A stretch of DNA of 64,000 nucleotides from a virus. The stretch is from the IMG/VR virus record IMGVR_UViG_3300046468_002660; one strand, given 5' to 3'. Both the position numbers and the translations under genes were made by a program. The notes below the pieces were generated by a model. The model had not been told where the DNA came from and did no database searches. It saw only the letters and a list, made by a program, of their open reading frames with translations. This document shows positions 1 to 64,000 of this stretch, one piece after another (position 1 is the stretch's first letter; the number at the start of each line of letters is the position of its first letter).

Positions 1-2
1 TT

Positions 3-407
3 TACAAACGATTAACTATTGAGAATGAAGATAAAGGTTTTTTCAATGTAGATAATTGTATTGAATTTAGCAATTACTTGTTTGAAACATTCGGGGCAAT
101 GATCCCTGTTTGTTTTGATAATCTACATCATATGTGTAATCCATCAGAAGAATCTTCCGTAGAATGGCAAGCCGAGCGTTGTGCTTACACATGGGTTAAC
201 AATGGAAAAGGTGATAACAATTTTATTTCCCCTGTGTTTCATTGGTCAGAAGGTACTCCCGAAAAACCTCGATCTCACGCAGATTATTTTGCTCTAGGTC
301 GATTTCCACCAAATATTGCCATTGAACCCGATAAACCTGTTAAGTGGGAATGTGAAGTAAAACAAAAAGATAAAGCTATCAAATTACTTCAAGAGCAAAT
401 GTCATGA
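3..407 (+). CDS. uvsE: UV-damage endonuclease (UvsE/UVDE family), C-terminal part, 5'-truncated by window
   Basis: Frame open from base 3 (YKRLTIENEDK); motifs RLTIENED, FDNLHH, FHWSE, HAD, EVKQKD fit the UvsE TIM-barrel metal ligands. Confidence 0.8.
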   Translation, partial: YKRLTIENEDKGFFNVDNCIEFSNYLFETFGAMIPVCFDNLHHMCNPSEESSVEWQAERCAYTWVNNGKGDNNFISPVFHWSEGTPEKPRSHADYFALGRFPPNIAIEPDKPVKWECEVKQKDKAIKLLQEQMS

Positions 408-955
408 AAAAAAATATTAAAAAATTATCCATTGGAGATTACATAAAAGAGAAATCTTTTAAATTTAAAAGGCGAGTTGGTTTAGTTACTACTATTCTTG
501 ATGATAATCAAGATAACCCAACAATAGAATGTATTTTAGTTAATTCAAAAACATTATTGCCGATTGAAAATTTTCATGGAAAACATAAAATATTTAAAAT
601 AAAAAGAAATAACATCAAATATCATGTGCCTCGTCACGAATTATTTGAAAAAAAATCTTTTGAAATTGGGGGTTATATTTACTTTAAAGGGAAAACTCGT
701 TTCAAATATGGCAGAATAATTTGCTATCTTAATCAAGAAGAAGGTTTGTACCCAAAATCTTATGATCTCCACAAACATAATGGTAAAGATTTATTGGAGT
801 GCGTTGAAATTAACCCAAATAATTTAAAAAGAATATTAGACGAAGAAAATCATCCTCGTATTTTTATTGCCGATCCTTCTAAAGCTAAAATAGTCCTTCC
901 TTTGGATAAAGATGAGCATGGCAATTCAATAATACCAAGAAAACTTGATATATGA
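404..955 (+). CDS. Hypothetical protein with two internal beta-rich repeats
   Basis: IGDYI..RVGLV..IECILVN is echoed by IGGYI..KYGRI..LECVEIN; ATGA overlap with upstream gene. Confidence 0.6.
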   Translation: MKKNIKKLSIGDYIKEKSFKFKRRVGLVTTILDDNQDNPTIECILVNSKTLLPIENFHGKHKIFKIKRNNIKYHVPRHELFEKKSFEIGGYIYFKGKTRFKYGRIICYLNQEEGLYPKSYDLHKHNGKDLLECVEINPNNLKRILDEENHPRIFIADPSKAKIVLPLDKDEHGNSIIPRKLDI

Positions 956-1053
956 TTAATTATTTAATTAATATTCTATTAATTTTAGCAATCGTAGCAT
1001 TTAGTTGTTTATTAATGCTTGACTCTTGATATTATTTATGCAACATTATTGGC

Positions 1054-3348
1054 ATGGCAAAAAAACAAAAGGTCAGAAAAGCTCCCAAATACCGCTTGCG
1101 TAAACTTAGCTTTGGGGAAGATAAAAAAAAGTATTTTCCACGACCATACCAACGAAAATCATTGGATGAAATCATGCATGGATTCATGGTTAATAAAGTT
1201 GATCGAGGTCAAGCGATTTTACCTTGTGGTGCAGGAAAAACAGCTATAGCTCTTTGGGCAATCGAAGCTCTTCAATCAAAGTCTACATTAATGCTTTGCC
1301 CTAGTTTGTTTTTGGTTAATCAAATTTATAAATTCTTTGCTAAAAATTTGCCTAAAAACATTCAAGTTTTATGTGTTTGTTCCTCAAAGGATGATTTAGG
1401 CAATGGTACTGACCAATGGAATCCTAAAGAATTTATTGATGATTTAAATCCTACAACAGACCCAAAAGAAATAGCTGATTTCATAAAGTCTCCAAAGCAA
1501 GGTATGGAAAAAAGAAGAGGTAAATCGGGCTATATGTCTCGTCATCAAAAATTTATTATTATTTCCACTTACCAAAGTTCGCCTCGTATAACAGAATCGT
1601 TTAGTTATTTAGGTAAAAACTTTCAATTTAATTTAGCTATTTGCGATGAAGCACATAGAACAGCGGGAAAAATAGATAAGCAAGCGACTGATATCCACTT
1701 TGACGCTAAAATTAGATGTCAACGCAGATTATACATGACTGCCACTCCTAAAGTTAGTCGATCCTCTGATCAAGATTGTGCTTCTATGAGTGATGCCTCT
1801 GTTTATGGGAAAGAATTAACCTATATGTCATTCAATGATGGCATCGAGAGTGGGTTTCTCTCCGATTTTCAAGTGCAAATTTGCGGTCATGAGCAAGCTG
1901 ATATTTTATTAGATCAGCAAGATGAGCAAAGTGCAAAAATTAAAATAGCTGAACAATTTCTTGGTCGCAACAATTGCTCCCATGTTGTAGTTTTTTGCCA
2001 AAATATTGAGAGAGCTAAATTTTTTGCAGATAATATTAAGCTAGAAGGTTTTGAAATTTTTCACATCAATGGGGATATGCCAAATAAAACCGAAATCCTA
2101 CAACGATTTAGTGCTTCACCAAAAGCTCTCATTACTAATGCTAGATGCTTAACTGAAGGAGTTGATATTCCGAACATTGATTGCGTTATATTTAATGACC
2201 CAAAACAATCAGTTGTTGACATAGTTCAAGGTATTGGTAGAGCTTTGAGGGGTGGAGATAAGGTCAGTCAAGTTATGATTCCTCTTTTGCAATCTGATAA
2301 TGAATTGATAGATGATCTAGTTGTTGCAAAACATTATAAATCAATTTTAAATGTTGTTCGTGCAATCATGAGTCATGATCAACGAATTGCAGAAAATATC
2401 AATGCTTATGTTCATGCTAATGACGCAGAAGCTTTAGACAGGCTTCGTGCAACCATTGTTTTTCAAAACTTACCACAACTTTTGGAAGATGGTTTAATTG
2501 CCCATACTCTCAAAAGATCAAGTCCTTTTTTGCCATTAGGTCAAGCATTAAATTTTACACATAGCTTGGGTTTTTTATCAAGCGAAACATGGGAAGACTA
2601 TGCTTATTCTCGCAAGCCTTTCCCCAATTTACCCGAAAAACCTAGCAATATTCCTGCTAGTCCTGATGCTTATTATAAAAGAACAGGCGAATGGATATCT
2701 TGGGGGCATTTTTTAGGCTATCGAAATAAATACCAAAAGTGGATGTCTTATGATGAGGCGAAAAAGTTCGTGCATTCTTTAAAACTTAAAAGCCAACAAG
2801 AATGGAGAAATTATATTAAAGGGCAAATTTTAAATCTTCCTGCTAAACCCGAAGACATTCCTAATGCACCCGAACAAACTTACGGAAAAAAAGGTGATTG
2901 GGTTAATTGGGGTGACTTTTTAGGGTATAAAAACCTTCACCAAAATTGGTTATCGTATGAAGATGCAAAGAAATTCCTACGCCCTTTAGGTTTAAACTCT
3001 AGCGATTACAAAAAATGGGCGAAAGGCGAAATGCCACACTTACCTGCGAAACCAGACGATATTCCGTACGATCCAACCAATGTTTACAAAAGAACAGGTG
3101 ATTGGATTGATTTTGGTGACTTTTTAGGATATGATCTATGCCGTCAAGATTGGTTGGAATTACATGAATGTCCTGTATTTGTACATCCTTTAGGCTTAAA
3201 AAGCTATAAGGAATGGAAAGATTATTGTAATGGACTCATGCCTCATCTACCAAAGAAGCATAAGCGTATAGGAAAAGCTCCTCATTTAATTTATAAAAAT
3301 GATTGGAAAGAGTTTGGGGGATGGAAAGCTTTTTTAGGATATAAATAG
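1054..3348 (+). CDS. Superfamily 2 (DEAH, Res-like) helicase with four C-terminal integrase-repeat-like units
   Basis: PCGAGKT, DEAH, TAT, LTEGVD, QGIGRALR; four ~70-aa repeats of type W.SY.EAK.F...L.L.S..W....P..P...Y...G.W..WG.FLGY. Confidence 0.85.
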   Translation: MAKKQKVRKAPKYRLRKLSFGEDKKKYFPRPYQRKSLDEIMHGFMVNKVDRGQAILPCGAGKTAIALWAIEALQSKSTLMLCPSLFLVNQIYKFFAKNLPKNIQVLCVCSSKDDLGNGTDQWNPKEFIDDLNPTTDPKEIADFIKSPKQGMEKRRGKSGYMSRHQKFIIISTYQSSPRITESFSYLGKNFQFNLAICDEAHRTAGKIDKQATDIHFDAKIRCQRRLYMTATPKVSRSSDQDCASMSDASVYGKELTYMSFNDGIESGFLSDFQVQICGHEQADILLDQQDEQSAKIKIAEQFLGRNNCSHVVVFCQNIERAKFFADNIKLEGFEIFHINGDMPNKTEILQRFSASPKALITNARCLTEGVDIPNIDCVIFNDPKQSVVDIVQGIGRALRGGDKVSQVMIPLLQSDNELIDDLVVAKHYKSILNVVRAIMSHDQRIAENINAYVHANDAEALDRLRATIVFQNLPQLLEDGLIAHTLKRSSPFLPLGQALNFTHSLGFLSSETWEDYAYSRKPFPNLPEKPSNIPASPDAYYKRTGEWISWGHFLGYRNKYQKWMSYDEAKKFVHSLKLKSQQEWRNYIKGQILNLPAKPEDIPNAPEQTYGKKGDWVNWGDFLGYKNLHQNWLSYEDAKKFLRPLGLNSSDYKKWAKGEMPHLPAKPDDIPYDPTNVYKRTGDWIDFGDFLGYDLCRQDWLELHECPVFVHPLGLKSYKEWKDYCNGLMPHLPKKHKRIGKAPHLIYKNDWKEFGGWKAFLGYK

Positions 3349-3351
3349 AGC

Positions 3352-3380
3352 TTGACTCTTAATTAATAATTTATTAAGGT
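3352..3380 (+). promoter_or_regulatory. sigma70-type promoter, leaderless start
   Basis: TTGACT-N17-TAAGGT, then ATG (3387) 6 nt after the -10 box. Confidence 0.75.
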
Positions 3381-3386
3381 GTTGGT

Positions 3387-3866
3387 ATGGTACAAATAAT
3401 AGATGGTAATCTTCTTGATTTCCCTAATGAAATAGATTTTATCGCTCACTCTTGCAATACTCATAATGTTATGGGTGCAGGAGTTGCTCGACAAATAAAA
3501 GATCGCTACCCTAAAGCTTATGAAGCTGATTGTTATGCAATGTACGAAGGGGCTAATATTTTAGGGGATTATAGTTTTTCAGTAACAGATGCTACTCAAA
3601 ATAAAGGTATTTATAATATGTATACCCAATCTAAAATTGGAGACAAAAGATCAGTTAATTACGAAGCATTTTATGTAGCATTAAATAAAGTGGCGGGTCA
3701 TATTGAATGGCAATCCAAGCATGAAGGGGTAGAAAAGATTTTGGGCTTGCCTTGGATGATTTCTTGTGGACTTGCAGGGGGGAGTTGGAATGTAATTTTT
3801 TCAATGATAAATGATATTTTGATTGACAGAAAGTTTAAAACCTATATTGTTAAATACGATGAATAA
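3387..3866 (+). CDS. Macrodomain protein (ADP-ribose processing, T4 Tk.4-like)
   Basis: GNLLD, IAHSCN, MGAGVARQIK, ISCGLAGGSW macro signature. Confidence 0.85.
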   Translation: MVQIIDGNLLDFPNEIDFIAHSCNTHNVMGAGVARQIKDRYPKAYEADCYAMYEGANILGDYSFSVTDATQNKGIYNMYTQSKIGDKRSVNYEAFYVALNKVAGHIEWQSKHEGVEKILGLPWMISCGLAGGSWNVIFSMINDILIDRKFKTYIVKYDE

Positions 3867-4149
3867 ATTAGAAGAAGCAATGGGCAGAATGAATCATATC
3901 GAGCAAGATATAGAAGCAATGATATATGCAATCGGAGATTCTGCTCGCAAATATACAGAAGATGAATTATTAAATATGTTAATTGGAATGAATCAGTTAC
4001 ATAAAACTCGTTATCAAATGATGTGGCAAGAGTACGAAAATTTTACTAAAAAAAGTGTTGCCAATTTTGATTTCCACAATTATGATGGCAAAACAAAAAC
4101 AACAAATCCTCTTGATGAATACATCATAGATGGAGACGATGGAGAATAG
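3859..4149 (+). CDS. Hypothetical protein
   Basis: ORF; ATG overlaps end of macro gene. Confidence 0.6.
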   Translation: MNKLEEAMGRMNHIEQDIEAMIYAIGDSARKYTEDELLNMLIGMNQLHKTRYQMMWQEYENFTKKSVANFDFHNYDGKTKTTNPLDEYIIDGDDGE

Positions 4150-4537
4150 AACAATGATTGAATTAGAAAAACCTTGGCAAGCACCTAAAGAAGTTGCGTT
4201 AGCAATAACTGATTTAGCGTTAACTCATATCAAAAAAGTTGAAGCTAATCCCGAAGTAGAAACTGAAGGAGATAATTTTGATTATTGGAATAGCTATGAG
4301 CTAGAAGATGGTACTTATATAGATTACAATATCTATTGTGGTGATGATATTGGAGAATTTACTGATGGTGGTAATTTTATATATTATGATCCTAGCGAAT
4401 GGACTTGGGATGTTGCTTGCTATGCAGTTGATCCACCAAATGAAGATAATCCTTATCATCAAATAGATACAGATAGAACACAATATTTATTTAGTTACAA
4501 CAAAAAAGGAAATAGAGAGGTAGAATTTGAATCATGA
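4130..4537 (+). CDS. Very acidic, aromatic-rich hypothetical protein
   Basis: ORF in tandem run; D/E/Y/W rich. Confidence 0.6.
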   Translation: METMENRTMIELEKPWQAPKEVALAITDLALTHIKKVEANPEVETEGDNFDYWNSYELEDGTYIDYNIYCGDDIGEFTDGGNFIYYDPSEWTWDVACYAVDPPNEDNPYHQIDTDRTQYLFSYNKKGNREVEFES

Positions 4538-4866
4538 AACATATCCACTTATACATATTATTCCCCATTTTCTTGTCAAGCGTCCAAGGAGAAAAAGGTT
4601 CAATTTGGGATTTCTCTAAATTTAACAATAGTGTTAGAGTTATTGATGTAAATAAAACTTCAAATAAACAACAAAGTTTTACAGAAACTAGGCAATGGGT
4701 TATTCATCTTGAGAAAAAAAAAGAGCAAGAATTTTCAAAATATAAAGAAGTGTTTCAGAAAAACAAAAAACAATGCAAGTGCAGAGAATGTTTTGAAAAA
4801 GCAAAAGCTAAAGACTCAAAGCTTAGATATGTTGACTATCTTCATCAACTTCATAAAAACAAATAA
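4534..4866 (+). CDS. Secreted hypothetical protein with RYVDYLH motif
   Basis: Hydrophobic N-terminus; C-terminal motif shared with 4904..5137. Confidence 0.55.
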   Translation: MKHIHLYILFPIFLSSVQGEKGSIWDFSKFNNSVRVIDVNKTSNKQQSFTETRQWVIHLEKKKEQEFSKYKEVFQKNKKQCKCRECFEKAKAKDSKLRYVDYLHQLHKNK

Positions 4867-4903
4867 AATAGAAAAAACCATTCTAAATATTATTATATAA
4901 ATA

Positions 4904-5137
4904 ATGAAATATTTATTTTTGTTATGTTTGTTTATAGCGGGGTGCGGTCAAAAAAAACCTATGCCAACATTGCATAATTACCCAATGCTTGACCCACATA
5001 ACTGCCCTTTACCAACAGATGATTATGACAATCCTATTTTAAAAGCACAAGCTAAAACATTAAATATGCGTTATGTGGATTACCTTCATTTCGTGAATAA
5101 CAAAAAAAATGAAGAAGTATTGGTCTTGGGCGAGTGA
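4904..5137 (+). CDS. Small lipoprotein with RYVDYLH motif
   Basis: MKYLFLLCLFIAGC lipobox. Confidence 0.6.
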   Translation: MKYLFLLCLFIAGCGQKKPMPTLHNYPMLDPHNCPLPTDDYDNPILKAQAKTLNMRYVDYLHFVNNKKNEEVLVLGE

Positions 5138-5201
5138 ACGATTGGTTGGCTTTTTTACTTATAATGATTATCTTGTCATTGAGCTTTTGGTTATTTTTTT
5201 C

Positions 5202-5230
5202 TTGACGGCTGTTATATTATTTGCTAATGT
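5202..5230 (+). promoter_or_regulatory. sigma70-type promoter, leaderless start
   Basis: TTGACG-N17-TAATGT, ATG at 5238. Confidence 0.7.
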
Positions 5231-5237
5231 TTGAGTT

Positions 5238-5831
5238 ATGAGCGGAGAAGGATTATCAGTAAGTTTTAGAAGAACGCAAATGACTACAAAGTCTAATCAA
5301 GAACTCCTTGCGGAATTTCAAAAGATTATCTATGCGAGTCCTGTCACTAGACACATGAAATGGTATGGCAAAGATCATAGCGTTGACATACTAGAGCATG
5401 GTGACGATAATCGCCAAAAATGGGAGCAAGAATATGTTGCAATCAAAGATACTTTTCAATTTGAGATTAGTGTTTGCGAGTCTTGGTATAAAGATGCCGA
5501 TTTATATGAGTCACATGAAAGAGAAGATAGTTTTGTTTCTCTTGCTAGAAGGTTTGCAAACGACAATGCTCTTATGTATTTTCCAAATGGTTTCCCTGCT
5601 GAATGGATAGAGACAGAAACTGCTGATGGAGAAAGGTGTTGGAATCATTATAAAGTAAAACCCAATGATAAAAACATTGACAAGATATGCGATCTATGGT
5701 ATCGTTATGGAATAATGAACTTACAAGCATTTGATAAAGAAGTCGAATCTCAACTTTGGGTTGAAGCTAGAGATAACATAAAAGAATTAATGGAGTTAAA
5801 TTATGAAAATACAAAGTTGGCTAACAATTAG
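5238..5831 (+). CDS. Hypothetical protein
   Basis: 197-aa ORF directly after promoter. Confidence 0.7.
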   Translation: MSGEGLSVSFRRTQMTTKSNQELLAEFQKIIYASPVTRHMKWYGKDHSVDILEHGDDNRQKWEQEYVAIKDTFQFEISVCESWYKDADLYESHEREDSFVSLARRFANDNALMYFPNGFPAEWIETETADGERCWNHYKVKPNDKNIDKICDLWYRYGIMNLQAFDKEVESQLWVEARDNIKELMELNYENTKLANN

Positions 5832-6075
5832 ACAAGAAGACGATACAGATGATTGGTCTGCACCCATTATGTGGTTAGACGATATGTCCGAAGATGACCT
5901 TTTTCCATCTGATGATTTAAATATTGATTGGGTAGAAGAAATGGACAAAGAAGGAGCACCAATTTTGGAAGATGACCATCTTGGCAGAGATATTTGCATT
6001 GAAGTCACTTGCCCATCGAAAAAACTTGACAAGCGTAGGGCGGTAGGTTACAATATAGACTTTGATTGGAACTAA
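5803..6075 (+). CDS. Very acidic hypothetical protein
   Basis: ORF; D/E rich. Confidence 0.6.
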   Translation: MKIQSWLTIRQEDDTDDWSAPIMWLDDMSEDDLFPSDDLNIDWVEEMDKEGAPILEDDHLGRDICIEVTCPSKKLDKRRAVGYNIDFDWN

Positions 6076-6077
6076 TT

Positions 6078-6359
6078 ATGAAAATATCAATTACAACAGA
6101 TAAAAAAGTATTTAGTGTTGAAGATGAATATGGATTTGATTGCTCAACTATTCAGGATGCAGTGGAAATGTTCAAAGGCTTACTTGTATGTGCAGGATTT
6201 CATCCTAGTAATGTAGATGATGCTTTTAATACCGAGTACACATGGTTTACAGAAGAAGAGAGAAACGAAAATATGCAAGGACATACAAAAGAAGAAGTCC
6301 AAAATTGGCAAAACAATTTGTTTAAACAAGACGATAAAGACAATGATTATGTTTTTTAA
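6078..6359 (+). CDS. Hypothetical protein
   Basis: ORF (ATG 6078). Confidence 0.6.
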   Translation: MKISITTDKKVFSVEDEYGFDCSTIQDAVEMFKGLLVCAGFHPSNVDDAFNTEYTWFTEEERNENMQGHTKEEVQNWQNNLFKQDDKDNDYVF

Positions 6360-6361
6360 TT

Positions 6362-6631
6362 ATGAATCCGTTTGATGAATTTAGAAGTTTAATAAATAAA
6401 ATATTTATTTTAATTATATTGATTACGATATTTTTATTTCTATTTTCTTGCAAAACTAATGCGTCAATGTACAATATTTATTTAGAGCATCAACCAAATG
6501 AACCACTTTATAGCACATCATCTCTTGAAGATGCTAAAGACTATTATAGGTATTTTAAACCATTTCATTCTGATATGTATATCACAACAATTGAAGAAAA
6601 TAATAATTTAGTAATTTTAAAATATGACTGA
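6362..6631 (+). CDS. Membrane-anchored hypothetical protein
   Basis: Hydrophobic stretch IFILIILITIFLFLFSC. Confidence 0.55.
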   Translation: MNPFDEFRSLINKIFILIILITIFLFLFSCKTNASMYNIYLEHQPNEPLYSTSSLEDAKDYYRYFKPFHSDMYITTIEENNNLVILKYD

Positions 6632-6857
6632 AAAACAAGAAGAGCAAATGCTAGAACTTTCTGCTGAATTATGTGATTTACTAAAAAACAATTTAACAAT
6701 AGCAACAATAGAGCAAAAACATAAATTTGAAGAAATGCTAGATTCAGCCTCTTTCTTTTTTGACAATTCATCTTACGATAGGTCAATTGATGAGATGAAA
6801 TCTTTAATTAAACAATTAAAAACACATAAAAATGATACAGATAGAGGATGCAAATAA
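6624..6857 (+). CDS. Hypothetical protein
   Basis: ORF overlapping neighbours. Confidence 0.55.
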   Translation: MTEKQEEQMLELSAELCDLLKNNLTIATIEQKHKFEEMLDSASFFFDNSSYDRSIDEMKSLIKQLKTHKNDTDRGCK

Positions 6858-7032
6858 CGAAAGTTACCACATTAACCCACAAAATGTTGTCTATGTAAAA
6901 GCTAGAATTGACCCTATGAAAAGAGAAAAGTGGTGGAAAATTACTTTTGTTAATGGAGAGCAATTGCACACTAAAAATGAAGAAGGTGTTCGGTCTATTA
7001 TAAACGCAATAAAAGTAAAATTTAGAGCGTAA
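6832..7032 (+). CDS. Hypothetical protein (small beta-rich domain)
   Basis: INPQNVVYV...ITFVNGEQL. Confidence 0.55.
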   Translation: MIQIEDANNESYHINPQNVVYVKARIDPMKREKWWKITFVNGEQLHTKNEEGVRSIINAIKVKFRA

Positions 7033-7104
7033 TGGATTTTTTGCTTGCTATGGTAGTGGGTGTTGTGCTATTATATATATCAATTAATAATTTATGGAAT
7101 CACA

Positions 7105-7395
7105 ATGATTGAAAAAGAAATAATTTTAAAAGAAACTGCCGATGGCGATTTATTTTTTACTATACCCGATGATGTTCTTGAAAGATTAGGGTGGAAAGAA
7201 GGAGACGATCTAAAGTTTGAAGAAAGAAATGCTTCGGTTTTAATTCGTAAAGTAAAATATGAAAGTGTTGAGTTGGAATTTGATGACGAAGAATTACTCA
7301 AATACATGAAGTTTGCACATGAAAAAGGGATCACATTTAACGAACTTTGTGAAGAAGCAGTTAAAGTTAAATTAAATGAGGTTGATTCTAAGTAA
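7105..7395 (+). CDS. AbrB/MazE/SpoVT-like DNA-binding protein
   Basis: GDLFFTIPDDVLERLGWKEGDDLKF swapped-hairpin signature. Confidence 0.7.
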   Translation: MIEKEIILKETADGDLFFTIPDDVLERLGWKEGDDLKFEERNASVLIRKVKYESVELEFDDEELLKYMKFAHEKGITFNELCEEAVKVKLNEVDSK

Positions 7396-7567
7396 AATAT
7401 TATATTATGTCGGAGATTTAATTAGTAAATTGTTTTATTATAATTTTTTTTGCAGAAGAGCGAGAGTTTTATACCCAATTTATAGTAAAATAATGATTTT
7501 AAGTTCTGATCTCGACAAAGATGGAAGAACATGGAAAAGAATTAAGAAAAGAAAATTAAATGAATAA
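7376..7567 (+). CDS. Hypothetical protein
   Basis: ORF in tandem run. Confidence 0.45.
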   Translation: MRLILSKILYYVGDLISKLFYYNFFCRRARVLYPIYSKIMILSSDLDKDGRTWKRIKKRKLNE

Positions 7568-7799
7568 TCTTTTTCCAAATAATAAAGAACCCGAAATACC
7601 GCCCGACACTTGTCCGTATATAAATTTTATTCAAGAAGTTTTAGATCAAATTAAAGATAAAAATAAATCTCAAACATTAAATTCTCAAATACAATTGATA
7701 AATGATACTCTTGAATATGTTAGAGACGCTAATTCTGCTTTAAGAGATTGTGGAAAATATTGGAAAAGAAAATATGATAGCAAAGGAAAAAGAAAATGA
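7560..7799 (+). CDS. Hypothetical protein
   Basis: ORF in tandem run. Confidence 0.55.
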   Translation: MNNLFPNNKEPEIPPDTCPYINFIQEVLDQIKDKNKSQTLNSQIQLINDTLEYVRDANSALRDCGKYWKRKYDSKGKRK

Positions 7800-7999
7800 A
7801 CGAACAAATGATAGAAGAAATTAATTATCGTAAAGGTTATGATAAAGGATGGGCAGATGCACAAGAATATCTTGTTAAAAAATTTGAAAAAATATTATCA
7901 AAAAATTCGCATCAATCTTACGACAAGGGTTATCAAGATGGAGCAAATCAAAAAGATAATAAACCTTGCGTGTGTGGATTTTGGGGGGATAAAAAATGA
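7796..7999 (+). CDS. Hypothetical protein
   Basis: ATGA overlap; GYDKG/GYQDG repeats. Confidence 0.5.
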   Translation: MNEQMIEEINYRKGYDKGWADAQEYLVKKFEKILSKNSHQSYDKGYQDGANQKDNKPCVCGFWGDKK

Positions 8000-8156
8000 C
8001 AGAAGAAAAACAAGAATATATTATAATTGATTGGAATCGCCCACATGGTCACGAAAGAGTACCAACAAATAAAAAAATTCTCTTGACAAAAGATGAGGCT
8101 TATGATTTAAATAAGTTACTTACATTAAATGGAGAAAATAAAAGATATATAAAATT

Positions 8157-8438
8157 GTGAAACCAATACACAACACTAGAAACTGCAATTACAGAAGGTT
8201 CTTGTACAAAAAATTAAAACACGGCAAAATAAGTGGCAAGTTTTATAAGTTTCTTTATAGAAACTTTCCCTATCGAGTTACCGCAAGAGAAGTGCAAGTT
8301 TGTGTTCAAAAAGTTCTTTACGCTGACATGAACGAAGACAAAGCTATCGCTATTTTACAAAAACAAAGCAATGAACTCAGAAGACAAAGAGAAATGGCAA
8401 AATCAAATTGGGAGTGCAGAAAAAAAATTGAAAAATAA
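8157..8438 (+). CDS. Basic hypothetical protein
   Basis: ORF. Confidence 0.5.
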   Translation: MKPIHNTRNCNYRRFLYKKLKHGKISGKFYKFLYRNFPYRVTAREVQVCVQKVLYADMNEDKAIAILQKQSNELRRQREMAKSNWECRKKIEK

Positions 8439-8439
8439 C

Positions 8440-8649
8440 ATGAAACAAATTATACTTGAAACTTTAAAAGAAATTGCTTGTAGCAATACAGGTACTTGCC
8501 AAATAAACTTACAATCAGAATCTGCACAAGAAATGATTGCGAATAAATTGCTTGACAAGTTAGAGCCTTTTGTGCAAAATCAGACTATGCAAATAGTAGA
8601 AGATATTGTTTTATCAAATGGCGATTATGTAGGAGAAGCCCATGAATAA
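8440..8649 (+). CDS. Hypothetical protein
   Basis: ORF (ATG 8440). Confidence 0.5.
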   Translation: MKQIILETLKEIACSNTGTCQINLQSESAQEMIANKLLDKLEPFVQNQTMQIVEDIVLSNGDYVGEAHE

Positions 8650-8863
8650 CGAACAAATACAAAGTGTTGTTGAAGCAAATAAATTAATTCTTGAAGATAT
8701 TCTTTCTAATGATAGTTTTCAAGTTGAAGATTTACTTAGAATATCAAAAAATATGGAAGATTTAATTGAAAATCTCCACTTTTGGCTTGAGCAAGATAAT
8801 TCTGAAAGATTTTTTTACGAACTAAAAAATTATATGAATTGGTTGTTAGATAACTTTTCCTAA
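8642..8863 (+). CDS. Hypothetical protein
   Basis: ORF. Confidence 0.55.
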   Translation: MNNEQIQSVVEANKLILEDILSNDSFQVEDLLRISKNMEDLIENLHFWLEQDNSERFFYELKNYMNWLLDNFS

Positions 8864-8864
8864 C

Positions 8865-9197
8865 ATGGCTTGCAAAGATAAAAATTGCGTCTGCAACGAC
8901 AACAAAAAGAAAAACATGGATACTTTAGATAAAATTAGAAAAATTCGATCTGAACGAGTCGAACAATTAAAGGAAACGATTGCCGAATACAATCCCGAAG
9001 CATTATTCGCTGATGGTCACGATCATGCTATCATGGGCTATTCTAGTGACGGCAGGGTTGTTTACTCTGCCGACCAAATAATTGGTGGACTAATGAACGA
9101 AGGCATGACAAATGAAGAGGCAATAGAGTATTTTCATTTTAATATTGAGGGTGCTTATGTCGGTGAATTTACTCCAATTTATATGTACGAGGAATAA
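8865..9197 (+). CDS. Hypothetical phage protein
   Basis: ALFADG.D.AI.G...VVY...M..EEA.EYF.FNI.GAYVG..TP pattern resembles a common aquatic phage protein. Confidence 0.65.
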   Translation: MACKDKNCVCNDNKKKNMDTLDKIRKIRSERVEQLKETIAEYNPEALFADGHDHAIMGYSSDGRVVYSADQIIGGLMNEGMTNEEAIEYFHFNIEGAYVGEFTPIYMYEE

Positions 9198-9200
9198 TCA

Positions 9201-9497
9201 ATGTGGAATTATAGAATAATTAAAGACGAAAATAATTATGGTCTTTACGAAGTTATGTATAATGACGATGGAGAAATATTCGCTCATAGCGAAAAACCCG
9301 AAATTGTTGGCGAAAACCCAAAAGATTTACTTGATACTTTAGAATTAATGATTCACGATGTAAATAAACACATTATTGATGGTAAAGAAATATTAGAAAT
9401 AGATAAAATAAAATTCGCAAAACCATGCGAAGATTATGATAAAAGTGAAGCTATAACTTATGAAGAGTTAAAAAAAATGCTTGACAAGTTAGAATAG
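9201..9497 (+). CDS. Hypothetical phage protein
   Basis: MWNYRII...YEVMYNDDG. Confidence 0.6.
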   Translation: MWNYRIIKDENNYGLYEVMYNDDGEIFAHSEKPEIVGENPKDLLDTLELMIHDVNKHIIDGKEILEIDKIKFAKPCEDYDKSEAITYEELKKMLDKLE

Positions 9498-9516
9498 CTA
9501 TAATAGTATTTTAGTT

Positions 9517-9741
9517 ATGACAAAAAAAACATACGAAGTAGAAATTGCGAGTACAACATATCGTACTTTTCAAGTAGAAGCAGATTCACCCGAAAAGGCT
9601 CAAGACATTGCATTTGATGAAATGTATGAAGATTATGAGATAAGTAAGACATGGAAGCAAAATGCTGAAGTTAGTTTTATAGAAGAGCAAGAAAAACCTA
9701 AAGATGATTCGGAGCTTGACAAACTAAACCAAGACTTATAA
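9517..9741 (+). CDS. Hypothetical protein
   Basis: Leaderless after TTGACA(9481)-N17-TAGTAT; VEADSPEKA motif. Confidence 0.6.
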   Translation: MTKKTYEVEIASTTYRTFQVEADSPEKAQDIAFDEMYEDYEISKTWKQNAEVSFIEEQEKPKDDSELDKLNQDL

Positions 9742-9750
9742 GGTAAAGAC

Positions 9751-10041
9751 ATGAATAAACACGAAGAAGCACAAAAAATAGATAGTTTGTTTGAAGTTGA
9801 AAGTGGATTAGACACTCGCCTTTTTGAGTTGGCGGGTTATCCTCTCATTGAAGACCTTGTAGAAAAAATGTTTCAATTAAAAGAAGAGATGAACAAGAGA
9901 CTTAATGACAGAGCAAAACTTTTAGGTATAGGTGGAGAGTTTGGTGTTGTTCCACCCGATACATCTCATTTAAATAATGATGATTTTGGTGCATTTATTA
10001 GAGGTGAAATAACGCAAGAGCAAGTGGAAGCAAAAAGATGA
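9751..10041 (+). CDS. Hypothetical protein
   Basis: Leaderless after TTGACA(9716)-N17-TAAGGT. Confidence 0.65.
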   Translation: MNKHEEAQKIDSLFEVESGLDTRLFELAGYPLIEDLVEKMFQLKEEMNKRLNDRAKLLGIGGEFGVVPPDTSHLNNDDFGAFIRGEITQEQVEAKR

Positions 10042-10232
10042 AAATAATTCGCACAATAATTAATTGGTTTCACCGCAAACGAAATATGCGTTCATCTAAA
10101 AAACAAATGGATAAAATAATGAGTGAAGTTAATGCTGACTTTATGGATTATGATGGCATGGGGAACTATGGAAGATTTCCTCCCGAAAAATAAACGCTTG
10201 ACAATAATAAATAAAAGATATAAGGTATAGAC

Positions 10233-10649
10233 ATGAAAGAAATTATAGGAGACGATCACCCAACTTACGAAGAATCCGTCAATATGACTCTTGCAGAAAA
10301 ACAAAAGGCTGAGGCTTTGACTTATCTCACAGAAGTAGAGAGCGAAATCAATAAGCAAAACATTGAAAGATTAATGAAAGAAAATCTTGAGCTTAGACAT
10401 CGCTTGTCATGTATTGCTGATGATATTGAAATTATTGATAGGCACATTAAAAATAATTGCAATAAAAGATTTAAAAGACCAAGCTTGAATAAAGATGGTA
10501 GCACCTATGCAGATGAAGCATGGCACAATGTTACAAATATAGAAATTGCTTGTGATTTAAATGATGACGAGCCATTATATTGGGGAAGTAAAATCAAAGG
10601 AGAACTCACTCAAGACCAAATCATGGAAATGGAACAACAAATACGATGA
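10233..10649 (+). CDS. Hypothetical protein
   Basis: Leaderless after TTGACA(10198)-N17-TAAGGT. Confidence 0.65.
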   Translation: MKEIIGDDHPTYEESVNMTLAEKQKAEALTYLTEVESEINKQNIERLMKENLELRHRLSCIADDIEIIDRHIKNNCNKRFKRPSLNKDGSTYADEAWHNVTNIEIACDLNDDEPLYWGSKIKGELTQDQIMEMEQQIR

Positions 10650-10834
10650 ATATCGACTATACATTATTAGAAAAACAAAGAGATCACTTATTATCTATTT
10701 TATGGCATGACTTTAAACCCGCTGAAGAAAAAGAAGGTCAACCTGTTCCATTAGACAGAGAGTTAGGTTGGGGAATTGTACATTTACTAGATGATTTATT
10801 AGATCAAAATTATTACAAAGAAAAAAATGGATAA
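10646..10834 (+). CDS. Hypothetical protein
   Basis: ATGA overlap. Confidence 0.55.
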   Translation: MNIDYTLLEKQRDHLLSILWHDFKPAEEKEGQPVPLDRELGWGIVHLLDDLLDQNYYKEKNG

Positions 10835-11117
10835 TAAAAAAAGAGAATATTGCGTTGGAATTAAAATAATCAACGCTTTTTATGTTGAAGCAGAAAGTCG
10901 AGATGAAGCAGAGCAAATAGTCAGAGAGTATGATCCATACAAAACTCTTGACGATTGTGATTTTAGTATTGAATATGCTGATCCTACAAATGGAGAAATC
11001 GCATGGAAAATAAAAGCGGATGAAGTGGATTGGAAAAAACTTCGCGATGAAGATGATAATTGGCTTGACAAACGCATTGACGATCTCTATGGTGATGATC
11101 CTACTTATAACACATAA
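10827..11117 (+). CDS. Acidic hypothetical protein
   Basis: VEAESRDEA motif similar to 9517..9741. Confidence 0.55.
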   Translation: MDNKKREYCVGIKIINAFYVEAESRDEAEQIVREYDPYKTLDDCDFSIEYADPTNGEIAWKIKADEVDWKKLRDEDDNWLDKRIDDLYGDDPTYNT

Positions 11118-11264
11118 TGAATAATAAAGAATTAAAAACAGAAATTCGTAAATTAGAAATTGAATTAGATTATATTGAAGCTAAAGAACCTCATAATATA
11201 AAATATATAATGGAATTAGAAAGAAATATAGATAATTTATATAAACAATTAGAGGAATCAGAAA

Positions 11265-11465
11265 ATGAAACTAACTAAATATCAGAAAGCTAGATTATTA
11301 GAGCATGAGTGGGATGTTATCTCCAATGATCAAGGAAATTGTGCTTGGGTAAGTATTGCTCCCGAAGATGGATCAATCTTTGGTGAGATTGTAGAAACTT
11401 TAGGTTTGACAGGGGAAGGTAAAGATGTTAAGTTATTGGTCGTAGCAACTAATGAAGGAGATTAA
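11265..11465 (+). CDS. Hypothetical protein
   Basis: GAGG SD upstream. Confidence 0.55.
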   Translation: MKLTKYQKARLLEHEWDVISNDQGNCAWVSIAPEDGSIFGEIVETLGLTGEGKDVKLLVVATNEGD

Positions 11466-11468
11466 AAT

Positions 11469-11669
11469 ATGAGAACAACAAAACAAAAATTAAGAAAAGA
11501 TGATGAAGAACCATCAATTGATGATATGCGTGAAGACATTGCAGAAAGAGAAGCAATGAATATGAGTGTGTCTGACATAATGGATTTATTACTTGATGGT
11601 TGCGTTGGCTTAAATGAAATGCCAAGCATTGAAATAAAAGATGAATGGAATCAAATTTTTAACAAATAA
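11469..11669 (+). CDS. Hypothetical protein
   Basis: AGGAG SD upstream. Confidence 0.55.
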   Translation: MRTTKQKLRKDDEEPSIDDMREDIAEREAMNMSVSDIMDLLLDGCVGLNEMPSIEIKDEWNQIFNK

Positions 11670-11887
11670 ATTATGAAATTAGAAAAAGCAATGCAATTAG
11701 TTTTAAACGAAGCAGAAACTTCTGCTCTTGGAGAATCCTCTTCAGCGGGAGAGAAGGTGCTAGAAGCAGTTGAACTTCTTCAAGCCTTTTACGATGAGCA
11801 TGGTCATCACTTTGCAAATTTTTCTGTTGACATGGCAGAAGAAGTTTAGTAAAGTACAATCATTAATCATAAACACAAGGAATAAAA

Positions 11888-12505
11888 ATGAATCATTTCG
11901 CAAATACAAATGTCCGTTGGAAAACATGGTCGCCCGAAAATGTTATCTTCAAAAGCAATCAATTAGTAAAGAAGGTTTTGCCCTCTGAACATATTTTATC
12001 ATGGAAGAGCAAAAGTGATCGTGATCAAAAAATGTGCGAGAAAACAGGTTGCAAAGCAACTCAAACAAATCAATTTGGTGGGCAACCATATACATATTAT
12101 ACCAAAGAAAACTACAAAGGAATTATGGTTCAATTAACCGATGTTAAATCAGATTTTCCATCTGCTAATATTGACTTTATTGATTGGACAGAAAAAAAAG
12201 ATAGTGTTGGCAACCCAAAGGGTGCTTTAGATATTTTGGTTTACCTTAACTCTTTTCATCAGCCTTGGCAATATGTTAAATGCCCTCAAACAGGAAATTG
12301 GGTTAGAAAAAGCACAGGTAAAACTGCACCATTACGAGAAGGTTATCGTATGTCTTATGGTGGACAAGGTGATGCTCACGCTTTAGACTTTGACGAATTT
12401 CACGAATTGGTTCAAATAACAGAAATGATCAGAGATTTTCTTGTTGATGTTGTTATCCCCACAAAGAATGGTGAATTAGTTGAAGAAGATTTGTTAGTAG
12501 CATAA
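11888..12505 (+). CDS. Hypothetical protein
   Basis: 205-aa ORF, AAGGA SD, TTGACA promoter near 11826. Confidence 0.7.
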   Translation: MNHFANTNVRWKTWSPENVIFKSNQLVKKVLPSEHILSWKSKSDRDQKMCEKTGCKATQTNQFGGQPYTYYTKENYKGIMVQLTDVKSDFPSANIDFIDWTEKKDSVGNPKGALDILVYLNSFHQPWQYVKCPQTGNWVRKSTGKTAPLREGYRMSYGGQGDAHALDFDEFHELVQITEMIRDFLVDVVIPTKNGELVEEDLLVA

Positions 12506-12720
12506 TGAAAGAAGAAGCAAATAGAGAAGATATAAGTAAAGAAGAATATCATTTATATGATATTATTAGTGCTTGTGAGAATATACTTGACGATCTTGAG
12601 AATGGGGCAAAAATTGAACAATCAGATTTTAATAATCTTGGATATGTAGATGGCATTATGCTTCGTATGCAACATAATGTAAATAGACAATTAAATCCAA
12701 CAAATATAAAAGATGATTAA
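12505..12720 (+). CDS. Hypothetical protein
   Basis: TAATG overlap. Confidence 0.55.
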   Translation: MKEEANREDISKEEYHLYDIISACENILDDLENGAKIEQSDFNNLGYVDGIMLRMQHNVNRQLNPTNIKDD

Positions 12721-13107
12721 TAGGATAATAATGGATGATTATGATGCAGGGTTTATGGATGCAGTAAAATTATTAGAGAAAAAATTAGATACCCTTATTG
12801 AGGATCAAGCTATTGCTTGTCAAGAAGATAAAACCCAACAAAAAAATTTATTCTTTTTAGAGTTCATCAAGCAAAAACTTTTTCAAGAATAGTGTTGACA
12901 TGATTTGATTTTTAGTTTAGTGTTTTATTATGAACAAAGAAATCGTAGTCAAAGAAAAAAAAGCAAAAGGTGTAATGGGTACTCTATGGGTAGTTATATC
13001 AGATCATGCTGAAAACATTAATTTACTAACCCGCAGAAAAAGTCTTGACAGGGTTGATCTTTTATGCTTAACTGATCTTGGTTTTAAAATTAAATACGAA
13101 AAATAAT

Positions 13108-13314
13108 ATGACTTATATATGGAATAGAGCAGATCGAGTAGACCCAAAACTCATGCCAAAAGTTATTGAGGATGCTTTTAATAAATGGACTAAAGAACAA
13201 TACAAAAATTTTAAAGAATTAACTGAAGAGCAAAAAAATAAAGTTAATTACAAAGTAGTAGTTCAAATGGGTAAAATGAATTACAATTTAAAACAACTAG
13301 GTTATATAAAATAA
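13108..13314 (+). CDS. Hypothetical protein
   Basis: ORF (ATG 13108). Confidence 0.5.
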   Translation: MTYIWNRADRVDPKLMPKVIEDAFNKWTKEQYKNFKELTEEQKNKVNYKVVVQMGKMNYNLKQLGYIK

Positions 13315-13326
13315 GGAGAAAATATT

Positions 13327-13755
13327 ATGGGATTAGATATGTATGCTTACGCTCGTCCACCTCGCAAGAGGAATGGTGACAATGATGTTTCAATCTGCGA
13401 TTGGAGAAAACATAATCGCTTACAAGGTTGGATGGAAGACTTATGGGAAGCTAAGGGCAGACCAAATTGGAAACCATCTGAAGAAGAGAATGGCTTTGGC
13501 GGTGATTTCAATTCTGTTGAATTGCAATTAACTAGAGCAGACCTTTATAATCTTCAAGATGATATTGTAAATCTTAATTTACCCGAAGCAAATGGATTCT
13601 TTTGGGGTAGTGATTCTTATTTTTGGCATAATGAAGATGATAAACCATATCCCGATAACGAATATTATTACAAAGAACAAGATTTAAATTTTGTGGCAGA
13701 AGCACATAAAATGCTTGACAAGGGTTATAGGGTATTTTATAGTTGTTGGTACTGA
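13327..13755 (+). CDS. Conserved phage protein of unknown function
   Basis: MGLDMY...WRKHN.LQGW...GFFWG...YSCW pattern; AAGGAG SD. Confidence 0.7.
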   Translation: MGLDMYAYARPPRKRNGDNDVSICDWRKHNRLQGWMEDLWEAKGRPNWKPSEEENGFGGDFNSVELQLTRADLYNLQDDIVNLNLPEANGFFWGSDSYFWHNEDDKPYPDNEYYYKEQDLNFVAEAHKMLDKGYRVFYSCWY

Positions 13756-14069
13756 TGAAATATTTAACCTTAACAATTTTATTTTTTGCGGGATGCAATC
13801 ATTCTTCTAACCTTCAACCCGAAGATACTAAAGTTTCTCGTTCAGCAGATATGCAAGAAGAAATAGATTATATATTATCTTTAGATGAAGCATATAAAGC
13901 GGAAGAAAAAATGTATTTAGAAGAAATAAGAAAAGCTCAACTAAATGATGATGAAATCGCATTTCAATTTTTCATTAGAGAATACGCTAAAGTAAAAAGA
14001 CTAGATTTGCCCGAATGGATAAAGAAAGAACCAAATTATGTCAAAGGGGGAGTCAACATCAAATATTAA
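13755..14069 (+). CDS. Lipoprotein
   Basis: MKYLTLTILFFAGC lipobox; TGATG overlap. Confidence 0.65.
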   Translation: MKYLTLTILFFAGCNHSSNLQPEDTKVSRSADMQEEIDYILSLDEAYKAEEKMYLEEIRKAQLNDDEIAFQFFIREYAKVKRLDLPEWIKKEPNYVKGGVNIKY

Positions 14070-14086
14070 TACAAAACAATTTAATT

Positions 14087-14161
14087 CGCATGGTAGCCAA
14101 GTGGTAAGGCAGGAGTCTGCAAAACTCCCATTCGTCAGTTCGATTCTGATCCATGCGTCCA
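14087..14161 (+). tRNA. trnC: tRNA-Cys (GCA)
   Basis: Acceptor CGCATGG/CCATGCG, D arm GCC-AAGTGGTAA-GGC, anticodon arm GGAGT-CTGCAAA-ACTCC, T arm GTCAG-TTCGATT-CTGAT, U73 and encoded CCA. Confidence 0.95.
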
Positions 14162-14286
14162 CTTTATGTAGATGGGTTCACCTCTTTCCCCTGCTTGATC
14201 AACAAAAAAAGACTAGCAAGTAACTCGATTACTGCTATATCGGAGTTAGTCATGGATACTCTCCATGCAAATATTTAAAATAACTT

Positions 14287-14553
14287 ATGAAAATAAAATT
14301 AGGAATACGAGGAAGCACAGATGCAATCAATCATATTATCATTAAATTAGATGATCTTATGCTTGTAACTGCTGATAATTTATTCCTCGCAGGAGATGAA
14401 AGCAGAGGTAAAACAGGAAAAAATTTAGTTGAGTTATTAAATACTTTATCTAAAGATCACGAAATATCTGTTGGTGAAGGTATAGCTAAAGAAATTGAAA
14501 GAGAATTAAATTTAGAAAATCAAGAGTTGCAAAAATTTGTTGTTGACAAATAA
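14287..14553 (+). CDS. Hypothetical protein
   Basis: ORF. Confidence 0.55.
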   Translation: MKIKLGIRGSTDAINHIIIKLDDLMLVTADNLFLAGDESRGKTGKNLVELLNTLSKDHEISVGEGIAKEIERELNLENQELQKFVVDK

Positions 14554-14577
14554 ATTAAACTGCTTTAGTGTTTGGGC

Positions 14578-14811
14578 ATGAACACATCAGAAGCATTCTT
14601 AGATAGCATCAACCAATCAATCGCTAACGCTGAAAAGATAGCAAACTCGATCCCCAAGAAGGGTCTTAATGTTTATCTCGACAAATCAACTATGGTCATG
14701 CAAACATTCAATGATCCTAATGCATTTGCTCATGCCAAGAAAGTTACTTCAAGAGCAGGTCAATCAAGTTGTCTTCGTAATGTATTGGATGCAGGGGGCA
14801 GATTGCAATAA
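14578..14811 (+). CDS. Hypothetical protein
   Basis: Leaderless after TTGACA(14543)-N17-TAGTGT. Confidence 0.6.
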   Translation: MNTSEAFLDSINQSIANAEKIANSIPKKGLNVYLDKSTMVMQTFNDPNAFAHAKKVTSRAGQSSCLRNVLDAGGRLQ

Positions 14812-14920
14812 TGCATGATGAAAGATGCAGAATAATAGTTTTCGCACTTAAATACAAACTTTTTATTAAAGAATTATAATTATGCTTGACATATCATGCA
14901 AAATCAACTTGAATAACGAC

Positions 14921-15127
14921 ATGGAAAAATTACCAACATACGAAGAGTGGACAAAAGACATGGACTTAGAATCTCAAATAAAATTCTATTATGATGTTGA
15001 CATTGATAATTATTTGGGTGATCCTTGGCAAATAGTAGCAGAGATTGCAGAGGAATGTCCTAATTGGTTAGTAGAGTTTAAAGCTAATTTTAAAGAATAT
15101 TTACAAGAGAGAGAATACATACAATGA
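14921..15127 (+). CDS. Acidic hypothetical protein
   Basis: ORF (ATG 14921). Confidence 0.55.
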   Translation: MEKLPTYEEWTKDMDLESQIKFYYDVDIDNYLGDPWQIVAEIAEECPNWLVEFKANFKEYLQEREYIQ

Positions 15128-15384
15128 AAGAAACAAGAGATCATTTTACAGAAAAAAATCTTCATGTTCAAATGAAGTGGAATGTTGAGCCACAAAAAAT
15201 GCTAGATTATATTATTGAAGCAGATAAATCAAATGGAAGAGATTCAGACGAATATTCTCCTTCGTTTTATGTAGGTAAATCTCTCAAATATATTCGTGAA
15301 GTCTATGAAGACTATAATGGTCTTGAATCTTTAACTGATACTGAATTAATCGAGAATGGTTATTATAGATTGGAGATCGCATGA
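15124..15384 (+). CDS. Hypothetical protein
   Basis: ATGA overlap. Confidence 0.55.
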   Translation: MKETRDHFTEKNLHVQMKWNVEPQKMLDYIIEADKSNGRDSDEYSPSFYVGKSLKYIREVYEDYNGLESLTDTELIENGYYRLEIA

Positions 15385-15611
15385 AAGAATTAAAAGAAAA
15401 ATTAAATAAAGTTATTTCTAAACAAGTTGAGATGGTAAATAAGTATGGGTCAAATACTCTCTCTACTTGTGATCATTATAATTGGGATAAAGATATTTGG
15501 AATTATAGACATTCTATTGTTGACAAGCTAATTGATCTAGGTTTTAATGTCGATACTCAAATGAATTGGGGGGTATTAGATATAACAATCACAAAGGAAT
15601 TAGAATTATGA
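15381..15611 (+). CDS. Hypothetical protein
   Basis: ATGA overlap. Confidence 0.55.
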   Translation: MKELKEKLNKVISKQVEMVNKYGSNTLSTCDHYNWDKDIWNYRHSIVDKLIDLGFNVDTQMNWGVLDITITKELEL

Positions 15612-15808
15612 AAGTAACAAGTGTTAGATATTTTGAAACAAATAAAGGGGTTGGTTATCAATGCAAAACTAATATCAAAGATATTCAAATATGCAATGAT
15701 GGCACAGGGGGAGCAACTTATGTAGATGGAGATTTAAAAAAATTAATTAAAGAATATACAGAATGGGATTTAGAAGATTTAATTGATCAATACGAAAATA
15801 ATTCTTGA
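15608..15808 (+). CDS. Hypothetical protein
   Basis: ATGA overlap; NDGTGGAT motif. Confidence 0.55.
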   Translation: MKVTSVRYFETNKGVGYQCKTNIKDIQICNDGTGGATYVDGDLKKLIKEYTEWDLEDLIDQYENNS

Positions 15809-15990
15809 CATACAAAACACAATAATATAAGGTACAAATATGAATGATTACATAGACGATTATATAGAAGAAAACTTAAACAAGTTGGAATACGATTCTT
15901 TCTCAGGTACTTATTGGTTGCAAGATGAAGAGTGGGAAGAACCAAGAGAGTTTACTGCTGACGAATTAATTAATGAAGGAATTTATTTAA

Positions 15991-16209
15991 ATGAATACTG
16001 CGAAAGAGTATAATGTAGAAATAGGCTTGACTCCAAGCGATATTAAAGCTATTCTCGATGGAGAAATGTCAACTCTTCACTTTTTACCAACTGATGATAC
16101 TGATTATGAAGATAAGATTAGTGTTCACCTCAAACCAATTAGTGAAGATGCAACTTTATCAGAACAAATGAATTTAGTTGTTGACACATGGAGCAGAAAA
16201 GAGTTATAG
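15991..16209 (+). CDS. Hypothetical protein
   Basis: AAGGA SD. Confidence 0.5.
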   Translation: MNTAKEYNVEIGLTPSDIKAILDGEMSTLHFLPTDDTDYEDKISVHLKPISEDATLSEQMNLVVDTWSRKEL

Positions 16210-16230
16210 TATCGACATATTAATAACTAT

Positions 16231-16488
16231 ATGTTTACAAAAGGAGAAAACATCGACATGAATTACATCACAGAGAAAGTTTCTTTTAGAGTTCCGCAAA
16301 ATGGTGGAGATCAATATCGCTTATATGAGTGTGTTGATCAAGTGGCAGATTTAATTGATATGTATTTCGGTACTGCAATAGAAGATACAACTAATATACA
16401 TAATTTAATTGAACAAGAAATTAAAACAAGTAAACTTAGAGAAGTGGAACATAATAGATTAGAAAATATAAATGGGGGAAGTAAATAA
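16231..16488 (+). CDS. Hypothetical protein
   Basis: ORF; alternative start at 16258 after AAGGAG. Confidence 0.5.
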   Translation: MFTKGENIDMNYITEKVSFRVPQNGGDQYRLYECVDQVADLIDMYFGTAIEDTTNIHNLIEQEIKTSKLREVEHNRLENINGGSK

Positions 16489-16822
16489 AAATATTTAGAA
16501 GATTAAATTAATTCTTTATTAAAATAAATTTTAATATTCAAATTAATTTATTTAATAAATTGTTAAAATAAAAATTATAAGAAAAATGCAAGAAGTAATA
16601 CAATTAATTGAAGAAAAAATTCAAAACATTAAAAATTACCCAATCACAACACAAGAAGAAGAACAACTTCATATTCTTGAGGTTGGTTGTTTAAATCAGT
16701 TACTTAGAGTAGCAAAGGAACTTTCTGAATAAAAAAAGAAAAAAAGTATTGACACACACTCATGTGTAATTTAGTATAGCATCATAACTTAAATTTTCAC
16801 ACACACAACAAGGAAAACAAAA

Positions 16823-19129
16823 ATGATAATCACACAAAACAAATCAAAAGAGGTAATCAGTTCTCACGACTTTGAACAAGTCAATTGCACGATTGATGCT
16901 GAAGATATGCGTTATGTCGCATCCCTTCTTCGCAACAATTATTCAAACACAAGACTTGCAGTAGTACGCGAAATTAGTGCAAATGCACTAGATGCAAATG
17001 CTGAAGCAGGTGTTAATCGTCCTATTGAAATTAAGTTGCCAACTTCAATGAATCCAACATTTGCAGTTCGTGATTTCGGGGGTGGACTTAGCCAAGAAGA
17101 TGTTTTCGGTCTTTACTCTAAGTATGGTAAATCAACCAAGCGTACATCCAACAATTATATTGGTGCTTTCGGTATCGGTAAATTTGCTCCACTTTCTTAT
17201 GGTGACAACTTCACTTGTGTTTCTTTTCACAATGGGCTAAAAACTTCTTACAATGTATTTGTCGATGAGAATGACGATACCAAAATCACAAAGTTGTTTG
17301 AAGAACCAAGTAATGAACCAACAGGGTTATCTATTGAAGTTGCAGTTTCGGAAGATGATCGTAACGAATTTAGAGAAGTTGTACAAAAATTCTTTCGTTT
17401 CTTTTCTGATTCTGATATGCCAAAATTTCTTGGAGTCGAAGAAGGTTTTATACAAACTCCTAAAAAAGTTTTATCAAGTAAAACTGATGAATGGTTCTTT
17501 GCGGAAGACGAGAGTCGTGGATATGGTTATAATTATTACTCTCATGTTCTTATGGGTAGAGTTGCTTACCCTATTGATCCAAATGCAATAAATGTAGAAA
17601 ATTTTGTATCCAATGAAAGTTCTCGCAGAATAGTTCAACAACTTTTACAACAAAGTAATTTCTACTTTCGTGTTCCTCTTGGTTCAGTAAGATTGCATCA
17701 TAGTCGTGAGTCGCTAGAATACAACAAAGCAACTCAAAAAGAAATTTGTGCGATTCTTTACAAAGTTAGTCAAGATATTCAAACTATTGCAAAAGAAAAA
17801 CTTGCCGATAGTGAAGATTTGTGGGATGCAAAGAGAAATTACGCTCAAGTTATTAATGCTTTACCTTATCAAGTAAGAGGAGTATTTGAGAATAGTTTTG
17901 AGTGGAATAGTATCAAAATTACAGATTCTACATTTCAAAGAGATTATCAATTACAAGACGATCTAATTATTACTGATTACGAAAAAATTGAAGATAAAGA
18001 TTCTCGCAATGGTTTCAAGGTAAAAGCCACTAAAACAAATCGCATTTATTGTCAAGACAATTATCTTGTGATGATTCAAGATATTGATTCTTCTCATGGC
18101 AACAATCTAAGAGTTCGCACATTGATGAATGATTTACCCGACCTCAAAGGTGTTTATGTTGTTCATGCAACATCCGAATGTGGTAAATCAGAAGTTTATG
18201 ATAATTGGCAATTTGATCTTGTTGACGCAAAACATAAGAGATATTCTTCACAAGTAGATAAAGAAAAAATTGTTCGCAATAAAGTTTCGGGTACAAGTCG
18301 TGCTTCTATTCCATTGTTCAAAATGAGAATGGATAAATCTTCTTATGCTTATCGTAATGCAGATTATTGGCAAAATGTCAACGAACCAATCAATTCACTT
18401 GAGCTAGATGAAGTCGAAGGTTCTGTCAATAATAAAATCATTTATGTTCCAATCAAAAACTATAAGGTTGATAGTGAATCTTATGATCTTGACAGAGTTT
18501 ACAAAATATGCAGAGGTATCCGCAAAAGTGCTGAAGATAATTCAGAAGAAAAAAATCTTCAATTATTCGGTGTTCGTGCAGGTGATGTTAAAAAGTTAGA
18601 TAAAAGCACATGGGTATCATTCTTTGACTTTTATCTTGACTATTGCAAAAACATCATTCGTGACAATAAGAAAGAATGTCAATCAGCATACAAAACAATT
18701 CAATTCAAAAAATCTGTTAATAATGAATTCGCAGAATATCGTTGGAATTATGGTCAATTATTCACTAATAATACGCTTGACATTTCTAGTCTCGGTGATG
18801 ATCACTTGTTAGTTCGTTGTGCAGAGAATTGGAATCTTCTCATGCAAGAAAGTACAGATGATCGTAGATTTAGTGTGGCAATCAATGTAGTTTCATTAGG
18901 AGATCAAAAATGGTTAGATGATGTATTAGATACAAAAGTAAATGCCGAATCTATCATGCAAGAATTTAAATCATTGAAAGAAAAATATCCTTTACTTAAA
19001 ATAATCTCGCATAGTGTTAATCAATGGATCAACTTAAAACACAATAAAGATTATGACAATCGTAATACCAATGAAGATATTACCGAATATATTTCCTTGT
19101 GTGATCAAAAAGAGAGGGGGGAGAAGTGA
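16823..19129 (+). CDS. rIIA: rIIA-like protein (N-terminal GHKL/Hsp90-type ATPase domain)
   Basis: REISANALDA, RDFGGGLS, KSTK..SNNYIGAFGIG, SRESLEY; followed by rIIB-like gene. Confidence 0.85.
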   Translation: MIITQNKSKEVISSHDFEQVNCTIDAEDMRYVASLLRNNYSNTRLAVVREISANALDANAEAGVNRPIEIKLPTSMNPTFAVRDFGGGLSQEDVFGLYSKYGKSTKRTSNNYIGAFGIGKFAPLSYGDNFTCVSFHNGLKTSYNVFVDENDDTKITKLFEEPSNEPTGLSIEVAVSEDDRNEFREVVQKFFRFFSDSDMPKFLGVEEGFIQTPKKVLSSKTDEWFFAEDESRGYGYNYYSHVLMGRVAYPIDPNAINVENFVSNESSRRIVQQLLQQSNFYFRVPLGSVRLHHSRESLEYNKATQKEICAILYKVSQDIQTIAKEKLADSEDLWDAKRNYAQVINALPYQVRGVFENSFEWNSIKITDSTFQRDYQLQDDLIITDYEKIEDKDSRNGFKVKATKTNRIYCQDNYLVMIQDIDSSHGNNLRVRTLMNDLPDLKGVYVVHATSECGKSEVYDNWQFDLVDAKHKRYSSQVDKEKIVRNKVSGTSRASIPLFKMRMDKSSYAYRNADYWQNVNEPINSLELDEVEGSVNNKIIYVPIKNYKVDSESYDLDRVYKICRGIRKSAEDNSEEKNLQLFGVRAGDVKKLDKSTWVSFFDFYLDYCKNIIRDNKKECQSAYKTIQFKKSVNNEFAEYRWNYGQLFTNNTLDISSLGDDHLLVRCAENWNLLMQESTDDRRFSVAINVVSLGDQKWLDDVLDTKVNAESIMQEFKSLKEKYPLLKIISHSVNQWINLKHNKDYDNRNTNEDITEYISLCDQKERGEK

Positions 19130-19153
19130 AAACTCCTCTCTCTCTCAATTTTT
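19111..19153 (+). terminator. Putative intrinsic terminator
   Basis: Purine/pyrimidine stem AGAGAGGGGGGAG...CTCCTCTCTCTCT followed by T-rich tail. Confidence 0.45.
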
Positions 19154-19227
19154 TAAAATAATTCTTGACAATAATAGCAAAACAAATTAAGATATAGATA
19201 TATTAAACAAAATAGGAGAATAAAATT

Positions 19228-20388
19228 ATGAATCAAGTACCATATCAACTCACAGAAAATTCACTCACAATCTTTTGGGATGGCAAGCCTTATACATTGC
19301 GTAAGGATCATGCCAACTTTCAACTTGCTAAGAAAGCTATTCTTGATGCTAGGTATGATGATCTCGGTGATCTTATTGACATTTCCAAGGCGGTAGAAAA
19401 CTTTGTCGAAGGTGATATTGAAGTAAAAGATGAAGTTGTTTATTACAAAGGTCATCGTTTGCATGGTGTTGTTGTGGATAAATTGCTTGAAATGCTTCGT
19501 GCAGGAATGAAAGATTCTGCTCCACTCACTAACTTTATTTCTCGCTTGCAAGCTAATCCAAGTGCAAATTCAGTAAATGAACTTTATTCTTTTATGAGTT
19601 ATAAGTCTCTTGCGAATACTTCCGAAGGTAAGGTTTTAGGTTACAAAGGTGTACAATCCGATTATTGGAGTACAACAGGTAATGCTGATACAATTGTATT
19701 ACAAGGCGAAACTAATGATCGTCACCAAATTCTCAATGAGGTTGGTGCAACAATTGAAGTCGCTCGCAGATGCGTAGATGACAATAAGGATAATCATTGC
19801 TCTTTCGGTCTTCATGTTGGTTCATTTGATTATGCCGATAGTTGGGCAGGAGAAGGTGGAAGATTACTTCTAGTCGAATTTGATCCTGCTGATGCAGTAT
19901 CTGTACCAACTGATTGCGATTTTCAAAAACTTAGGGTTTCTAAGTACAAGGTGATCTCTGATATTAGTGATACAAGAAAAGAGCTTAATAAACCTGTCTA
20001 CGAGGCTAATAAGCCTATTTATGGATCAGATGATGATGAGGATTTCGGGGGTCACAATGAAGATGATTCAGATTATGTAGATATGGAATCTAATATTGAT
20101 GATGGTTCGGGCATTGAATATGATGATGATAATTGGGAACAATTGGGCGAAGAAGTATTAGAAGAAGATATGGATCAAACAGAAAAAGATATAAGTGAAT
20201 ATATAGAAACTTATATAAATAATAAACACGATAATTCTGTCAATCCAACTCTTAAAAACATTGCTGATCTTAGAGCTTGTAAGAATGAGAGATTAACTTG
20301 TAAAGAAATTTATAAAATTGTTGATGATCTTAATTTCGTTGTTGAAGAAGATGATAACAAACCTTTAAATCAATTACGAGTACTTTAA
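19228..20388 (+). CDS. rIIB: rIIB-like protein with acidic C-terminal extension
   Basis: NPS...ELYSF, GYKGV..DY, VDDN...CSFGLHVG...YA, PADAVSVPTD...KLRV. Confidence 0.85.
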   Translation: MNQVPYQLTENSLTIFWDGKPYTLRKDHANFQLAKKAILDARYDDLGDLIDISKAVENFVEGDIEVKDEVVYYKGHRLHGVVVDKLLEMLRAGMKDSAPLTNFISRLQANPSANSVNELYSFMSYKSLANTSEGKVLGYKGVQSDYWSTTGNADTIVLQGETNDRHQILNEVGATIEVARRCVDDNKDNHCSFGLHVGSFDYADSWAGEGGRLLLVEFDPADAVSVPTDCDFQKLRVSKYKVISDISDTRKELNKPVYEANKPIYGSDDDEDFGGHNEDDSDYVDMESNIDDGSGIEYDDDNWEQLGEEVLEEDMDQTEKDISEYIETYINNKHDNSVNPTLKNIADLRACKNERLTCKEIYKIVDDLNFVVEEDDNKPLNQLRVL

Positions 20389-20550
20389 TTATGGTAAAAA
20401 CCATTAAAAATAAAAAACTAAATAATAATACAAAAAATCATTATAAACAAATTTTTGCTAACCCGATGAAAACATATACAAAGAAAGAAGAAGAGGTTAT
20501 CGCAAAACATTTAAATAAACTAAAAAGAGATAAGTAAATCTATCTCCTAT

Positions 20551-20626
20551 GGGTATTGTGGCGAGGTTTTCTCTTTGTCCTTGGTCAAAATTCATCACCC
20601 GATTCGTAACCACATAAAAGCGAATC
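20551..20626 (+). ncRNA. Candidate small structured RNA (two stems, possible pseudoknot)
   Basis: GGGT/ACCC-closed stem, GATTCG/CGAATC stem, TGTGG able to pair with loop CCACA; GC island in AT-rich DNA. Confidence 0.35.
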
Positions 20627-20629
20627 AAT

Positions 20630-21456
20630 TTTATAATTTCAAATAATCCTTAAAATTATTAATTCACACATAAAAACAATAATTTCAAATAGTTTTTACT
20701 TCGTGCTTGCTTCTTATATCAATATCCCTTACAATATATAACATAATACAATATACTAATAAGGAATATATATAGGCAAAATATAAACAATCACACATAA
20801 ATAACAAAAATATATTGAAATTTAATAAATAATAAATATAATGATAAGGGAGTACGCAAATTAATTATATAAAAATAAGATGAAAATAAAAGTATTGGCA
20901 ATTATAAAAAATTTTATTTCAAATAAAAAAAAGAAACTAAAGCAAAACAATTCAAAACAAAATAATTTACAATATGAACGAAATAAATATGGTTTTTTTT
21001 CAGTTAAAAATAAAGAAAATTAAATAATAATAAATAAAAACAAATTAAATTAGACTTAAATAATAAATAATAATAAATAATAAAATTTTTCAAAGTTGAA
21101 ATAATAAAAAACCAAATAATATAAACCAAAATAATTGCAAATAAAAGTGGATGTTGGCGAACAGAGCGTAATATTTGTCGAAAAACAAATGGAAACGAAT
21201 TTCAGTCAAATAATGTCGCAAAACATAATAAAAGAAATGTATTGGATTGATGTTTCGGATGGAGCAAGGGCGGTAGCAATAATGGGCGAAATAACTGATG
21301 AAAAAAAAATAGAAAGTAATTTAATATGCCTCTTTCCAATATTTAAACCAAAAGAGGATTAACGCAAATAATTACTTACTAGGATAAAAAATAATAATAA
21401 TTAAAACAAATATTATTGTTAATAAAAAAGCATCCCAAATTTCATTGAATGTCATA
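20630..21456. other. Very AT-rich, A-skewed, largely non-coding region
   Basis: AAAT/AATAAT runs, repeated CACACATAAA, no convincing ORF. Confidence 0.55.
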
Positions 21457-21657
21457 TTAATTTTTTTTATTTTTTCGTTTATTAATTTCTACTCGTTGTA
21501 GCAATATTTCAAACTCTTCTGTTCCCATATTATTATATAAATACCAAGCATATTCTTGTATTCTCAATAATCTCTTTTCGGGAGTACCATTGACATGGTA
21601 AAAAGCGTTTGAGCTTAATAATTTGTTGACCAAATAATTATAAACATCAATATTCAT
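21457..21657 (-). CDS. Hypothetical protein, lone minus-strand gene with late-type promoter
   Basis: GTGTAATTCTTGGC-ATG on the minus strand. Confidence 0.55.
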   Translation of the reverse strand: MNIDVYNYLVNKLLSSNAFYHVNGTPEKRLLRIQEYAWYLYNNMGTEEFEILLQRVEINKRKNKKN

Positions 21658-21803
21658 GCCAAGAATTACACCCAAATAATTATACAAAAAATTTAATATA
21701 ATAAAACACACATAAAATAATTCTTGACAATGTGTGAAAAATATTTTAATGTATTCTCATCAATCACAAATAATGTGTTAAAAGCGTTAAACAAAGGAAA
21801 ACA

Positions 21804-22142
21804 ATGAGTCTAGCAAAAGAAATCAACGAAAAATTAGATGCAATACTTTTCATGCGTAGTGAAATGCAACGCATGGATCACGACTTGGATGACGACCAAG
21901 TTCTAAATAATATAACAACAGGTGAGAAGACAAATAAAGAACAAGCGTTTGAAATAGTTGAAGGTATGATAAATGATATTAAAAGAGAATTGAATCAAAT
22001 AACAAATAACGGATTAAATATAAAAAATATTTTTACAAATAAATATTATATAAATGATTTTATGCAAGATAAAGTATGTTCTGATATAGAATTGAATAAT
22101 ACTCTTAATGCTCAACAACCAAATGATATAGAATCTAATTAA
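21804..22142 (+). CDS. Hypothetical protein
   Basis: TTGACA promoter near 21724, AAGGA SD. Confidence 0.6.
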   Translation: MSLAKEINEKLDAILFMRSEMQRMDHDLDDDQVLNNITTGEKTNKEQAFEIVEGMINDIKRELNQITNNGLNIKNIFTNKYYINDFMQDKVCSDIELNNTLNAQQPNDIESN

Positions 22143-22218
22143 TTAAAATATTTGTTTGACAGGTTTTATATTTGATGCTAGTATATTCTTATAACATTCA
22201 AAAAAGGAGATAATAATT

Positions 22219-22410
22219 ATGGCTAATATAGCAAAATGTGCAAGAGCGACAGCAGTAATGAACAAAGTAAGAGGCAGAGACCCTTTCGCTTTTACTCGCA
22301 GGTTCATGGGTTACAACGAGGCAACCGAAGGTATTCTCGCCCAACAAAGGGAAGCGGATCGTAGGTTAAGACAAATACAAGCTAAAAAACTAGCAAAAGG
22401 GGTAGCGTAA
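22219..22410 (+). CDS. Small basic hypothetical protein
   Basis: TTGACA promoter near 22156, AAGGAG SD. Confidence 0.6.
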   Translation: MANIAKCARATAVMNKVRGRDPFAFTRRFMGYNEATEGILAQQREADRRLRQIQAKKLAKGVA

Positions 22411-22670
22411 TGGATGCGACAATTAAACCTCTTAGTGATAAAGTTAGTATGTTTGCATCTAACGATGAATTATACGAACAATTAACCAACAAAGAATTAA
22501 TGTTAATTAAAATGGTTAAGGCGGAAGAATTCGTTGATGATTTATATAGAGCACACGATTCTGAAGCAAATAAAAAACTATTTCCCCCCGAAAAAAGTTG
22601 GTTTAAAATAAAAGAATTATTGAGAGAATTACGCGAATTAAATAAAAAACAAATAACCCCTAAAATATAA
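22410..22670 (+). CDS. Hypothetical protein
   Basis: TAATG overlap. Confidence 0.55.
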   Translation: MDATIKPLSDKVSMFASNDELYEQLTNKELMLIKMVKAEEFVDDLYRAHDSEANKKLFPPEKSWFKIKELLRELRELNKKQITPKI

Positions 22671-22679
22671 AAATAATAG

Positions 22680-22708
22680 TTGACAAATAACAAATAATAT
22701 AGTAATAT
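22680..22708 (+). promoter_or_regulatory. sigma70-type promoter for the ncRNA
   Basis: TTGACA-N17-TAATAT. Confidence 0.7.
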
Positions 22709-22764
22709 ATAATATATAAAATTGAGAAGGATAAACTCAAATAAATAAAATAATCCAAAATTTT

Positions 22765-22776
22765 TGTTCTTTTACA
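22765..22776 (+). promoter_or_regulatory. boxA-like antitermination element
   Basis: TGTTCTTTTACA vs rrn boxA TGCTCTTTAACA (10/12). Confidence 0.45.
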
Positions 22777-22781
22777 TTTTA

Positions 22782-23060
22782 AATTTTGAGCATAGATCTC
22801 GCAAGCATTAAGTTGCTAAAAGCCAATTCTTGTAAGTCTCAATTCACTTTGGAAGGGCTTATAATCCTTCCTGTGGGTGACCGAATGAGCCTGTCGTGAG
22901 CGGGCTAAGGTATGCAGATCCCTGTGGTGGGGTTGGTAGAGTCCAATCGGATGAGCCAAATGACAACACCAAGTCTAGTCTGTAGTTGGAAGTAGGTACA
23001 CCATGAACTGATGTTCACGCCGAAAACTTGAGGGTATACAGTAGCCCCTCCCCACACAAT
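22782..23060 (+). ncRNA. Large structured non-coding RNA, family not recognised
   Basis: GC-rich, no convincing ORF, multiple helices (TGTGGG/CCCACA, GGAAGG/CCTTCC, AGCCTG..GTGA..CGGGCT, TGAAC/GTTCA, GAGGG/CCCTC), own promoter and terminator. Confidence 0.7.
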
Positions 23061-23077
23061 TTTCTCTGATATCCTCG

Positions 23078-23126
23078 ACCCTCCTTGGTTCTCTCTTGCC
23101 CGCCACCTGAACCAAGGAGGGTTTTT
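23078..23126 (+). terminator. Intrinsic terminator with 14-bp stem and 17-nt C/U-rich loop
   Basis: ACCCTCCTTGGTTC-loop-GAACCAAGGAGGGT then T run. Confidence 0.75.
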
Positions 23127-23163
23127 GTTTGACAGCTGCTTTTTTATTTATTATAGTATACTC

Positions 23164-23418
23164 ATGAAAACATTAAAAGATATCTTATCAAACTACGGGT
23201 ACATGAACAGCAATCAGCTTAAAGAAATAGCTGAGCACTTCCCTGCATTCAGGGTTGTCATTAAATGGGGCGGACTTCCCCGCGAGCGTCTTCCAGCCTG
23301 GGAGGCAATATCCAGGATTAAATCAGTGGAGACCCAAAACATCGATTACTGTAGAGAGGTGTTTATCTCAGGTACTGAATACAACGCACTCAAACAAGCT
23401 TTCAACATCGCCGACTAA
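23164..23418 (+). CDS. Hypothetical protein
   Basis: Leaderless after TTGACA(23129)-N17-TATAGT. Confidence 0.65.
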   Translation: MKTLKDILSNYGYMNSNQLKEIAEHFPAFRVVIKWGGLPRERLPAWEAISRIKSVETQNIDYCREVFISGTEYNALKQAFNIAD

Positions 23419-23652
23419 CAAACATTATTAACCAAAAAACATATGGAACCATTGCTAATATTAACATTGGCGATTACACTAGGAATAAAATTATTAGTAG
23501 AGGAAGTAATATAATAATATACAGTATAATATATAACAAATAATAAAAATAAAAATTTAATCAAAATGGACTAGTATAAATAATAAATAATCAAAATAAA
23601 TAATAAAAAAATTTTAAATAAATAAATAATTTGATTATGATTACCTCCTTGG

Positions 23653-23680
23653 CCCCCACCGTAATTGGTGGGGGTTTTTT
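23653..23680 (+). terminator. Intrinsic terminator
   Basis: CCCCCACC-GTAATT-GGTGGGGG-TTTTTT. Confidence 0.8.
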
Positions 23681-23702
23681 ATTGGTCAACTTTACGCTTT
23701 TG

Positions 23703-23774
23703 TAAGTCTTTGTTTATCAAGCACTTCTGAGATCGGCTGCCGCGCTAGCTAAGTCTTTGATATTCAATGAATTA
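23703..23774 (+). repeat. Dyad element copy 1 of 9
   Basis: TAAGTCTTTGTTTATCAAGCACTTC-N7-GGCTGCC-N8-TAAGTCTTTGATATTCAATGAATTA. Confidence 0.9.
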
Positions 23775-23836
23775 AAAAACTCAAATTAATTCACTTTTTT
23801 CTTGTGTTAAATTGTTTTTTATGCGATACTATGTAT

Positions 23837-23953
23837 ATGAAAGCGAGAGACATAAAGATCAGAAAACCAATTGTCTTCACTAAGTCAAGACCTCACAAGG
23901 TCAAGATTAAAACAATCCACAGAAAACTAAAACACAAGGAATTATTAGCATGA
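23837..23953 (+). CDS. 38-aa highly basic peptide (not in ORF track)
   Basis: MKARDIKIRKPIVFTKSRPHKVKIKTIHRKLKHKELLA; leaderless after TTGTGT-N17-GATACT; ATGA overlap with next gene. Confidence 0.6.
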   Translation: MKARDIKIRKPIVFTKSRPHKVKIKTIHRKLKHKELLA

Positions 23954-24177
23954 ATATTAACGAAGATTATTTAAGTTCAGATTGCCCAAACGCAGATGAA
24001 GTAATGACTCAAGGCATGGGTTGGATTTGGAAACATTTCATTGAACCTAACGCAGATCAAATTACAGAAGAACAAGCAGAAATGCTTACAATGATTGGGA
24101 TCAGTTTTAAAATGGTCGCAGAACAAGCAGATGCTTACGATCAAACTTTTGAAGAAAGCCCATATTTAAACAATTAA
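23950..24177 (+). CDS. Acidic hypothetical protein
   Basis: AAGGA SD. Confidence 0.6.
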   Translation: MNINEDYLSSDCPNADEVMTQGMGWIWKHFIEPNADQITEEQAEMLTMIGISFKMVAEQADAYDQTFEESPYLNN

Positions 24178-24215
24178 CTCTTGACAAAAAACATTATAAC
24201 TATTATATTACTATC

Positions 24216-25088
24216 ATGAATACAGAAGAAAACACCAATATCGCTCCTCGCAAATCCGTTAACTTGCACATTTGCGGAGGTAATCGTACAATCGTAGACT
24301 TTGACGAAGTTCAAGCTGTACCAACTCCAATGCCTACAATGCGTACAAAACCAAACAAAAGAACAGGGGAATTTGCCATTTCTCACCAACCAATTGCTCA
24401 TGAAGCTCTTGTAGTTCGCACTAAAGATTCTCTCACTAGCAGAGGTTTCACCATTCAAGATGAGCTACACTCTCTCGCTAGGGACAACCAACATTACTTT
24501 GGATTGTTCTCTGTAGATCATCCTGATCGTGATCCATCAGATCGTGGGTGCGTTGTAGGGGTTCGTAATTCTCACGACAAAACTTTTCCTGCGGGACTTT
24601 GTGCAGGTGATGCACCATTTGTTTGCGATAATTTAATTTTTACAAACACCATAAAACTTGCTCGCAGACATACTCGCAACATTATGAACGATCTCGATTT
24701 TATGATCAATCGTGCTTTGGGTAAATTGTTTGGCTTTTGGCATGGGCAAGATGAGAGAGTAAAGGCTTATCAAGATCGCTCTGTTGGCAATGTTCTAGCT
24801 CACGATCTTATCATAAAAGCAGTTCGTGCAGGTGCTTTACCAAAATCAAAAATTCTTGATGTTGCAGATCAATGGGAATCAAGCGATCATGTTGAATTCA
24901 AAGATCGCAATATAAATTCTCTCTACAACGCTTTCACAGAGATTTACAAAGGTAACTTGGTTGCCTTGCCAAATCGTTCAGACGCTCTTCATTCTGTTCT
25001 TGATAGTTATGTTGACTTCAATATTGATAACCATGTTGAAAATACTATTGACATGGAAGTCGTAGAGGGCGAATTGGTAGAAGTTTAA
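24216..25088 (+). CDS. DUF932-family protein
   Basis: RNSHDKT...AG...FVCDNL...RRHT...LYNAFTE; leaderless after TTGACA(24181)-N17-TATATT. Confidence 0.75.
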   Translation: MNTEENTNIAPRKSVNLHICGGNRTIVDFDEVQAVPTPMPTMRTKPNKRTGEFAISHQPIAHEALVVRTKDSLTSRGFTIQDELHSLARDNQHYFGLFSVDHPDRDPSDRGCVVGVRNSHDKTFPAGLCAGDAPFVCDNLIFTNTIKLARRHTRNIMNDLDFMINRALGKLFGFWHGQDERVKAYQDRSVGNVLAHDLIIKAVRAGALPKSKILDVADQWESSDHVEFKDRNINSLYNAFTEIYKGNLVALPNRSDALHSVLDSYVDFNIDNHVENTIDMEVVEGELVEV

Positions 25089-25110
25089 ATATTGGTTTGT
25101 CGTTTCGTTG

Positions 25111-25139
25111 ACTCCCCCCAAATGGGGGGAGTTTTTTTA
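25111..25139 (+). terminator. Intrinsic terminator
   Basis: ACTCCCCCC-AAAT-GGGGGGAGT then T run. Confidence 0.8.
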
Positions 25140-25159
25140 TGCCCAAAATTACTAAAGCG

Positions 25160-25231
25160 CAAGTCCTTGTTTATCAAGCACTTATGAGCGCGGCAGCCGA
25201 ATGATATAAGTATTTGATTGACAAGCGTTTA
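25160..25231 (+). repeat. Dyad element copy 2
   Basis: CAAGTCCTTGTTTATCAAGCACTTA-N7-GGCAGCC-N8-TAAGTATTTGATTGACAAGCGTTTA. Confidence 0.9.
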
Positions 25232-25293
25232 AAAATTTAAAATTATTTAACTTTTTTCTTGCAGTAATTATAAAAATGGCTTAGTATGTTTAC

Positions 25294-25707
25294 ATGATAC
25301 TGAGAAACCAACAAGACCCACGATATAGAATCAAAAAGAATCGTCCCGTATATGTTTACAAGAATCTTCATAAAGATTGTTGGAGCATCAAGCAACATGG
25401 TTTAGTTAAAGCTCACATCCCAAAGGATCATGCTATTGGATTATGGGATTGCTATTTTCATGTCGATGCCAAAGGCAGAGAAAAAGTTCTTCGTGAGAAG
25501 CGTAAGAATGTTCATGCTTTTGTTAAGGGTTATCTTCAGGATGCAGAAAATGTATCTTGCAATCCCCAAGTTATCAGCAGGGAAGTCGAGGTAACATATA
25601 ACCCCTACAAGTATGAGACTTTTGTAGAGAAGGAAACCGAAAAGTTTGCATACTATGCAGACGAAGTATTATTAACACACAACAAAGTAACCGCTTATAT
25701 ATCATGA
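25294..25707 (+). CDS. Conserved phage protein of unknown function
   Basis: VYVYKNLHK.CWS...GRE.VLREKRKNVHAFV.G...YNPYK pattern. Confidence 0.7.
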   Translation: MILRNQQDPRYRIKKNRPVYVYKNLHKDCWSIKQHGLVKAHIPKDHAIGLWDCYFHVDAKGREKVLREKRKNVHAFVKGYLQDAENVSCNPQVISREVEVTYNPYKYETFVEKETEKFAYYADEVLLTHNKVTAYIS

Positions 25708-25886
25708 ATTACACAGACGAAAATATTACGGAAGTAGCACAAAAAATTGTAGAAGATATGGATCTTGATGATCTTATAAGTTATGTCTATGATGACCTTG
25801 TAGCTCTTTTTGAAAAAGATGAAGAATTGTTTAATGCCAATTGGGATTGTTTGGATATGGACACATACCTTGAAAAGGAAAAGTAA
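25704..25886 (+). CDS. Small acidic protein
   Basis: ATGA overlap. Confidence 0.55.
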   Translation: MNYTDENITEVAQKIVEDMDLDDLISYVYDDLVALFEKDEELFNANWDCLDMDTYLEKEK

Positions 25887-25887
25887 A

Positions 25888-26091
25888 ATGAAAGAAGAAT
25901 TATACTCAATTAAAACCGCCATTGACGGACTTAGCGATGAGATACTAGAACATCGCAGACACGCAAACATGGAGGATCTCGTCAAGGTAATGAAGAACAT
26001 TAACGATAACCTTGTTGCAATTAGTTTTGACTTAAAAGATTTAGTTGAAGCAAAAAAATTCGAAAACGAGTTGAAAACTGCACTCAGATAG
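25888..26091 (+). CDS. Hypothetical protein
   Basis: AAGGA SD; stop 1 nt before repeat copy 3. Confidence 0.55.
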   Translation: MKEELYSIKTAIDGLSDEILEHRRHANMEDLVKVMKNINDNLVAISFDLKDLVEAKKFENELKTALR

Positions 26092-26092
26092 G

Positions 26093-26164
26093 TAAATCCT
26101 TTATAGTCAATCACTTAGGTGGCTGGCTGCCGCGCTAGCTAAGTGCTTAACATTCAACGATTTA
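26093..26164 (+). repeat. Dyad element copy 3
   Basis: TAAATCCTTTATAGTCAATCACTTA-N7-GGCTGCC-N8-TAAGTGCTTAACATTCAACGATTTA. Confidence 0.9.
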
Positions 26165-26225
26165 CAAAAGCATTTTTATTTAGTTTTTATTTGACAGAAA
26201 CTAAAAATTGCCTTAGTTTTATGTT

Positions 26226-26402
26226 ATGCAAGAAACAATAGATATGACACCAAAATGGACAGCAGTCGTTAGAATATTAACTGAAGTGCTTATGAGCCCA
26301 AAAGCAGGACACGCGGATAAATGCAATGCTGTAACTGAATTACTAAACCTCGCAAAGATTGTAGACGATCAAAACGAAAGGATAAAAAATGACACAAAGT
26401 GA
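26226..26402 (+). CDS. 58-aa hypothetical protein (not in ORF track)
   Basis: MQETIDMTPKW...; leaderless after TTGACA(26191)-N17-TAGTTT. Confidence 0.6.
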   Translation: MQETIDMTPKWTAVVRILTEVLMSPKAGHADKCNAVTELLNLAKIVDDQNERIKNDTK

Positions 26403-26613
26403 AATTAGAATAATGATATTAAACATCGTTAACGGAAACATTCGCTATGCGAATCCCGCAGATCCAATGAATGTCAAGAAAGCTGAAGACTTGGGTATTG
26501 ATTACTTCACTACTCAATCAGCGGAAGAAGTCTTAGATGATATCATTACAGACTTGACAAGCTTGCAAGATGAGCTTAGGATAGAATCATCTTTTCAATC
26601 AGCACAACTATAA
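26389..26613 (+). CDS. Hypothetical protein
   Basis: AAGGA SD. Confidence 0.55.
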   Translation: MTQSEIRIMILNIVNGNIRYANPADPMNVKKAEDLGIDYFTTQSAEEVLDDIITDLTSLQDELRIESSFQSAQL

Positions 26614-26635
26614 CACACAGGACACAAGGAGAAAA

Positions 26636-27628
26636 ATGACAACTATAGCACAATTACAAACCAAAAAAAGAAAAAGCAAGAAAACTACTTCTTTGCAAGT
26701 TAACCAAAGCAAAGTTACCGCAGAAAAACAATTCAACAAAATTTTTAAACAAAAAGAGTTTAAGCATTTTATCTACGATTTTGGTGTCAAAGATTTACCT
26801 TTGCTCGATCATATGCTATCCGATCAAGTAAACAATCCCTCAAGAAATCGTGGCAAAGCAGATGACAACATCAAGAGATTATTTCGTTGTCTTCAAGCGG
26901 GTCAATGGTTTTTCGAGTCAATCGACATTCTCATCAATGAAAGAGGCGAGCTTCTTAATGGTCAACATACATTGGAGGCTATTAACCAACACCTTCTTGA
27001 CGCAAAAACACCAAGAGATGCTGTAGTGAAAGTTGGCTTCAAGTTAGGAGTTGATTCAAGAGCAATGCCTTATCTCGACACTCAAAAGAAAAGAAGTCCA
27101 CATCAAAATCTTAGAATTAAACAAGGTGGTGTGGATATTAAACTTAATCGAGCACAAGAGTATATTGTATTAACTGAAGGTAAAAATTTAGTACATGGTT
27201 CTCCTTTCGCTAAAGGTAAGATCGTAAACTTTTTTGAATACGATAGCGTTATTAAAAAGCATTCTAGTATGTTAAACAGAGTGTTTGGTAATCGAGTATT
27301 CTGCTCAGACTTTCCTCATATTGGCATCAGTTACCCTTTGTTCTGTGTTGCCAAAGAAGATGAAGAGCTTGCAAACACTATTCTTGATGAGATTTGCGAC
27401 ATTCATAACGAAAGCAATCGAGGAGTCTCAAAATGGTATCCTTATGAGAAACAAATTCCTGTAGAGCACGAATTGATAGAAAAGTTTAGACAAGAAAAAC
27501 ATCTCAAAATGTCAGGAATGACAAGCAAGACGGGCAGAGATTGTTATCGTGCCGAAGAGTTTTATCCATTAGCAGTTAATTGGTTAGTTGAGAAGTGCGA
27601 TCTTGATCGCAACATTTTTCCAAAATGA
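26636..27628 (+). CDS. ParB/Srx-like (DGQHR-type) domain protein
   Basis: SRNR...GQW...ILINERGELLNGQHTLEAI resembles the DGQHRL.AI motif. Confidence 0.55.
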   Translation: MTTIAQLQTKKRKSKKTTSLQVNQSKVTAEKQFNKIFKQKEFKHFIYDFGVKDLPLLDHMLSDQVNNPSRNRGKADDNIKRLFRCLQAGQWFFESIDILINERGELLNGQHTLEAINQHLLDAKTPRDAVVKVGFKLGVDSRAMPYLDTQKKRSPHQNLRIKQGGVDIKLNRAQEYIVLTEGKNLVHGSPFAKGKIVNFFEYDSVIKKHSSMLNRVFGNRVFCSDFPHIGISYPLFCVAKEDEELANTILDEICDIHNESNRGVSKWYPYEKQIPVEHELIEKFRQEKHLKMSGMTSKTGRDCYRAEEFYPLAVNWLVEKCDLDRNIFPK

Positions 27629-27954
27629 ATTATTACATAAAACAAGCAAACTCACTCGAAATGGCTTTTTACATTGGTAAAACCAGGAAAAACCCCTTCA
27701 CCCAAAGGGGTAATCCTACCAACAAGACAATCTGTCAATGGATCAAAGATTATGGTGAAATTGCATGGACAACACTTATGGTTATACCCGAATACGCATT
27801 GCACAATGAATACGGAGAAACTTATCTCATAAATTGTTTCAAAGAAAAATTTAGCAATTTAAAATTATTGAATGTAGCCACGCCACATTCGGGAGCAATT
27901 AATTACGATAAAAAATCTGAGTTAATTATTGACAAACTCAAGAAAATGCTTTAG
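27625..27954 (+). CDS. GIY-YIG-like nuclease domain protein
   Basis: NYYI...FYIGKT...R...E..LI...LLN spacing. Confidence 0.5.
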   Translation: MNYYIKQANSLEMAFYIGKTRKNPFTQRGNPTNKTICQWIKDYGEIAWTTLMVIPEYALHNEYGETYLINCFKEKFSNLKLLNVATPHSGAINYDKKSELIIDKLKKML

Positions 27955-27985
27955 TGTTTAACTAAATCACAACGAAAGGAAAATC

Positions 27986-28201
27986 ATGACAACAGTATTA
28001 GACAAACCCGAACAAATCGAAATGTTTCGCTACAAAACTCTTCTTAGAGGCTTAAAACTTGAGACGCTAGGAATGCAAATGAGTAGAGGCAGATCTTGCT
28101 ACTCTATCGTCAAACAAGAGTTTGGACTTAAAGGTAGCAAACAAAAAGTTTTCGATCAATTTAAACTTATGTTAGAACAAGTAGACGAAAGGGCACTATA
28201 A
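27986..28201 (+). CDS. Hypothetical protein
   Basis: Promoter near 27929, AAGGA SD. Confidence 0.6.
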   Translation: MTTVLDKPEQIEMFRYKTLLRGLKLETLGMQMSRGRSCYSIVKQEFGLKGSKQKVFDQFKLMLEQVDERAL

Positions 28202-28413
28202 TGACAGCATCACAAGTAGAAGCGAGAGTAGAGAGTTGGAATTGGAACATGAATGTCTTTGAGATATATGACGAACTCAGAGACGGGCACACAGCGAAAC
28301 AACAAGAGGATTTACTTTCTTTTGCCTATCGTTACTTTAACAAAGATAAAATGATTTTAGAGCTTGCCAATCACTTTGGAATCTATAACATAGAGGATAA
28401 TGAAAATGAATAA
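28201..28413 (+). CDS. Hypothetical protein
   Basis: TAATG overlap. Confidence 0.55.
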   Translation: MTASQVEARVESWNWNMNVFEIYDELRDGHTAKQQEDLLSFAYRYFNKDKMILELANHFGIYNIEDNENE

Positions 28414-28639
28414 TTACATTGAAGCAACCTGCATCGGTAGTCCACTAGGTTTACCTGAGTACAACGAAGAAACTGAACAATACGAAGTTTTCTTCGAAGA
28501 AAATTACGACGAGTTTAACCCGTACTTTGAGAGAGATATTATTTCTTATAGTTGCGAAGACGCTGAGGAAGCGACTGAGATCTACAACTATTACAACCAA
28601 AATCCCGTACAAGAAGAACATGAAGAAATTGTTTCTTAA
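28400..28639 (+). CDS. Very acidic hypothetical protein
   Basis: E/Y rich. Confidence 0.55.
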   Translation: MKMNNYIEATCIGSPLGLPEYNEETEQYEVFFEENYDEFNPYFERDIISYSCEDAEEATEIYNYYNQNPVQEEHEEIVS

Positions 28640-28853
28640 AATACTCCGTTGGTTTACTCCGATATATCAAATAGTATATCACACCAAAGACGGCAGAACA
28701 GAAATGTACACAATCACCCCGCCAAAACATGAAAATGAATTTGGCAACAAGCAAGAAGGCAAGTCAGTCGTTGGCTTCAGGTCCTTCTGCCTAAATCGTG
28801 GTGGTATTCGTTCATTTCGCTACAATCAAATAATCTCATTAAACAAAATTTAA
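28620..28853 (+). CDS. Stand-alone WYL-like domain protein
   Basis: IVYHTKDG...ITP...FCLNRGGIRSFRYNQIISL resembles WYL I.Y...G...P...C..R...R.FR..RI. Confidence 0.5.
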   Translation: MKKLFLKILRWFTPIYQIVYHTKDGRTEMYTITPPKHENEFGNKQEGKSVVGFRSFCLNRGGIRSFRYNQIISLNKI

Positions 28854-28855
28854 TC

Positions 28856-29017
28856 ATGAAGAAAAAAGTTAAAAATAAAGATTCACTACAAGATAGCTTA
28901 AGAAGATTCGGGCACATGCTCGCAATACGAGAGCGACGCGGGGACACATCCGAAGAGTACAAACAAAAACAAGCTCTTCACGAATCGATGTTAAGAAAGC
29001 TTTATAATCGAGCGTAA
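28856..29017 (+). CDS. 53-aa basic protein (not in ORF track)
   Basis: Its TAA stop is the first 3 nt of repeat copy 4. Confidence 0.55.
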   Translation: MKKKVKNKDSLQDSLRRFGHMLAIRERRGDTSEEYKQKQALHESMLRKLYNRA

Positions 29018-29086
29018 GTCCTTTATATTCAGTCACTTAGGTGGCTGGCTGCCGCGCGGCATAAGTGCTTGATATTCAATGAGTTA
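29015..29086 (+). repeat. Dyad element copy 4
   Basis: TAAGTCCTTTATATTCAGTCACTTA-N7-GGCTGCC-N8-TAAGTGCTTGATATTCAATGAGTTA. Confidence 0.9.
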
Positions 29087-29148
29087 AAAATGTTATTTTA
29101 ATTCACTTTTTTCTTGCGTCTGGTAGTCTTTTTTGCGATAGTGTAACC

Positions 29149-29355
29149 ATGCAAAGAATAGTAAAAATCCTAATGGAGCGTGACGGACTTTCCCTCGAAG
29201 ACGCTACTCACCAAACCGCAACTTTTTTTAGAGAAATGTCTGAAGACATCGCAATGGGTGGTGACCCTTTCGAGTGGGAGCATTCGTTCACTAGCGAGTT
29301 TTCTCTAGAGCCAGATTTTTTTGAAGATCTTATTTTTTCGCTTGCAATTGCATAA
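29149..29355 (+). CDS. Small acidic protein
   Basis: Leaderless after TTGCGT-N17-GATAGT. Confidence 0.6.
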   Translation: MQRIVKILMERDGLSLEDATHQTATFFREMSEDIAMGGDPFEWEHSFTSEFSLEPDFFEDLIFSLAIA

Positions 29356-29376
29356 AAATTTGTTTAGTTTTATATC

Positions 29377-30102
29377 ATGAATCTATTATCAAATCCTTCT
29401 AAAATGCCTTGTTTAGGCTTTAACATTCCCGCTTTCAAGTATTGCCCCGCAGCTCAACTTATGGCAAAAGTCAAAGACAAAGCAAAAAAGTTTATTTGTG
29501 ATGCTTGTTATGCTTGCAAAGGTTTTTATATGTTTGCCAATGTCAAACAAAGCTTGCAAGACAAAGCAAATTTTGTTACCAAGTCTTTACATCAAGACAA
29601 TGGGCAATCTTTTGTAAATGAGATGTCAAAGCAAATTACTAAAAAGTATTTTGACAAGCAAGGCAACAAAAAAGTTTTAAAGAATGTCAACACAGATCTT
29701 TTTCGCGTTCATGATTCAGGAGATCTTTTTTCCCCAAAGTATATCGAGGCATGGATTAAGATTTGCGAAAATTTTCCTTCAATTCGCTTTTGGTTTCCAA
29801 CTCGTGAGTGGGCAAGAGATAGTCAATTGCCTTCACTTCGCAAGCTTGCAAGTTTAAAGAATGTTTGTTTAAAACCAAGTGCTTTATATGTAGACGAACC
29901 CGCTCCACAAATCGATGGTCTAGATGCGGGAACTTCCGTCTATAGCTCAAAAGAGAAAGCCGAGCAAGATGGTCATTTTGTTTGCCCCGCAACTTATGTT
30001 AAGGGCGAAGACGGCAAGATTTTAGCAACTTGTAACGCTCATAATTGCAACTTATGCTTTATCAAGGGATGCAAAAAAGGTATTGCATATTTAGCTCATT
30101 AA
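29377..30102 (+). CDS. Gp88-like Cys-rich (probably Fe-S) protein
   Basis: SKMPC, CP...C..CYA.KG.Y, FRVHDSGD, FW.PTRE, C-terminal Cys cluster. Confidence 0.7.
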   Translation: MNLLSNPSKMPCLGFNIPAFKYCPAAQLMAKVKDKAKKFICDACYACKGFYMFANVKQSLQDKANFVTKSLHQDNGQSFVNEMSKQITKKYFDKQGNKKVLKNVNTDLFRVHDSGDLFSPKYIEAWIKICENFPSIRFWFPTREWARDSQLPSLRKLASLKNVCLKPSALYVDEPAPQIDGLDAGTSVYSSKEKAEQDGHFVCPATYVKGEDGKILATCNAHNCNLCFIKGCKKGIAYLAH

Positions 30103-30117
30103 CCTATAATTAAAGCC

Positions 30118-30297
30118 ATGAATGAAGAAACTTATTTTGACTCAGCCCAAGGAATTGACATTTCACAAGATCGTGCTTTGCAAGAATTAGCAAGGCACGA
30201 CATTACTTCAAGTGAAGAAATTATTGAATTCTTTGAAGACATGGGTGACAAGGAAGGATACTCAGCCCAAAAAGTTCTTGAGTGGTTAGGCTACTAA
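30118..30297 (+). CDS. 59-aa acidic protein (not in ORF track)
   Basis: MNEETYFDSA...WLGY; TAA stop is the start of repeat copy 5. Confidence 0.6.
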   Translation: MNEETYFDSAQGIDISQDRALQELARHDITSSEEIIEFFEDMGDKEGYSAQKVLEWLGY

Positions 30298-30366
30298 AGC
30301 CTTGACCATCAAGCACTTAGGGGCGCGGCAGCCGCCCAAGCTAACTGCCTGTTAGTCAACGACTTG
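30295..30366 (+). repeat. Dyad element copy 5
   Basis: TAAAGCCTTGACCATCAAGCACTTA-N7-GGCAGCC-N8-TAACTGCCTGTTAGTCAACGACTTG. Confidence 0.9.
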
Positions 30367-30428
30367 CGCAAGCATTTTTATTTAACTTTTTTCTTGCGTT
30401 AATTGTAAAAAGAGTTTAATGTGTTTAT

Positions 30429-30824
30429 ATGATTAACTACGACATACCAGACTCAATCTCACAATTCAACCCACAACCTTCTATGCTAGATTTTGACGAT
30501 TTAGATTTTCAACCACATCGTGGTGCTGATGATGCAGTCCAAGCAAGACTTGACTTTGGCAACGGGCTAGAAATTTCTGTTGTTGCAGGTAATGACGATA
30601 GAAGAGGATTATATGGTAGTGTGAAAGAAGATTTATACGAAGTTGCAATCTTTGATAAAAACGGCATGATTCCACTTTCTCCTTCTGACGATGTTGTCGG
30701 ATGGCAATCTCCCGCCCAAGTATCTATCTTAATGGCAAAAGCTCAAGTCGAAGGAAGTGTTTGGGTTGACGAGCTAATCGAAGACAAAGCAGAATTTAGA
30801 AGAGATTTAGGACTTGACGACTAA
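30429..30824 (+). CDS. Hypothetical phage protein
   Basis: FGNGLEISVV...YG...LYEVAI; leaderless start. Confidence 0.65.
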   Translation: MINYDIPDSISQFNPQPSMLDFDDLDFQPHRGADDAVQARLDFGNGLEISVVAGNDDRRGLYGSVKEDLYEVAIFDKNGMIPLSPSDDVVGWQSPAQVSILMAKAQVEGSVWVDELIEDKAEFRRDLGLDD

Positions 30825-30848
30825 ACCAAATTAAACTATATTATTACT

Positions 30849-31112
30849 ATGACAGAAGAACAAAGAATATCAATTATCCGACACGCTCACCAAAATTCTC
30901 AAAAGATTTGTCCTCCAAAATCTATTCAAGAGTTTATTGGTGATATTTTAGTCGAACAATTAGTAACCGAGCATGGTTTGCTTGATACTCAAAAAGAAGA
31001 TCTAGCAGACGAGTCTCAATTTCTCTTCACTGATTCAGCAGAAAACATTGATGAGGAAGACGAACAATTCGGAATATCCGATGAAATGAAAGGAATATAT
31101 CATGATAGTTGA
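30849..31112 (+). CDS. Acidic hypothetical protein
   Basis: Leaderless after TTGACG(30814)-N17-TATATT. Confidence 0.6.
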   Translation: MTEEQRISIIRHAHQNSQKICPPKSIQEFIGDILVEQLVTEHGLLDTQKEDLADESQFLFTDSAENIDEEDEQFGISDEMKGIYHDS

Positions 31113-31294
31113 ATTATTATTTTTCACTCCTTGGCTTTTTGTTTTCTACTTAATGTGGCAAGATTTAAAAGAGGAATGATGCCATTAATAATAATTATGG
31201 CAATTTTATTATTTTTTTATATATCAGATTAAATAGGGCAAATATCAAATAAACTTTTAGTAGTAGTTAGGTTGTCTGGATTAGTCCCCCGCTC

Positions 31295-31366
31295 TAAGTT
31301 GCTGATTATCAAGCACTTAGGGTGGGCGGCTGCCGCGATCATAAGTGCTTAACATTCAACGACTTA
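31295..31366 (+). repeat. Dyad element copy 6
   Basis: TAAGTTGCTGATTATCAAGCACTTA-N8-GGCTGCC-N7-TAAGTGCTTAACATTCAACGACTTA. Confidence 0.9.
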
Positions 31367-31427
31367 CGAAAGCATTTTTATTCATTTTTTTCTTGTGTAT
31401 TTTTATTTTTTCGCTTAGTCTGTATGT

Positions 31428-31634
31428 ATGAAACATTCAGAGAGCGGAACCAAAAAGATATTAAAGCAGTTACGGAAATGTCCCGATATTAAAGACATCC
31501 GTGCCACGGCAAAAGGTCACATGATCCTTGCTCAAAATGGGGAGCAATTACTTGTGCATTTTAGTGCCAAAGCTTTTCATCCATTGCGTAGGTGGTTAAA
31601 AAGAAACACTTCGCTAAAAGCGTTAAAATTTTAG
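31428..31634 (+). CDS. Small basic protein, possibly HicA-like
   Basis: Helix, then AKGH, beta strands, VH, helix; 68 aa. Confidence 0.4.
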   Translation: MKHSESGTKKILKQLRKCPDIKDIRATAKGHMILAQNGEQLLVHFSAKAFHPLRRWLKRNTSLKALKF

Positions 31635-31676
31635 TTTTAGCTTGCAATTATTTTAAATTTAGTTTACTTTACTATT

Positions 31677-31862
31677 ATGGAAACATTAAAAGACTTACTT
31701 AACAGAATTAACGAACTTCAGGAAATCATCGACAGGGAGACCCCTGACGCAGACGCAGGATGCGATTGGTCAAAGTCTCTCGTTATTAACGCTGAGGTAG
31801 AAAAGGATCAAGTCCAAGACATGATCGACAAATTAGCTATTAACTCTCAACTTGTTTATTAA
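31677..31862 (+). CDS. Hypothetical protein
   Basis: Leaderless after TTGCAA-N17-TACTTT. Confidence 0.55.
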   Translation: METLKDLLNRINELQEIIDRETPDADAGCDWSKSLVINAEVEKDQVQDMIDKLAINSQLVY

Positions 31863-31864
31863 TT

Positions 31865-32086
31865 ATGGATACTTACAACGGCTGGAAAAACTGGGCGACC
31901 TGGAATGTTGCTCTTTGGTTAGGGAATGACGAATATCTTTACAAACTTTCTCGTAGATTTGTTCATTACAAAGATCTTGCAAATACGCTAATAGAAATGG
32001 GTAGCCCTTGTACGCCTGACGGGGCAAGGTATGCAGACGAAGACTTAGATACCTACGCCCTCGATGAATGGTTGCAAGAAGAGTAA
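31865..32086 (+). CDS. Conserved small phage protein
   Basis: YNGWKNWATWNVALWLGNDE.LY; TAA stop is the start of repeat copy 7. Confidence 0.65.
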   Translation: MDTYNGWKNWATWNVALWLGNDEYLYKLSRRFVHYKDLANTLIEMGSPCTPDGARYADEDLDTYALDEWLQEE

Positions 32087-32154
32087 GTCGTTGATTACCA
32101 AGCACTTAGGTGCTTGGCAGCCGCGCTCGTAAGAGCTTGGCTATCAGTGATTTA
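32084..32154. repeat. Dyad element copy 7, at the convergence point of + and - genes
   Basis: TAAGTCGTTGATTACCAAGCACTTA-N7-GGCAGCC-N7-TAAGAGCTTGGCTATCAGTGATTTA. Confidence 0.9.
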
Positions 32155-32163
32155 TGAATCGTT

Positions 32164-32412
32164 TTATTCGGTTAGCATTTCTACTTTTACTGCATTGTTT
32201 GCAATGTTGTTAATTTCGGTCATCCATTTATCAACATTTTCATTGAACACTTTTCCATCGCCTGAAATGTTTTCTGCAACTGTGTTTTTAATGGCTCTTG
32301 CTTGAGCCGCAATGTCCAAGAGTGCTCTTGACAAGTTGTAAGCTTGATGATTTTTGTATGAATCGTTTTCTATTAAGTCAACGATTGAGATGGTGTCTTT
32401 ATTAGCTGTCAT
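32164..32412 (-). CDS. Hypothetical protein
   Basis: Leaderless ATG 32412 after TTGCAA-N17-TACATT on the minus strand. Confidence 0.6.
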   Translation of the reverse strand: MTANKDTISIVDLIENDSYKNHQAYNLSRALLDIAAQARAIKNTVAENISGDGKVFNENVDKWMTEINNIANNAVKVEMLTE

Positions 32413-32578
32413 AAACACAATGTAAACTAGCGGTGCGTGTTTTGCAAGCAAATACGGATTTATTTTCACTTTTTTTTCGTTTTTTTATTTAGTTGCAAAT
32501 AGCCTAATAGTGCAACTTTATAGGAGTAGCAGGATTGTACAACTTTATAGTTGGCACACTTCCTGAACACCCGTTCTG

Positions 32579-32649
32579 TAAGTCGTTGTTTAGCAAGCTG
32601 TTACGAGAGCGGCAGCCGCCGCCCTAAGTGCTTGGTTATCAGTCACTTA
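32579..32649 (-). repeat. Dyad element copy 8 (inverted)
   Basis: TAAGTCGTTGTTTAGCAAGCTGTTA-N7-GGCAGCC-N7-TAAGTGCTTGGTTATCAGTCACTTA. Confidence 0.9.
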
Positions 32650-32660
32650 GGAGGCTAAGT

Positions 32661-32759
32661 TTAGCGATGTGCTAAACCTTCCAATTGTGCTATTTGTTTG
32701 TCCAATTCTATTTGAATGGCTTCTATATCCGAAGCTTTCTTTTTATTGTTCAATTTCAT
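32661..32759 (-). CDS. 32-aa peptide (not in ORF track)
   Basis: MKLNNKKKASDIEAIQIELDKQIAQLEGLAHR; AAGGG SD-like sequence. Confidence 0.4.
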   Translation of the reverse strand: MKLNNKKKASDIEAIQIELDKQIAQLEGLAHR

Positions 32760-32833
32760 AGCTTTTACCCTTTCGTTATTTAAAGCCATGATTTGTATTT
32801 TAAGTTTATTTATTGTATTTTTTATGTATTCCA

Positions 32834-33148
32834 TTATACTAGCTCCTCCTCTGCTAAAACTTTGATTCTATCCTCGAAGCATTCGTCAATTTCAGAATCG
32901 CTTTCAATGAAGTCTTCTATTTCTTTATTTGTGAAGGTTAAACTTGTTGGCTTGTCATTATCATCTAATTGCTCAACTTTAAGAACTCTTGCGTTTGTGA
33001 AGATGTCCCACTCGTCAAAGTCATGTTCTATTTTAGCTTGAACTAAGAGTGTTCCAAAGTCTCCGAAGAGAACGATGTCGAATGTTCCACCATGTATGCC
33101 GTTCGAGTCTACGCTCTCGGCACTTTCGAATTGTAATGTCTTTGTCAT
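32834..33148 (-). CDS. Acidic hypothetical protein
   Basis: Near-leaderless ATG 33148 after TTGCGT-N17-TACTAT. Confidence 0.6.
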   Translation of the reverse strand: MTKTLQFESAESVDSNGIHGGTFDIVLFGDFGTLLVQAKIEHDFDEWDIFTNARVLKVEQLDDNDKPTSLTFTNKEIEDFIESDSEIDECFEDRIKVLAEEELV

Positions 33149-33222
33149 ATAACTACATAGTAAACCACAAAACAAAAGAACGCAAGAAAAAAGCGATTTA
33201 TTTTGCATTTATTTTACTTTCG

Positions 33223-33293
33223 TAAGTCGTTGTTTAGCAAGCTGTTACGAGAGCGGCAGCCGCCTCCCTAAGTGCTTGGTGGTCAGTCACTTA
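33223..33293 (-). repeat. Dyad element copy 9 (inverted, near-identical to copy 8)
   Basis: TAAGTCGTTGTTTAGCAAGCTGTTA-N7-GGCAGCC-N7-TAAGTGCTTGGTGGTCAGTCACTTA. Confidence 0.9.
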
Positions 33294-33351
33294 GGAGGCT
33301 AGTATTAAAGGCTATGTAAGAAGAGGGCTAGAGATAGACAAGCGATCAAGA

Positions 33352-33531
33352 TCATATAGCCTCCTTGTATTGCTTGCCGTTTTTGACGATTGCCAAGTGA
33401 GGATTTTTTCTTTTTATTTGTTTTGCAATCTCCATAGCTTTAGCTTGTGAAGTTGCGTTGTCAACTAGCTTTCCAAAGACTCGAATGTCAATCCAATTGG
33501 AAAAGTTTTGGTTCTTTAGTATTGAGATCAT
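33352..33531 (-). CDS. 59-aa hypothetical protein (not in ORF track)
   Basis: MISILKNQNFSNWIDIRVFG...; leaderless after TTGACA-N17-TACAAT. Confidence 0.6.
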   Translation of the reverse strand: MISILKNQNFSNWIDIRVFGKLVDNATSQAKAMEIAKQIKRKNPHLAIVKNGKQYKEAI

Positions 33532-33568
33532 ATCTAATTGTAGTATGGTTGATTTGATTTGTCAAGAC

Positions 33569-33781
33569 TTACCTTTTAAAGTAAGCCTTGACTTGATCGG
33601 CAGTTGCCTTGACTAAGTCAGAGATAAAAACTTCTGACTCAAAAAGATGGTCTTGCGAGTGATGCTTTATTGTAGCGATACGCTGAGATCCGACTCGATC
33701 AAGAGAAACGAGACGAACGACTTTATTATTTACCCGTGAGTGATACAGGCTTCCGACTTTTAATCCTTTAGTAATGTTCAT
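33569..33781 (-). CDS. Hypothetical protein
   Basis: Leaderless after TTGACA-N17-TAGTTT. Confidence 0.6.
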   Translation of the reverse strand: MNITKGLKVGSLYHSRVNNKVVRLVSLDRVGSQRIATIKHHSQDHLFESEVFISDLVKATADQVKAYFKR

Positions 33782-34035
33782 ATATACAAACTAAACCAAT
33801 TAATGCGTTGTGTCAAACTATTTGAGCAAAAAAACCCTCTTTTTTAAAAGTTTTTTTGATTGCACTATGTCCCCCGTTTTTTGAATTTTTTTTTAGGTGC
33901 TATCCTGAGATTTAGCGGGGGGGTGGGTTTTCTCAAAAAATCAACGCTTTATTCTTTTGTGAATAACATTTTTACGAAAAAAATCGGCGACACTTGAATT
34001 TTGAGCGTGTAATATATAGTATATCTTTTAAATAC

Positions 34036-34761
34036 ATGCCAAGACGCAAAAAATCTGAAATAGAAGACGATCAGGAAATAGAAAAAATTATGAGCTCAAT
34101 GTCTAAGACAAAGGTTAAGCTCAAAAAAATAGATTTTTCTGACAAACAACAAGAGTTACTAAAACTGATCTTTGATCGAGACACTAAAATAATTTTCATC
34201 AACGGTCCAGCTGGAACAAGTAAAACCTTTATGGCAATTTATGGAGCGCTTCAATTGTTCAACATGAATAATAACTACAGTATTAGTTATGTGCGAACGA
34301 TTATTGAAAGCGCTGATAGAGGAATGGGCGCTCTACCAGGAAGTGTAGATGAAAAATTTTGCCCATTTATGATGCCGCTTAATGATAAACTATACGAATT
34401 GATACCAATATCGACAGCAAAAAATTTGGTTGACAAAGGCGTGATAACAGCTATGCCTATTAATTATTTACGCGGAGCGAGTTTAAACGATCAAATTGTA
34501 ATAGCTGATGAAGCTCAAAACTTTAGCTTAAAAGAGCTAGTAACCCTAATCACAAGAATAGGAGAGAACACGAAAATGTTTATTTGTGGAGATATTATGC
34601 AGAGCGATATAAACGGAAAAAGCGGATTATGTCCAATTAAAGAACTTTTTGACGAAGAAAATTCTAAAAGGCAAGGGATACACACTTTTGACTTTGATCA
34701 TAAAGATATAAAGAGAAGCGAAATATTAAAATATATAGTTAAAAAATTAGAAGAATTATAA
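34036..34761 (+). CDS. phoH: PhoH-family ATPase
   Basis: GPAGTSKT, G.LPG, YLRG, DEAQN, TRIG, GDIMQSD. Confidence 0.9.
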   Translation: MPRRKKSEIEDDQEIEKIMSSMSKTKVKLKKIDFSDKQQELLKLIFDRDTKIIFINGPAGTSKTFMAIYGALQLFNMNNNYSISYVRTIIESADRGMGALPGSVDEKFCPFMMPLNDKLYELIPISTAKNLVDKGVITAMPINYLRGASLNDQIVIADEAQNFSLKELVTLITRIGENTKMFICGDIMQSDINGKSGLCPIKELFDEENSKRQGIHTFDFDHKDIKRSEILKYIVKKLEEL

Positions 34762-34776
34762 AGTGTATATAAATAC

Positions 34777-34971
34777 ATGCAAGAAGGAGATTATATATAC
34801 TTTAATCACAATAATACAAAAAAATCAGGGAAAATAGCTAAAATTTTTACTCAAATTGGTTTTGAGGATCATGGCGAAAAAATGGTGGTAATTTTAGTTG
34901 ATAATTCGAATGGCTTATTTAACGAAGAGTCTAGTTTAATTTTAAAACTTAAAGACCTGCAAGTTATGTGA
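34777..34971 (+). CDS. Hypothetical protein
   Basis: GTGTAT late motif directly upstream. Confidence 0.55.
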   Translation: MQEGDYIYFNHNNTKKSGKIAKIFTQIGFEDHGEKMVVILVDNSNGLFNEESSLILKLKDLQVM

Positions 34972-35016
34972 GCATTTAAATTGAAAAAATCCTGTGTATT
35001 ATTAGTATAAATACAT

Positions 35017-35241
35017 ATGGAGTTGATCATATCTGCATTTATAGGAGCGTTGTCTGCAATTATTGTCGCGATTTTAAATAAAAAAAAGAGCGATAGTAAT
35101 AAAGATAAAATCGTGCAACAAATAATTGAACAATTAAACATTAACCACAACAATGTTTATGTTGTCGATTCTACAAAAAAACAAGAAATTAAATATAAAT
35201 CAGAAGGCTCGCAAAATAAATCTTTAATTATACTAAAATAA
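35017..35241 (+). CDS. Small membrane protein (holin-like topology, function unknown)
   Basis: N-terminal TM LIISAFIGALSAIIVAIL followed by KKK. Confidence 0.5.
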   Translation: MELIISAFIGALSAIIVAILNKKKSDSNKDKIVQQIIEQLNINHNNVYVVDSTKKQEIKYKSEGSQNKSLIILK

Positions 35242-35242
35242 A

Positions 35243-35533
35243 ATGGCACATAAATACTGTAAATCATGTGGAAGCAAAAATGAATATCTTGGCGTAGAGC
35301 CAAAATTTTGCAGTCATTGTGGAGCCCCGTTGGGTGCTTCATCAATAAAGAGAGTTGTTAAAAACTCAGAGGCTCAAGCTGGAAACTTTGAAAGCTTAGC
35401 TGAAGATGAAACTGATGTTAATTTTGTCCCCAATATATCAAAATTACAGTATGAAGTATCGCCATTCGAAAAAAGAACTTTCAAGGTGGAAGAACTATTT
35501 AATCTTGAAAGCGATGGCAAAAAAGAGGGGTAG
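35243..35533 (+). CDS. Zinc-ribbon protein
   Basis: CKSCG...FCSHCG. Confidence 0.7.
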   Translation: MAHKYCKSCGSKNEYLGVEPKFCSHCGAPLGASSIKRVVKNSEAQAGNFESLAEDETDVNFVPNISKLQYEVSPFEKRTFKVEELFNLESDGKKEG

Positions 35534-36233
35534 GCCAAGAAAAATAAGATTCGAAGATAAGTACGAAACAATTCTAGAGCAAATAGCTAAAAGAAGAGGG
35601 CAGTGGTACTTAAAGGCAATAAATTGGATTTCTTGGGACGATGTGGTGCAAATTATATTATCACACATCCATCAGAAATGGCACCTATGGGATCAGAAAA
35701 GATCTATTGAGCCATGGCTTAATAGAATTATATCAAATCAAATCAAAAACTTATTAAGAAACCATTACAGTAACTTTATTAGACCTTGCACTTCTTGCCC
35801 TTTTAATTCTTCAGGAGCAATAGATAATAACAATGAATCCGCAAATACTTGTTCTTGGACAAAAACAGGAAAGCAAGATGGCAGCTGTCCTTTATTTAAA
35901 AAATGGGAGCGCACAAAAAAATCTTCTTTTCACATTAACACAGCTTCTTGCATAGATAACTCAGAAGCGCTACATAAAAAGCATAAAGATTTTGATATTG
36001 ATAATGCGACAAAAAAACTTAATGAGCATATGAAAAATAATTTATCAGAAAAACATTATAAAATATATGAAATGATACATATTTATAATTTAGATATTCA
36101 TAAAGCTGCTGAGAAACTTGGATATAAAAGCAATGAAAAAGGAAGAAATGCGGGATACAAACAAATAAAAAATTTTGAAAAAATGTTTAAAGCATTAGCT
36201 AAAAAAATAATTAATGAAAACGACATAATATGA
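35514..36233 (+). CDS. Phage ECF-like sigma factor with Cys4 insertion
   Basis: Region-2-like DDVVQIILSHIHQKWHLWDQKRSIEPWLNRIISNQIKNLLR; region-4-like LSEKHYKIYEMIHIYNLDIHKAAEKLGY. Confidence 0.7.
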   Translation: MAKKRGRPRKIRFEDKYETILEQIAKRRGQWYLKAINWISWDDVVQIILSHIHQKWHLWDQKRSIEPWLNRIISNQIKNLLRNHYSNFIRPCTSCPFNSSGAIDNNNESANTCSWTKTGKQDGSCPLFKKWERTKKSSFHINTASCIDNSEALHKKHKDFDIDNATKKLNEHMKNNLSEKHYKIYEMIHIYNLDIHKAAEKLGYKSNEKGRNAGYKQIKNFEKMFKALAKKIINENDII

Positions 36234-37279
36234 AACTAACAGAAGAACAACAAAACTTTATAAGAGAAAATTATATGTTAATATCTGATTTGATTGAATT
36301 AACGAGACAAGTATTTAATGACAATACTCTTGACGGTAGAACAAAAGAAGGTCGAGCTGTAAGGAAATATCTTGTAGATAATAATCTAGAATATAAAACG
36401 ACAGAAAAACAAAAAAAAGAAGATATAACATTTTCTCAAGAACAAAAAGAATTTATTGTTCAATATGCGAAAGAAGGTATGAGTGCATATGAAATATCAA
36501 AAATTATATTCCCAGATATAAATATAACAAATTTAACAAAAGAAGTAACAGAAGTAGCTAAATTTATAGAAGATATTGATCAGAAGCTTTTGCATCCTGA
36601 CGAATCTGCAATAAACTCTCAGTATTTTGCGCCAAAATCTGTTTCGAGAGTAATTAAAAAAATTAATGATTATTGTCAAGAAGAACTTGACGAAAAGCAA
36701 TTAAATCGTCAAGATTTAGACAACATAGAAAGCACAACGAAATTTTTGTCTGCACCTAGATTTATTCAAGTGATTAATACATATAGCGCCATGGATGATA
36801 GAAATTTATTTGAAGCTGAGTATATAAGATCTGTATGGGATAAACCAGACTTAACAAGTGATGAATTAAATTTGTACATTAATGTTTGTATGGATTATAT
36901 TCATTTAAAAAATATTAGTAAAGCAATAGATAAATTAAATCGTATGTTTGAAGAATGTGAAGATCAGAGAGACATGACTGTACGATTAGCTGAATTATTA
37001 AAAACAAAAAGCGAAGAATACAATCAATGTGAAAAACGTCAAGAAACATTAATCGCGCGGTTAAATGGTGATAGAAAAGAGCGTATCAAGAATAGACATA
37101 AAGATAATGCATCTATACTATCACTTGTTAGAGTATTTCAAAATGAAACAGATAGAAAGCGTATGGTAGAAATGGCAGAAAAACAAAAATTACTTATTAA
37201 TCAAGAAGCTGACGAATTAGAGAGAATGGATGTTTGGAAAGCTCGAGTTTTAGGAATATCAAAAGATGAAGCTATCTAA
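36230..37279 (+). CDS. Hypothetical protein (HTH-like N-terminus, coiled-coil C-terminus; possible small terminase)
   Basis: 349-aa ORF upstream of large terminase. Confidence 0.45.
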   Translation: MKLTEEQQNFIRENYMLISDLIELTRQVFNDNTLDGRTKEGRAVRKYLVDNNLEYKTTEKQKKEDITFSQEQKEFIVQYAKEGMSAYEISKIIFPDINITNLTKEVTEVAKFIEDIDQKLLHPDESAINSQYFAPKSVSRVIKKINDYCQEELDEKQLNRQDLDNIESTTKFLSAPRFIQVINTYSAMDDRNLFEAEYIRSVWDKPDLTSDELNLYINVCMDYIHLKNISKAIDKLNRMFEECEDQRDMTVRLAELLKTKSEEYNQCEKRQETLIARLNGDRKERIKNRHKDNASILSLVRVFQNETDRKRMVEMAEKQKLLINQEADELERMDVWKARVLGISKDEAI

Positions 37280-37937
37280 ATTAGAAAAAATATCAAATGC
37301 TATAGGTGAGCGTTACTATACCATTCAGCTGATGTTAAATCTCTTCGAAGGTTTTGGCGGCAGTAATATTATTCAAGTTGGATGTCAAAAGCGGGACTTT
37401 GAATCTTTTCATTACGACTTATTCAATATACTTGCTGATTATGTTGATGACAAAAAACTACAATATGTCAATTATTCACTATACCATGATCATGATGATA
37501 ATGCTAAGGCTATACAATCATTAATATATAAACAATATAATACAAAACAAATAAATATAAAAGATATATCAGAATATAAAGAATATAAACAAAATGATAT
37601 AGATTTATTGATACTACATGATATAAACTATCCAATGCAAAAATTAATACAGCAAGTAGATAGTAAATTAAATTATTTAGAAGCTAGAAATATATTAAAC
37701 GGAATAGAAGAAAAAGAATTTGAGCACCTATTTGGAGATGCAGTACATCCATGCAGGAAAACAATGCTTAATCAGCTAAAAACCTTTTCTAGCCGTCTTG
37801 CTCGCCGTGCAATCGTGGTTCTAGAAGGAAATGATTATCCTGGCGGCTCCCAAACTCTTCTTGCCAAGCGGCAATTGGAGAGGGAGGGATTTATTTGTTT
37901 ATTAGATTTAAAACAGTCAGTGTGGATTAAGCGTTGA
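37266..37937 (+). CDS. Divergent class I SAM-methyltransferase-like protein
   Basis: IIQVGC, IDLLILHD, AIVVLEGND strand pattern; canonical acidic residues altered. Confidence 0.35.
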   Translation: MKLSKLEKISNAIGERYYTIQLMLNLFEGFGGSNIIQVGCQKRDFESFHYDLFNILADYVDDKKLQYVNYSLYHDHDDNAKAIQSLIYKQYNTKQINIKDISEYKEYKQNDIDLLILHDINYPMQKLIQQVDSKLNYLEARNILNGIEEKEFEHLFGDAVHPCRKTMLNQLKTFSSRLARRAIVVLEGNDYPGGSQTLLAKRQLEREGFICLLDLKQSVWIKR

Positions 37938-38863
37938 GTATAACATGTAAAATATGCGGTTCAAAATTTAGAAGTGAGCGTTCTCTCCACACTCACATAA
38001 AAGCGCATGGAATTTTGCTAGCTGAATATTATACAACATATTATCCTAGATATAATTTATATACAGGTGAATTAATTCCTTTTAAAAATAAAGATCAATA
38101 TTTTTCTACTTATTTTTCCAATAATGTTGAATTAGAAAAGTGGGCGGCTACAGCCGAGCGCGAACATGTTCAGCAAATATTACTAGATATGTTGAGCAAA
38201 AGAATAATTAGCAAAGATTTGCAATACGCGCCTAATCATTTAGAATTAAAATTACTTGATTTACCAGAAATAGAAATATATAAAGTATTTTTTGGTTCAT
38301 ATAATGAAGCCTGTCGCAGGCTTCAGGTTGAACCTTTATTAAACAAAAGTGTAAAAAGTAAATTTTTAAAAGAAAATAAAAATTTAAATGACATTGAAAT
38401 CTTGATTGATACTAGAGAGCAAAACCCATTAAAGTTTCCAAATAGCAAATCTCACAAATTAGATTTTGGAGACTATACAGCAACAGGAGAATATTATAAC
38501 AAGACCTACATTGACCGAAAAAGTGAAACCGATTTTAAATCAACAATGACAGTAGGTTTTGATAGGTTCAAAAAAGAACTGCAGAGAACTGTAGATTTTG
38601 ATTCTTTTTTATATATAGTTGTTGAGAGTTCAACAGAAAAAGTTATAAGAAACAATAGCTTTGGTCCTCACAAATCTAATTTAACTTTTGTATGGCATCA
38701 AATGAGAGTGTTATCTCATGAGTTTGCAAGAAGGTGTCAATTTGTTTTTTCTGGAGGAAGAAAAAGATCTGAGAATTTAATACCAATACTTTTAGATGCT
38801 GGTCCAGAGATGTGGCATTCAGACATACAATATTACATTGATAAAAGAATTTTAAAAATATGA
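37934..38863 (+). CDS. C2H2 zinc finger plus ERCC4-type nuclease
   Basis: CKICG...HTHIKAH; IDTREQ, GDY, DRKS..DF. Confidence 0.75.
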   Translation: MSITCKICGSKFRSERSLHTHIKAHGILLAEYYTTYYPRYNLYTGELIPFKNKDQYFSTYFSNNVELEKWAATAEREHVQQILLDMLSKRIISKDLQYAPNHLELKLLDLPEIEIYKVFFGSYNEACRRLQVEPLLNKSVKSKFLKENKNLNDIEILIDTREQNPLKFPNSKSHKLDFGDYTATGEYYNKTYIDRKSETDFKSTMTVGFDRFKKELQRTVDFDSFLYIVVESSTEKVIRNNSFGPHKSNLTFVWHQMRVLSHEFARRCQFVFSGGRKRSENLIPILLDAGPEMWHSDIQYYIDKRILKI

Positions 38864-40725
38864 CTTGGGAAAAAGGAAAACAAAAAAGACGAAGTACTAG
38901 TAAAGATATAAACGAAAGAATATCTAAGTTAGAAGGCTTCTTAGAAGAAAGAGAATCGAAAATTTTATTATATGAATTTTTACGAGAGAATGTTACTTTT
39001 AGTACAAACTTAATTGCTGGGGTAGATTTATTCCCTTTTCAACATATGGCTATTAAATCGATGTTTGAAAGCGATTATTTTTTGGGAATATGGTCTCGTG
39101 GTATGTCAAAATCTTGGACCACAGGAATCTTTGCATTTATGGACGCCATCATGAACCAAGGTGTGGAAATAGGTATTCTATCAAAATCTTTTCGACAAGC
39201 TAAAATGATTTTCAAAAAAATTGAAGATATAGCAGCTAAACCAGAAGCGAAATACTTATCTCAATGCATTACAAGGGTATCTAAGCAAAATGACGAATGG
39301 GTCATGGAAATTGGAAGTAGCTCAATTAGGGCACTGCCTTTAGGCGACGGTTCAAAACTTCGGGGTTTTAGGTTTCATAGAATTATTATTGACGAGATGC
39401 TACTTATGCCAGAAAGGATTTATAATGAGGTTATTGTTCCCTTTCTATCTGTAGTGCAAAACCCAAAAGAAAGGGAAGATTTACATAATCTTGAAACCCA
39501 GTTAATTAAACAGGGCAAAATGAAAGAAGAAGACCGTTACGTTTGGCCAAACAATAAATTAATAATGTTGTCCTCTGCAAGTTACAAATTTGAATACTTG
39601 TATAAACTTTACGAAAACTTCGAAACCCTTATTAATAACGAAGGGAAGTCAAACACAAATGCATCTAGAGCTATAATGCATTTCTCATACGATTGCGCTC
39701 CAAAGCAATTGTATGACCAAAACCTTGTAGAACAGGCAAAGTCAACCATGAGTCAAAGCCAGTACGATAGAGAGTTTGGTGCAATATTTACAGATGACAG
39801 TTCTGGTTACTTTAAGATTTCAAAAATGCAAGAATGTACCGTCGAAGAAGGTGTGAGCCCTTGCGTTGAAGTGAAAGGAGAAGTGGGAGCTGAGTACATG
39901 CTTTCGTTTGACCCAAGTTGGGCTGAAAGTGAAAGTTCTGATGATTTTGCTATGCAAATATTTAAATTAAATAAAGAGACTAAGCAAAGTACGCTTGTTC
40001 ACGTATATGCAATGGCAGGTCAAAACCTTAAAAATCATATTAATTATTTTCATTATTTATTAACTAATTTTAATATTGTATCAATGGTAGGAGATTATAA
40101 TGGAGGAGTACAATTTATAAATGCTGTTAAAGAAAGTTCATTATTTAAAGTTGCTAAAATACAAATTAATGTACTCGAAACTGAATTTGATGATTTAGAG
40201 AATTATCATAAATCTTTAAGATCAGCAAAAAGAGAGATGAACGCTGAAGGTATTCCTTGTGTGCTTAGAAAACCAACTTCAGACTGGATCAGAAGAGCTA
40301 ATGAATTGTTGCAAGCTAACTTTGATCATAAAAGAATATGGTTTGCCTCAAGAGCTATAGACGAATCATTTCAAAGCCAAAGAAAAAAGAAAATACCTAT
40401 TCAAAAATTAAATTTTTTAAATTTTGCTGATGATGAAGAAAAACAAAGTGACGGTGCGAAAATGATAGACTTTGTGGAGCATCAACATGATATGATGGAA
40501 TATACAAAAGGTCAATGCGCATTAATTGAAGTTAAATCTTCACCTCAAGGAACACAAACTTTTGACTTGCCTTTAAATTTAAAAAAGACGACTGGGCCCA
40601 GTAAAGCCAGAAAAGACTGCTATTCAGCACTAGTGCTTGGAAGCTGGATGATGAAAATTCATAACGACATTTACAACTTTAAGGATGAAACTGTTAATTC
40701 TTTTGTGCCAATGTTTATAAAGTAA
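38860..40725 (+). CDS. terL: Terminase large subunit
   Basis: LFPFQ, SRGMSKS, LRGFRFHRIIIDE, LSSA, RNase H-like FDPS...DD, KDCYSA; precedes portal. Confidence 0.85.
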   Translation: MTWEKGKQKRRSTSKDINERISKLEGFLEERESKILLYEFLRENVTFSTNLIAGVDLFPFQHMAIKSMFESDYFLGIWSRGMSKSWTTGIFAFMDAIMNQGVEIGILSKSFRQAKMIFKKIEDIAAKPEAKYLSQCITRVSKQNDEWVMEIGSSSIRALPLGDGSKLRGFRFHRIIIDEMLLMPERIYNEVIVPFLSVVQNPKEREDLHNLETQLIKQGKMKEEDRYVWPNNKLIMLSSASYKFEYLYKLYENFETLINNEGKSNTNASRAIMHFSYDCAPKQLYDQNLVEQAKSTMSQSQYDREFGAIFTDDSSGYFKISKMQECTVEEGVSPCVEVKGEVGAEYMLSFDPSWAESESSDDFAMQIFKLNKETKQSTLVHVYAMAGQNLKNHINYFHYLLTNFNIVSMVGDYNGGVQFINAVKESSLFKVAKIQINVLETEFDDLENYHKSLRSAKREMNAEGIPCVLRKPTSDWIRRANELLQANFDHKRIWFASRAIDESFQSQRKKKIPIQKLNFLNFADDEEKQSDGAKMIDFVEHQHDMMEYTKGQCALIEVKSSPQGTQTFDLPLNLKKTTGPSKARKDCYSALVLGSWMMKIHNDIYNFKDETVNSFVPMFIK

Positions 40726-40768
40726 CTTTAAAAGTGACTTTTTGACTTTTCGGTGTACTATATATGTA

Positions 40769-42829
40769 ATGAGCGAGCAGAAAAGAAAATATGTTAAAAA
40801 ATCCTCTTACTGGAATAAATTTGAAAAAAAAGATAAAGCTTTAGACGAGAGTGGCTTTGAACCTATGCTTTGTGGCGACAATTACTACAGTGAAGCTTCT
40901 GAAAAAAGACCTCCAGTAATTACCACAAAAGCCTCTTGCTCGGTAAGAGACGCTTTGAAAAATGCAGACAGTGCAACTGCAGGCAGAGGAAGAATGGGCT
41001 CTGGAGTTAAAAGCGATAAGTATAAAAATATCGCTCAAGGGATGTTACCTTATACAGTAGGAGCTAATGGAATAGATATTAGAGAAACAATAGAACTGTG
41101 CCAAAAAGCATACGCTAATATTCCTATATTCAGAAACGCTGTGGATGTTATGTCTGAATTTTCTAATTCTGATATCTACCTTGAAGGAGGTAGTGAGAAT
41201 GCGAGAAACTTTATATACAAATGGTTTGAAAAAATTAATTTATGGAAAGTAAAAGACCAATATTTTAGAGAATACTACAGAAGTGGAAATATATTTTTGT
41301 ATAGAATAGATGGAAAATTTAATAAAGAAGATATTTTAAAATTAAATACTATTTATGGTAACGATTCTAAATATTTAAATCCAGGTAAAATACCAGTAAG
41401 ATATATATTACTAAATCCATACGATATTATATCCACAAGAAGCAGTTCTTTTAATAATGGAGTGTATAAAAAAATTCTTTCTGAATATGAACTCGAAAGA
41501 TTACGAAATCCAAAAACAGAAGAAGATAAACATATCTTAGATTCTCTTGACTCTGACTCAAGAAAAAAAATAAAAGAAGGTAGTTATCACTTGGGCGGAA
41601 TGACAGTTAATCTCGATCCTAATAGATTAATTTATTCTTTTTATAAAAAACAAGATTACGAACCATTTGCAATTCCTTTTGGGTTTCCTGTTCTTGATGA
41701 TTTAAATTGGAAAATAGAACTTAAAAAAATTGACCAAGCAATTAGCCGAACAATTGAAAATGTTGTTTTGTTAATAACAATGGGGGCAGAGCCTGATAAA
41801 GGAGGAATAAACCCTCATAGTCTTGGAGCTATGCAATCATTGTTTCAAAGTGAAAGCGTGGGGCGCGTACTTGTAAGTGATTATACTACAAAAGCTGAAT
41901 TTATTATTCCTGAAGTAAATAAAATATTAGGGCCTCAAAAGTATGAGATTGTAAACCAAGATATTAGGGAAGGATTGCAAAACATTATCGTAGGAAAAGA
42001 AAACTATTCAAGCACTCAGATCAAAGCTCAAATATTTCTTGAAAGATTAAAAGAGGCGAGAAATGCTTTTATTAATGATTTTATTATGCCTCAAGTAAAA
42101 ACTGTATGTAGAGCAATGGGATTTAGAAAATATCCTACAGTTAGATTTGAAGAGGTGGACATCAAAGATGAAGTTCAGTTCCAAAGGGTGATTACTAGAC
42201 TACTTGAAATCGGAGTGATAACTCCTGAGCAGGGTATAGAATCTATAAGAACTGGATTGTTTCCAAATCCAGACACTCTATCTAATGCGCAAGAAAAATA
42301 TATTGAACAGAGAGGCGAAGGGTTGTATAATCCACTCATTGGAGGTGTGCCTCCTGTTGAAGCTGCTGGATCTGAAGAAGACAGAGATTTAAGAGAAAAA
42401 CAAATTGATGAGCAGGTGAAGCAACAGAATCAAAACAAGCCAAACCAGCAACCAGTAAAAAATACTCCTAATCAACCTGGCAGACCTACAGGAGCAAAAG
42501 CTAATCAGTTGTATTCTAGGCAATCAATCCAAGGAACTATATACGAAATAGAAAAGTTAAGAAGTTTAGCTTCTAAAGAAATTAAAAATAAATTTAACGT
42601 TAAAAGATTAAATTCTAATCAATCAAAAATTTTAGATAATCTTATCGAAGCTGTTGTCACATCAACTCCAAAAAAAGAATGGACCAAAGAAATAAAATCG
42701 TGCATTAAAAATGAAGATAAGATTGAAAAATTGACTTGTTTAGAAAGTGTTTTAGATATTTCTTCTCAACACCAACTTCCTGATTATCCAGCCTCAATAT
42801 TATTTCACAGTCAAAATAAAGAAAGTTGA
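40769..42829 (+). CDS. Portal protein
   Basis: Follows terL; FRNAVDVM, REYYRSGNIF, size ~690 aa. Confidence 0.75.
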   Translation: MSEQKRKYVKKSSYWNKFEKKDKALDESGFEPMLCGDNYYSEASEKRPPVITTKASCSVRDALKNADSATAGRGRMGSGVKSDKYKNIAQGMLPYTVGANGIDIRETIELCQKAYANIPIFRNAVDVMSEFSNSDIYLEGGSENARNFIYKWFEKINLWKVKDQYFREYYRSGNIFLYRIDGKFNKEDILKLNTIYGNDSKYLNPGKIPVRYILLNPYDIISTRSSSFNNGVYKKILSEYELERLRNPKTEEDKHILDSLDSDSRKKIKEGSYHLGGMTVNLDPNRLIYSFYKKQDYEPFAIPFGFPVLDDLNWKIELKKIDQAISRTIENVVLLITMGAEPDKGGINPHSLGAMQSLFQSESVGRVLVSDYTTKAEFIIPEVNKILGPQKYEIVNQDIREGLQNIIVGKENYSSTQIKAQIFLERLKEARNAFINDFIMPQVKTVCRAMGFRKYPTVRFEEVDIKDEVQFQRVITRLLEIGVITPEQGIESIRTGLFPNPDTLSNAQEKYIEQRGEGLYNPLIGGVPPVEAAGSEEDRDLREKQIDEQVKQQNQNKPNQQPVKNTPNQPGRPTGAKANQLYSRQSIQGTIYEIEKLRSLASKEIKNKFNVKRLNSNQSKILDNLIEAVVTSTPKKEWTKEIKSCIKNEDKIEKLTCLESVLDISSQHQLPDYPASILFHSQNKES

Positions 42830-42859
42830 GATAAACACTGGGTTACTAGTGTACATATC

Positions 42860-43930
42860 ATGTATATGAAACATACAATCAATGGAACAGTAAATAGTAA
42901 AAAAATTATTGTAACTGGAGTCACTGGGCAAGATGGCAGCCATATGGTAGATTATCTTTTAAAAAATGTTGACTGTAAAATTTTTGGATCATTGAGAAGG
43001 ATAAGTGTGCCTAATTATAAGCACATTAAACATTTAAAAAATGAATCAAGATTTGAATCTATAAAATTAGATTTAACTGATTCGTACAGTATTCAAAATG
43101 CAATCACCAACATTCAACCAGATTATTTTATAAATTTTGGAGCACAGTCATTTGTGCAATCAAGCTGGGATTTTCCAGAGCAAACTTTTCAAACAGATGC
43201 TACTGCTATGATACATATATTAGAAGCAATTAGAAAGTTCGCTCCGAAGTGTCATTTTTATAACGCAGGGTCTTCTGAAGAATTTGGTGATGTAGTTTAT
43301 TCTCCACAAGACGAAAAGCATCCTTTAAGACCTCAGTCTCCGTATGGAGCAGCTAAAGCCGCAGCTAGACACCTCGTGAGAGTATATAAAGAATCTTATG
43401 ACTTGTACGCTATTCAAGGTTGGTTGTTTAATCACGAAGGAACTAGAAGAGGGTATGAATTTGTTACCAGAAAAATCAGTAATAGCATTGCAAAAATCAA
43501 AAAATGCATAGAAAAAAATGAAGATTTTAAACCTTTAAAATTAGGTAATCTTGACGCTAAAAGAGATTGGACAGATGCTGAAGATTTCATGGATGGCGTG
43601 TGGAAAATGTTAAACCAAGAAACACTAGATCCTAAAAATTATGTTCTAGCGAGTGGAGAAATGTATACGATTAGAGAATTCCTACAAGAAACTTTAAAAC
43701 ATGCAGGAATAAAATTTGTGGTATCTGGAGAAAAAGAAGATGAAAAATATCTAACTGAAGATGGAAAAACCTTAGTGATTATAGATCCGTCTCACTACAG
43801 ACATGCAGAGGTTAAGGAATTGCTTGGAGATTGCTCAAGAGCTAAAAAAGAATTGGGCTGGAAACCTAAAAACAGTTTTATTCAATTAGTGCATAAAATG
43901 TACGATAATGATTACGCAGAAAGTTCTTAA
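42860..43930 (+). CDS. gmd: GDP-mannose 4,6-dehydratase
   Basis: TGVTGQDGS, AQSFV, SSEEFG, SPYGAAK, LFNHE, FVTRKI, LGNLDAKRDW. Confidence 0.92.
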   Translation: MYMKHTINGTVNSKKIIVTGVTGQDGSHMVDYLLKNVDCKIFGSLRRISVPNYKHIKHLKNESRFESIKLDLTDSYSIQNAITNIQPDYFINFGAQSFVQSSWDFPEQTFQTDATAMIHILEAIRKFAPKCHFYNAGSSEEFGDVVYSPQDEKHPLRPQSPYGAAKAAARHLVRVYKESYDLYAIQGWLFNHEGTRRGYEFVTRKISNSIAKIKKCIEKNEDFKPLKLGNLDAKRDWTDAEDFMDGVWKMLNQETLDPKNYVLASGEMYTIREFLQETLKHAGIKFVVSGEKEDEKYLTEDGKTLVIIDPSHYRHAEVKELLGDCSRAKKELGWKPKNSFIQLVHKMYDNDYAESS

Positions 43931-43950
43931 TTTTTTGTGTATTAAAAAGC

Positions 43951-44661
43951 ATGAAAAAAATAATTTTAGATTTCTCTGAACAAATCCGCTCTAGTTCGTT
44001 ATTTTGCGACTGTACTGAAGGGGATGAAGAATACATAACTATGGAAACATGGGCTGAAGAAAAAGGAAAAGGCAAGAAGTTAAATAAGCCTTTTAGAACC
44101 CCAGGGGGTCCAAAGAAATTTTCTGTTTACGTTAAAAACGAAAAAGGTAATGTAGTAAAAGTAAATTTTGGAGATCCAAATATGTCAATAAAGCGGGATA
44201 ACCCAGAGCGTAGAAAAAGTTTTAGAGCTAGACACAACTGTGCTAATCCTGGACCAAAAACTAAAGCTAGATATTGGTCATGCCGTCAATGGAGAGCTGG
44301 ATCAAAAGTTCAAGGATCAGAATTCGATCTAAGTGATGAAGAAGTTGATGCTGTTATTCTTGATGAGCTTGATGAATCAGAAGCTAAAAAGGGCAAACCA
44401 GGACTTTGGGAAAACATTAGAAGAAAAAAAGCTCGGATGGGGAAAAATTATAAACCAGCAAAACCAGGAGACAAGGACTACCCTGACGAAAAATCTTTGA
44501 AAAAAGCTCAAAAATCTTCGAAAGAAAAAAAAGAATCCAAGGGAGAACTAACAAAAGAACAAAAAAGCTTACCCCCTGCATTGCAGAAAAAAATATTAGA
44601 AAAAAAGGGTAAATCTCCAAAAGATAAAGAAGATAAAAACAAAGATAAAAAAGATAAATAA
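43951..44661 (+). CDS. Basic head-cluster protein of unknown function
   Basis: LNKPFRT...KVNFGD...RRKSFRARHNC...ARYWSC; K-rich tail. Confidence 0.6.
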   Translation: MKKIILDFSEQIRSSSLFCDCTEGDEEYITMETWAEEKGKGKKLNKPFRTPGGPKKFSVYVKNEKGNVVKVNFGDPNMSIKRDNPERRKSFRARHNCANPGPKTKARYWSCRQWRAGSKVQGSEFDLSDEEVDAVILDELDESEAKKGKPGLWENIRRKKARMGKNYKPAKPGDKDYPDEKSLKKAQKSSKEKKESKGELTKEQKSLPPALQKKILEKKGKSPKDKEDKNKDKKDK

Positions 44662-44684
44662 ATTTTTAGTGTATTAAACAACAC

Positions 44685-46274
44685 ATGAATTTTAAATACA
44701 AAACAGCTTTTTCTCATGAGATCAAAGCTTCTGATAAAGATGTTAAGAATAATAAATTCACATCAGAAGCTTCTTTAGAACAATTAAAGAGTTTAGTTCC
44801 TGAAGATATTGATTTCAAAAGAAATATCGATCTTATAGGTTTAGCTTTTAATGCAGCAGTTATTAATCAATTTAATAAAAATGATGATGGAATTGATACA
44901 GCTACAGCAATGGCTATAAAAGATTATTTTGTTCATAAACCTACTAATATAGAACATAATAAAAAGAAAATTGTCGGACATATTGTTTCTTCAGCTTTTT
45001 CAAGATCTTATAACGATGAAATTTTTGAAATTAACAATCAAGATTCTAAAGAGCCTTTTAATTTAGCTCTGGGTGCAGTGATATATTCTAATGCTAATCA
45101 AGAGTTTGCAGATCTTGCTCTACGCTCTGTTAATCCGAATGATGAATTATATCAGTCAGTATCTGCAAGCTGGGAACTCGGATTTAATGATTATGTTATT
45201 GCTGCTGGTAGTCGAAAACTAAGTGAAGCTGAAATTATTACAAATGTAAAACATATAAGTGAATTGTCAGAATATTTAAAAGCTTTTGACGGTGAAGGGG
45301 AAATGAAAGATGGTACTCCTATTTACAGATTAGTTGTTGGAGAAGTTTATCCGCTAGGAATTGGATTCACAGCAAATCCTGCAGCTGAAGTTCAAGGTAT
45401 TTATATACATAAGGATAAAAAAAAAGAGATTGAACTAGACGACCAAGAAGCTCAAGAAATTGAGCGCATAGAAGTACACAATAAAAACTTTTTTGAAAAA
45501 AGTGAAAAAAATATTTCACAAAATGAAAATTTACATGTAATAGAATCTATAAACAAAATTTCTACTATGGAAAAAAAAGAATTACTAGAAGACTTTAAAG
45601 CCATTCTCGAAGAAAAAATGCCTGGTCATGATTTCTCTCAGGAAACTGTGGCTAATGTTGGCCGCGTAATTGGAGATGCTATCAAATCCAAAAGCGAACA
45701 ATATGAAAAGGAACTTCGTGCTCTTGAAGAGCATAAGTTAGAATTTGAAAAGTCTGAACAAGCATTGAAAGAAGATATTGAAGATCTTCGTTCAAAACTC
45801 GGTTCAGCTGAAGAACAAGTTTCTAAACTTAACGAAGAAATCGAAGCTCGTAAAAGCGAAGAAGCTTTTAACGCAAGAATGGACGAAATTGATGCGACCT
45901 ATGAATTGAGCGATGAAGATCGCAAGGTTCTTGTTGCTGAAATTCAATCTGTTGGATTAGAAGATTCTGATTTTGAAGAATACAAATCCAAGCTTGCTGT
46001 AATGTGGGCTCATAAAAACAAAGAACATATCGCAGAGCAAGAAAAGCTTTTCAACGAAAAACTTGAAGCTGAAATTCAAAAACGTTTGAATTCAGAAAAA
46101 GTTGAAGTTGTCGAAGCTAAAGAAGAAGATTCTGTCGAAGAAGTTCTTGAGAATGCAGTTGCTGAAGAAGAAATTGTTGCTAATAACAATGTCGATACAG
46201 CCACTGAAGAAAAATCTTTAAAGGAAAAGTTTCAACAAGCTTTTGCTAGAGAGAATATATCAATCAAAATTTAA
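44685..46274 (+). CDS. Prohead protease-scaffold fusion
   Basis: N-terminal NKNDD, NIEH...VGH, SWE, GFTANPA; acidic coiled-coil C-terminal half; upstream of capsid genes. Confidence 0.7.
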   Translation: MNFKYKTAFSHEIKASDKDVKNNKFTSEASLEQLKSLVPEDIDFKRNIDLIGLAFNAAVINQFNKNDDGIDTATAMAIKDYFVHKPTNIEHNKKKIVGHIVSSAFSRSYNDEIFEINNQDSKEPFNLALGAVIYSNANQEFADLALRSVNPNDELYQSVSASWELGFNDYVIAAGSRKLSEAEIITNVKHISELSEYLKAFDGEGEMKDGTPIYRLVVGEVYPLGIGFTANPAAEVQGIYIHKDKKKEIELDDQEAQEIERIEVHNKNFFEKSEKNISQNENLHVIESINKISTMEKKELLEDFKAILEEKMPGHDFSQETVANVGRVIGDAIKSKSEQYEKELRALEEHKLEFEKSEQALKEDIEDLRSKLGSAEEQVSKLNEEIEARKSEEAFNARMDEIDATYELSDEDRKVLVAEIQSVGLEDSDFEEYKSKLAVMWAHKNKEHIAEQEKLFNEKLEAEIQKRLNSEKVEVVEAKEEDSVEEVLENAVAEEEIVANNNVDTATEEKSLKEKFQQAFARENISIKI

Positions 46275-46286
46275 CAAATATTAAAA

Positions 46287-46955
46287 ATGCAAAAATTATT
46301 ACCATTTAGACAATATGACGAACAAGACGTACTTGGAATCTTTTCTTTAGATGTATCATCTGAAAAAGTTACTAAGTATGTAGATTTAGCACCCGACAAT
46401 GTAAATTTTGACGGTGGAGCTAATTGGAGTGGAACCCTTGTAAAAGCTACAGCTGGAAACGAGTTGGGTAAAGACGAACCTTTAAGAACAAACGATGCTT
46501 ATCTTGGAGCAATTGGAAGCGGAGATCAAGGGTTTGCTATGCAACAAGGAAGTTTTTATCCTCAAGCCCCTTTGAAAGTAGAGGCTGTTGCAAGTGATCA
46601 AGATGAAAACGCTTTAGGTTTAACTCTTCGCCCAACAATGGCATGGGACGAAAATATGGAAAAGCTTCTTTACTATCCTGTAAAGAAAGATGAGTTTCAA
46701 GCTGTTCTTCCTGGGGAAACTGTTCCTGTTGTTACTCGCGGATTTTTTACAGTAAAATACGGCGGCACAACTACAGGAGTAACTATAGCAGGAACACCTG
46801 CAGTTGGCAATGTATTGAAAGCAACAGCTGTTGCTGGAGAATTGGGAGTAGCAACAAGTGCTCAGAAGGGCATCGCAAGAGTCCTTGCTATAGGAAAAAA
46901 TGGAGGAGACAATGTAGCACTAATTCAATTTGGAATTTCTGCTGTCGCTTCCTAA
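46287..46955 (+). CDS. Head decoration/cement-like protein
   Basis: G/A/V-rich, between scaffold and capsid. Confidence 0.55.
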   Translation: MQKLLPFRQYDEQDVLGIFSLDVSSEKVTKYVDLAPDNVNFDGGANWSGTLVKATAGNELGKDEPLRTNDAYLGAIGSGDQGFAMQQGSFYPQAPLKVEAVASDQDENALGLTLRPTMAWDENMEKLLYYPVKKDEFQAVLPGETVPVVTRGFFTVKYGGTTTGVTIAGTPAVGNVLKATAVAGELGVATSAQKGIARVLAIGKNGGDNVALIQFGISAVAS

Positions 46956-46973
46956 AAGAAAGGAAAATTTAAT

Positions 46974-48155
46974 ATGAATATTACTTTAAAACGTACACAA
47001 GAACAAGTCGAGCTTATTAAAGCTATGGCTTCTAAGAATCGAAACGTTGCATATGAAGCTCAAGCTGCAGCTGCTGAATTTATTGGCCCTGTTTTGGCAG
47101 AAGTCATTAATAACGCTCCTGCTTTGAGCAATATGTTTAACACCTTTTCTTTTAATGATGATGACAATCCCTCTATTCCATTGGATCTGTATCATGATAT
47201 TACAGATACTGATTATGTAGAGATTTACACTCAAAATGTTCCTGGTGGACTTCCATCCAACCATGTAGCACCTAAGCACAGCGAGCTTAAATTCCAAACT
47301 TACCGTCTTGAAACAGCAGTTGACTTTGATCGTCGATATGCTTCTCGTTCAAGGCTTGATGTTGTAAGTAAAACATTTACTCGTATCGCTCAAGAATTGC
47401 TTCAAAAACAAGAAGTTACTTCTGGTAACTTGGTAATGTCTGTTTTGGCAAAAGCTTTGACAAACGGCAAAAAACATGTTATTAAATCTCATACAGAGAA
47501 TCAATTCTTACTTGCTGATGTTAATAAACTTATCACTCACGCTAAAAGAATTAATACAGCATGGAATCAAGGAACACCAATCAATGCAACTCGCGGAGTT
47601 ACTGATTTGATTGTTTCTCCTGAAATTATGGGTGAAATTCGCGCTATGGCTTACAACCCCATCAATACTCGTACACACGGTTCTTCTTCTGTAACTGGTT
47701 CAGTTGGAGGTAGCGGATCTTCTGCTGGCGATGCTGTTACTGGTACAGTAGATAATCCTGGTGGAGTTATTGCAGCTACTGATAGCATGCGTGAAGCATT
47801 GTACAACAACGCTGGAACTTCTGAGCTTTATGGTATCTCCATCACTGAACTCAACGAGTTTGGTATTAGCCAAAGATTTAACACAATCTTTGATACTGCT
47901 GATGGTGATGCTGGTAGTTTTGGACAAGCTGGCACTCATTTTAATACTGCCGATGATGAAATTATCCTTGGCTTGGATCGCACTCGTGAATCCATGATGA
48001 GAGCTATTGCTGTTGATTCTGAAACTGGAGCAGAGTTGAGACTTGCTGCTGATGATCAGTATACTGTTCGTCAACAAAAGATCGGATACTATGGTTCAAT
48101 TGAAGAAGGTCGTATGATCCTCGACAGTCGTGCCCTCACAGGTATTGTTGTGTAA
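46974..48155 (+). CDS. Major capsid protein
   Basis: 393 aa, AAGGA SD, codon usage typical of high expression, strong terminator after. Confidence 0.75.
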   Translation: MNITLKRTQEQVELIKAMASKNRNVAYEAQAAAAEFIGPVLAEVINNAPALSNMFNTFSFNDDDNPSIPLDLYHDITDTDYVEIYTQNVPGGLPSNHVAPKHSELKFQTYRLETAVDFDRRYASRSRLDVVSKTFTRIAQELLQKQEVTSGNLVMSVLAKALTNGKKHVIKSHTENQFLLADVNKLITHAKRINTAWNQGTPINATRGVTDLIVSPEIMGEIRAMAYNPINTRTHGSSSVTGSVGGSGSSAGDAVTGTVDNPGGVIAATDSMREALYNNAGTSELYGISITELNEFGISQRFNTIFDTADGDAGSFGQAGTHFNTADDEIILGLDRTRESMMRAIAVDSETGAELRLAADDQYTVRQQKIGYYGSIEEGRMILDSRALTGIVV

Positions 48156-48183
48156 GACACTTCTTAACACATATTAAGAGTTT

Positions 48184-48213
48184 AAAAAAATCCACCTACG
48201 GGTGGATTTTTTT
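48184..48213 (+). terminator. Intrinsic (bidirectional) terminator
   Basis: A7-TCCACC-TACG-GGTGGA-T7. Confidence 0.85.
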
Positions 48214-48254
48214 ATTCCCAGATTTAACATAAAAGTGTAACCTAAAATAATATT

Positions 48255-48668
48255 ATGGCACAAAGCAAAGCAAAAAAAACGAAGAAAAAAGCTCAAGAAA
48301 GCGTTTCAAGGACGAATAAAGAGATGATGTATACAGATGGTAAAGCTACAATAGCAAGCGAAGAAAAAAAACTAACTGATTTAGAGTCAATATTGAACCC
48401 TGGGATTTTAACAAATCATTTTCAAGCGAAAACAGGAGAAGAATTTGATAGTAAAATGGCTGATATGTCCATGCCTGAGCTGCAATCCTTGGCTGTAAAA
48501 GTCGGAGTATTTCCTTCTGGAAATAGAACAACTTTAAAAAATAAATTAAAGAAAGAATTCAATAATGTTGTGTTTACAGGAAAAGGAAAAGTCATGCAAT
48601 CAGAAAGACCAATGTTTGATTTTGACTCTTTAACTGCAGAGCAAAAAAAATTATTTAAAGAAATTTAA
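48255..48668 (+). CDS. Hypothetical virion-cluster protein
   Basis: GTGTAA motif upstream. Confidence 0.6.
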   Translation: MAQSKAKKTKKKAQESVSRTNKEMMYTDGKATIASEEKKLTDLESILNPGILTNHFQAKTGEEFDSKMADMSMPELQSLAVKVGVFPSGNRTTLKNKLKKEFNNVVFTGKGKVMQSERPMFDFDSLTAEQKKLFKEI

Positions 48669-48669
48669 C

Positions 48670-49209
48670 ATGGGGCAACTGGATGATATTGCTGGAGATA
48701 TATATGATACTGAATTTTTTGATGAAGTAGCGACTCCAGGAGAAATAGCTGCAGCAAAAGCTAGGATAGCTGCTTGGCTAGAAACCAATATTGGACAGTT
48801 AAATGTATTAATAAATTCTTCTTATAGAGTAGATGCAAGCAATGATACTTGCCCTGTTTTGCAGGATGAAGAAATTGCTATATTTATACAGTTATACCTT
48901 AAGTATTACTACAAAAGACAAAGTCAATCTATTCTTAAGAATTTAACATCAACCACAGTAATTTCTGGAACTCCAATTTATACAATGTCAGATTGGACAG
49001 AGTTGCGAGAAGGAGATTCTCAAATTAAAAGAGTCTCGCAAAACGCTTCTCCGCAACAAAAAGTTCAAATAGCTCAAGCTTATAAAGGATTCTCTTCTGA
49101 GGCTGATGTAAAATTAAGTGAATTAATTCATGCCTATAATATGTATAAATCTGTGCCAAGGCAAGTTGTATCAGATGGTATAATAAATACTCCTCCAACA
49201 CCTACTTAA
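48670..49209 (+). CDS. Putative head-tail adaptor
   Basis: Position and size. Confidence 0.45.
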   Translation: MGQLDDIAGDIYDTEFFDEVATPGEIAAAKARIAAWLETNIGQLNVLINSSYRVDASNDTCPVLQDEEIAIFIQLYLKYYYKRQSQSILKNLTSTTVISGTPIYTMSDWTELREGDSQIKRVSQNASPQQKVQIAQAYKGFSSEADVKLSELIHAYNMYKSVPRQVVSDGIINTPPTPT

Positions 49210-49210
49210 A

Positions 49211-49657
49211 ATGGCAGATTTAATTCCAGGGTCTGACAAAATAGCTTTTGATGCTATTTTTGACGATATTCACGATACTTTTGCGAGAGAAATTACAATT
49301 TTTAAAAAAGAGAAAAAAGTATTTGTAGCTACGAATCCCACTTATAACGCACTGTACTCTAGACTTAAAAACGCAAAAGGTTCAGAAAAAACAGTTGAAG
49401 CTATAACAGTGAAAGCACGAGTTGCATACGCTGGGAATTTTGAATTCTTGAGAGCCAATTCAGAAAACGAAATTATGGGAATAGATATCCCAGCAGATCA
49501 TGTAAGAATTAAAATTGATGCAGCTGGATACAATTTAATCAAGCAAGCTACTGATATAGAAATTGACGGAGAATTATTTAACATCACATCTGACGCTGCA
49601 AAATCTGGATTGTTTAAAGTTAATTACTACAATTTATTGCTAAAAAGAAGGAGTTAA
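49211..49657 (+). CDS. Putative head-closure protein
   Basis: Position; IEIDGELFNI beta pattern. Confidence 0.45.
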   Translation: MADLIPGSDKIAFDAIFDDIHDTFAREITIFKKEKKVFVATNPTYNALYSRLKNAKGSEKTVEAITVKARVAYAGNFEFLRANSENEIMGIDIPADHVRIKIDAAGYNLIKQATDIEIDGELFNITSDAAKSGLFKVNYYNLLLKRRS

Positions 49658-49658
49658 T

Positions 49659-50264
49659 ATGCCTGTAAGAATAAACATGAGAGCTTTAAAAGCGATAGAA
49701 AACTCTCAAGTTGCTCCAATTGTAAATAAGCAAGTTGAAATGAGTATAATAAAATCGGCAAAATTAGCTCATCAAAAAATGTTAAAAGCATTTGATAATC
49801 ACCCAGTAACAAAAGAAATTATGTCAGGGCCTGAAGGGTATAATCAAAGCGGTACATTAGGAGGATATGGTAATTTATTTTCTTTTATTGGTTTCGAAGA
49901 AGGTATGGATCCTATAGCTCCAATTAGATATATACTACAAAAAAGTTTAAATGTTAAAGCTACACCTTCAAACCATAAATCAATGATCATGAATTTTTTA
50001 GTAGAGCTACCCTCTAAAGAAAGTTTGTTTGAAGCCTCTCCAATGCCGTGGGCTAGTGGTAGAAGTTGGTTGGAGGGAATCGAGCGGGGAATATCTGGAC
50101 TTGGAAATTATCTTAACACAATGTCTTTTTCAAGTAGGTCTGGAGAAGGTGTGCAAACAAAAAATAAAATTCGAAGCGGTGGATTCAGGAATACTCAGTA
50201 TTTGAGTAGTTTATTAAACAATCTAGCAATAGATGTTAGAAAAGGAGTGTCGTTTAAAAAATGA
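49659..50264 (+). CDS. Putative neck/tail-completion protein
   Basis: Position. Confidence 0.4.
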   Translation: MPVRINMRALKAIENSQVAPIVNKQVEMSIIKSAKLAHQKMLKAFDNHPVTKEIMSGPEGYNQSGTLGGYGNLFSFIGFEEGMDPIAPIRYILQKSLNVKATPSNHKSMIMNFLVELPSKESLFEASPMPWASGRSWLEGIERGISGLGNYLNTMSFSSRSGEGVQTKNKIRSGGFRNTQYLSSLLNNLAIDVRKGVSFKK

Positions 50265-51136
50265 ATGTTGGGTTTGATCATGAGTTACTGTCTAGTTTTT
50301 ATTTATGGTGTGATGATAGGTTAACTTATTTTGCTGAAGCTTATCAGCCAATAGAAACTCATACTTTTGAATTTGTTGATTCAATTGATGTTCCAACAAA
50401 TTACCACGCGTATTACAGCCCATACAGACAATTCGTATGGTCATCTGATAAATTTTTAGTTGACGATCATGTTGAAATTGGAGGATCTCAAGTTGTTGAT
50501 AAAAATGGGATATATATAGATTATAACAATGGCAGAGTATTGGTTGATACAGCTACACATGGATCAAGTAAAACTTTAAATATTCAGGGGAACTTTGCAT
50601 ATAAAACAGTAAATTTATACATCACCGATGAGACTGAAGAAAATGTTATTTTAAATAGTGATTTTATTATTAGCCCTTTAAATCAAACTTATATGCAAAC
50701 AGCAGGAGGATTCAGTGATCAGATGTATACTGTTCCTGCTATATTTTTAACATTATCAAGTTCAACAAATGAGCCGTTTGCTTTCGGCGGAATGGATTGC
50801 ACAAAAGTAAATGTAAGATCTGTTGTGGTAGCTGATTCAAATTACACATTGGATGGTGTACTTTCTATTTTTAGAGACTCTGCACGAACAAGTTTTAAAT
50901 TAATATCTTTTGAGGATTTTCCGTTTGGAGAATTTCATCATATTAAGTCCCATCCATATAAATATAACTCATTATCTAACTCTTCTTCAGCTCATTGTTT
51001 TGTTGATGAAGTGAGGGTTTCAAAGCTTACGGATCGTTCAAGAGAAAGAATTACAGGGTCAAAAGATTATAAGATTGGTTTTATTGATTTCCAAATATCA
51101 AAACCAAGAACTCCAAGAGAAATTTTTTCTAGATAA
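50261..51136 (+). CDS. Putative tail terminator-like protein
   Basis: Position immediately before tail tube. Confidence 0.4.
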   Translation: MNVGFDHELLSSFYLWCDDRLTYFAEAYQPIETHTFEFVDSIDVPTNYHAYYSPYRQFVWSSDKFLVDDHVEIGGSQVVDKNGIYIDYNNGRVLVDTATHGSSKTLNIQGNFAYKTVNLYITDETEENVILNSDFIISPLNQTYMQTAGGFSDQMYTVPAIFLTLSSSTNEPFAFGGMDCTKVNVRSVVVADSNYTLDGVLSIFRDSARTSFKLISFEDFPFGEFHHIKSHPYKYNSLSNSSSAHCFVDEVRVSKLTDRSRERITGSKDYKIGFIDFQISKPRTPREIFSR

Positions 51137-51199
51137 AATTTCACATTTATCCTTTTTTTCTGTAATACTAGATACTAACAATTTTACACAAAAAATATT

Positions 51200-52444
51200 A
51201 TGGCAACAGATAGAATTATTTACCAAAGTGAATCTTTGTTTGTCAGCGACATTAAAAAAAGTGGTGGAAACATTACTGACGCTGATATTTCAGAGGTTAA
51301 TCGTGTTCAGGATATGAGTTATAACCTTGAGGTTTCTCGTACTGACATTAATGAGTTTGGTCAACTTGCAGCTCTTTCGAGAGAGGTAACTGAACCCCCC
51401 ACAGTGTCTTTAGATTTTTCTTACTTACTTACGGATGGCACTCAGGAAGAAAAATTGGGCTTTACTTTAAACAGTGCTGATTCATTACCTAAGAGTAGTG
51501 CAGACTCAATGACAAAAACTATCCTCGGAGGATCGACTGAAGAAAAAAATTATTACATATTAACCGTACCCGAAGGAGAAGATGTTCATGGCAATACTCC
51601 ACTCAACGCCGCTGATCATGGAGTGATTGGGGTCGGAAACGGATTTGTCACAAGTTATGGAATGACCGCTGCAGTAGGAGAACTAGCAACAGCCAGTGTT
51701 TCTGTAGAAGCATCTAATATCATGTTTAAAAATGATATTAGTGGTACTTTTAAAAACCCTTCAATTGACACCAGTTCTTCAACAGGAGATAGATTAAGTA
51801 ATACAGTTAATTTTGCTAGCGTAACCTCTAGTGATGGAAGTATCCAGAACACTACAACTGGTGATGAAATTTATGCTATTCGACCTGGTGATATTCTTAT
51901 TGATTTTGATGCAGTTGGATATTTAGACGGATCAAAAAGCGCAGGTGACTTAAATGTTGGCGGAGCAAGACTTCCTGGTGCTGGAGGTGCATTGGGGGCA
52001 GGTAATACAGCTGTTCACGTTCAAAGTGTATCTCTTGATATTCCTATCGGAAGAAGTCCGCTTAATAGATTGGGTAGTCATTTTGCATTTGCAAGAAAAA
52101 CCGATTTCCCTGTAAACATGACTTTGAGTGTAAGCGCTCTGATGACAGATTTTACAGACGGAAGTCTTGATGGATTGATGTGTGAGGCTGAACAGAAAAG
52201 AGACATAGCCATTGTTCTTAATGATAGATGCGGAAATGCAACCAATATGGTATTCGTTATGAAGAATGCTATACTTGACACACAAGCGTTTTCAGCTTCT
52301 ATTGGAGACAATAAAACTGTTGACTTGACTTTCTCTTCTCAAGTGGGTGGAGCGAATGATAGTGAAAATGGCATCTTCTTGCTTGCTGAGCCAACCAACA
52401 AGATTCCAGAATACGGAGAGACTCCAACTCCTGAATCTTTCTAA
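51200..52444 (+). CDS. Major tail (tube) protein
   Basis: RVQDMSYNLEVSRTDINEFGQ, PTVSLDFSY, beta-rich with an internal duplication; terminator after. Confidence 0.7.
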   Translation: MATDRIIYQSESLFVSDIKKSGGNITDADISEVNRVQDMSYNLEVSRTDINEFGQLAALSREVTEPPTVSLDFSYLLTDGTQEEKLGFTLNSADSLPKSSADSMTKTILGGSTEEKNYYILTVPEGEDVHGNTPLNAADHGVIGVGNGFVTSYGMTAAVGELATASVSVEASNIMFKNDISGTFKNPSIDTSSSTGDRLSNTVNFASVTSSDGSIQNTTTGDEIYAIRPGDILIDFDAVGYLDGSKSAGDLNVGGARLPGAGGALGAGNTAVHVQSVSLDIPIGRSPLNRLGSHFAFARKTDFPVNMTLSVSALMTDFTDGSLDGLMCEAEQKRDIAIVLNDRCGNATNMVFVMKNAILDTQAFSASIGDNKTVDLTFSSQVGGANDSENGIFLLAEPTNKIPEYGETPTPESF

Positions 52445-52463
52445 AGGAAAGAAAAGAGTTTTT

Positions 52464-52497
52464 AAAAAACCTCAGGTTTCACACCTGAGGTTTTTTT
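52464..52497 (+). terminator. Intrinsic terminator overlapping a late promoter
   Basis: AAAAAACCTCAGGT-loop-ACCTGAGGTTTTTT. Confidence 0.85.
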
Positions 52498-52532
52498 GTG
52501 TAAACACACAAAAGGTAAAAGGAAAGTTTATT

Positions 52533-52817
52533 ATGAAAAAAGAAAGAGAACTCTTAGAGTTTCAAGTTTTGCGTACAATCGTAAATTTATACAAAGGTTT
52601 TTTGTTAACAATAGAAGATCTCAATAAAGATCATAAGATGCAGTTTGATAAATTAAAACAGTCAATACCTGAACATGAGGATTTACTGCGACAAGCTGAA
52701 TATTTAGATGAAGCGCAATTAAACTATTTAAGAAAAAAAATTTTAGACAATGGCAATGACGCTAGAAGAGAGCTCATGTCTTATATGGAAAATTTTGATA
52801 TAAACTTTAAAAAATAA
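52533..52817 (+). CDS. Hypothetical protein
   Basis: AAGGA SD, ATG 52533. Confidence 0.6.
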   Translation: MKKERELLEFQVLRTIVNLYKGFLLTIEDLNKDHKMQFDKLKQSIPEHEDLLRQAEYLDEAQLNYLRKKILDNGNDARRELMSYMENFDINFKK

Positions 52818-52853
52818 ATTTAAATATTAATATAATAAGGTAAAAGGTAAAAT

Positions 52854-53708
52854 ATGATAACAGAAAAAAACACACTATATTCTTTCTCTATAAATATCGA
52901 AAAAGAAGTTGAAGAAGAAGTAGAGAAAAAAAGTAGAAAAAAGAACAAAGAAACAGGTAAAACTGAAGTTGTAACAACAACATCAATAAAAACTGTAAAA
53001 AAAGAAGTTCCATACAACGTATATATCAAGAAACCAAATAGAACAGAACTTGAAGATGGAGATATGTTTTATAGCTTGGAGCTAAATAAATACATCAAAA
53101 TGGGCTTGCTAACAAAAGCAATGCTTGCGAAGCAATACGGTAATCAAGGAGGAGTATGGTCTGAGAAAGAGCAAAAAATATATTCTGAATTACTGTATAA
53201 AATGCACAGCAAACAACTTGAAGTTCAACAGTTTTCTTTGCTTGGAGATAATGGAAAGTTATCAGTAAGGCAGAAAGATAAGTTAGAAACTGCAGTAAAG
53301 GAACTTGCTGAAATCAAGAAAGATCTTACAGAATATGAAATGATTCAAAACTCTCTGTTTGATCACACTGCAGATGTAAAAGCTAGGAATAGAGCTATCA
53401 TGTGGTATATTTTGCATATGACTTATTTCACAGAAGGTGATGAAGATGATCCTGTATTTGAAGATTTTTTTGAGGGGTTAGACTTTCAAGAAAAGTATAG
53501 CGACTATCAGGAAAAAGAAGATGATCAAGATCCTTTATATTCGGCAGCTATAGATAAGATTTCTTCAATTATGACGATATGGTATATTAGTGGCACTCAA
53601 GATAAAGAGGGTGTAGAAAGTATATTAAAAGAAATGAAGTCTATTGAGAAAGAAGAAGAAGAAGAAGAAGAAGAAGAATTAGAAGCTGAACCAGCTTCGA
53701 ATGAATGA
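52854..53708 (+). CDS. Putative tail assembly chaperone
   Basis: Between tube and tape measure; poly-Glu tail. Confidence 0.5.
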   Translation: MITEKNTLYSFSINIEKEVEEEVEKKSRKKNKETGKTEVVTTTSIKTVKKEVPYNVYIKKPNRTELEDGDMFYSLELNKYIKMGLLTKAMLAKQYGNQGGVWSEKEQKIYSELLYKMHSKQLEVQQFSLLGDNGKLSVRQKDKLETAVKELAEIKKDLTEYEMIQNSLFDHTADVKARNRAIMWYILHMTYFTEGDEDDPVFEDFFEGLDFQEKYSDYQEKEDDQDPLYSAAIDKISSIMTIWYISGTQDKEGVESILKEMKSIEKEEEEEEEEELEAEPASNE

Positions 53709-54690
53709 AGATAATAAGTTTTTTGAAAATTTATTTTTAGAAATTAAAGATGGATTTTCTGAATTTGATTTTCAAGATCAAGTTCTGTATATTAAACACT
53801 CTGATTTAAATCAGTTAAAAGTTATCAATGATAATTATGAATTCTTTTTGGGTAGAGCTAAAAAAATGGGAATCCCAACTGAAGAGCAGGTTTTGCAGGA
53901 TCTTGAAGAAGGTGATTTATGGACTAAGAAAGATGAAAGTTTATATCAAAGCTTAGAGATCGAAATTAGCAACATCAAAAAAACTTTATCAAACCTTTTT
54001 GTAGAAAAAGAAAAAAACAATCTTAAACAAAGGCTTGATGAAGCTGAAAAAGAATATTTAGAAAAAAAGAATATTAGAAGCGCGTTAATGCTAAATTCTG
54101 CCGAGCAGTATGCAGAGCGCAAGAGTAATGAAAAATTTGTTTTTCATTCTTTGTACAAAGATAAAGAATGTTCTAATTTATTCTATAATAATGATGAGTT
54201 TGATGAAATAGATAATAAAGAGTTAAGCGAGTTGTATGTGATATACAATGATTGTGTTGAAAAATTTTCAAATAAAAATTTAAAACAATTATCTATAAGT
54301 CAAATGTTTACAAGTTTATTAAATATATACTCCAAAGACTTATCTAACTTTTTTAAAAAACACCCATTAGATCTAACTTTCTATCAAATTAATTTATTGA
54401 ACTATGGAAAGCTATTCTTATCAATTTTTCAAAACCATGAAATTCCTGAATCAATATCTAAAGACCCTGATAAAATTTTAGAGCATATAGACAAAAGCAA
54501 AAAAATAAAAAAAGAAAATTTAAAAGAAAAAAGTTCAAAATCGGACGGATTCTCTTACGCAGGAGCCACACAAAAAGAATTGGAAAAAATGGGAGGAAGA
54601 AAAAAGAAAGGAGTTGATATTCATTCAATAGCAGATGAAAAAGGGGGCGAGCTATCAATGGATGATTTTATGAAAATCCATAAAAAATAG
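53701..54690 (+). CDS. Putative tail assembly chaperone
   Basis: Directly upstream of tape measure. Confidence 0.45.
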   Translation: MNEDNKFFENLFLEIKDGFSEFDFQDQVLYIKHSDLNQLKVINDNYEFFLGRAKKMGIPTEEQVLQDLEEGDLWTKKDESLYQSLEIEISNIKKTLSNLFVEKEKNNLKQRLDEAEKEYLEKKNIRSALMLNSAEQYAERKSNEKFVFHSLYKDKECSNLFYNNDEFDEIDNKELSELYVIYNDCVEKFSNKNLKQLSISQMFTSLLNIYSKDLSNFFKKHPLDLTFYQINLLNYGKLFLSIFQNHEIPESISKDPDKILEHIDKSKKIKKENLKEKSSKSDGFSYAGATQKELEKMGGRKKKGVDIHSIADEKGGELSMDDFMKIHKK

Positions 54691-54720
54691 TGTAATACTT
54701 AACAGGTTTAAGGATAATTC

Positions 54721-57700
54721 ATGAGTGTAGTAAATATACCAACTAGTGCGACTGGCTATCATCAAAGTATTGTTAGTCAAGCAACTACTGCCCAGAAAGC
54801 AGTAAATAGAATGCAGATGTCGCCAAGATTGAATCCTCAAGGAATTGTACAGCCATTAGGAAAAATTACAAATTCAGCGAGTGAATTCCAAAAATCAATG
54901 GATGCATCCGCAGCTCGTGTTTTTGCTTTCGGGGCTGCAGTTGGAGTGATTAATGGAATATCCGATGCGTTTAGAGGAATAATTCAAGCAACAGCTGAAG
55001 TCGAAAAGTCGTTAAAAGATATTCAAGTTGTTATGGAAGCAACGGATAGTGCTATGAAAAAATTTGGAGATGGATTGTTTGACGTAGCAAGAAACACAGC
55101 TACTAGTTTTCAATTAGTAGCAGAATCTGCAACAGAATTAGCTCGTCAAGGTTTGAGTTCAGAAGAAACTCTTGCTAGAGTAAATTCCGCTTTAGTACTG
55201 AATAGACTATCAGGATTAGGGGCCGTAAAATCTACAGAGACTTTAACAGCAGCTATAAACTCATTTAATAAAGAAGGGATTACTCATGAACAAATTGTGA
55301 ATCGAATGGCTAATGTCGATGCTGCTTTTGCTGTATCCTCCGCTGATTTAGCTGAAGCGATATCAAGAGCTGGAGCTGTTGCGCAAGAATCAGGGGTTCA
55401 GTTTAACGAACTAGCTGCGATTGTAACCGCTGTCCAGCAAAGAACCGCCAGGGGTGGTTCTGTCATAGGTAATGGATTTAAAAGTATATTTACGAGAATA
55501 AAAAGAAGTAGAGTTAGAGATGCTCTAGAAGAGATCGGAGTAAGCACCACAAATTTAGATGGTAGTTTTAGATCTTCAATTGATGTATTGAAAGATTACG
55601 CTGGAGTTTATGAAACTTTATCAGATTCTCAAAAGTCATACACTTCAGAACAAATTGCTGGAGTATTTCAAATACAGAATTTGCAAGCGTTAATATCTGA
55701 TTTGAATGATGAGTACTCTGTGTATAATAGAGCTTTAGGTGTCGCTAATAATACAACTAATGAAGCCACGAAAAGAAACGAAGAACTAAATAAAACTTTA
55801 TCAGCTGTTTTTACGCAAACTTCGTTAACCGCAAAAGAATTAGCGGCTTCAATTGGAGAAATAGGTTTTTCGGACAACTTTAAAGAAATTTTAACATTTT
55901 TAAATAATTTAGCGGGAAAGTTAAATGAAATGCTTTCGGAAAATAAAGGGAGTGAATTAGCTAAAGGCTTAGTTCGCGGAATAGGAGCTTTTCTGACGGG
56001 TCCTGGTTTAGTTATTCTTGGCGCGGCTTTTATTAAAATTTTTGCAATGGTAACTAAATTTGCAAAAGAAGCTTTTTCTGATTTGTTAGGGGTTAATAAA
56101 GAAACTAAAAGACAACAAAGTTTGCAAGTTGCTATTAGTCAAATATTATCAACAAACGCTGGCTTGTATCAAAAAATATTTGCAGCGGGAACCAGTACTG
56201 CGAAGCAAGAACAAATGATATTAAACATCATAAAGCAAGAAACCGCAGAAAGACTGAAGCAAGAAGCGGTGATCAAAAGAATAGCCGCTTCAAGTAGCTT
56301 GGTTGGTATCGGAGCATCTGATAAAGGTTTTGTGCCTATGGGGAAAAGAGGGGCTAAGAAAACAGGTAGAAAAACTTTAAATGCAGCGAACGGTTTTCTT
56401 CCATCGTTTAATCAAGAAAAACGAGATATTAATAAAGGGGTTGGCGGAGCAAAGACAAGCGATAAACCAGTTTTATTAAAAAATCATAAGATGGGAAGGG
56501 GGCGCACAGAAAATGTAATCGCTCACACTGGCGAGTGGGTGATTAATAATTTTGGTGGTAGTGGAGGAACTGCAATATTTAACAGGGATATGGCAAAGCA
56601 GTATGGATTACCTAAAGAAGCAAAAAAAATTACCGCATCTGGAGGGCTTATTCCAAATTTTAGCAAGAAAAGAAAAGATACACTTACTAGACCTTCTCTT
56701 GAATTAGGTTGGTCTCCAGGCGGAAGATCCCAAATATCGCAAAAAAGTGATCCTTTTGATAAATTCACAGCGACAGTTAGCAGGATAGAACAAGATAAAA
56801 CAGCAGATGAAACAAAAGGTATCGTAAAAAAAGAATCAGGAAGATTCTTGCAACCTTATTGGGTTAATAAGAACAATAATAAGCAAGTATCATCAGAGTG
56901 GAGTGGTTCAAATTGGGGAGGATCTAGCTACAAAGAGATAAGTAAGTTGCCCGAAGAAGAAAGGCAAAATTTTGTTAAAAAATATAAAATACATTCAGAA
57001 AATTTTAAACAATTCAAAGCTAAAGGTTATGGACAATTAATGAAAACGTTTCCATACAATAATTCAAAAAAATATATTAAAGATATTGTAGATAGCGGGG
57101 GTTATTCTGGAAAGTCTCAACCTCAAGAATTAAAACAAAAATTTGCGGCTTTAAACATGAATTTATCAGGAGCTGCTGGGGAAATTAGTGGAGCAAAATA
57201 TTTAAAAAAAATAGGGTATTCAGATATAAAATTTATTGCTGCTGGAAAATCTTTTGATTACACAGCGAGAAATAAGAAAGGGGATAAAGTTCTCTTCGAA
57301 AACAAAATGAAAGAAATGCAGAATATATCTGCATATCTTAAGAAAGGAGCCACAGAGTATTTAGGTACTATTGCTGCTCCAGGCATTAAAGATAATAAAC
57401 CTCAAAATATAAATTTAGATTTAGTCAAATCTTCTGGGAGTCTATTATTTCCATCAGGGATTAATGCTGTTACTGCAAAAGATTCAAAAGAAACAAATTC
57501 AAAAATTACTCATAAAAATTTAGTGAAAGATTCTAAATTGAGAGAGCGGCTAGATAAAGAATTAGAATTAATATGGAAAAACCCTGACATTAAAGATTCA
57601 GTTAAAAGCGAAGAAACTATAAGAAATTTTTTATTTCATAACGCAGAGTCAAAAATACCAAGATATTCATCAGGATTCGTTCCAAACTTCGGCCCTAGGT

Positions 57701-64000: not shown

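What the first reader, a model, noticed from the sequence alone, without database searches (positions are those of the whole stretch)
22680..23126. Unrecognised ~400-nt structured RNA with promoter, boxA-like site and terminator
Seen: TTGACA-N17-TAATAT, then TGTTCTTTTACA, then a GC-rich stretch without a convincing ORF. It has hairpin GGAAGG/CCTTCC (22851-22871) and a 185-nt domain closed by TGTGGG/CCCACA (22872/23056). That domain holds a GNRA-capped hairpin, an AAGT/ACTT arm with a GAAA internal loop and TGAAC/GTTCA tip, and a GAGGG/CCCTC hairpin whose loop TACAG can pair with CTGTA at 22980 (pseudoknot). GGTATGCAG (~22910) nearly repeats GGTATACAG (23033), allowing an alternative pairing. 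It lacks RNase P, tmRNA, SRP and group II DV signatures. Inference: a stable, highly expressed phage RNA of unknown class.
Basis: partly seen in the sequence, partly recalled or inferred. Interest (0 to 1): 0.72.

Follow-up and report, generated by a model that had tools for sequence, protein, structure and literature searches.

The report
manA RNA gene in marine phage
The flagged stretch is a real folded RNA, but it belongs to the already catalogued "manA" family. Here it is built as a gene of its own, with its own start and stop signals, in an uncultured marine phage, which fits a recent report that manA RNAs assemble into RNA-only cages rather than switch a neighbouring gene.

Summary
Window 22851-23060 (+) is a full-length manA RNA (Rfam RF01745, 82.6 bits against a cut-off of 55.2, E 1.7e-19).

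Its fold is strongly supported on 49 distinct relatives: 87% of cells paired against 69% in shuffles, and 54 of 66 pairs show compensatory change.

In about 28 related uncultured marine phage loci (contigs up to ~200 kb) the unit has the same layout:
- a sigma-70 promoter
- a covarying 5' pseudoknot
- a boxA-like 12-mer
- an optional insert
- the manA core
- a covarying intrinsic terminator
- a separate promoter whose -10 box lies 6-7 nt before the next ATG

The terminator is predicted to form at probability 0.97 or more, and the unit persists where the next gene differs. It therefore looks like a free-standing RNA gene, not a riboswitch for its neighbour.

Two loop-loop pairings covary, which matches the number of kissing interfaces in the pentamer of a 2026 cryo-EM preprint on manA cages.

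Earlier reports of this scan described manA-like RNA genes on other DNA.

Verdict: a new member of a known kind, of moderate interest.

The parts
22680..22708 (+). Sigma-70-type promoter of the RNA gene (TTGACA-N17-TAATAT). The start site is inferred to lie near 22714-22716.
   Evidence: Found by the scan. The -35 and -10 boxes are conserved at the same place in relatives while the spacer varies. It is the only perfect-TTGACA promoter on the + strand, apart from one inside the 54721-63999 ORF, with no ORF behind it.
22722..22756 (+). 5' leader H-type pseudoknot. Stem 1 is TTGAG 22722-26 with CTCAA 22736-40. Stem 2 is loop GGAT 22729-32 with ATCC 22753-56. An A-rich linker joins them.
   Evidence: Stem 1 occurs as TTGAG/CTCAA, ATGAG/CTCAT, CTGAG/CTCAG and TCGAG/CTCGA. 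Stem 2 occurs as GGAT/ATCC, AGAT/ATCT, GAGGC/GCCTC, GGGC/GCCC, GGGGT/ACCCC and GGGGC/GCCCC. Own-partner score is 130 against a permuted mean of 97.1, with 0 of 5000 permutations as high.
22765..22776 (+). boxA-like 12-mer TGTTCTTTTACA. It matches 10 of 12 positions of the E. coli rrn boxA TGCTCTTTAACA, which I quote from my own knowledge.
   Evidence: The core TCTTTWAHA is present at the same leader position in 26 of 28 distinct clade loci. It is the only + strand copy in the 64-kb window. Nus-factor binding is inferred.
22777..22850 (+). Variable insert between the leader and the manA core, ending in the conserved CACTTT.
   Evidence: The same sequence, bar one base, is present in L085. Other genomes have nothing here or unrelated inserts, leaving 12-170 nt between the box and manA. 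The whole leader 22715-22850 is not thermodynamically unusual (z -0.77).
22851..23060 (+). manA RNA core (Rfam RF01745), full length.
   Evidence: 82.6 bits against a gathering score of 55.2, E 1.7e-19, model positions 1-192 of 192. 54 of 66 pairs show compensatory change on 49 distinct sequences.
22924..22971 (+). Loop-loop pair 1: loop GUGGUG (22924-29) with loop ACACCA (22966-71).
   Evidence: GGUG x CACC/UACC changes to GGC x GCC in L011, L014 and L049. The register-free own-versus-permuted test gives 11 of 5000 permutations as high. Whether the pairing is within or between molecules cannot be told from sequence.
23008..23045 (+). Loop-loop pair 2: arm-tip loop C-UGAU (23008-12) with the terminal-hairpin loop UAUACAGUAGC (23035-45). 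The core pairing is CUG x CAG.
   Evidence: Compensated variants are CUA x UAG, CUAAA x UUUAG, CUUU x GAAG, UAUAU x AUAUA, UGUC x GACA and UGCA x UGCA. Own mean is 4.04 against a cross mean of 3.16, with 0 of 5000 permutations as high.
23077..23129 (+). Intrinsic terminator: a 14-15 bp stem, a 17-nt loop, then TTTTTGTTT.
   Evidence: Both the MFE and the centroid fold contain it. Stem sequences differ and stay complementary across relatives. It is present in 23 of 28 loci. Stem probability is 0.97-1.0 in 22 of 22 loci when folded together with manA.
23129..23157 (+). Separate promoter of the next gene (TTGACA-N17-TATAGT, 11 of 12 matches). The -10 box ends 6 nt before the ATG, which is leaderless-type geometry.
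   Evidence: Found. A downstream promoter is present in 26 of 28 loci, with the ATG 6-7 nt after the -10 box in 21 of 28. Three other genes in the window have the same geometry.
23164..23418 (+). Frequently linked 84-aa gene of unknown function. It is a neighbour, not part of the RNA.
   Evidence: A homologue starts less than 250 nt after manA in 17 of 28 loci, 0.3-0.9 kb away in 4, and is absent within 2.5 kb in 7, two of which had short flanks. It has no Pfam or PHROG family. The AF2 model has pLDDT 93.6 and no convincing PDB match.

Best explanation
The element is a canonical manA-family RNA (RF01745), packaged as a free-standing, early-transcribed RNA gene of an uncultured marine phage.

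Proposed steps:
1. Host sigma-70 RNA polymerase starts near 22715 (inferred).
2. The first ~60 nt fold into a pseudoknot, followed by a boxA-like box. I infer that this protects the 5' end and recruits the host Nus complex, so that the ~410-nt untranslated transcript escapes Rho and folds co-transcriptionally, as in rRNA operons.
3. The 210-nt manA core folds (shown by covariation).
4. A strong constitutive intrinsic terminator ends the RNA near 23126-23129 (the structure is shown, the 3' end is inferred).
5. The next gene is read from its own promoter.

The RNA most likely acts as a structural RNA in trans. Its two covarying loop-loop pairings would be kissing contacts by which copies join into pentamer-based closed oligomers, as reported in vitro for other manA RNAs. 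What the assembly does for the phage is unknown.
For: Family membership:
- 82.6 bits, full model.
- covariation, 0 of 500 shuffles as high.

Free-standing gene:
- The upstream promoter, leader and terminator are conserved, and a separate promoter abuts the next ATG.
- Terminator stem probability is 0.97 or more in 22 of 22 loci, with no competing pairing.
- The unit is kept where the next gene is different or displaced.
- There is a single copy per genome, found in 12 of 16 related records.

Independent stable-RNA contexts elsewhere:
- In phage S-CREM1, manA lies 1 nt after tRNA-Leu and abuts tRNA-Asn.
- In L137 it lies between tRNA-Thr and tRNA-Ala, and in L120 it abuts tRNA-Pro.

Leader: pseudoknot covariation and a conserved boxA-like box.

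Self-assembly:
- Ren et al. 2026 (bioRxiv 10.64898/2026.07.01.735769) report manA decamers and a 60-mer cage, built on kissing loops L5-L7' and L8-L9'.
- Here exactly two loop pairs covary, and by loop order they fit L5/L7 and L8/L9. That mapping is my inference.
Against:
- The host is unknown, so the boxA-like box could not be compared with the host's rrn boxA. Nus binding is untested.
- Covariation cannot tell intramolecular from intermolecular loop pairing.
- The assemblies were shown only in vitro, in a preprint, on other family members.
- In T4-like cyanophages manA sits at the 5' end of mRNAs, 16-70 nt before ORFs. That fits the older cis-regulatory view and shows the family is not always a separate gene.
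- manA and the 84-aa gene are adjacent in 17 of 28 loci, which could still reflect a functional link.
Confidence: 0.6

Rival explanations
1. Riboswitch-type attenuator. manA senses a metabolite and decides whether transcription stops at the 23077-23129 terminator or reads on into the 84-aa gene and beyond.
For: - A structured domain followed 17-25 nt later by an intrinsic terminator is the classic riboswitch layout.
- Rfam and Weinberg et al. 2010 (PMC2864571) class manA as a probable cis-regulator and possible riboswitch.
- In T4-like cyanophages it lies directly upstream of ORFs.
- The 84-aa gene follows in 17 of 28 loci.
Against: - No alternative pairing is predicted: the terminator stem is at 0.97 probability or more in all 22 loci.
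- Both the aptamer 3' strand and the terminator 5' arm are C-rich, so the usual antiterminator cannot form.
- The next gene has its own conserved promoter, with the -10 box 6-7 nt from the ATG and no Shine-Dalgarno sequence. Read-through RNA would therefore carry a poorly translatable internal AUG.
- The unit persists with other downstream genes and occurs inside tRNA arrays elsewhere.
- No ligand has been found for manA since 2010.
Confidence: 0.17
2. A monomeric trans-acting RNA that binds or sequesters a host or phage protein (decoy or scaffold), with both loop-loop pairings intramolecular and no cage formation in vivo.
For: - The gene is free-standing.
- The two covarying loop pairs lie on neighbouring helices and could close within one molecule.
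- Weinberg et al. 2010 already drew a possible pseudoknot in manA.
Against: - The cryo-EM preprint reports the kissing loops as intermolecular in every manA tested.
- No candidate protein partner was found. The linked 84-aa protein has no RNA-binding signature.
Confidence: 0.15
3. A cis-acting 5' stabiliser or processing module of a longer early transcript, with terminator read-through as the norm. The structure would protect or time the downstream mRNA without sensing a ligand.
For: - It has the same strand and orientation as all neighbouring early genes.
- A boxA-type leader could in principle carry polymerase through terminators.
- In cyanophages manA forms the 5' end of mRNAs.
Against: - rrn-type Nus complexes act mainly against Rho, not against strong intrinsic terminators (established knowledge).
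- The terminator is conserved by compensatory change, which implies selection for termination.
- A downstream promoter is conserved.
Confidence: 0.08

Closest known systems
manA RNA motif (Rfam RF01745; Weinberg et al. 2010, PMC2864571; cryo-EM assemblies in Ren et al. 2026, bioRxiv 10.64898/2026.07.01.735769)
   Same: It matches the full model above the gathering score. It has the same helices and the same conserved loops (GUGGUG, ACCA, GGUAUACAGUA). It is phage-borne and marine, and it has two complementary loop pairs.
   Different: - It is not in a T4-like cyanophage: rIIA is at most 27% and TerL at most 26% identical to any cultured phage.
- It does not abut an ORF. It has a ~135-nt leader (pseudoknot, boxA-like box, insert), its own terminator and a separate downstream promoter.
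- The arm at model positions ~133-160 is replaced by a longer three-part arm, which the Rfam model aligns poorly but which covaries within the clade (helices 11-13).
ROOL and GOLLD RNAs (Kretsch et al. 2025, PMC12286853)
   Same: They are phage-encoded, free-standing, often beside tRNA genes, and of unknown function, and they form RNA-only homo-oligomeric cages through loop-loop contacts.
   Different: They are 2.5 to 4 times larger, and no Rfam match to them occurs here. They form different assemblies. The likeness is in how they may work, not in membership.
rrn-operon and lambda nut antitermination leaders (boxB hairpin, boxA, Nus factors; Singh et al. 2016, PMC4807359)
   Same: A structured element followed by a boxA-like 12-mer, soon after the promoter and ahead of a long untranslated structured RNA.
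   Different: The upstream element is a pseudoknot, not a simple boxB hairpin. No boxC was identified. The host and its own boxA are unknown, and binding is untested.
Transcription-terminating riboswitches
   Same: A conserved folded domain followed closely by an intrinsic terminator.
   Different: No mutually exclusive pairing was found, no ligand is known, and the downstream gene has its own promoter.

Membership tests
manA RNA (Rfam RF01745) | Covariance-model score at or above the curated gathering score, over the whole model | tested here: met
   82.6 bits against 55.2, E 1.7e-19, model positions 1-192 of 192, not truncated. Relatives score 64-93 bits.
manA RNA (Rfam RF01745) | Consensus helices maintained by compensatory change | tested here: met
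   87.4% of cells paired against 68.6% in shuffles. 54 of 66 pairs show a change on both sides, and 0 of 500 shuffles are as high. Slid controls are at most 50%. The alignment was fitted to a model of this structure, which favours it somewhat.
manA RNA (Rfam RF01745) | Conserved loop sequences GUGGUG, ACCA and GGUAUACAGUA | tested here: met
   All are present in the window: 22924-29, 22966-71 and 23033-43.
manA RNA (Rfam RF01745) | Self-assembly into pentamer-based closed oligomers (Ren et al. 2026) | not testable with these tools
   Only the sequence prerequisite could be checked: two covarying complementary loop pairs.
Cis-regulatory 5'-UTR element or riboswitch (the functional class given to manA in Rfam) | Lies in the 5' UTR of the regulated gene, with an expression platform that alternates with the sensor fold | tested here: not met
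   A terminator and an independent promoter lie between manA and the next ATG. The terminator is at 0.97 probability or more in 22 of 22 loci. The downstream gene varies.
Nus-dependent (boxA) antitermination leader | 12-nt boxA consensus shortly after the promoter and upstream of an untranslated RNA | tested here: met
   TGTTCTTTTACA at 22765-76 lies about 50 nt after the inferred start. It matches 10 of 12 positions of the E. coli rrn boxA (from my own knowledge). The core is conserved in 26 of 28 loci.
Nus-dependent (boxA) antitermination leader | Binding of NusB-NusE, and identity with the host's own rrn boxA | not testable with these tools
   The host is unknown and no whole genome is held for this window.
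Intrinsic (Rho-independent) terminator | GC-rich stem directly followed by a U-tract, kept by compensatory change | tested here: met
   A 14-15 bp stem followed by TTTTTGTTT. Stems differ and stay paired in relatives, and it is present in 23 of 28 loci. The simple scanner missed it because its loop is 17 nt.

The most novel reading that the evidence does not exclude
manA is not a riboswitch at all. It is a phage stable-RNA gene, transcribed behind an rRNA-style Nus antitermination leader or cut out of tRNA arrays, and its product builds RNA-only cages inside infected cells. This clade would then offer a clean, self-contained transcription unit in which to test what such cages do.
Probability: 0.3. 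Interest if true: 0.75.

Novelty: new member of a known kind. Interest (0 to 1): 0.36.

Why it matters
manA has been filed for 16 years as an orphan riboswitch candidate. A 2026 preprint shows that it builds RNA cages in vitro but gives no biological context.

This locus and about 28 relatives show manA as an autonomous unit: promoter, leader, core and terminator, with a constitutive terminator and an independently promoted neighbour. Three other phages carry it wedged into tRNA arrays.

Together these argue that manA is, at least in many phages, a gene product in its own right. That points experiments towards a trans-acting or structural role and gives precise constructs to test: the full unit, the leader and the kissing-loop pairs. 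It also extends the family beyond T4-like cyanophages.

Tried and rejected
- **Transcript mapping.** These shares were never laid and are no evidence of expression.
- **blastn against phages.** blastn of 22600-23200 against the INPHARED phages found nothing, because manA is too divergent for blastn across clades.
- **Pattern scans of IMG/VR.** One fixed-gap pattern was too narrow and gave 4 hits. A two-anchor pattern was too loose, and only 9 of the loci screened were true manA by nhmmer.
- **RybB.** RybB (RF00110) matched 23056-23129 at 23.7 bits, E 0.018, below its gathering score of 40. This is only the terminator hairpin and U-run, so I rejected it.
TACAG x CTGTA was rejected for lack of covariation.
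- **The 84-aa protein.** There were no Pfam, PHROG or Atlas leads. Foldseek against the PDB gave nothing at E 0.001 or better, and the wide VIA-align search gave a best Z of 4.1. No function is assigned.
- **A tRNA upstream of manA in L053.** This was suspected by eye but not confirmed by ARAGORN.
- **Host identification.** The terminase and rIIA have only 22-27% identity to cultured phages of unrelated hosts, so no host is inferred.
- **Whole-genome search.** No genome is held for this window.
- **Leader thermodynamics.** The leader 22715-22850 is not unusual (z -0.77), nor is manA plus terminator (z -1.71). The evidence for structure is comparative.

Full report
**What is there**

An Rfam scan of the whole window gives one hit in the region: manA RNA (RF01745) at 22851-23060 on the + strand. 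It scores 82.6 bits against a gathering score of 55.2, with E 1.7e-19, over model positions 1-192 of 192 (alignment). The TGTGGG/CCCACA helix is its closing helix. The GAGGG/CCCTC hairpin with the GGUAUACAGUA loop is its conserved 3' hairpin. So the RNA is real, but its class is catalogued. manA was described by Weinberg et al. 2010 (PMC2864571) in marine metagenomes, T4-like cyanophages and two gamma-proteobacteria, as a probable cis-regulator and possible riboswitch.

**Genomic setting**

The window is phage DNA. It carries a helicase, rIIA (16823-19129), rIIB (19228-20388), PhoH, a terminase, a portal protein and a very long tail protein. It is far from any cultured phage:
- rIIA is at most 27% identical to any cultured phage.
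- TerL is 22-26% identical, to Bacillus siphoviruses.
- A 529-aa structural protein and the RNA region itself have no match.

The same DNA is held almost whole by at least 14 seawater or marine metagenome runs. IMG/VR holds many relatives, several of them contigs of about 200 kb. No host can be named.

**Conservation of the unit**

RF01745 occurs once per genome in 12 of 16 related records. A model built from the clade finds it 2-7.5 kb downstream of rIIB in 33 of 80 rIIB-linked loci, three of them cut off at the locus end. Alignment of the flanks and counts over 28 distinct loci give a fixed layout:

| Element | Window coordinates | Loci with it (of 28) |
|---|---|---|
| Promoter TTGACA-N17-TATAAT | 22680-22708 | not counted (the script scored a promoter-like site inside the leader); conserved in the flank alignments |
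| Leader hairpin | 22722-22740 | 26 |
| boxA-like box, core TCTTTWAHA | 22765-22776 | 26 |
| Insert (leaves 12-170 nt between box and manA) | 22777-22850 | variable |
| manA core | 22851-23060 | 28 |
| Intrinsic terminator | 23077-23129 | 23 |
| Second TTGACA promoter | 23129-23157 | 26 |
| ATG 6-7 nt after the second -10 box | 23164 | 21 |

The terminator stems differ in sequence and stay complementary across relatives.

**The leader**

The leader hairpin is part of an H-type pseudoknot.
- Stem 1 occurs in four fully compensated forms: TTGAG/CTCAA, ATGAG/CTCAT, CTGAG/CTCAG and TCGAG/CTCGA.
- The hairpin loop pairs with the segment just before the boxA-like box, in six variants: GGAT/ATCC, AGAT/ATCT, GAGGC/GCCTC, GGGC/GCCC, GGGGT/ACCCC and GGGGC/GCCCC.
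- Own partners score 130 against 97.1 for permuted partners, with 0 of 5000 permutations as high.

The box TGTTCTTTTACA matches the E. coli rrn boxA TGCTCTTTAACA at 10 of 12 positions (the consensus is from my own knowledge). It is the only + strand copy of its core in the window. BoxA recruits NusB and NusE, and with them a complex that protects long untranslated RNA from Rho and helps it fold (Singh et al. 2016, PMC4807359). That it does so here is an inference.

**The fold**

On the model-based alignment A2 (53 hits, 49 distinct), with cyanophage and other IMG/VR manA RNAs included:
- 87.4% of cells pair, against 68.6% in shuffles.
- 54 of 66 pairs show changes on both sides.
- The covariation score is 0.408 against 0.131, and 0 of 500 shuffles reach the observed values.
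- Slid controls stay at or below 50%.

The arm at 22990-23029 differs from the Rfam consensus, where the alignment is poor, but it covaries within the clade.

Two other loop-loop pairings are supported.
- *Arm-tip loop (C-UGAU, 23008-12) with the terminal loop (23035-45).* The core is CUG x CAG. Natural compensations are CUA x UAG, CUAAA x UUUAG, CUUU x GAAG, UAUAU x AUAUA, UGUC x GACA and UGCA x UGCA. In a register-free test 0 of 5000 permutations are as high.
- *Loop GUGGUG (22924-29) with loop ACACCA (22966-71).* GGC x GCC variants occur, and 11 of 5000 permutations are as high.

Related sequences share ancestry, so these numbers are not strict probabilities.

**What manA does**

Ren et al. 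2026 (bioRxiv 10.64898/2026.07.01.735769) report by cryo-EM that manA RNAs assemble in vitro into pentamer-based octamers, decamers and a 60-subunit T=1 cage. The contacts are intermolecular kissing loops L5-L7' and L8-L9', with L3-L8' and a GNRA-receptor contact in another variant. Counting hairpin loops 5' to 3', the two covarying pairs found here fit L5/L7 and L8/L9. The text gives no loop sequences, so this mapping is my inference. The preprint shows no in vivo role.

**Cis-regulator or gene of its own?**

Contexts differ between phages.
- *T4-like cyanophages.* In P-SSM2, P-SSM7, P-HM2, P-RSM6 and others, manA begins a few nucleotides after a TTGACA-N17-TATAAT promoter that overlaps a terminator hairpin. 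It ends 16-70 nt before an ORF such as purL, a carbamoyltransferase, gp32 or talC. In P-TIM68 the next gene is on the other strand.
- *tRNA arrays.* In S-CREM1 manA starts 1 nt after tRNA-Leu and abuts tRNA-Asn. In L137 it lies between tRNA-Thr and tRNA-Ala, and in L120 it abuts tRNA-Pro. This is the context of an RNA released by tRNA processing.
- *This clade.* manA has its own terminator. Folded together with manA, the terminator stem has a probability of 0.97-1.0 in all 22 loci tested, so no antiterminator competes with it. Both the manA 3' strand and the terminator 5' arm are C-rich. The next gene has its own promoter in leaderless-type geometry and no Shine-Dalgarno sequence, while other genes in the window do have GGAG. 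The 84-aa gene follows directly in 17 of 28 loci, lies 0.3-0.9 kb away in 4, and is absent in 7. In five of those seven the terminator and a downstream promoter are still found.

I therefore favour a free-standing RNA gene (about 0.7) and, within that, a self-assembling structural RNA (overall statement 0.6). A metabolite-controlled attenuator remains possible (0.17).

**The neighbour**

The 84-aa protein has no Pfam or PHROG family. It folds confidently (pLDDT 93.6) into a small alpha/beta domain. It has no convincing structural relative: Foldseek gives nothing at E 0.001 or better, and the best VIA-align Z is 4.1. No link to the RNA can be claimed.

**Limits**

The host is unknown.

**Earlier reports of this scan**

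Earlier reports described manA-like RNA genes with similar leaders, or set in tRNA arrays, on other DNA, and pointed me to the preprint. I checked the preprint and the leader claim independently here.

**Verdict**

The element is a new member of a known family in a new phage lineage. Its gene architecture argues against the family's textbook cis-regulatory label.

Noticed in passing
window 3823-3861, 9481-9519, 23129-23166, 24181-24218: Four perfect-TTGACA promoters have their -10 box ending 6-8 nt before an ATG that opens an ORF, with no Shine-Dalgarno sequence. Other genes (for example 19228, 22219, 11888) have GGAG-type sites. This suggests a set of leaderless early mRNAs in this phage.
   Followed up: partly
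L111 (P-SSM2), L235, L237, L239, L241, L242: the ~40 nt upstream of manA: In T4-like cyanophages the -35 box TTGACA of the manA promoter sits in the loop of a terminator hairpin (GAGGGTGC-TTGACA-CCCTC followed by a T-run). One compact element therefore ends the upstream transcript and starts manA.
   Followed up: no
L107/L112 (S-CREM1 10215-10429); L137 12440-12639; L120 3043-3247 (-): manA RNAs are wedged into tRNA arrays with gaps of 0-11 nt to the flanking tRNA genes. In S-CREM1 a wcaG RNA and an abiF sRNA are annotated in the same array.
   Followed up: partly
window 22777-22850, and the same site in L082/L095, L096, L100, L101, L106, L041, L052, L016: The slot between the boxA-like box and manA holds nothing or unrelated inserts in different genomes, leaving 12-170 nt between the box and manA. 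Some inserts look like extra hairpin modules. The window's insert is shared, bar one base, with L085.
   Followed up: partly
window 23164-23418: An 84-aa protein family with the conserved motif VVIKWGGxPRE...DYCREVF. It is confined so far to this phage clade, folds confidently and has no known relative. It usually lies next to manA but has its own promoter.
   Followed up: partly
window 22722-22751: The leader hairpin and its A-rich tail also read as a promoter-like site (TTGAGA-N18-TAAAAT). Compensatory changes in the stem favour the RNA-structure reading, but a second, weaker start cannot be excluded.
   Followed up: partly
window 42860-43930: A nucleotide-sugar epimerase gene (phrog_540, E 1.3e-66) sits inside the head-gene block, just after the putative portal gene.
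   Followed up: no
window 14087-14161: A single tRNA-Cys(GCA) gene, not adjacent to the manA gene.
   Followed up: no

What the first reader, a model, noticed from the sequence alone, without database searches (positions are those of the whole stretch)
23703..33293. Nine 71-72 bp double-palindrome elements partition a 10-kb gene array into cassettes
Seen: copies start at 23703, 25160, 26093, 29015, 30295, 31295, 32084, 32579 and 33223. Each is a 25-bp imperfect palindrome (consensus TAAGTnnTTGnnnnnCAAnnACTTA), a 21-22 bp GC-rich spacer with an invariant centred GGCWGCC, and a second 25-bp palindrome, so the whole unit has nested dyad symmetry. All copies lie between gene blocks of roughly 0.4-2.9 kb carrying one to nine small genes, and I saw none elsewhere in the window. 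In three cases (29015, 30295, 32084) the TAA stop of the upstream gene is the first triplet of the element, and at 26093 the stop is 1 nt away, as in integron cassettes where the stop abuts attC. Copies 8-9 and their genes are inverted and converge on copy 7. Inference: paired dimer-binding boxes around a symmetric core fit a site-specific recombination/cassette-shuffling system. Alternatives are activator sites or centromere/injection-control sites. No recombinase is visible in this window.
Basis: partly seen in the sequence, partly recalled or inferred. Interest (0 to 1): 0.88.

Follow-up and report, generated by a model that had tools for sequence, protein, structure and literature searches.

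The report
Palindromic boundaries of shuffled phage gene cassettes
An uncultured ~200-kb marine phage separates its early genes with nine copies of a 71-bp palindromic DNA element joined to a promoter, and related phages have reordered, flipped, gained and lost the gene blocks exactly at these elements, most likely by ordinary recombination between the repeats rather than by an integron-type enzyme.

Summary
All nine copies are real and lie only at 23.7-33.3 kb. Each has two 25-bp boxes (P-boxes) around a GC-rich core with GGCWGCC.

New here: in copies 1-6 the element sits a fixed 26-27 bp upstream of a sigma70-like promoter. The promoter's -10 box lies 6 nt before the ATG, so the mRNAs are probably leaderless. 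These promoters form a separate class with weak -35 boxes.

About 20 uncultured relatives carry 7-11 copies between rIIB and phoH. The flanks are collinear, but the cassettes are permuted (1-2-3-4, 3-2-1-4, 3-1-4-2, 2-3-1-4), once inverted, and gained or lost. Junction elements are chimeras. The left box follows the upstream cassette and the promoter follows the downstream one.

Crossovers fall at two or more positions. Three complete relatives encode no tyrosine or serine recombinase. There is no base-pair covariation, and true terminators sometimes precede the element. It is therefore a protein-binding DNA site, not an RNA hairpin.

Best reading (0.55): a regulatory module for early promoters that also serves as the recombination substrate, like the PeSL cassettes of T4-type phages but with a new kind of element. 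Integron-like site-specific recombination is not supported.

Unexpectedly, the same 25-bp box is a hyperabundant intergenic repeat in a few bacterial genomes. The scan had already noted this same stretch in other readings of this genome.

The parts
23703..23774 (+). Element copy 1 (P1 box, GC core with GGCTGCC, P2 box)
   Evidence: profile score 64.8 on +
25160..25231 (+). Element copy 2
26093..26164 (+). Element copy 3. The upstream ORF stops at 26091.
29015..29086 (+). Element copy 4. Its first TAA is the stop of ORF 28856-29017.
30295..30366 (+). Element copy 5. Its first TAA is the stop of ORF 30118-30297.
31295..31366 (+). Element copy 6
32084..32154 (.). Element copy 7, at the convergence point between + genes and - genes, with no promoter attached. 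Its first TAA is the stop of ORF 31865-32086.
32579..32649 (-). Element copy 8, minus orientation. The next promoter on the minus strand lies 131 nt away.
33223..33293 (-). Element copy 9, minus orientation, 96% identical to copy 8. The -35 box lies 37 nt downstream on the minus strand.
23775..23839 (+). AT-rich tract plus promoter TTGTGT-N17-GATACT, 6 nt, ATG (23837), attached to copy 1
25232..25296 (+). AT-rich tract plus promoter TTGCAG-N17-TAGTAT, 6 nt, ATG, attached to copy 2
26165..26228 (+). AT-rich tract plus promoter TTGACA-N17-TAGTTT, 6 nt, ATG, attached to copy 3
29087..29151 (+). AT-rich tract plus promoter TTGCGT-N17-GATAGT, 6 nt, ATG, attached to copy 4
30367..30431 (+). AT-rich tract plus promoter TTGCGT-N17-TAATGT, 6 nt, ATG, attached to copy 5
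31367..31430 (+). AT-rich tract plus promoter TTGTGT-N17-TAGTCT, 6 nt, ATG, attached to copy 6
33146..33222 (-). AT-rich tract plus promoter TTGCGT-N17-TACTAT, 8 nt, ATG (33148), attached to copy 9 on the minus strand
23651..23686 (+). Canonical intrinsic terminator (11-bp GC stem plus T run) just upstream of copy 1
25110..25143 (+). Canonical intrinsic terminator just upstream of copy 2

Best explanation
The element is a DNA-level protein-binding site. It has four half-sites, TAAGTnnTTGAT / ATCAAnnACTTA, arranged as two 25-bp boxes around a GC-rich palindromic core that differs between lineages. Together with an AT-rich tract and a sigma70-like promoter it forms a ~135-bp intergenic module that heads each early-gene cassette between rIIB and phoH. 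I infer that a dimeric or tetrameric factor, phage or host and not identified, binds the boxes at about -75 and -122. It would control these weak promoters, most likely by activating them, and may also insulate cassettes from read-through. Because the module is repeated 7-11 times and is nearly symmetric, it also provides homology in both orientations. General recombination between copies (the phage family encodes a RecA-like protein) or template switching then excises, reinserts, flips and swaps whole self-expressing cassettes. This is the same logic as the PeSL cassettes of T4-type phages. Shown: the anatomy, the phasing to promoters, the separate promoter class, the restriction to one region, cassette permutation among relatives and chimeric junctions. 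Inferred: protein binding, activation, leaderless starts and the recombination pathway.
For: Anatomy and statistics.
Phasing: the distance from element end to the -35 box is 26-28 bp in 43 of 64 strictly defined promoter-bearing copies, and 26-27 bp in window copies 1-6.
Promoter class: TTGACA occurs in 5 of 72 element-linked promoters against 78 of 168 element-free leaderless promoters (Fisher 4e-10).
DNA level, not RNA: intrinsic terminators lie between the upstream gene and the element at copies 1 and 2 and at several sites in relatives. RNA folds are inconsistent, with z from -0.25 to -5.5. Among 126 distinct copies, 16 positions are invariant and the variable positions of paired arms do not covary.
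Shuffling: the flanks are collinear in about 20 relatives while cassettes 1-6 are permuted, cassette 6 is inverted in one relative, b3c-b3d forms its own cassette in another, and an extra mini-cassette lies between two elements where the window has one.
Chimeras: L023:5082 matches window copy 3 on the left (25/25, 16/16) and copy 5 on the right (60/63, 71/80). Across the family, linkage to the upstream cassette ends at the core, and linkage to the downstream cassette starts only after P2.
Crossover positions differ: P2 goes with the downstream cassette at window copy 2 (23/25) but with the upstream cassette at copy 3 (23/25).
Recombination genes: no tyrosine or serine recombinase and no Y1 transposase in three complete relatives. 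A RecA-like gene is present in two of them.
PeSL precedent: PMC2839356, PMC4122927.
Against: No binding protein was identified. Pfam, PHROGs and Atlas searches of neighbouring small genes gave nothing, and the relatives encode no HU/IHF homologue.
Copies within one genome share only short exact tracts (5-10 bp at mapped crossovers), which is little for classical homologous recombination.
Copy 7 has no promoter and copy 8 lies 131 nt from one, so the element also exists apart from promoters.
The similar -35 boxes could reflect common descent of a duplicated module rather than a shared mode of regulation.
The two boxes are 46-47 bp apart centre to centre, about 4.5 helical turns. That places two dimers on opposite faces, which is awkward for a simple tetramer.
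RecA was not detected in the closest complete relative, G001.
Confidence: 0.55

Rival explanations
1. Dedicated site-specific cassette exchange, integron-like. An unrecognised recombinase, from the phage or the host, binds the paired boxes and exchanges strands in or next to the symmetric core. The promoter association is secondary.
For: The architecture of inverted binding boxes around a symmetric core resembles recombinase core sites. Cassettes behave as discrete units bounded by the element, and one element becomes two on insertion. The stop codon abuts or overlaps the box in 29 of 126 copies. Several chimeras switch inside the core or right spacer. The core sequence is lineage-specific, as expected if it co-evolves with an enzyme.
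Against: Three CheckV-complete relatives have no Phage_integrase, Resolvase or Y1_Tnp. At least two crossover positions exist, the core/right spacer and the P2/AT-tract boundary. Family-wide linkage decays gradually across about 100 bp instead of stepping at one point. Every cassette has its own promoter at a fixed phase, which a recombination site alone does not explain.
Confidence: 0.15
2. REP/REPIN- or BIME-like repeat. The doublet of palindromes is a host-type repetitive extragenic element that entered the phage or was copied by it. It persists as semi-selfish DNA or as a generic binding site for a nucleoid protein or gyrase, and the shuffling is a by-product.
For: The exact box TAAGTNNTTGATNATCAANNACTTA occurs in more than 120 stretches of bacterial genomes where only a few are expected. 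It is intergenic in 124 of 125 cases with no recurrent neighbouring gene. One 6.8-Mb Microscillaceae MAG has 1741 copies against 1 for the control pattern. That genome also has some box / GC-hairpin / box doublets. Two inverted palindromes with a short spacer is the REPIN layout (PMC3337134). The half-site fits the E. coli IHF consensus WATCAANNNNTTR; this is from memory and is a lead only.
Against: In the phage the element is confined to 9 kb of a 206-kb genome, is phased to promoters, and is kept at orthologous junctions in phages whose rIIB is only 57-96% identical. No RAYT/Y1 transposase is present in the phage relatives, and the Y1 genes of the Microscillaceae MAG are not flanked by the box. 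The box lacks the GTAG/CGTC tag of the two REP superfamilies (PMC3733652). Only 4 of 401 sampled genomes of that phylum have any copy, so it is not a phylum-wide host-factor site.
Confidence: 0.12
3. RNA-level element: a long imperfect hairpin at the 3' end of each cassette transcript that acts as a terminator, RNase III site or stabiliser.
For: The whole 71 bp is an imperfect palindrome, and some copies fold well as RNA (copy 7 z = -5.5, copy 6 z = -3.9). In PeSLs the equivalent position holds a terminator stem-loop (PMC2839356). There is weak covariation at three inner-arm pairs (20-53, 21-52, 22-51; z +2.9 to +5.5).
Against: No T run follows the element, and an A-rich tract follows instead. 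Real intrinsic terminators precede it at copies 1 and 2 and in relatives, so there it lies in untranscribed DNA. Predicted folds differ between copies, and four of nine are no better than shuffles. There is no covariation in 35 of 38 tested pairs, while specific bases are invariant. No Rfam family matches.
Confidence: 0.05

Closest known systems
PeSL (promoter-early stem-loop) regulatory cassettes of T4-type phages (Arbiol et al. 2010, PMC2839356; Comeau et al. 2014, PMC4122927)
   Same: A repeated composite intergenic module with an AT-rich tract and a sigma70-like early promoter. It lies in a hyperplastic region of small genes of unknown function. Indels, replacements and reorderings between relatives have their end points in the module. 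Each cassette carries its own expression signals.
   Different: There is no sequence or lineage relationship; this is a ~200-kb phage with a giant tape measure protein. The GC stem-loop terminator is replaced by a 71-bp element of four conserved half-sites that shows no hairpin covariation and is sometimes preceded by a separate terminator. The starts look leaderless. Mini-circles are untested.
Integron attC sites and gene cassettes
   Same: Discrete cassettes are bounded by imperfect palindromes that abut the stop codon. Cassette order varies between relatives, and inserting a cassette turns one site into two.
   Different: No integrase is present. Cassettes have their own promoters. There are at least two crossover positions. 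There is no evidence for a folded single-strand substrate.
REP / REPIN / BIME repeats of bacterial chromosomes (PMC3337134, PMC3733652)
   Same: Two inverted palindromes of 20-40 bp separated by a short spacer. The same 25-bp box is a high-copy intergenic repeat in some bacterial genomes.
   Different: No RAYT and no GTAG/CGTC tag. In the phage the element is confined to one region and phased to promoters.
Stoperators of mycobacteriophage L5 and the repeated palindromes next to promoters in Cluster O mycobacteriophages (from my own knowledge, not checked here)
   Same: Many copies of a short protein-binding site in the intergenic gaps of a phage, some overlapping stop codons, tied to control of transcription.
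   Different: Different sequence, size and symmetry. No repressor is identified here. Those sites are not reported as cassette-shuffling junctions.

Membership tests
PeSL cassettes | Repeated intergenic motif containing a sigma70-like early promoter with an AT-rich upstream tract | tested here: met
   TTGnnn-N17-TAnnnT lies 26-27 bp after the element, with an A/T-rich tract between
PeSL cassettes | Stable GC-rich stem-loop upstream of the promoter acting as a terminator | tested here: not met
   Folds are inconsistent and no T run follows. Separate canonical terminators precede copies 1 and 2. There is no covariation.
PeSL cassettes | Differences between related phages have their end points in the motif (modular shuffling) | tested here: met
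   Cassette permutation, inversion and insertion at elements; chimeric junctions
PeSL cassettes | Mini-circles formed by recombination between neighbouring motifs | not testable with these tools
   Needs reads or inverse PCR
Integron (attC / IntI) | Tyrosine recombinase IntI encoded with the array | tested here: not met
   PF00589 is absent from three complete relatives, and none lies in the window's array
Integron (attC / IntI) | Single fixed crossover point in the site | tested here: not met
   Crossovers lie left of P2 at copy 2 and right of P2 at copy 3, and linkage decays gradually
Integron (attC / IntI) | Promoterless cassettes read from a common promoter | tested here: not met
   Each cassette starts with its own promoter
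REP / REPIN | Doublet of inverted 20-40 bp palindromes with a short spacer, extragenic | tested here: met
   Two 25-bp boxes separated by 21-22 bp, all intergenic
REP / REPIN | Association with a RAYT (Y1 transposase) flanked by the repeat | tested here: not met
   PF01797 is absent from three phage relatives. Three Y1 genes in the box-rich bacterial MAG are not flanked by boxes.
REP / REPIN | GTAG or CGTC tag at one end of the palindrome | tested here: not met
   The consensus starts TAAGT and ends ACTTA. Tag definition from PMC3733652.
IHF/HU-type binding site | Match to WATCAANNNNTTR (consensus recalled from memory) | tested here: inconclusive
   The half-site W-ATCAA-nnAC-TTA fits by eye, and the centre is A/T in 122 of 124 bacterial copies. 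Binding is untested, and the phage relatives have no PF00216 gene.

The most novel reading that the evidence does not exclude
The array is a dedicated cassette-exchange platform of a virus, a functional analogue of an integron for host-takeover genes. In this reading a host-type palindromic repeat (the P-box) and a lineage-specific GC core are recognised by a recombination or cleavage factor of a kind not yet recognised, so that self-expressing cassettes move between positions and between co-infecting phages.
Probability: 0.15. Interest if true: 0.9.

Novelty: new variant of a known kind. Interest (0 to 1): 0.68.

Why it matters
It shows at nucleotide resolution how a widespread group of uncultured ~200-kb marine phages rearranges its early, probably host-takeover, genes as self-expressing cassettes. 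This extends the PeSL idea beyond T4-type phages to a different kind of boundary element. The fixed phasing to a separate class of weak promoters predicts an unknown regulator and a second temporal class of early genes. The finding that the same 25-bp box is a REP-scale repeat in a few bacterial genomes links a phage regulatory and recombination site to an undescribed family of bacterial intergenic repeats. It may also help find the host and the binding protein.

Tried and rejected
- **Near-identical DNA in cultured phages:** none found. The terminase has only ~26% identity hits to Bacillus phages, so no cultured reference exists.
- **Own genome:** The genome search 'own' holds no genome for this window.
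- **Rfam:** nothing matches the elements; only manA RNA at 22851-23060.
- **RNA hairpin or terminator reading:** rejected.
- **Giant ORF as an N4-like virion RNA polymerase using hairpin promoters:** rejected. It is a tape measure protein (PF10145).
- **Sigma54 -24/-12 reading of the conserved T-tract/TTGC motif:** rejected by eye. There is no GG at the right spacing, and the ATG sits 6 nt after a -10-like box.
- **Core as a restriction or methylation site that the genome avoids:** GCWGC is not depleted, 65 against 60 expected.
- **Binding-protein hunt:** Pfam, PHROGs and Atlas searches of cassette and flanking small proteins gave no DNA-binding family.
- **P-box as operator of a conserved bacterial regulon:** no recurrent neighbouring gene.
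- **P-box as a phylum-wide host-factor site:** only 4 of 401 sampled genomes have one.
- **Literature search for the TTGATWATCAA core:** only the streptococcal FabT operator turned up, which is unrelated.
- **Element-poor against element-rich lineages as a natural experiment:** the five element-poor contigs share one gene order, but they form a tight clade (rIIB 84-100% identical). The contrast is only suggestive.
- **One PHROGs call failed** on a mis-set frame and was repeated.


Full report
**Observation.**
- The repeat finder recovers the nine copies at the stated coordinates.
- The half-box pattern with up to 3 mismatches hits 20 times against 0.95 expected. Eighteen hits form nine pairs confined to 23703-33293.
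- A profile HMM built from the nine copies finds nothing else in the window.
- GGCWGCC occurs 11 times against 1.0 expected, nine times at offset 32-33 of the elements.
- The claims about stop codons and about the inverted copies 8-9 converging on copy 7 hold.

**Genome context.**
- The window belongs to a large phage with helicase, rIIA, rIIB, PhoH, a sigma factor, terminase, portal and a tape measure protein of more than 3093 aa.
- It has no close cultured relative.
- IMG/VR holds many uncultured relatives of about 200 kb.
- The cassette genes are almost all of unknown function.

**Anatomy.**
- The consensus of 126 distinct copies from about 20 genomes is TAAgTcnTTGatnatCAAgcACTTA, then a 21-22 nt GC-rich spacer, then TAAgtgcTTGataatCAAcgAcTTA. 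Sixteen positions are invariant.
- The element therefore has four similar 10-12 bp half-sites in alternating orientation around a GC palindrome.
- Variable positions in opposed arms do not covary, apart from a weak signal at three inner pairs.
- RNA folds differ from copy to copy, and four of nine are no better than shuffles.
- No T run follows the element.
- At copies 1 and 2, and at several sites in relatives, a textbook intrinsic terminator lies between the upstream gene and the element.
- The selected feature is therefore the sequence of double-stranded DNA, which points to a protein-binding site rather than a hairpin.
- The core is not conserved across the family. One close relative has GCCWGGC and others have GGCSGCC or shorter GC cores, while the boxes stay the same.

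**Link to promoters.**
- In copies 1-6 the element ends 26-27 bp before a -35-like TTGnnn. After 17 bp comes TAnnnT, and exactly 6 nt later the ATG.
- On the minus strand copy 9 has the same layout with 37 bp, one helical turn more. Copy 8 is 131 nt from its promoter, and copy 7 sits between convergent genes.
- Among relatives, 43 of 64 strictly defined promoter-bearing copies have a distance of 26-28 bp.
- The pattern TTGnnn-N17-TAnnnT-N5-7-ATG occurs 30 times in the window against 7.4 +/- 2.4 expected. Leaderless or near-leaderless early mRNAs therefore look general in this phage. This is inferred from geometry only.
- Element-linked promoters form a separate class. TTGACA occurs in 5 of 72, where TTGCTA, TTGTGT and TTGCGT dominate, against 78 of 168 element-free promoters in the same regions (Fisher 4e-10; the copies are not phylogenetically independent).
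- With +1 at the ATG, the boxes centre near -75 and -122 and the core near -99.

**Comparative test of the cassette model.**
- tblastn of the window's genes against merged relatives shows that rIIA-rIIB-b0 and b9-phoH-sigma are collinear everywhere.
- The blocks between elements are permuted: window 1-2-3-4-5-6; 3300049222_000632 3-2-1-4-5-x-6; 3300046170_000519 3-1-4-2-5-6; many others 2-3-1-4-5; others 2-3-1-6-5-4.
- In 3300004460_000008 cassette 6 is inverted between its two elements.
- b3c-b3d sits inside cassette 3 in the window but forms its own element-bounded cassette in 3300024346_000243.
- Where the window has one element between b5b and b6a, 3300049222_000632 has two elements around a 245-bp mini-cassette.
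- In a CheckV-complete 206-kb relative all box matches lie within 25.2-34.3 kb, with 0 for the control pattern.

**Where the exchange happens.**
- Junction elements are chimeras. L023:5082 (b2c|b5a) equals window copy 3 on the left (upstream 52/60, P1 25/25, left spacer plus core 16/16). It equals copy 5 on the right (AT tract plus promoter 60/63, coding 71/80).
- Across 50 pairs that share only the upstream cassette and 103 pairs that share only the downstream one, excess identity with the upstream partner runs through P1 and the left spacer and stops at the core.
- Excess identity with the downstream partner is absent in P2, weak in the AT tract and strong only from the promoter spacer onward.
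- Single cases differ. At window copy 2, P2 goes with the downstream cassette (23/25 against 16/25). At copy 3, P2 goes with the upstream cassette (23/25 against 16/25).
- So there are at least two crossover positions, and a zone of about 40-100 bp linked to neither side.
- Copies within a genome are only slightly more alike than copies between genomes.

**Recombination machinery.**
- Three complete relatives lack Phage_integrase, Resolvase and Y1_Tnp.
- Two of them have a RecA-like gene.
- Together with the spread of crossovers, this favours general or microhomology-driven recombination between repeated modules, as shown experimentally for PeSLs (PMC2839356), over an integron-type mechanism.
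- The near-perfect dyad symmetry of the element offers homology in both orientations, which can explain the inversion.
- A caveat: the exact tracts shared by present-day copies are short, 5-10 bp at mapped crossovers.

**An unexpected lead.**
- The stricter box TAAGTNNTTGATNATCAANNACTTA (20 specified bases; at most a few matches expected in 596 Gb) occurs in more than 120 stretches of bacterial genomes.
- Most are Bacteroidota (Microscillaceae, Saprospiraceae, Cytophagales, Chitinophagaceae and marine single-cell genomes). Others are WOR-3/Hydrothermia and Verrucomicrobia.
- It is intergenic in 124 of 125 cases with no recurrent neighbouring gene.
- Its unspecified centre is A/T in 122 of 124 copies, and its arms show no hairpin covariation.
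- One 6.8-Mb Microscillaceae MAG has 1741 copies (up to 2 mismatches) against 1 for the control, including some box / GC-hairpin / box doublets.
- Yet only 4 of 401 sampled genomes of that phylum have any copy. The Y1 transposase genes of the box-rich MAG are not flanked by boxes.
- The box therefore behaves like a sporadically amplified REP-like repeat.
- Its half-site also fits the IHF consensus as I recall it. The phage relatives encode no HU/IHF homologue.
- I treat this as a lead to the binding factor and perhaps to the host. It is not evidence of function.

**Verdict.**
- The site-specific recombination mechanism is not supported.
- The best-supported model is a protein-bound upstream module of a separate class of early promoters that also acts as the recombination substrate for modular shuffling. 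It is a new variant of the PeSL principle, with a new type of element, in an unrelated and uncultured phage family.
- The binding protein, the direction of regulation and the recombination pathway remain inferred.

Noticed in passing
bacterial loci L124-L243; genome handle G008: The 25-bp box TAAGTNNTTGATNATCAANNACTTA is a hyperabundant intergenic palindrome in a few bacterial MAGs. A 6.8-Mb Microscillaceae MAG has 1741 copies. It also lies inside a longer MITE-like repeat in WOR-3 and Hydrothermia MAGs, and occurs singly in many Bacteroidota, sometimes as the tip of a terminator hairpin after a tRNA gene. I know of no description of this repeat family.
   Followed up: partly
window 3100-34000, e.g. 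9481, 9716, 10198, 12895, 14543, 15805, 23129, 24181, 33816(-), 33565(-): Consensus TTGACA-N17-TAnnnT promoters sit with the ATG 5-7 nt after the -10 box (30 against 7.4 expected). Early mRNAs of this phage therefore look leaderless.
   Followed up: partly
window 22851-23060 (+): Rfam manA RNA (RF01745, 82.6 bits, E 4e-20), free-standing between small genes just upstream of the array. The scan had already noted it.
   Followed up: no
L050 (IMGVR_UViG_3300024581_003792) 9953, 11600, 12814, 14090: A close relative (rIIB 96% identical over its first 268 residues) carries the same module. Its GC core is GCCWGGC instead of GGCWGCC, and its second box is more degenerate.
   Followed up: partly
whole window: GGCC is strongly under-represented (12 against 38.5 +/- 5.9 expected). 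GATC, GCWGC and CCWGG are not. This suggests avoidance of a HaeIII-type restriction site.
   Followed up: no
window 33305-33355 (-): A 16-codon hydrophobic micro-ORF (MILIACLSLALFLHSL) has a good AGGAGG ribosome-binding site. It overlaps the stop of the upstream gene by ATGA and ends just before element copy 9.
   Followed up: no
window 32510-32565 (-): The 131-nt insert between element copy 8 and its promoter holds a direct repeat, CTATAAAGTTG(T/C)AC, twice.
   Followed up: no
window 32579-32649 and 33223-33293: Copies 8 and 9 are 96% identical over 80 nt, far closer than any other pair. This points to a recent duplication or gene conversion.
   Followed up: no
L047, L051, L054, L093, L097: A clade of relatives has the same cassette genes in one fixed order (2-3-1-4-5) but only 0-1 recognisable boxes. 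The clade is too tight (rIIB 84-100% identical) to serve as a clean control.
   Followed up: partly
window 14087-14161 (+): tRNA-Cys (GCA) gene within the early region.
   Followed up: no
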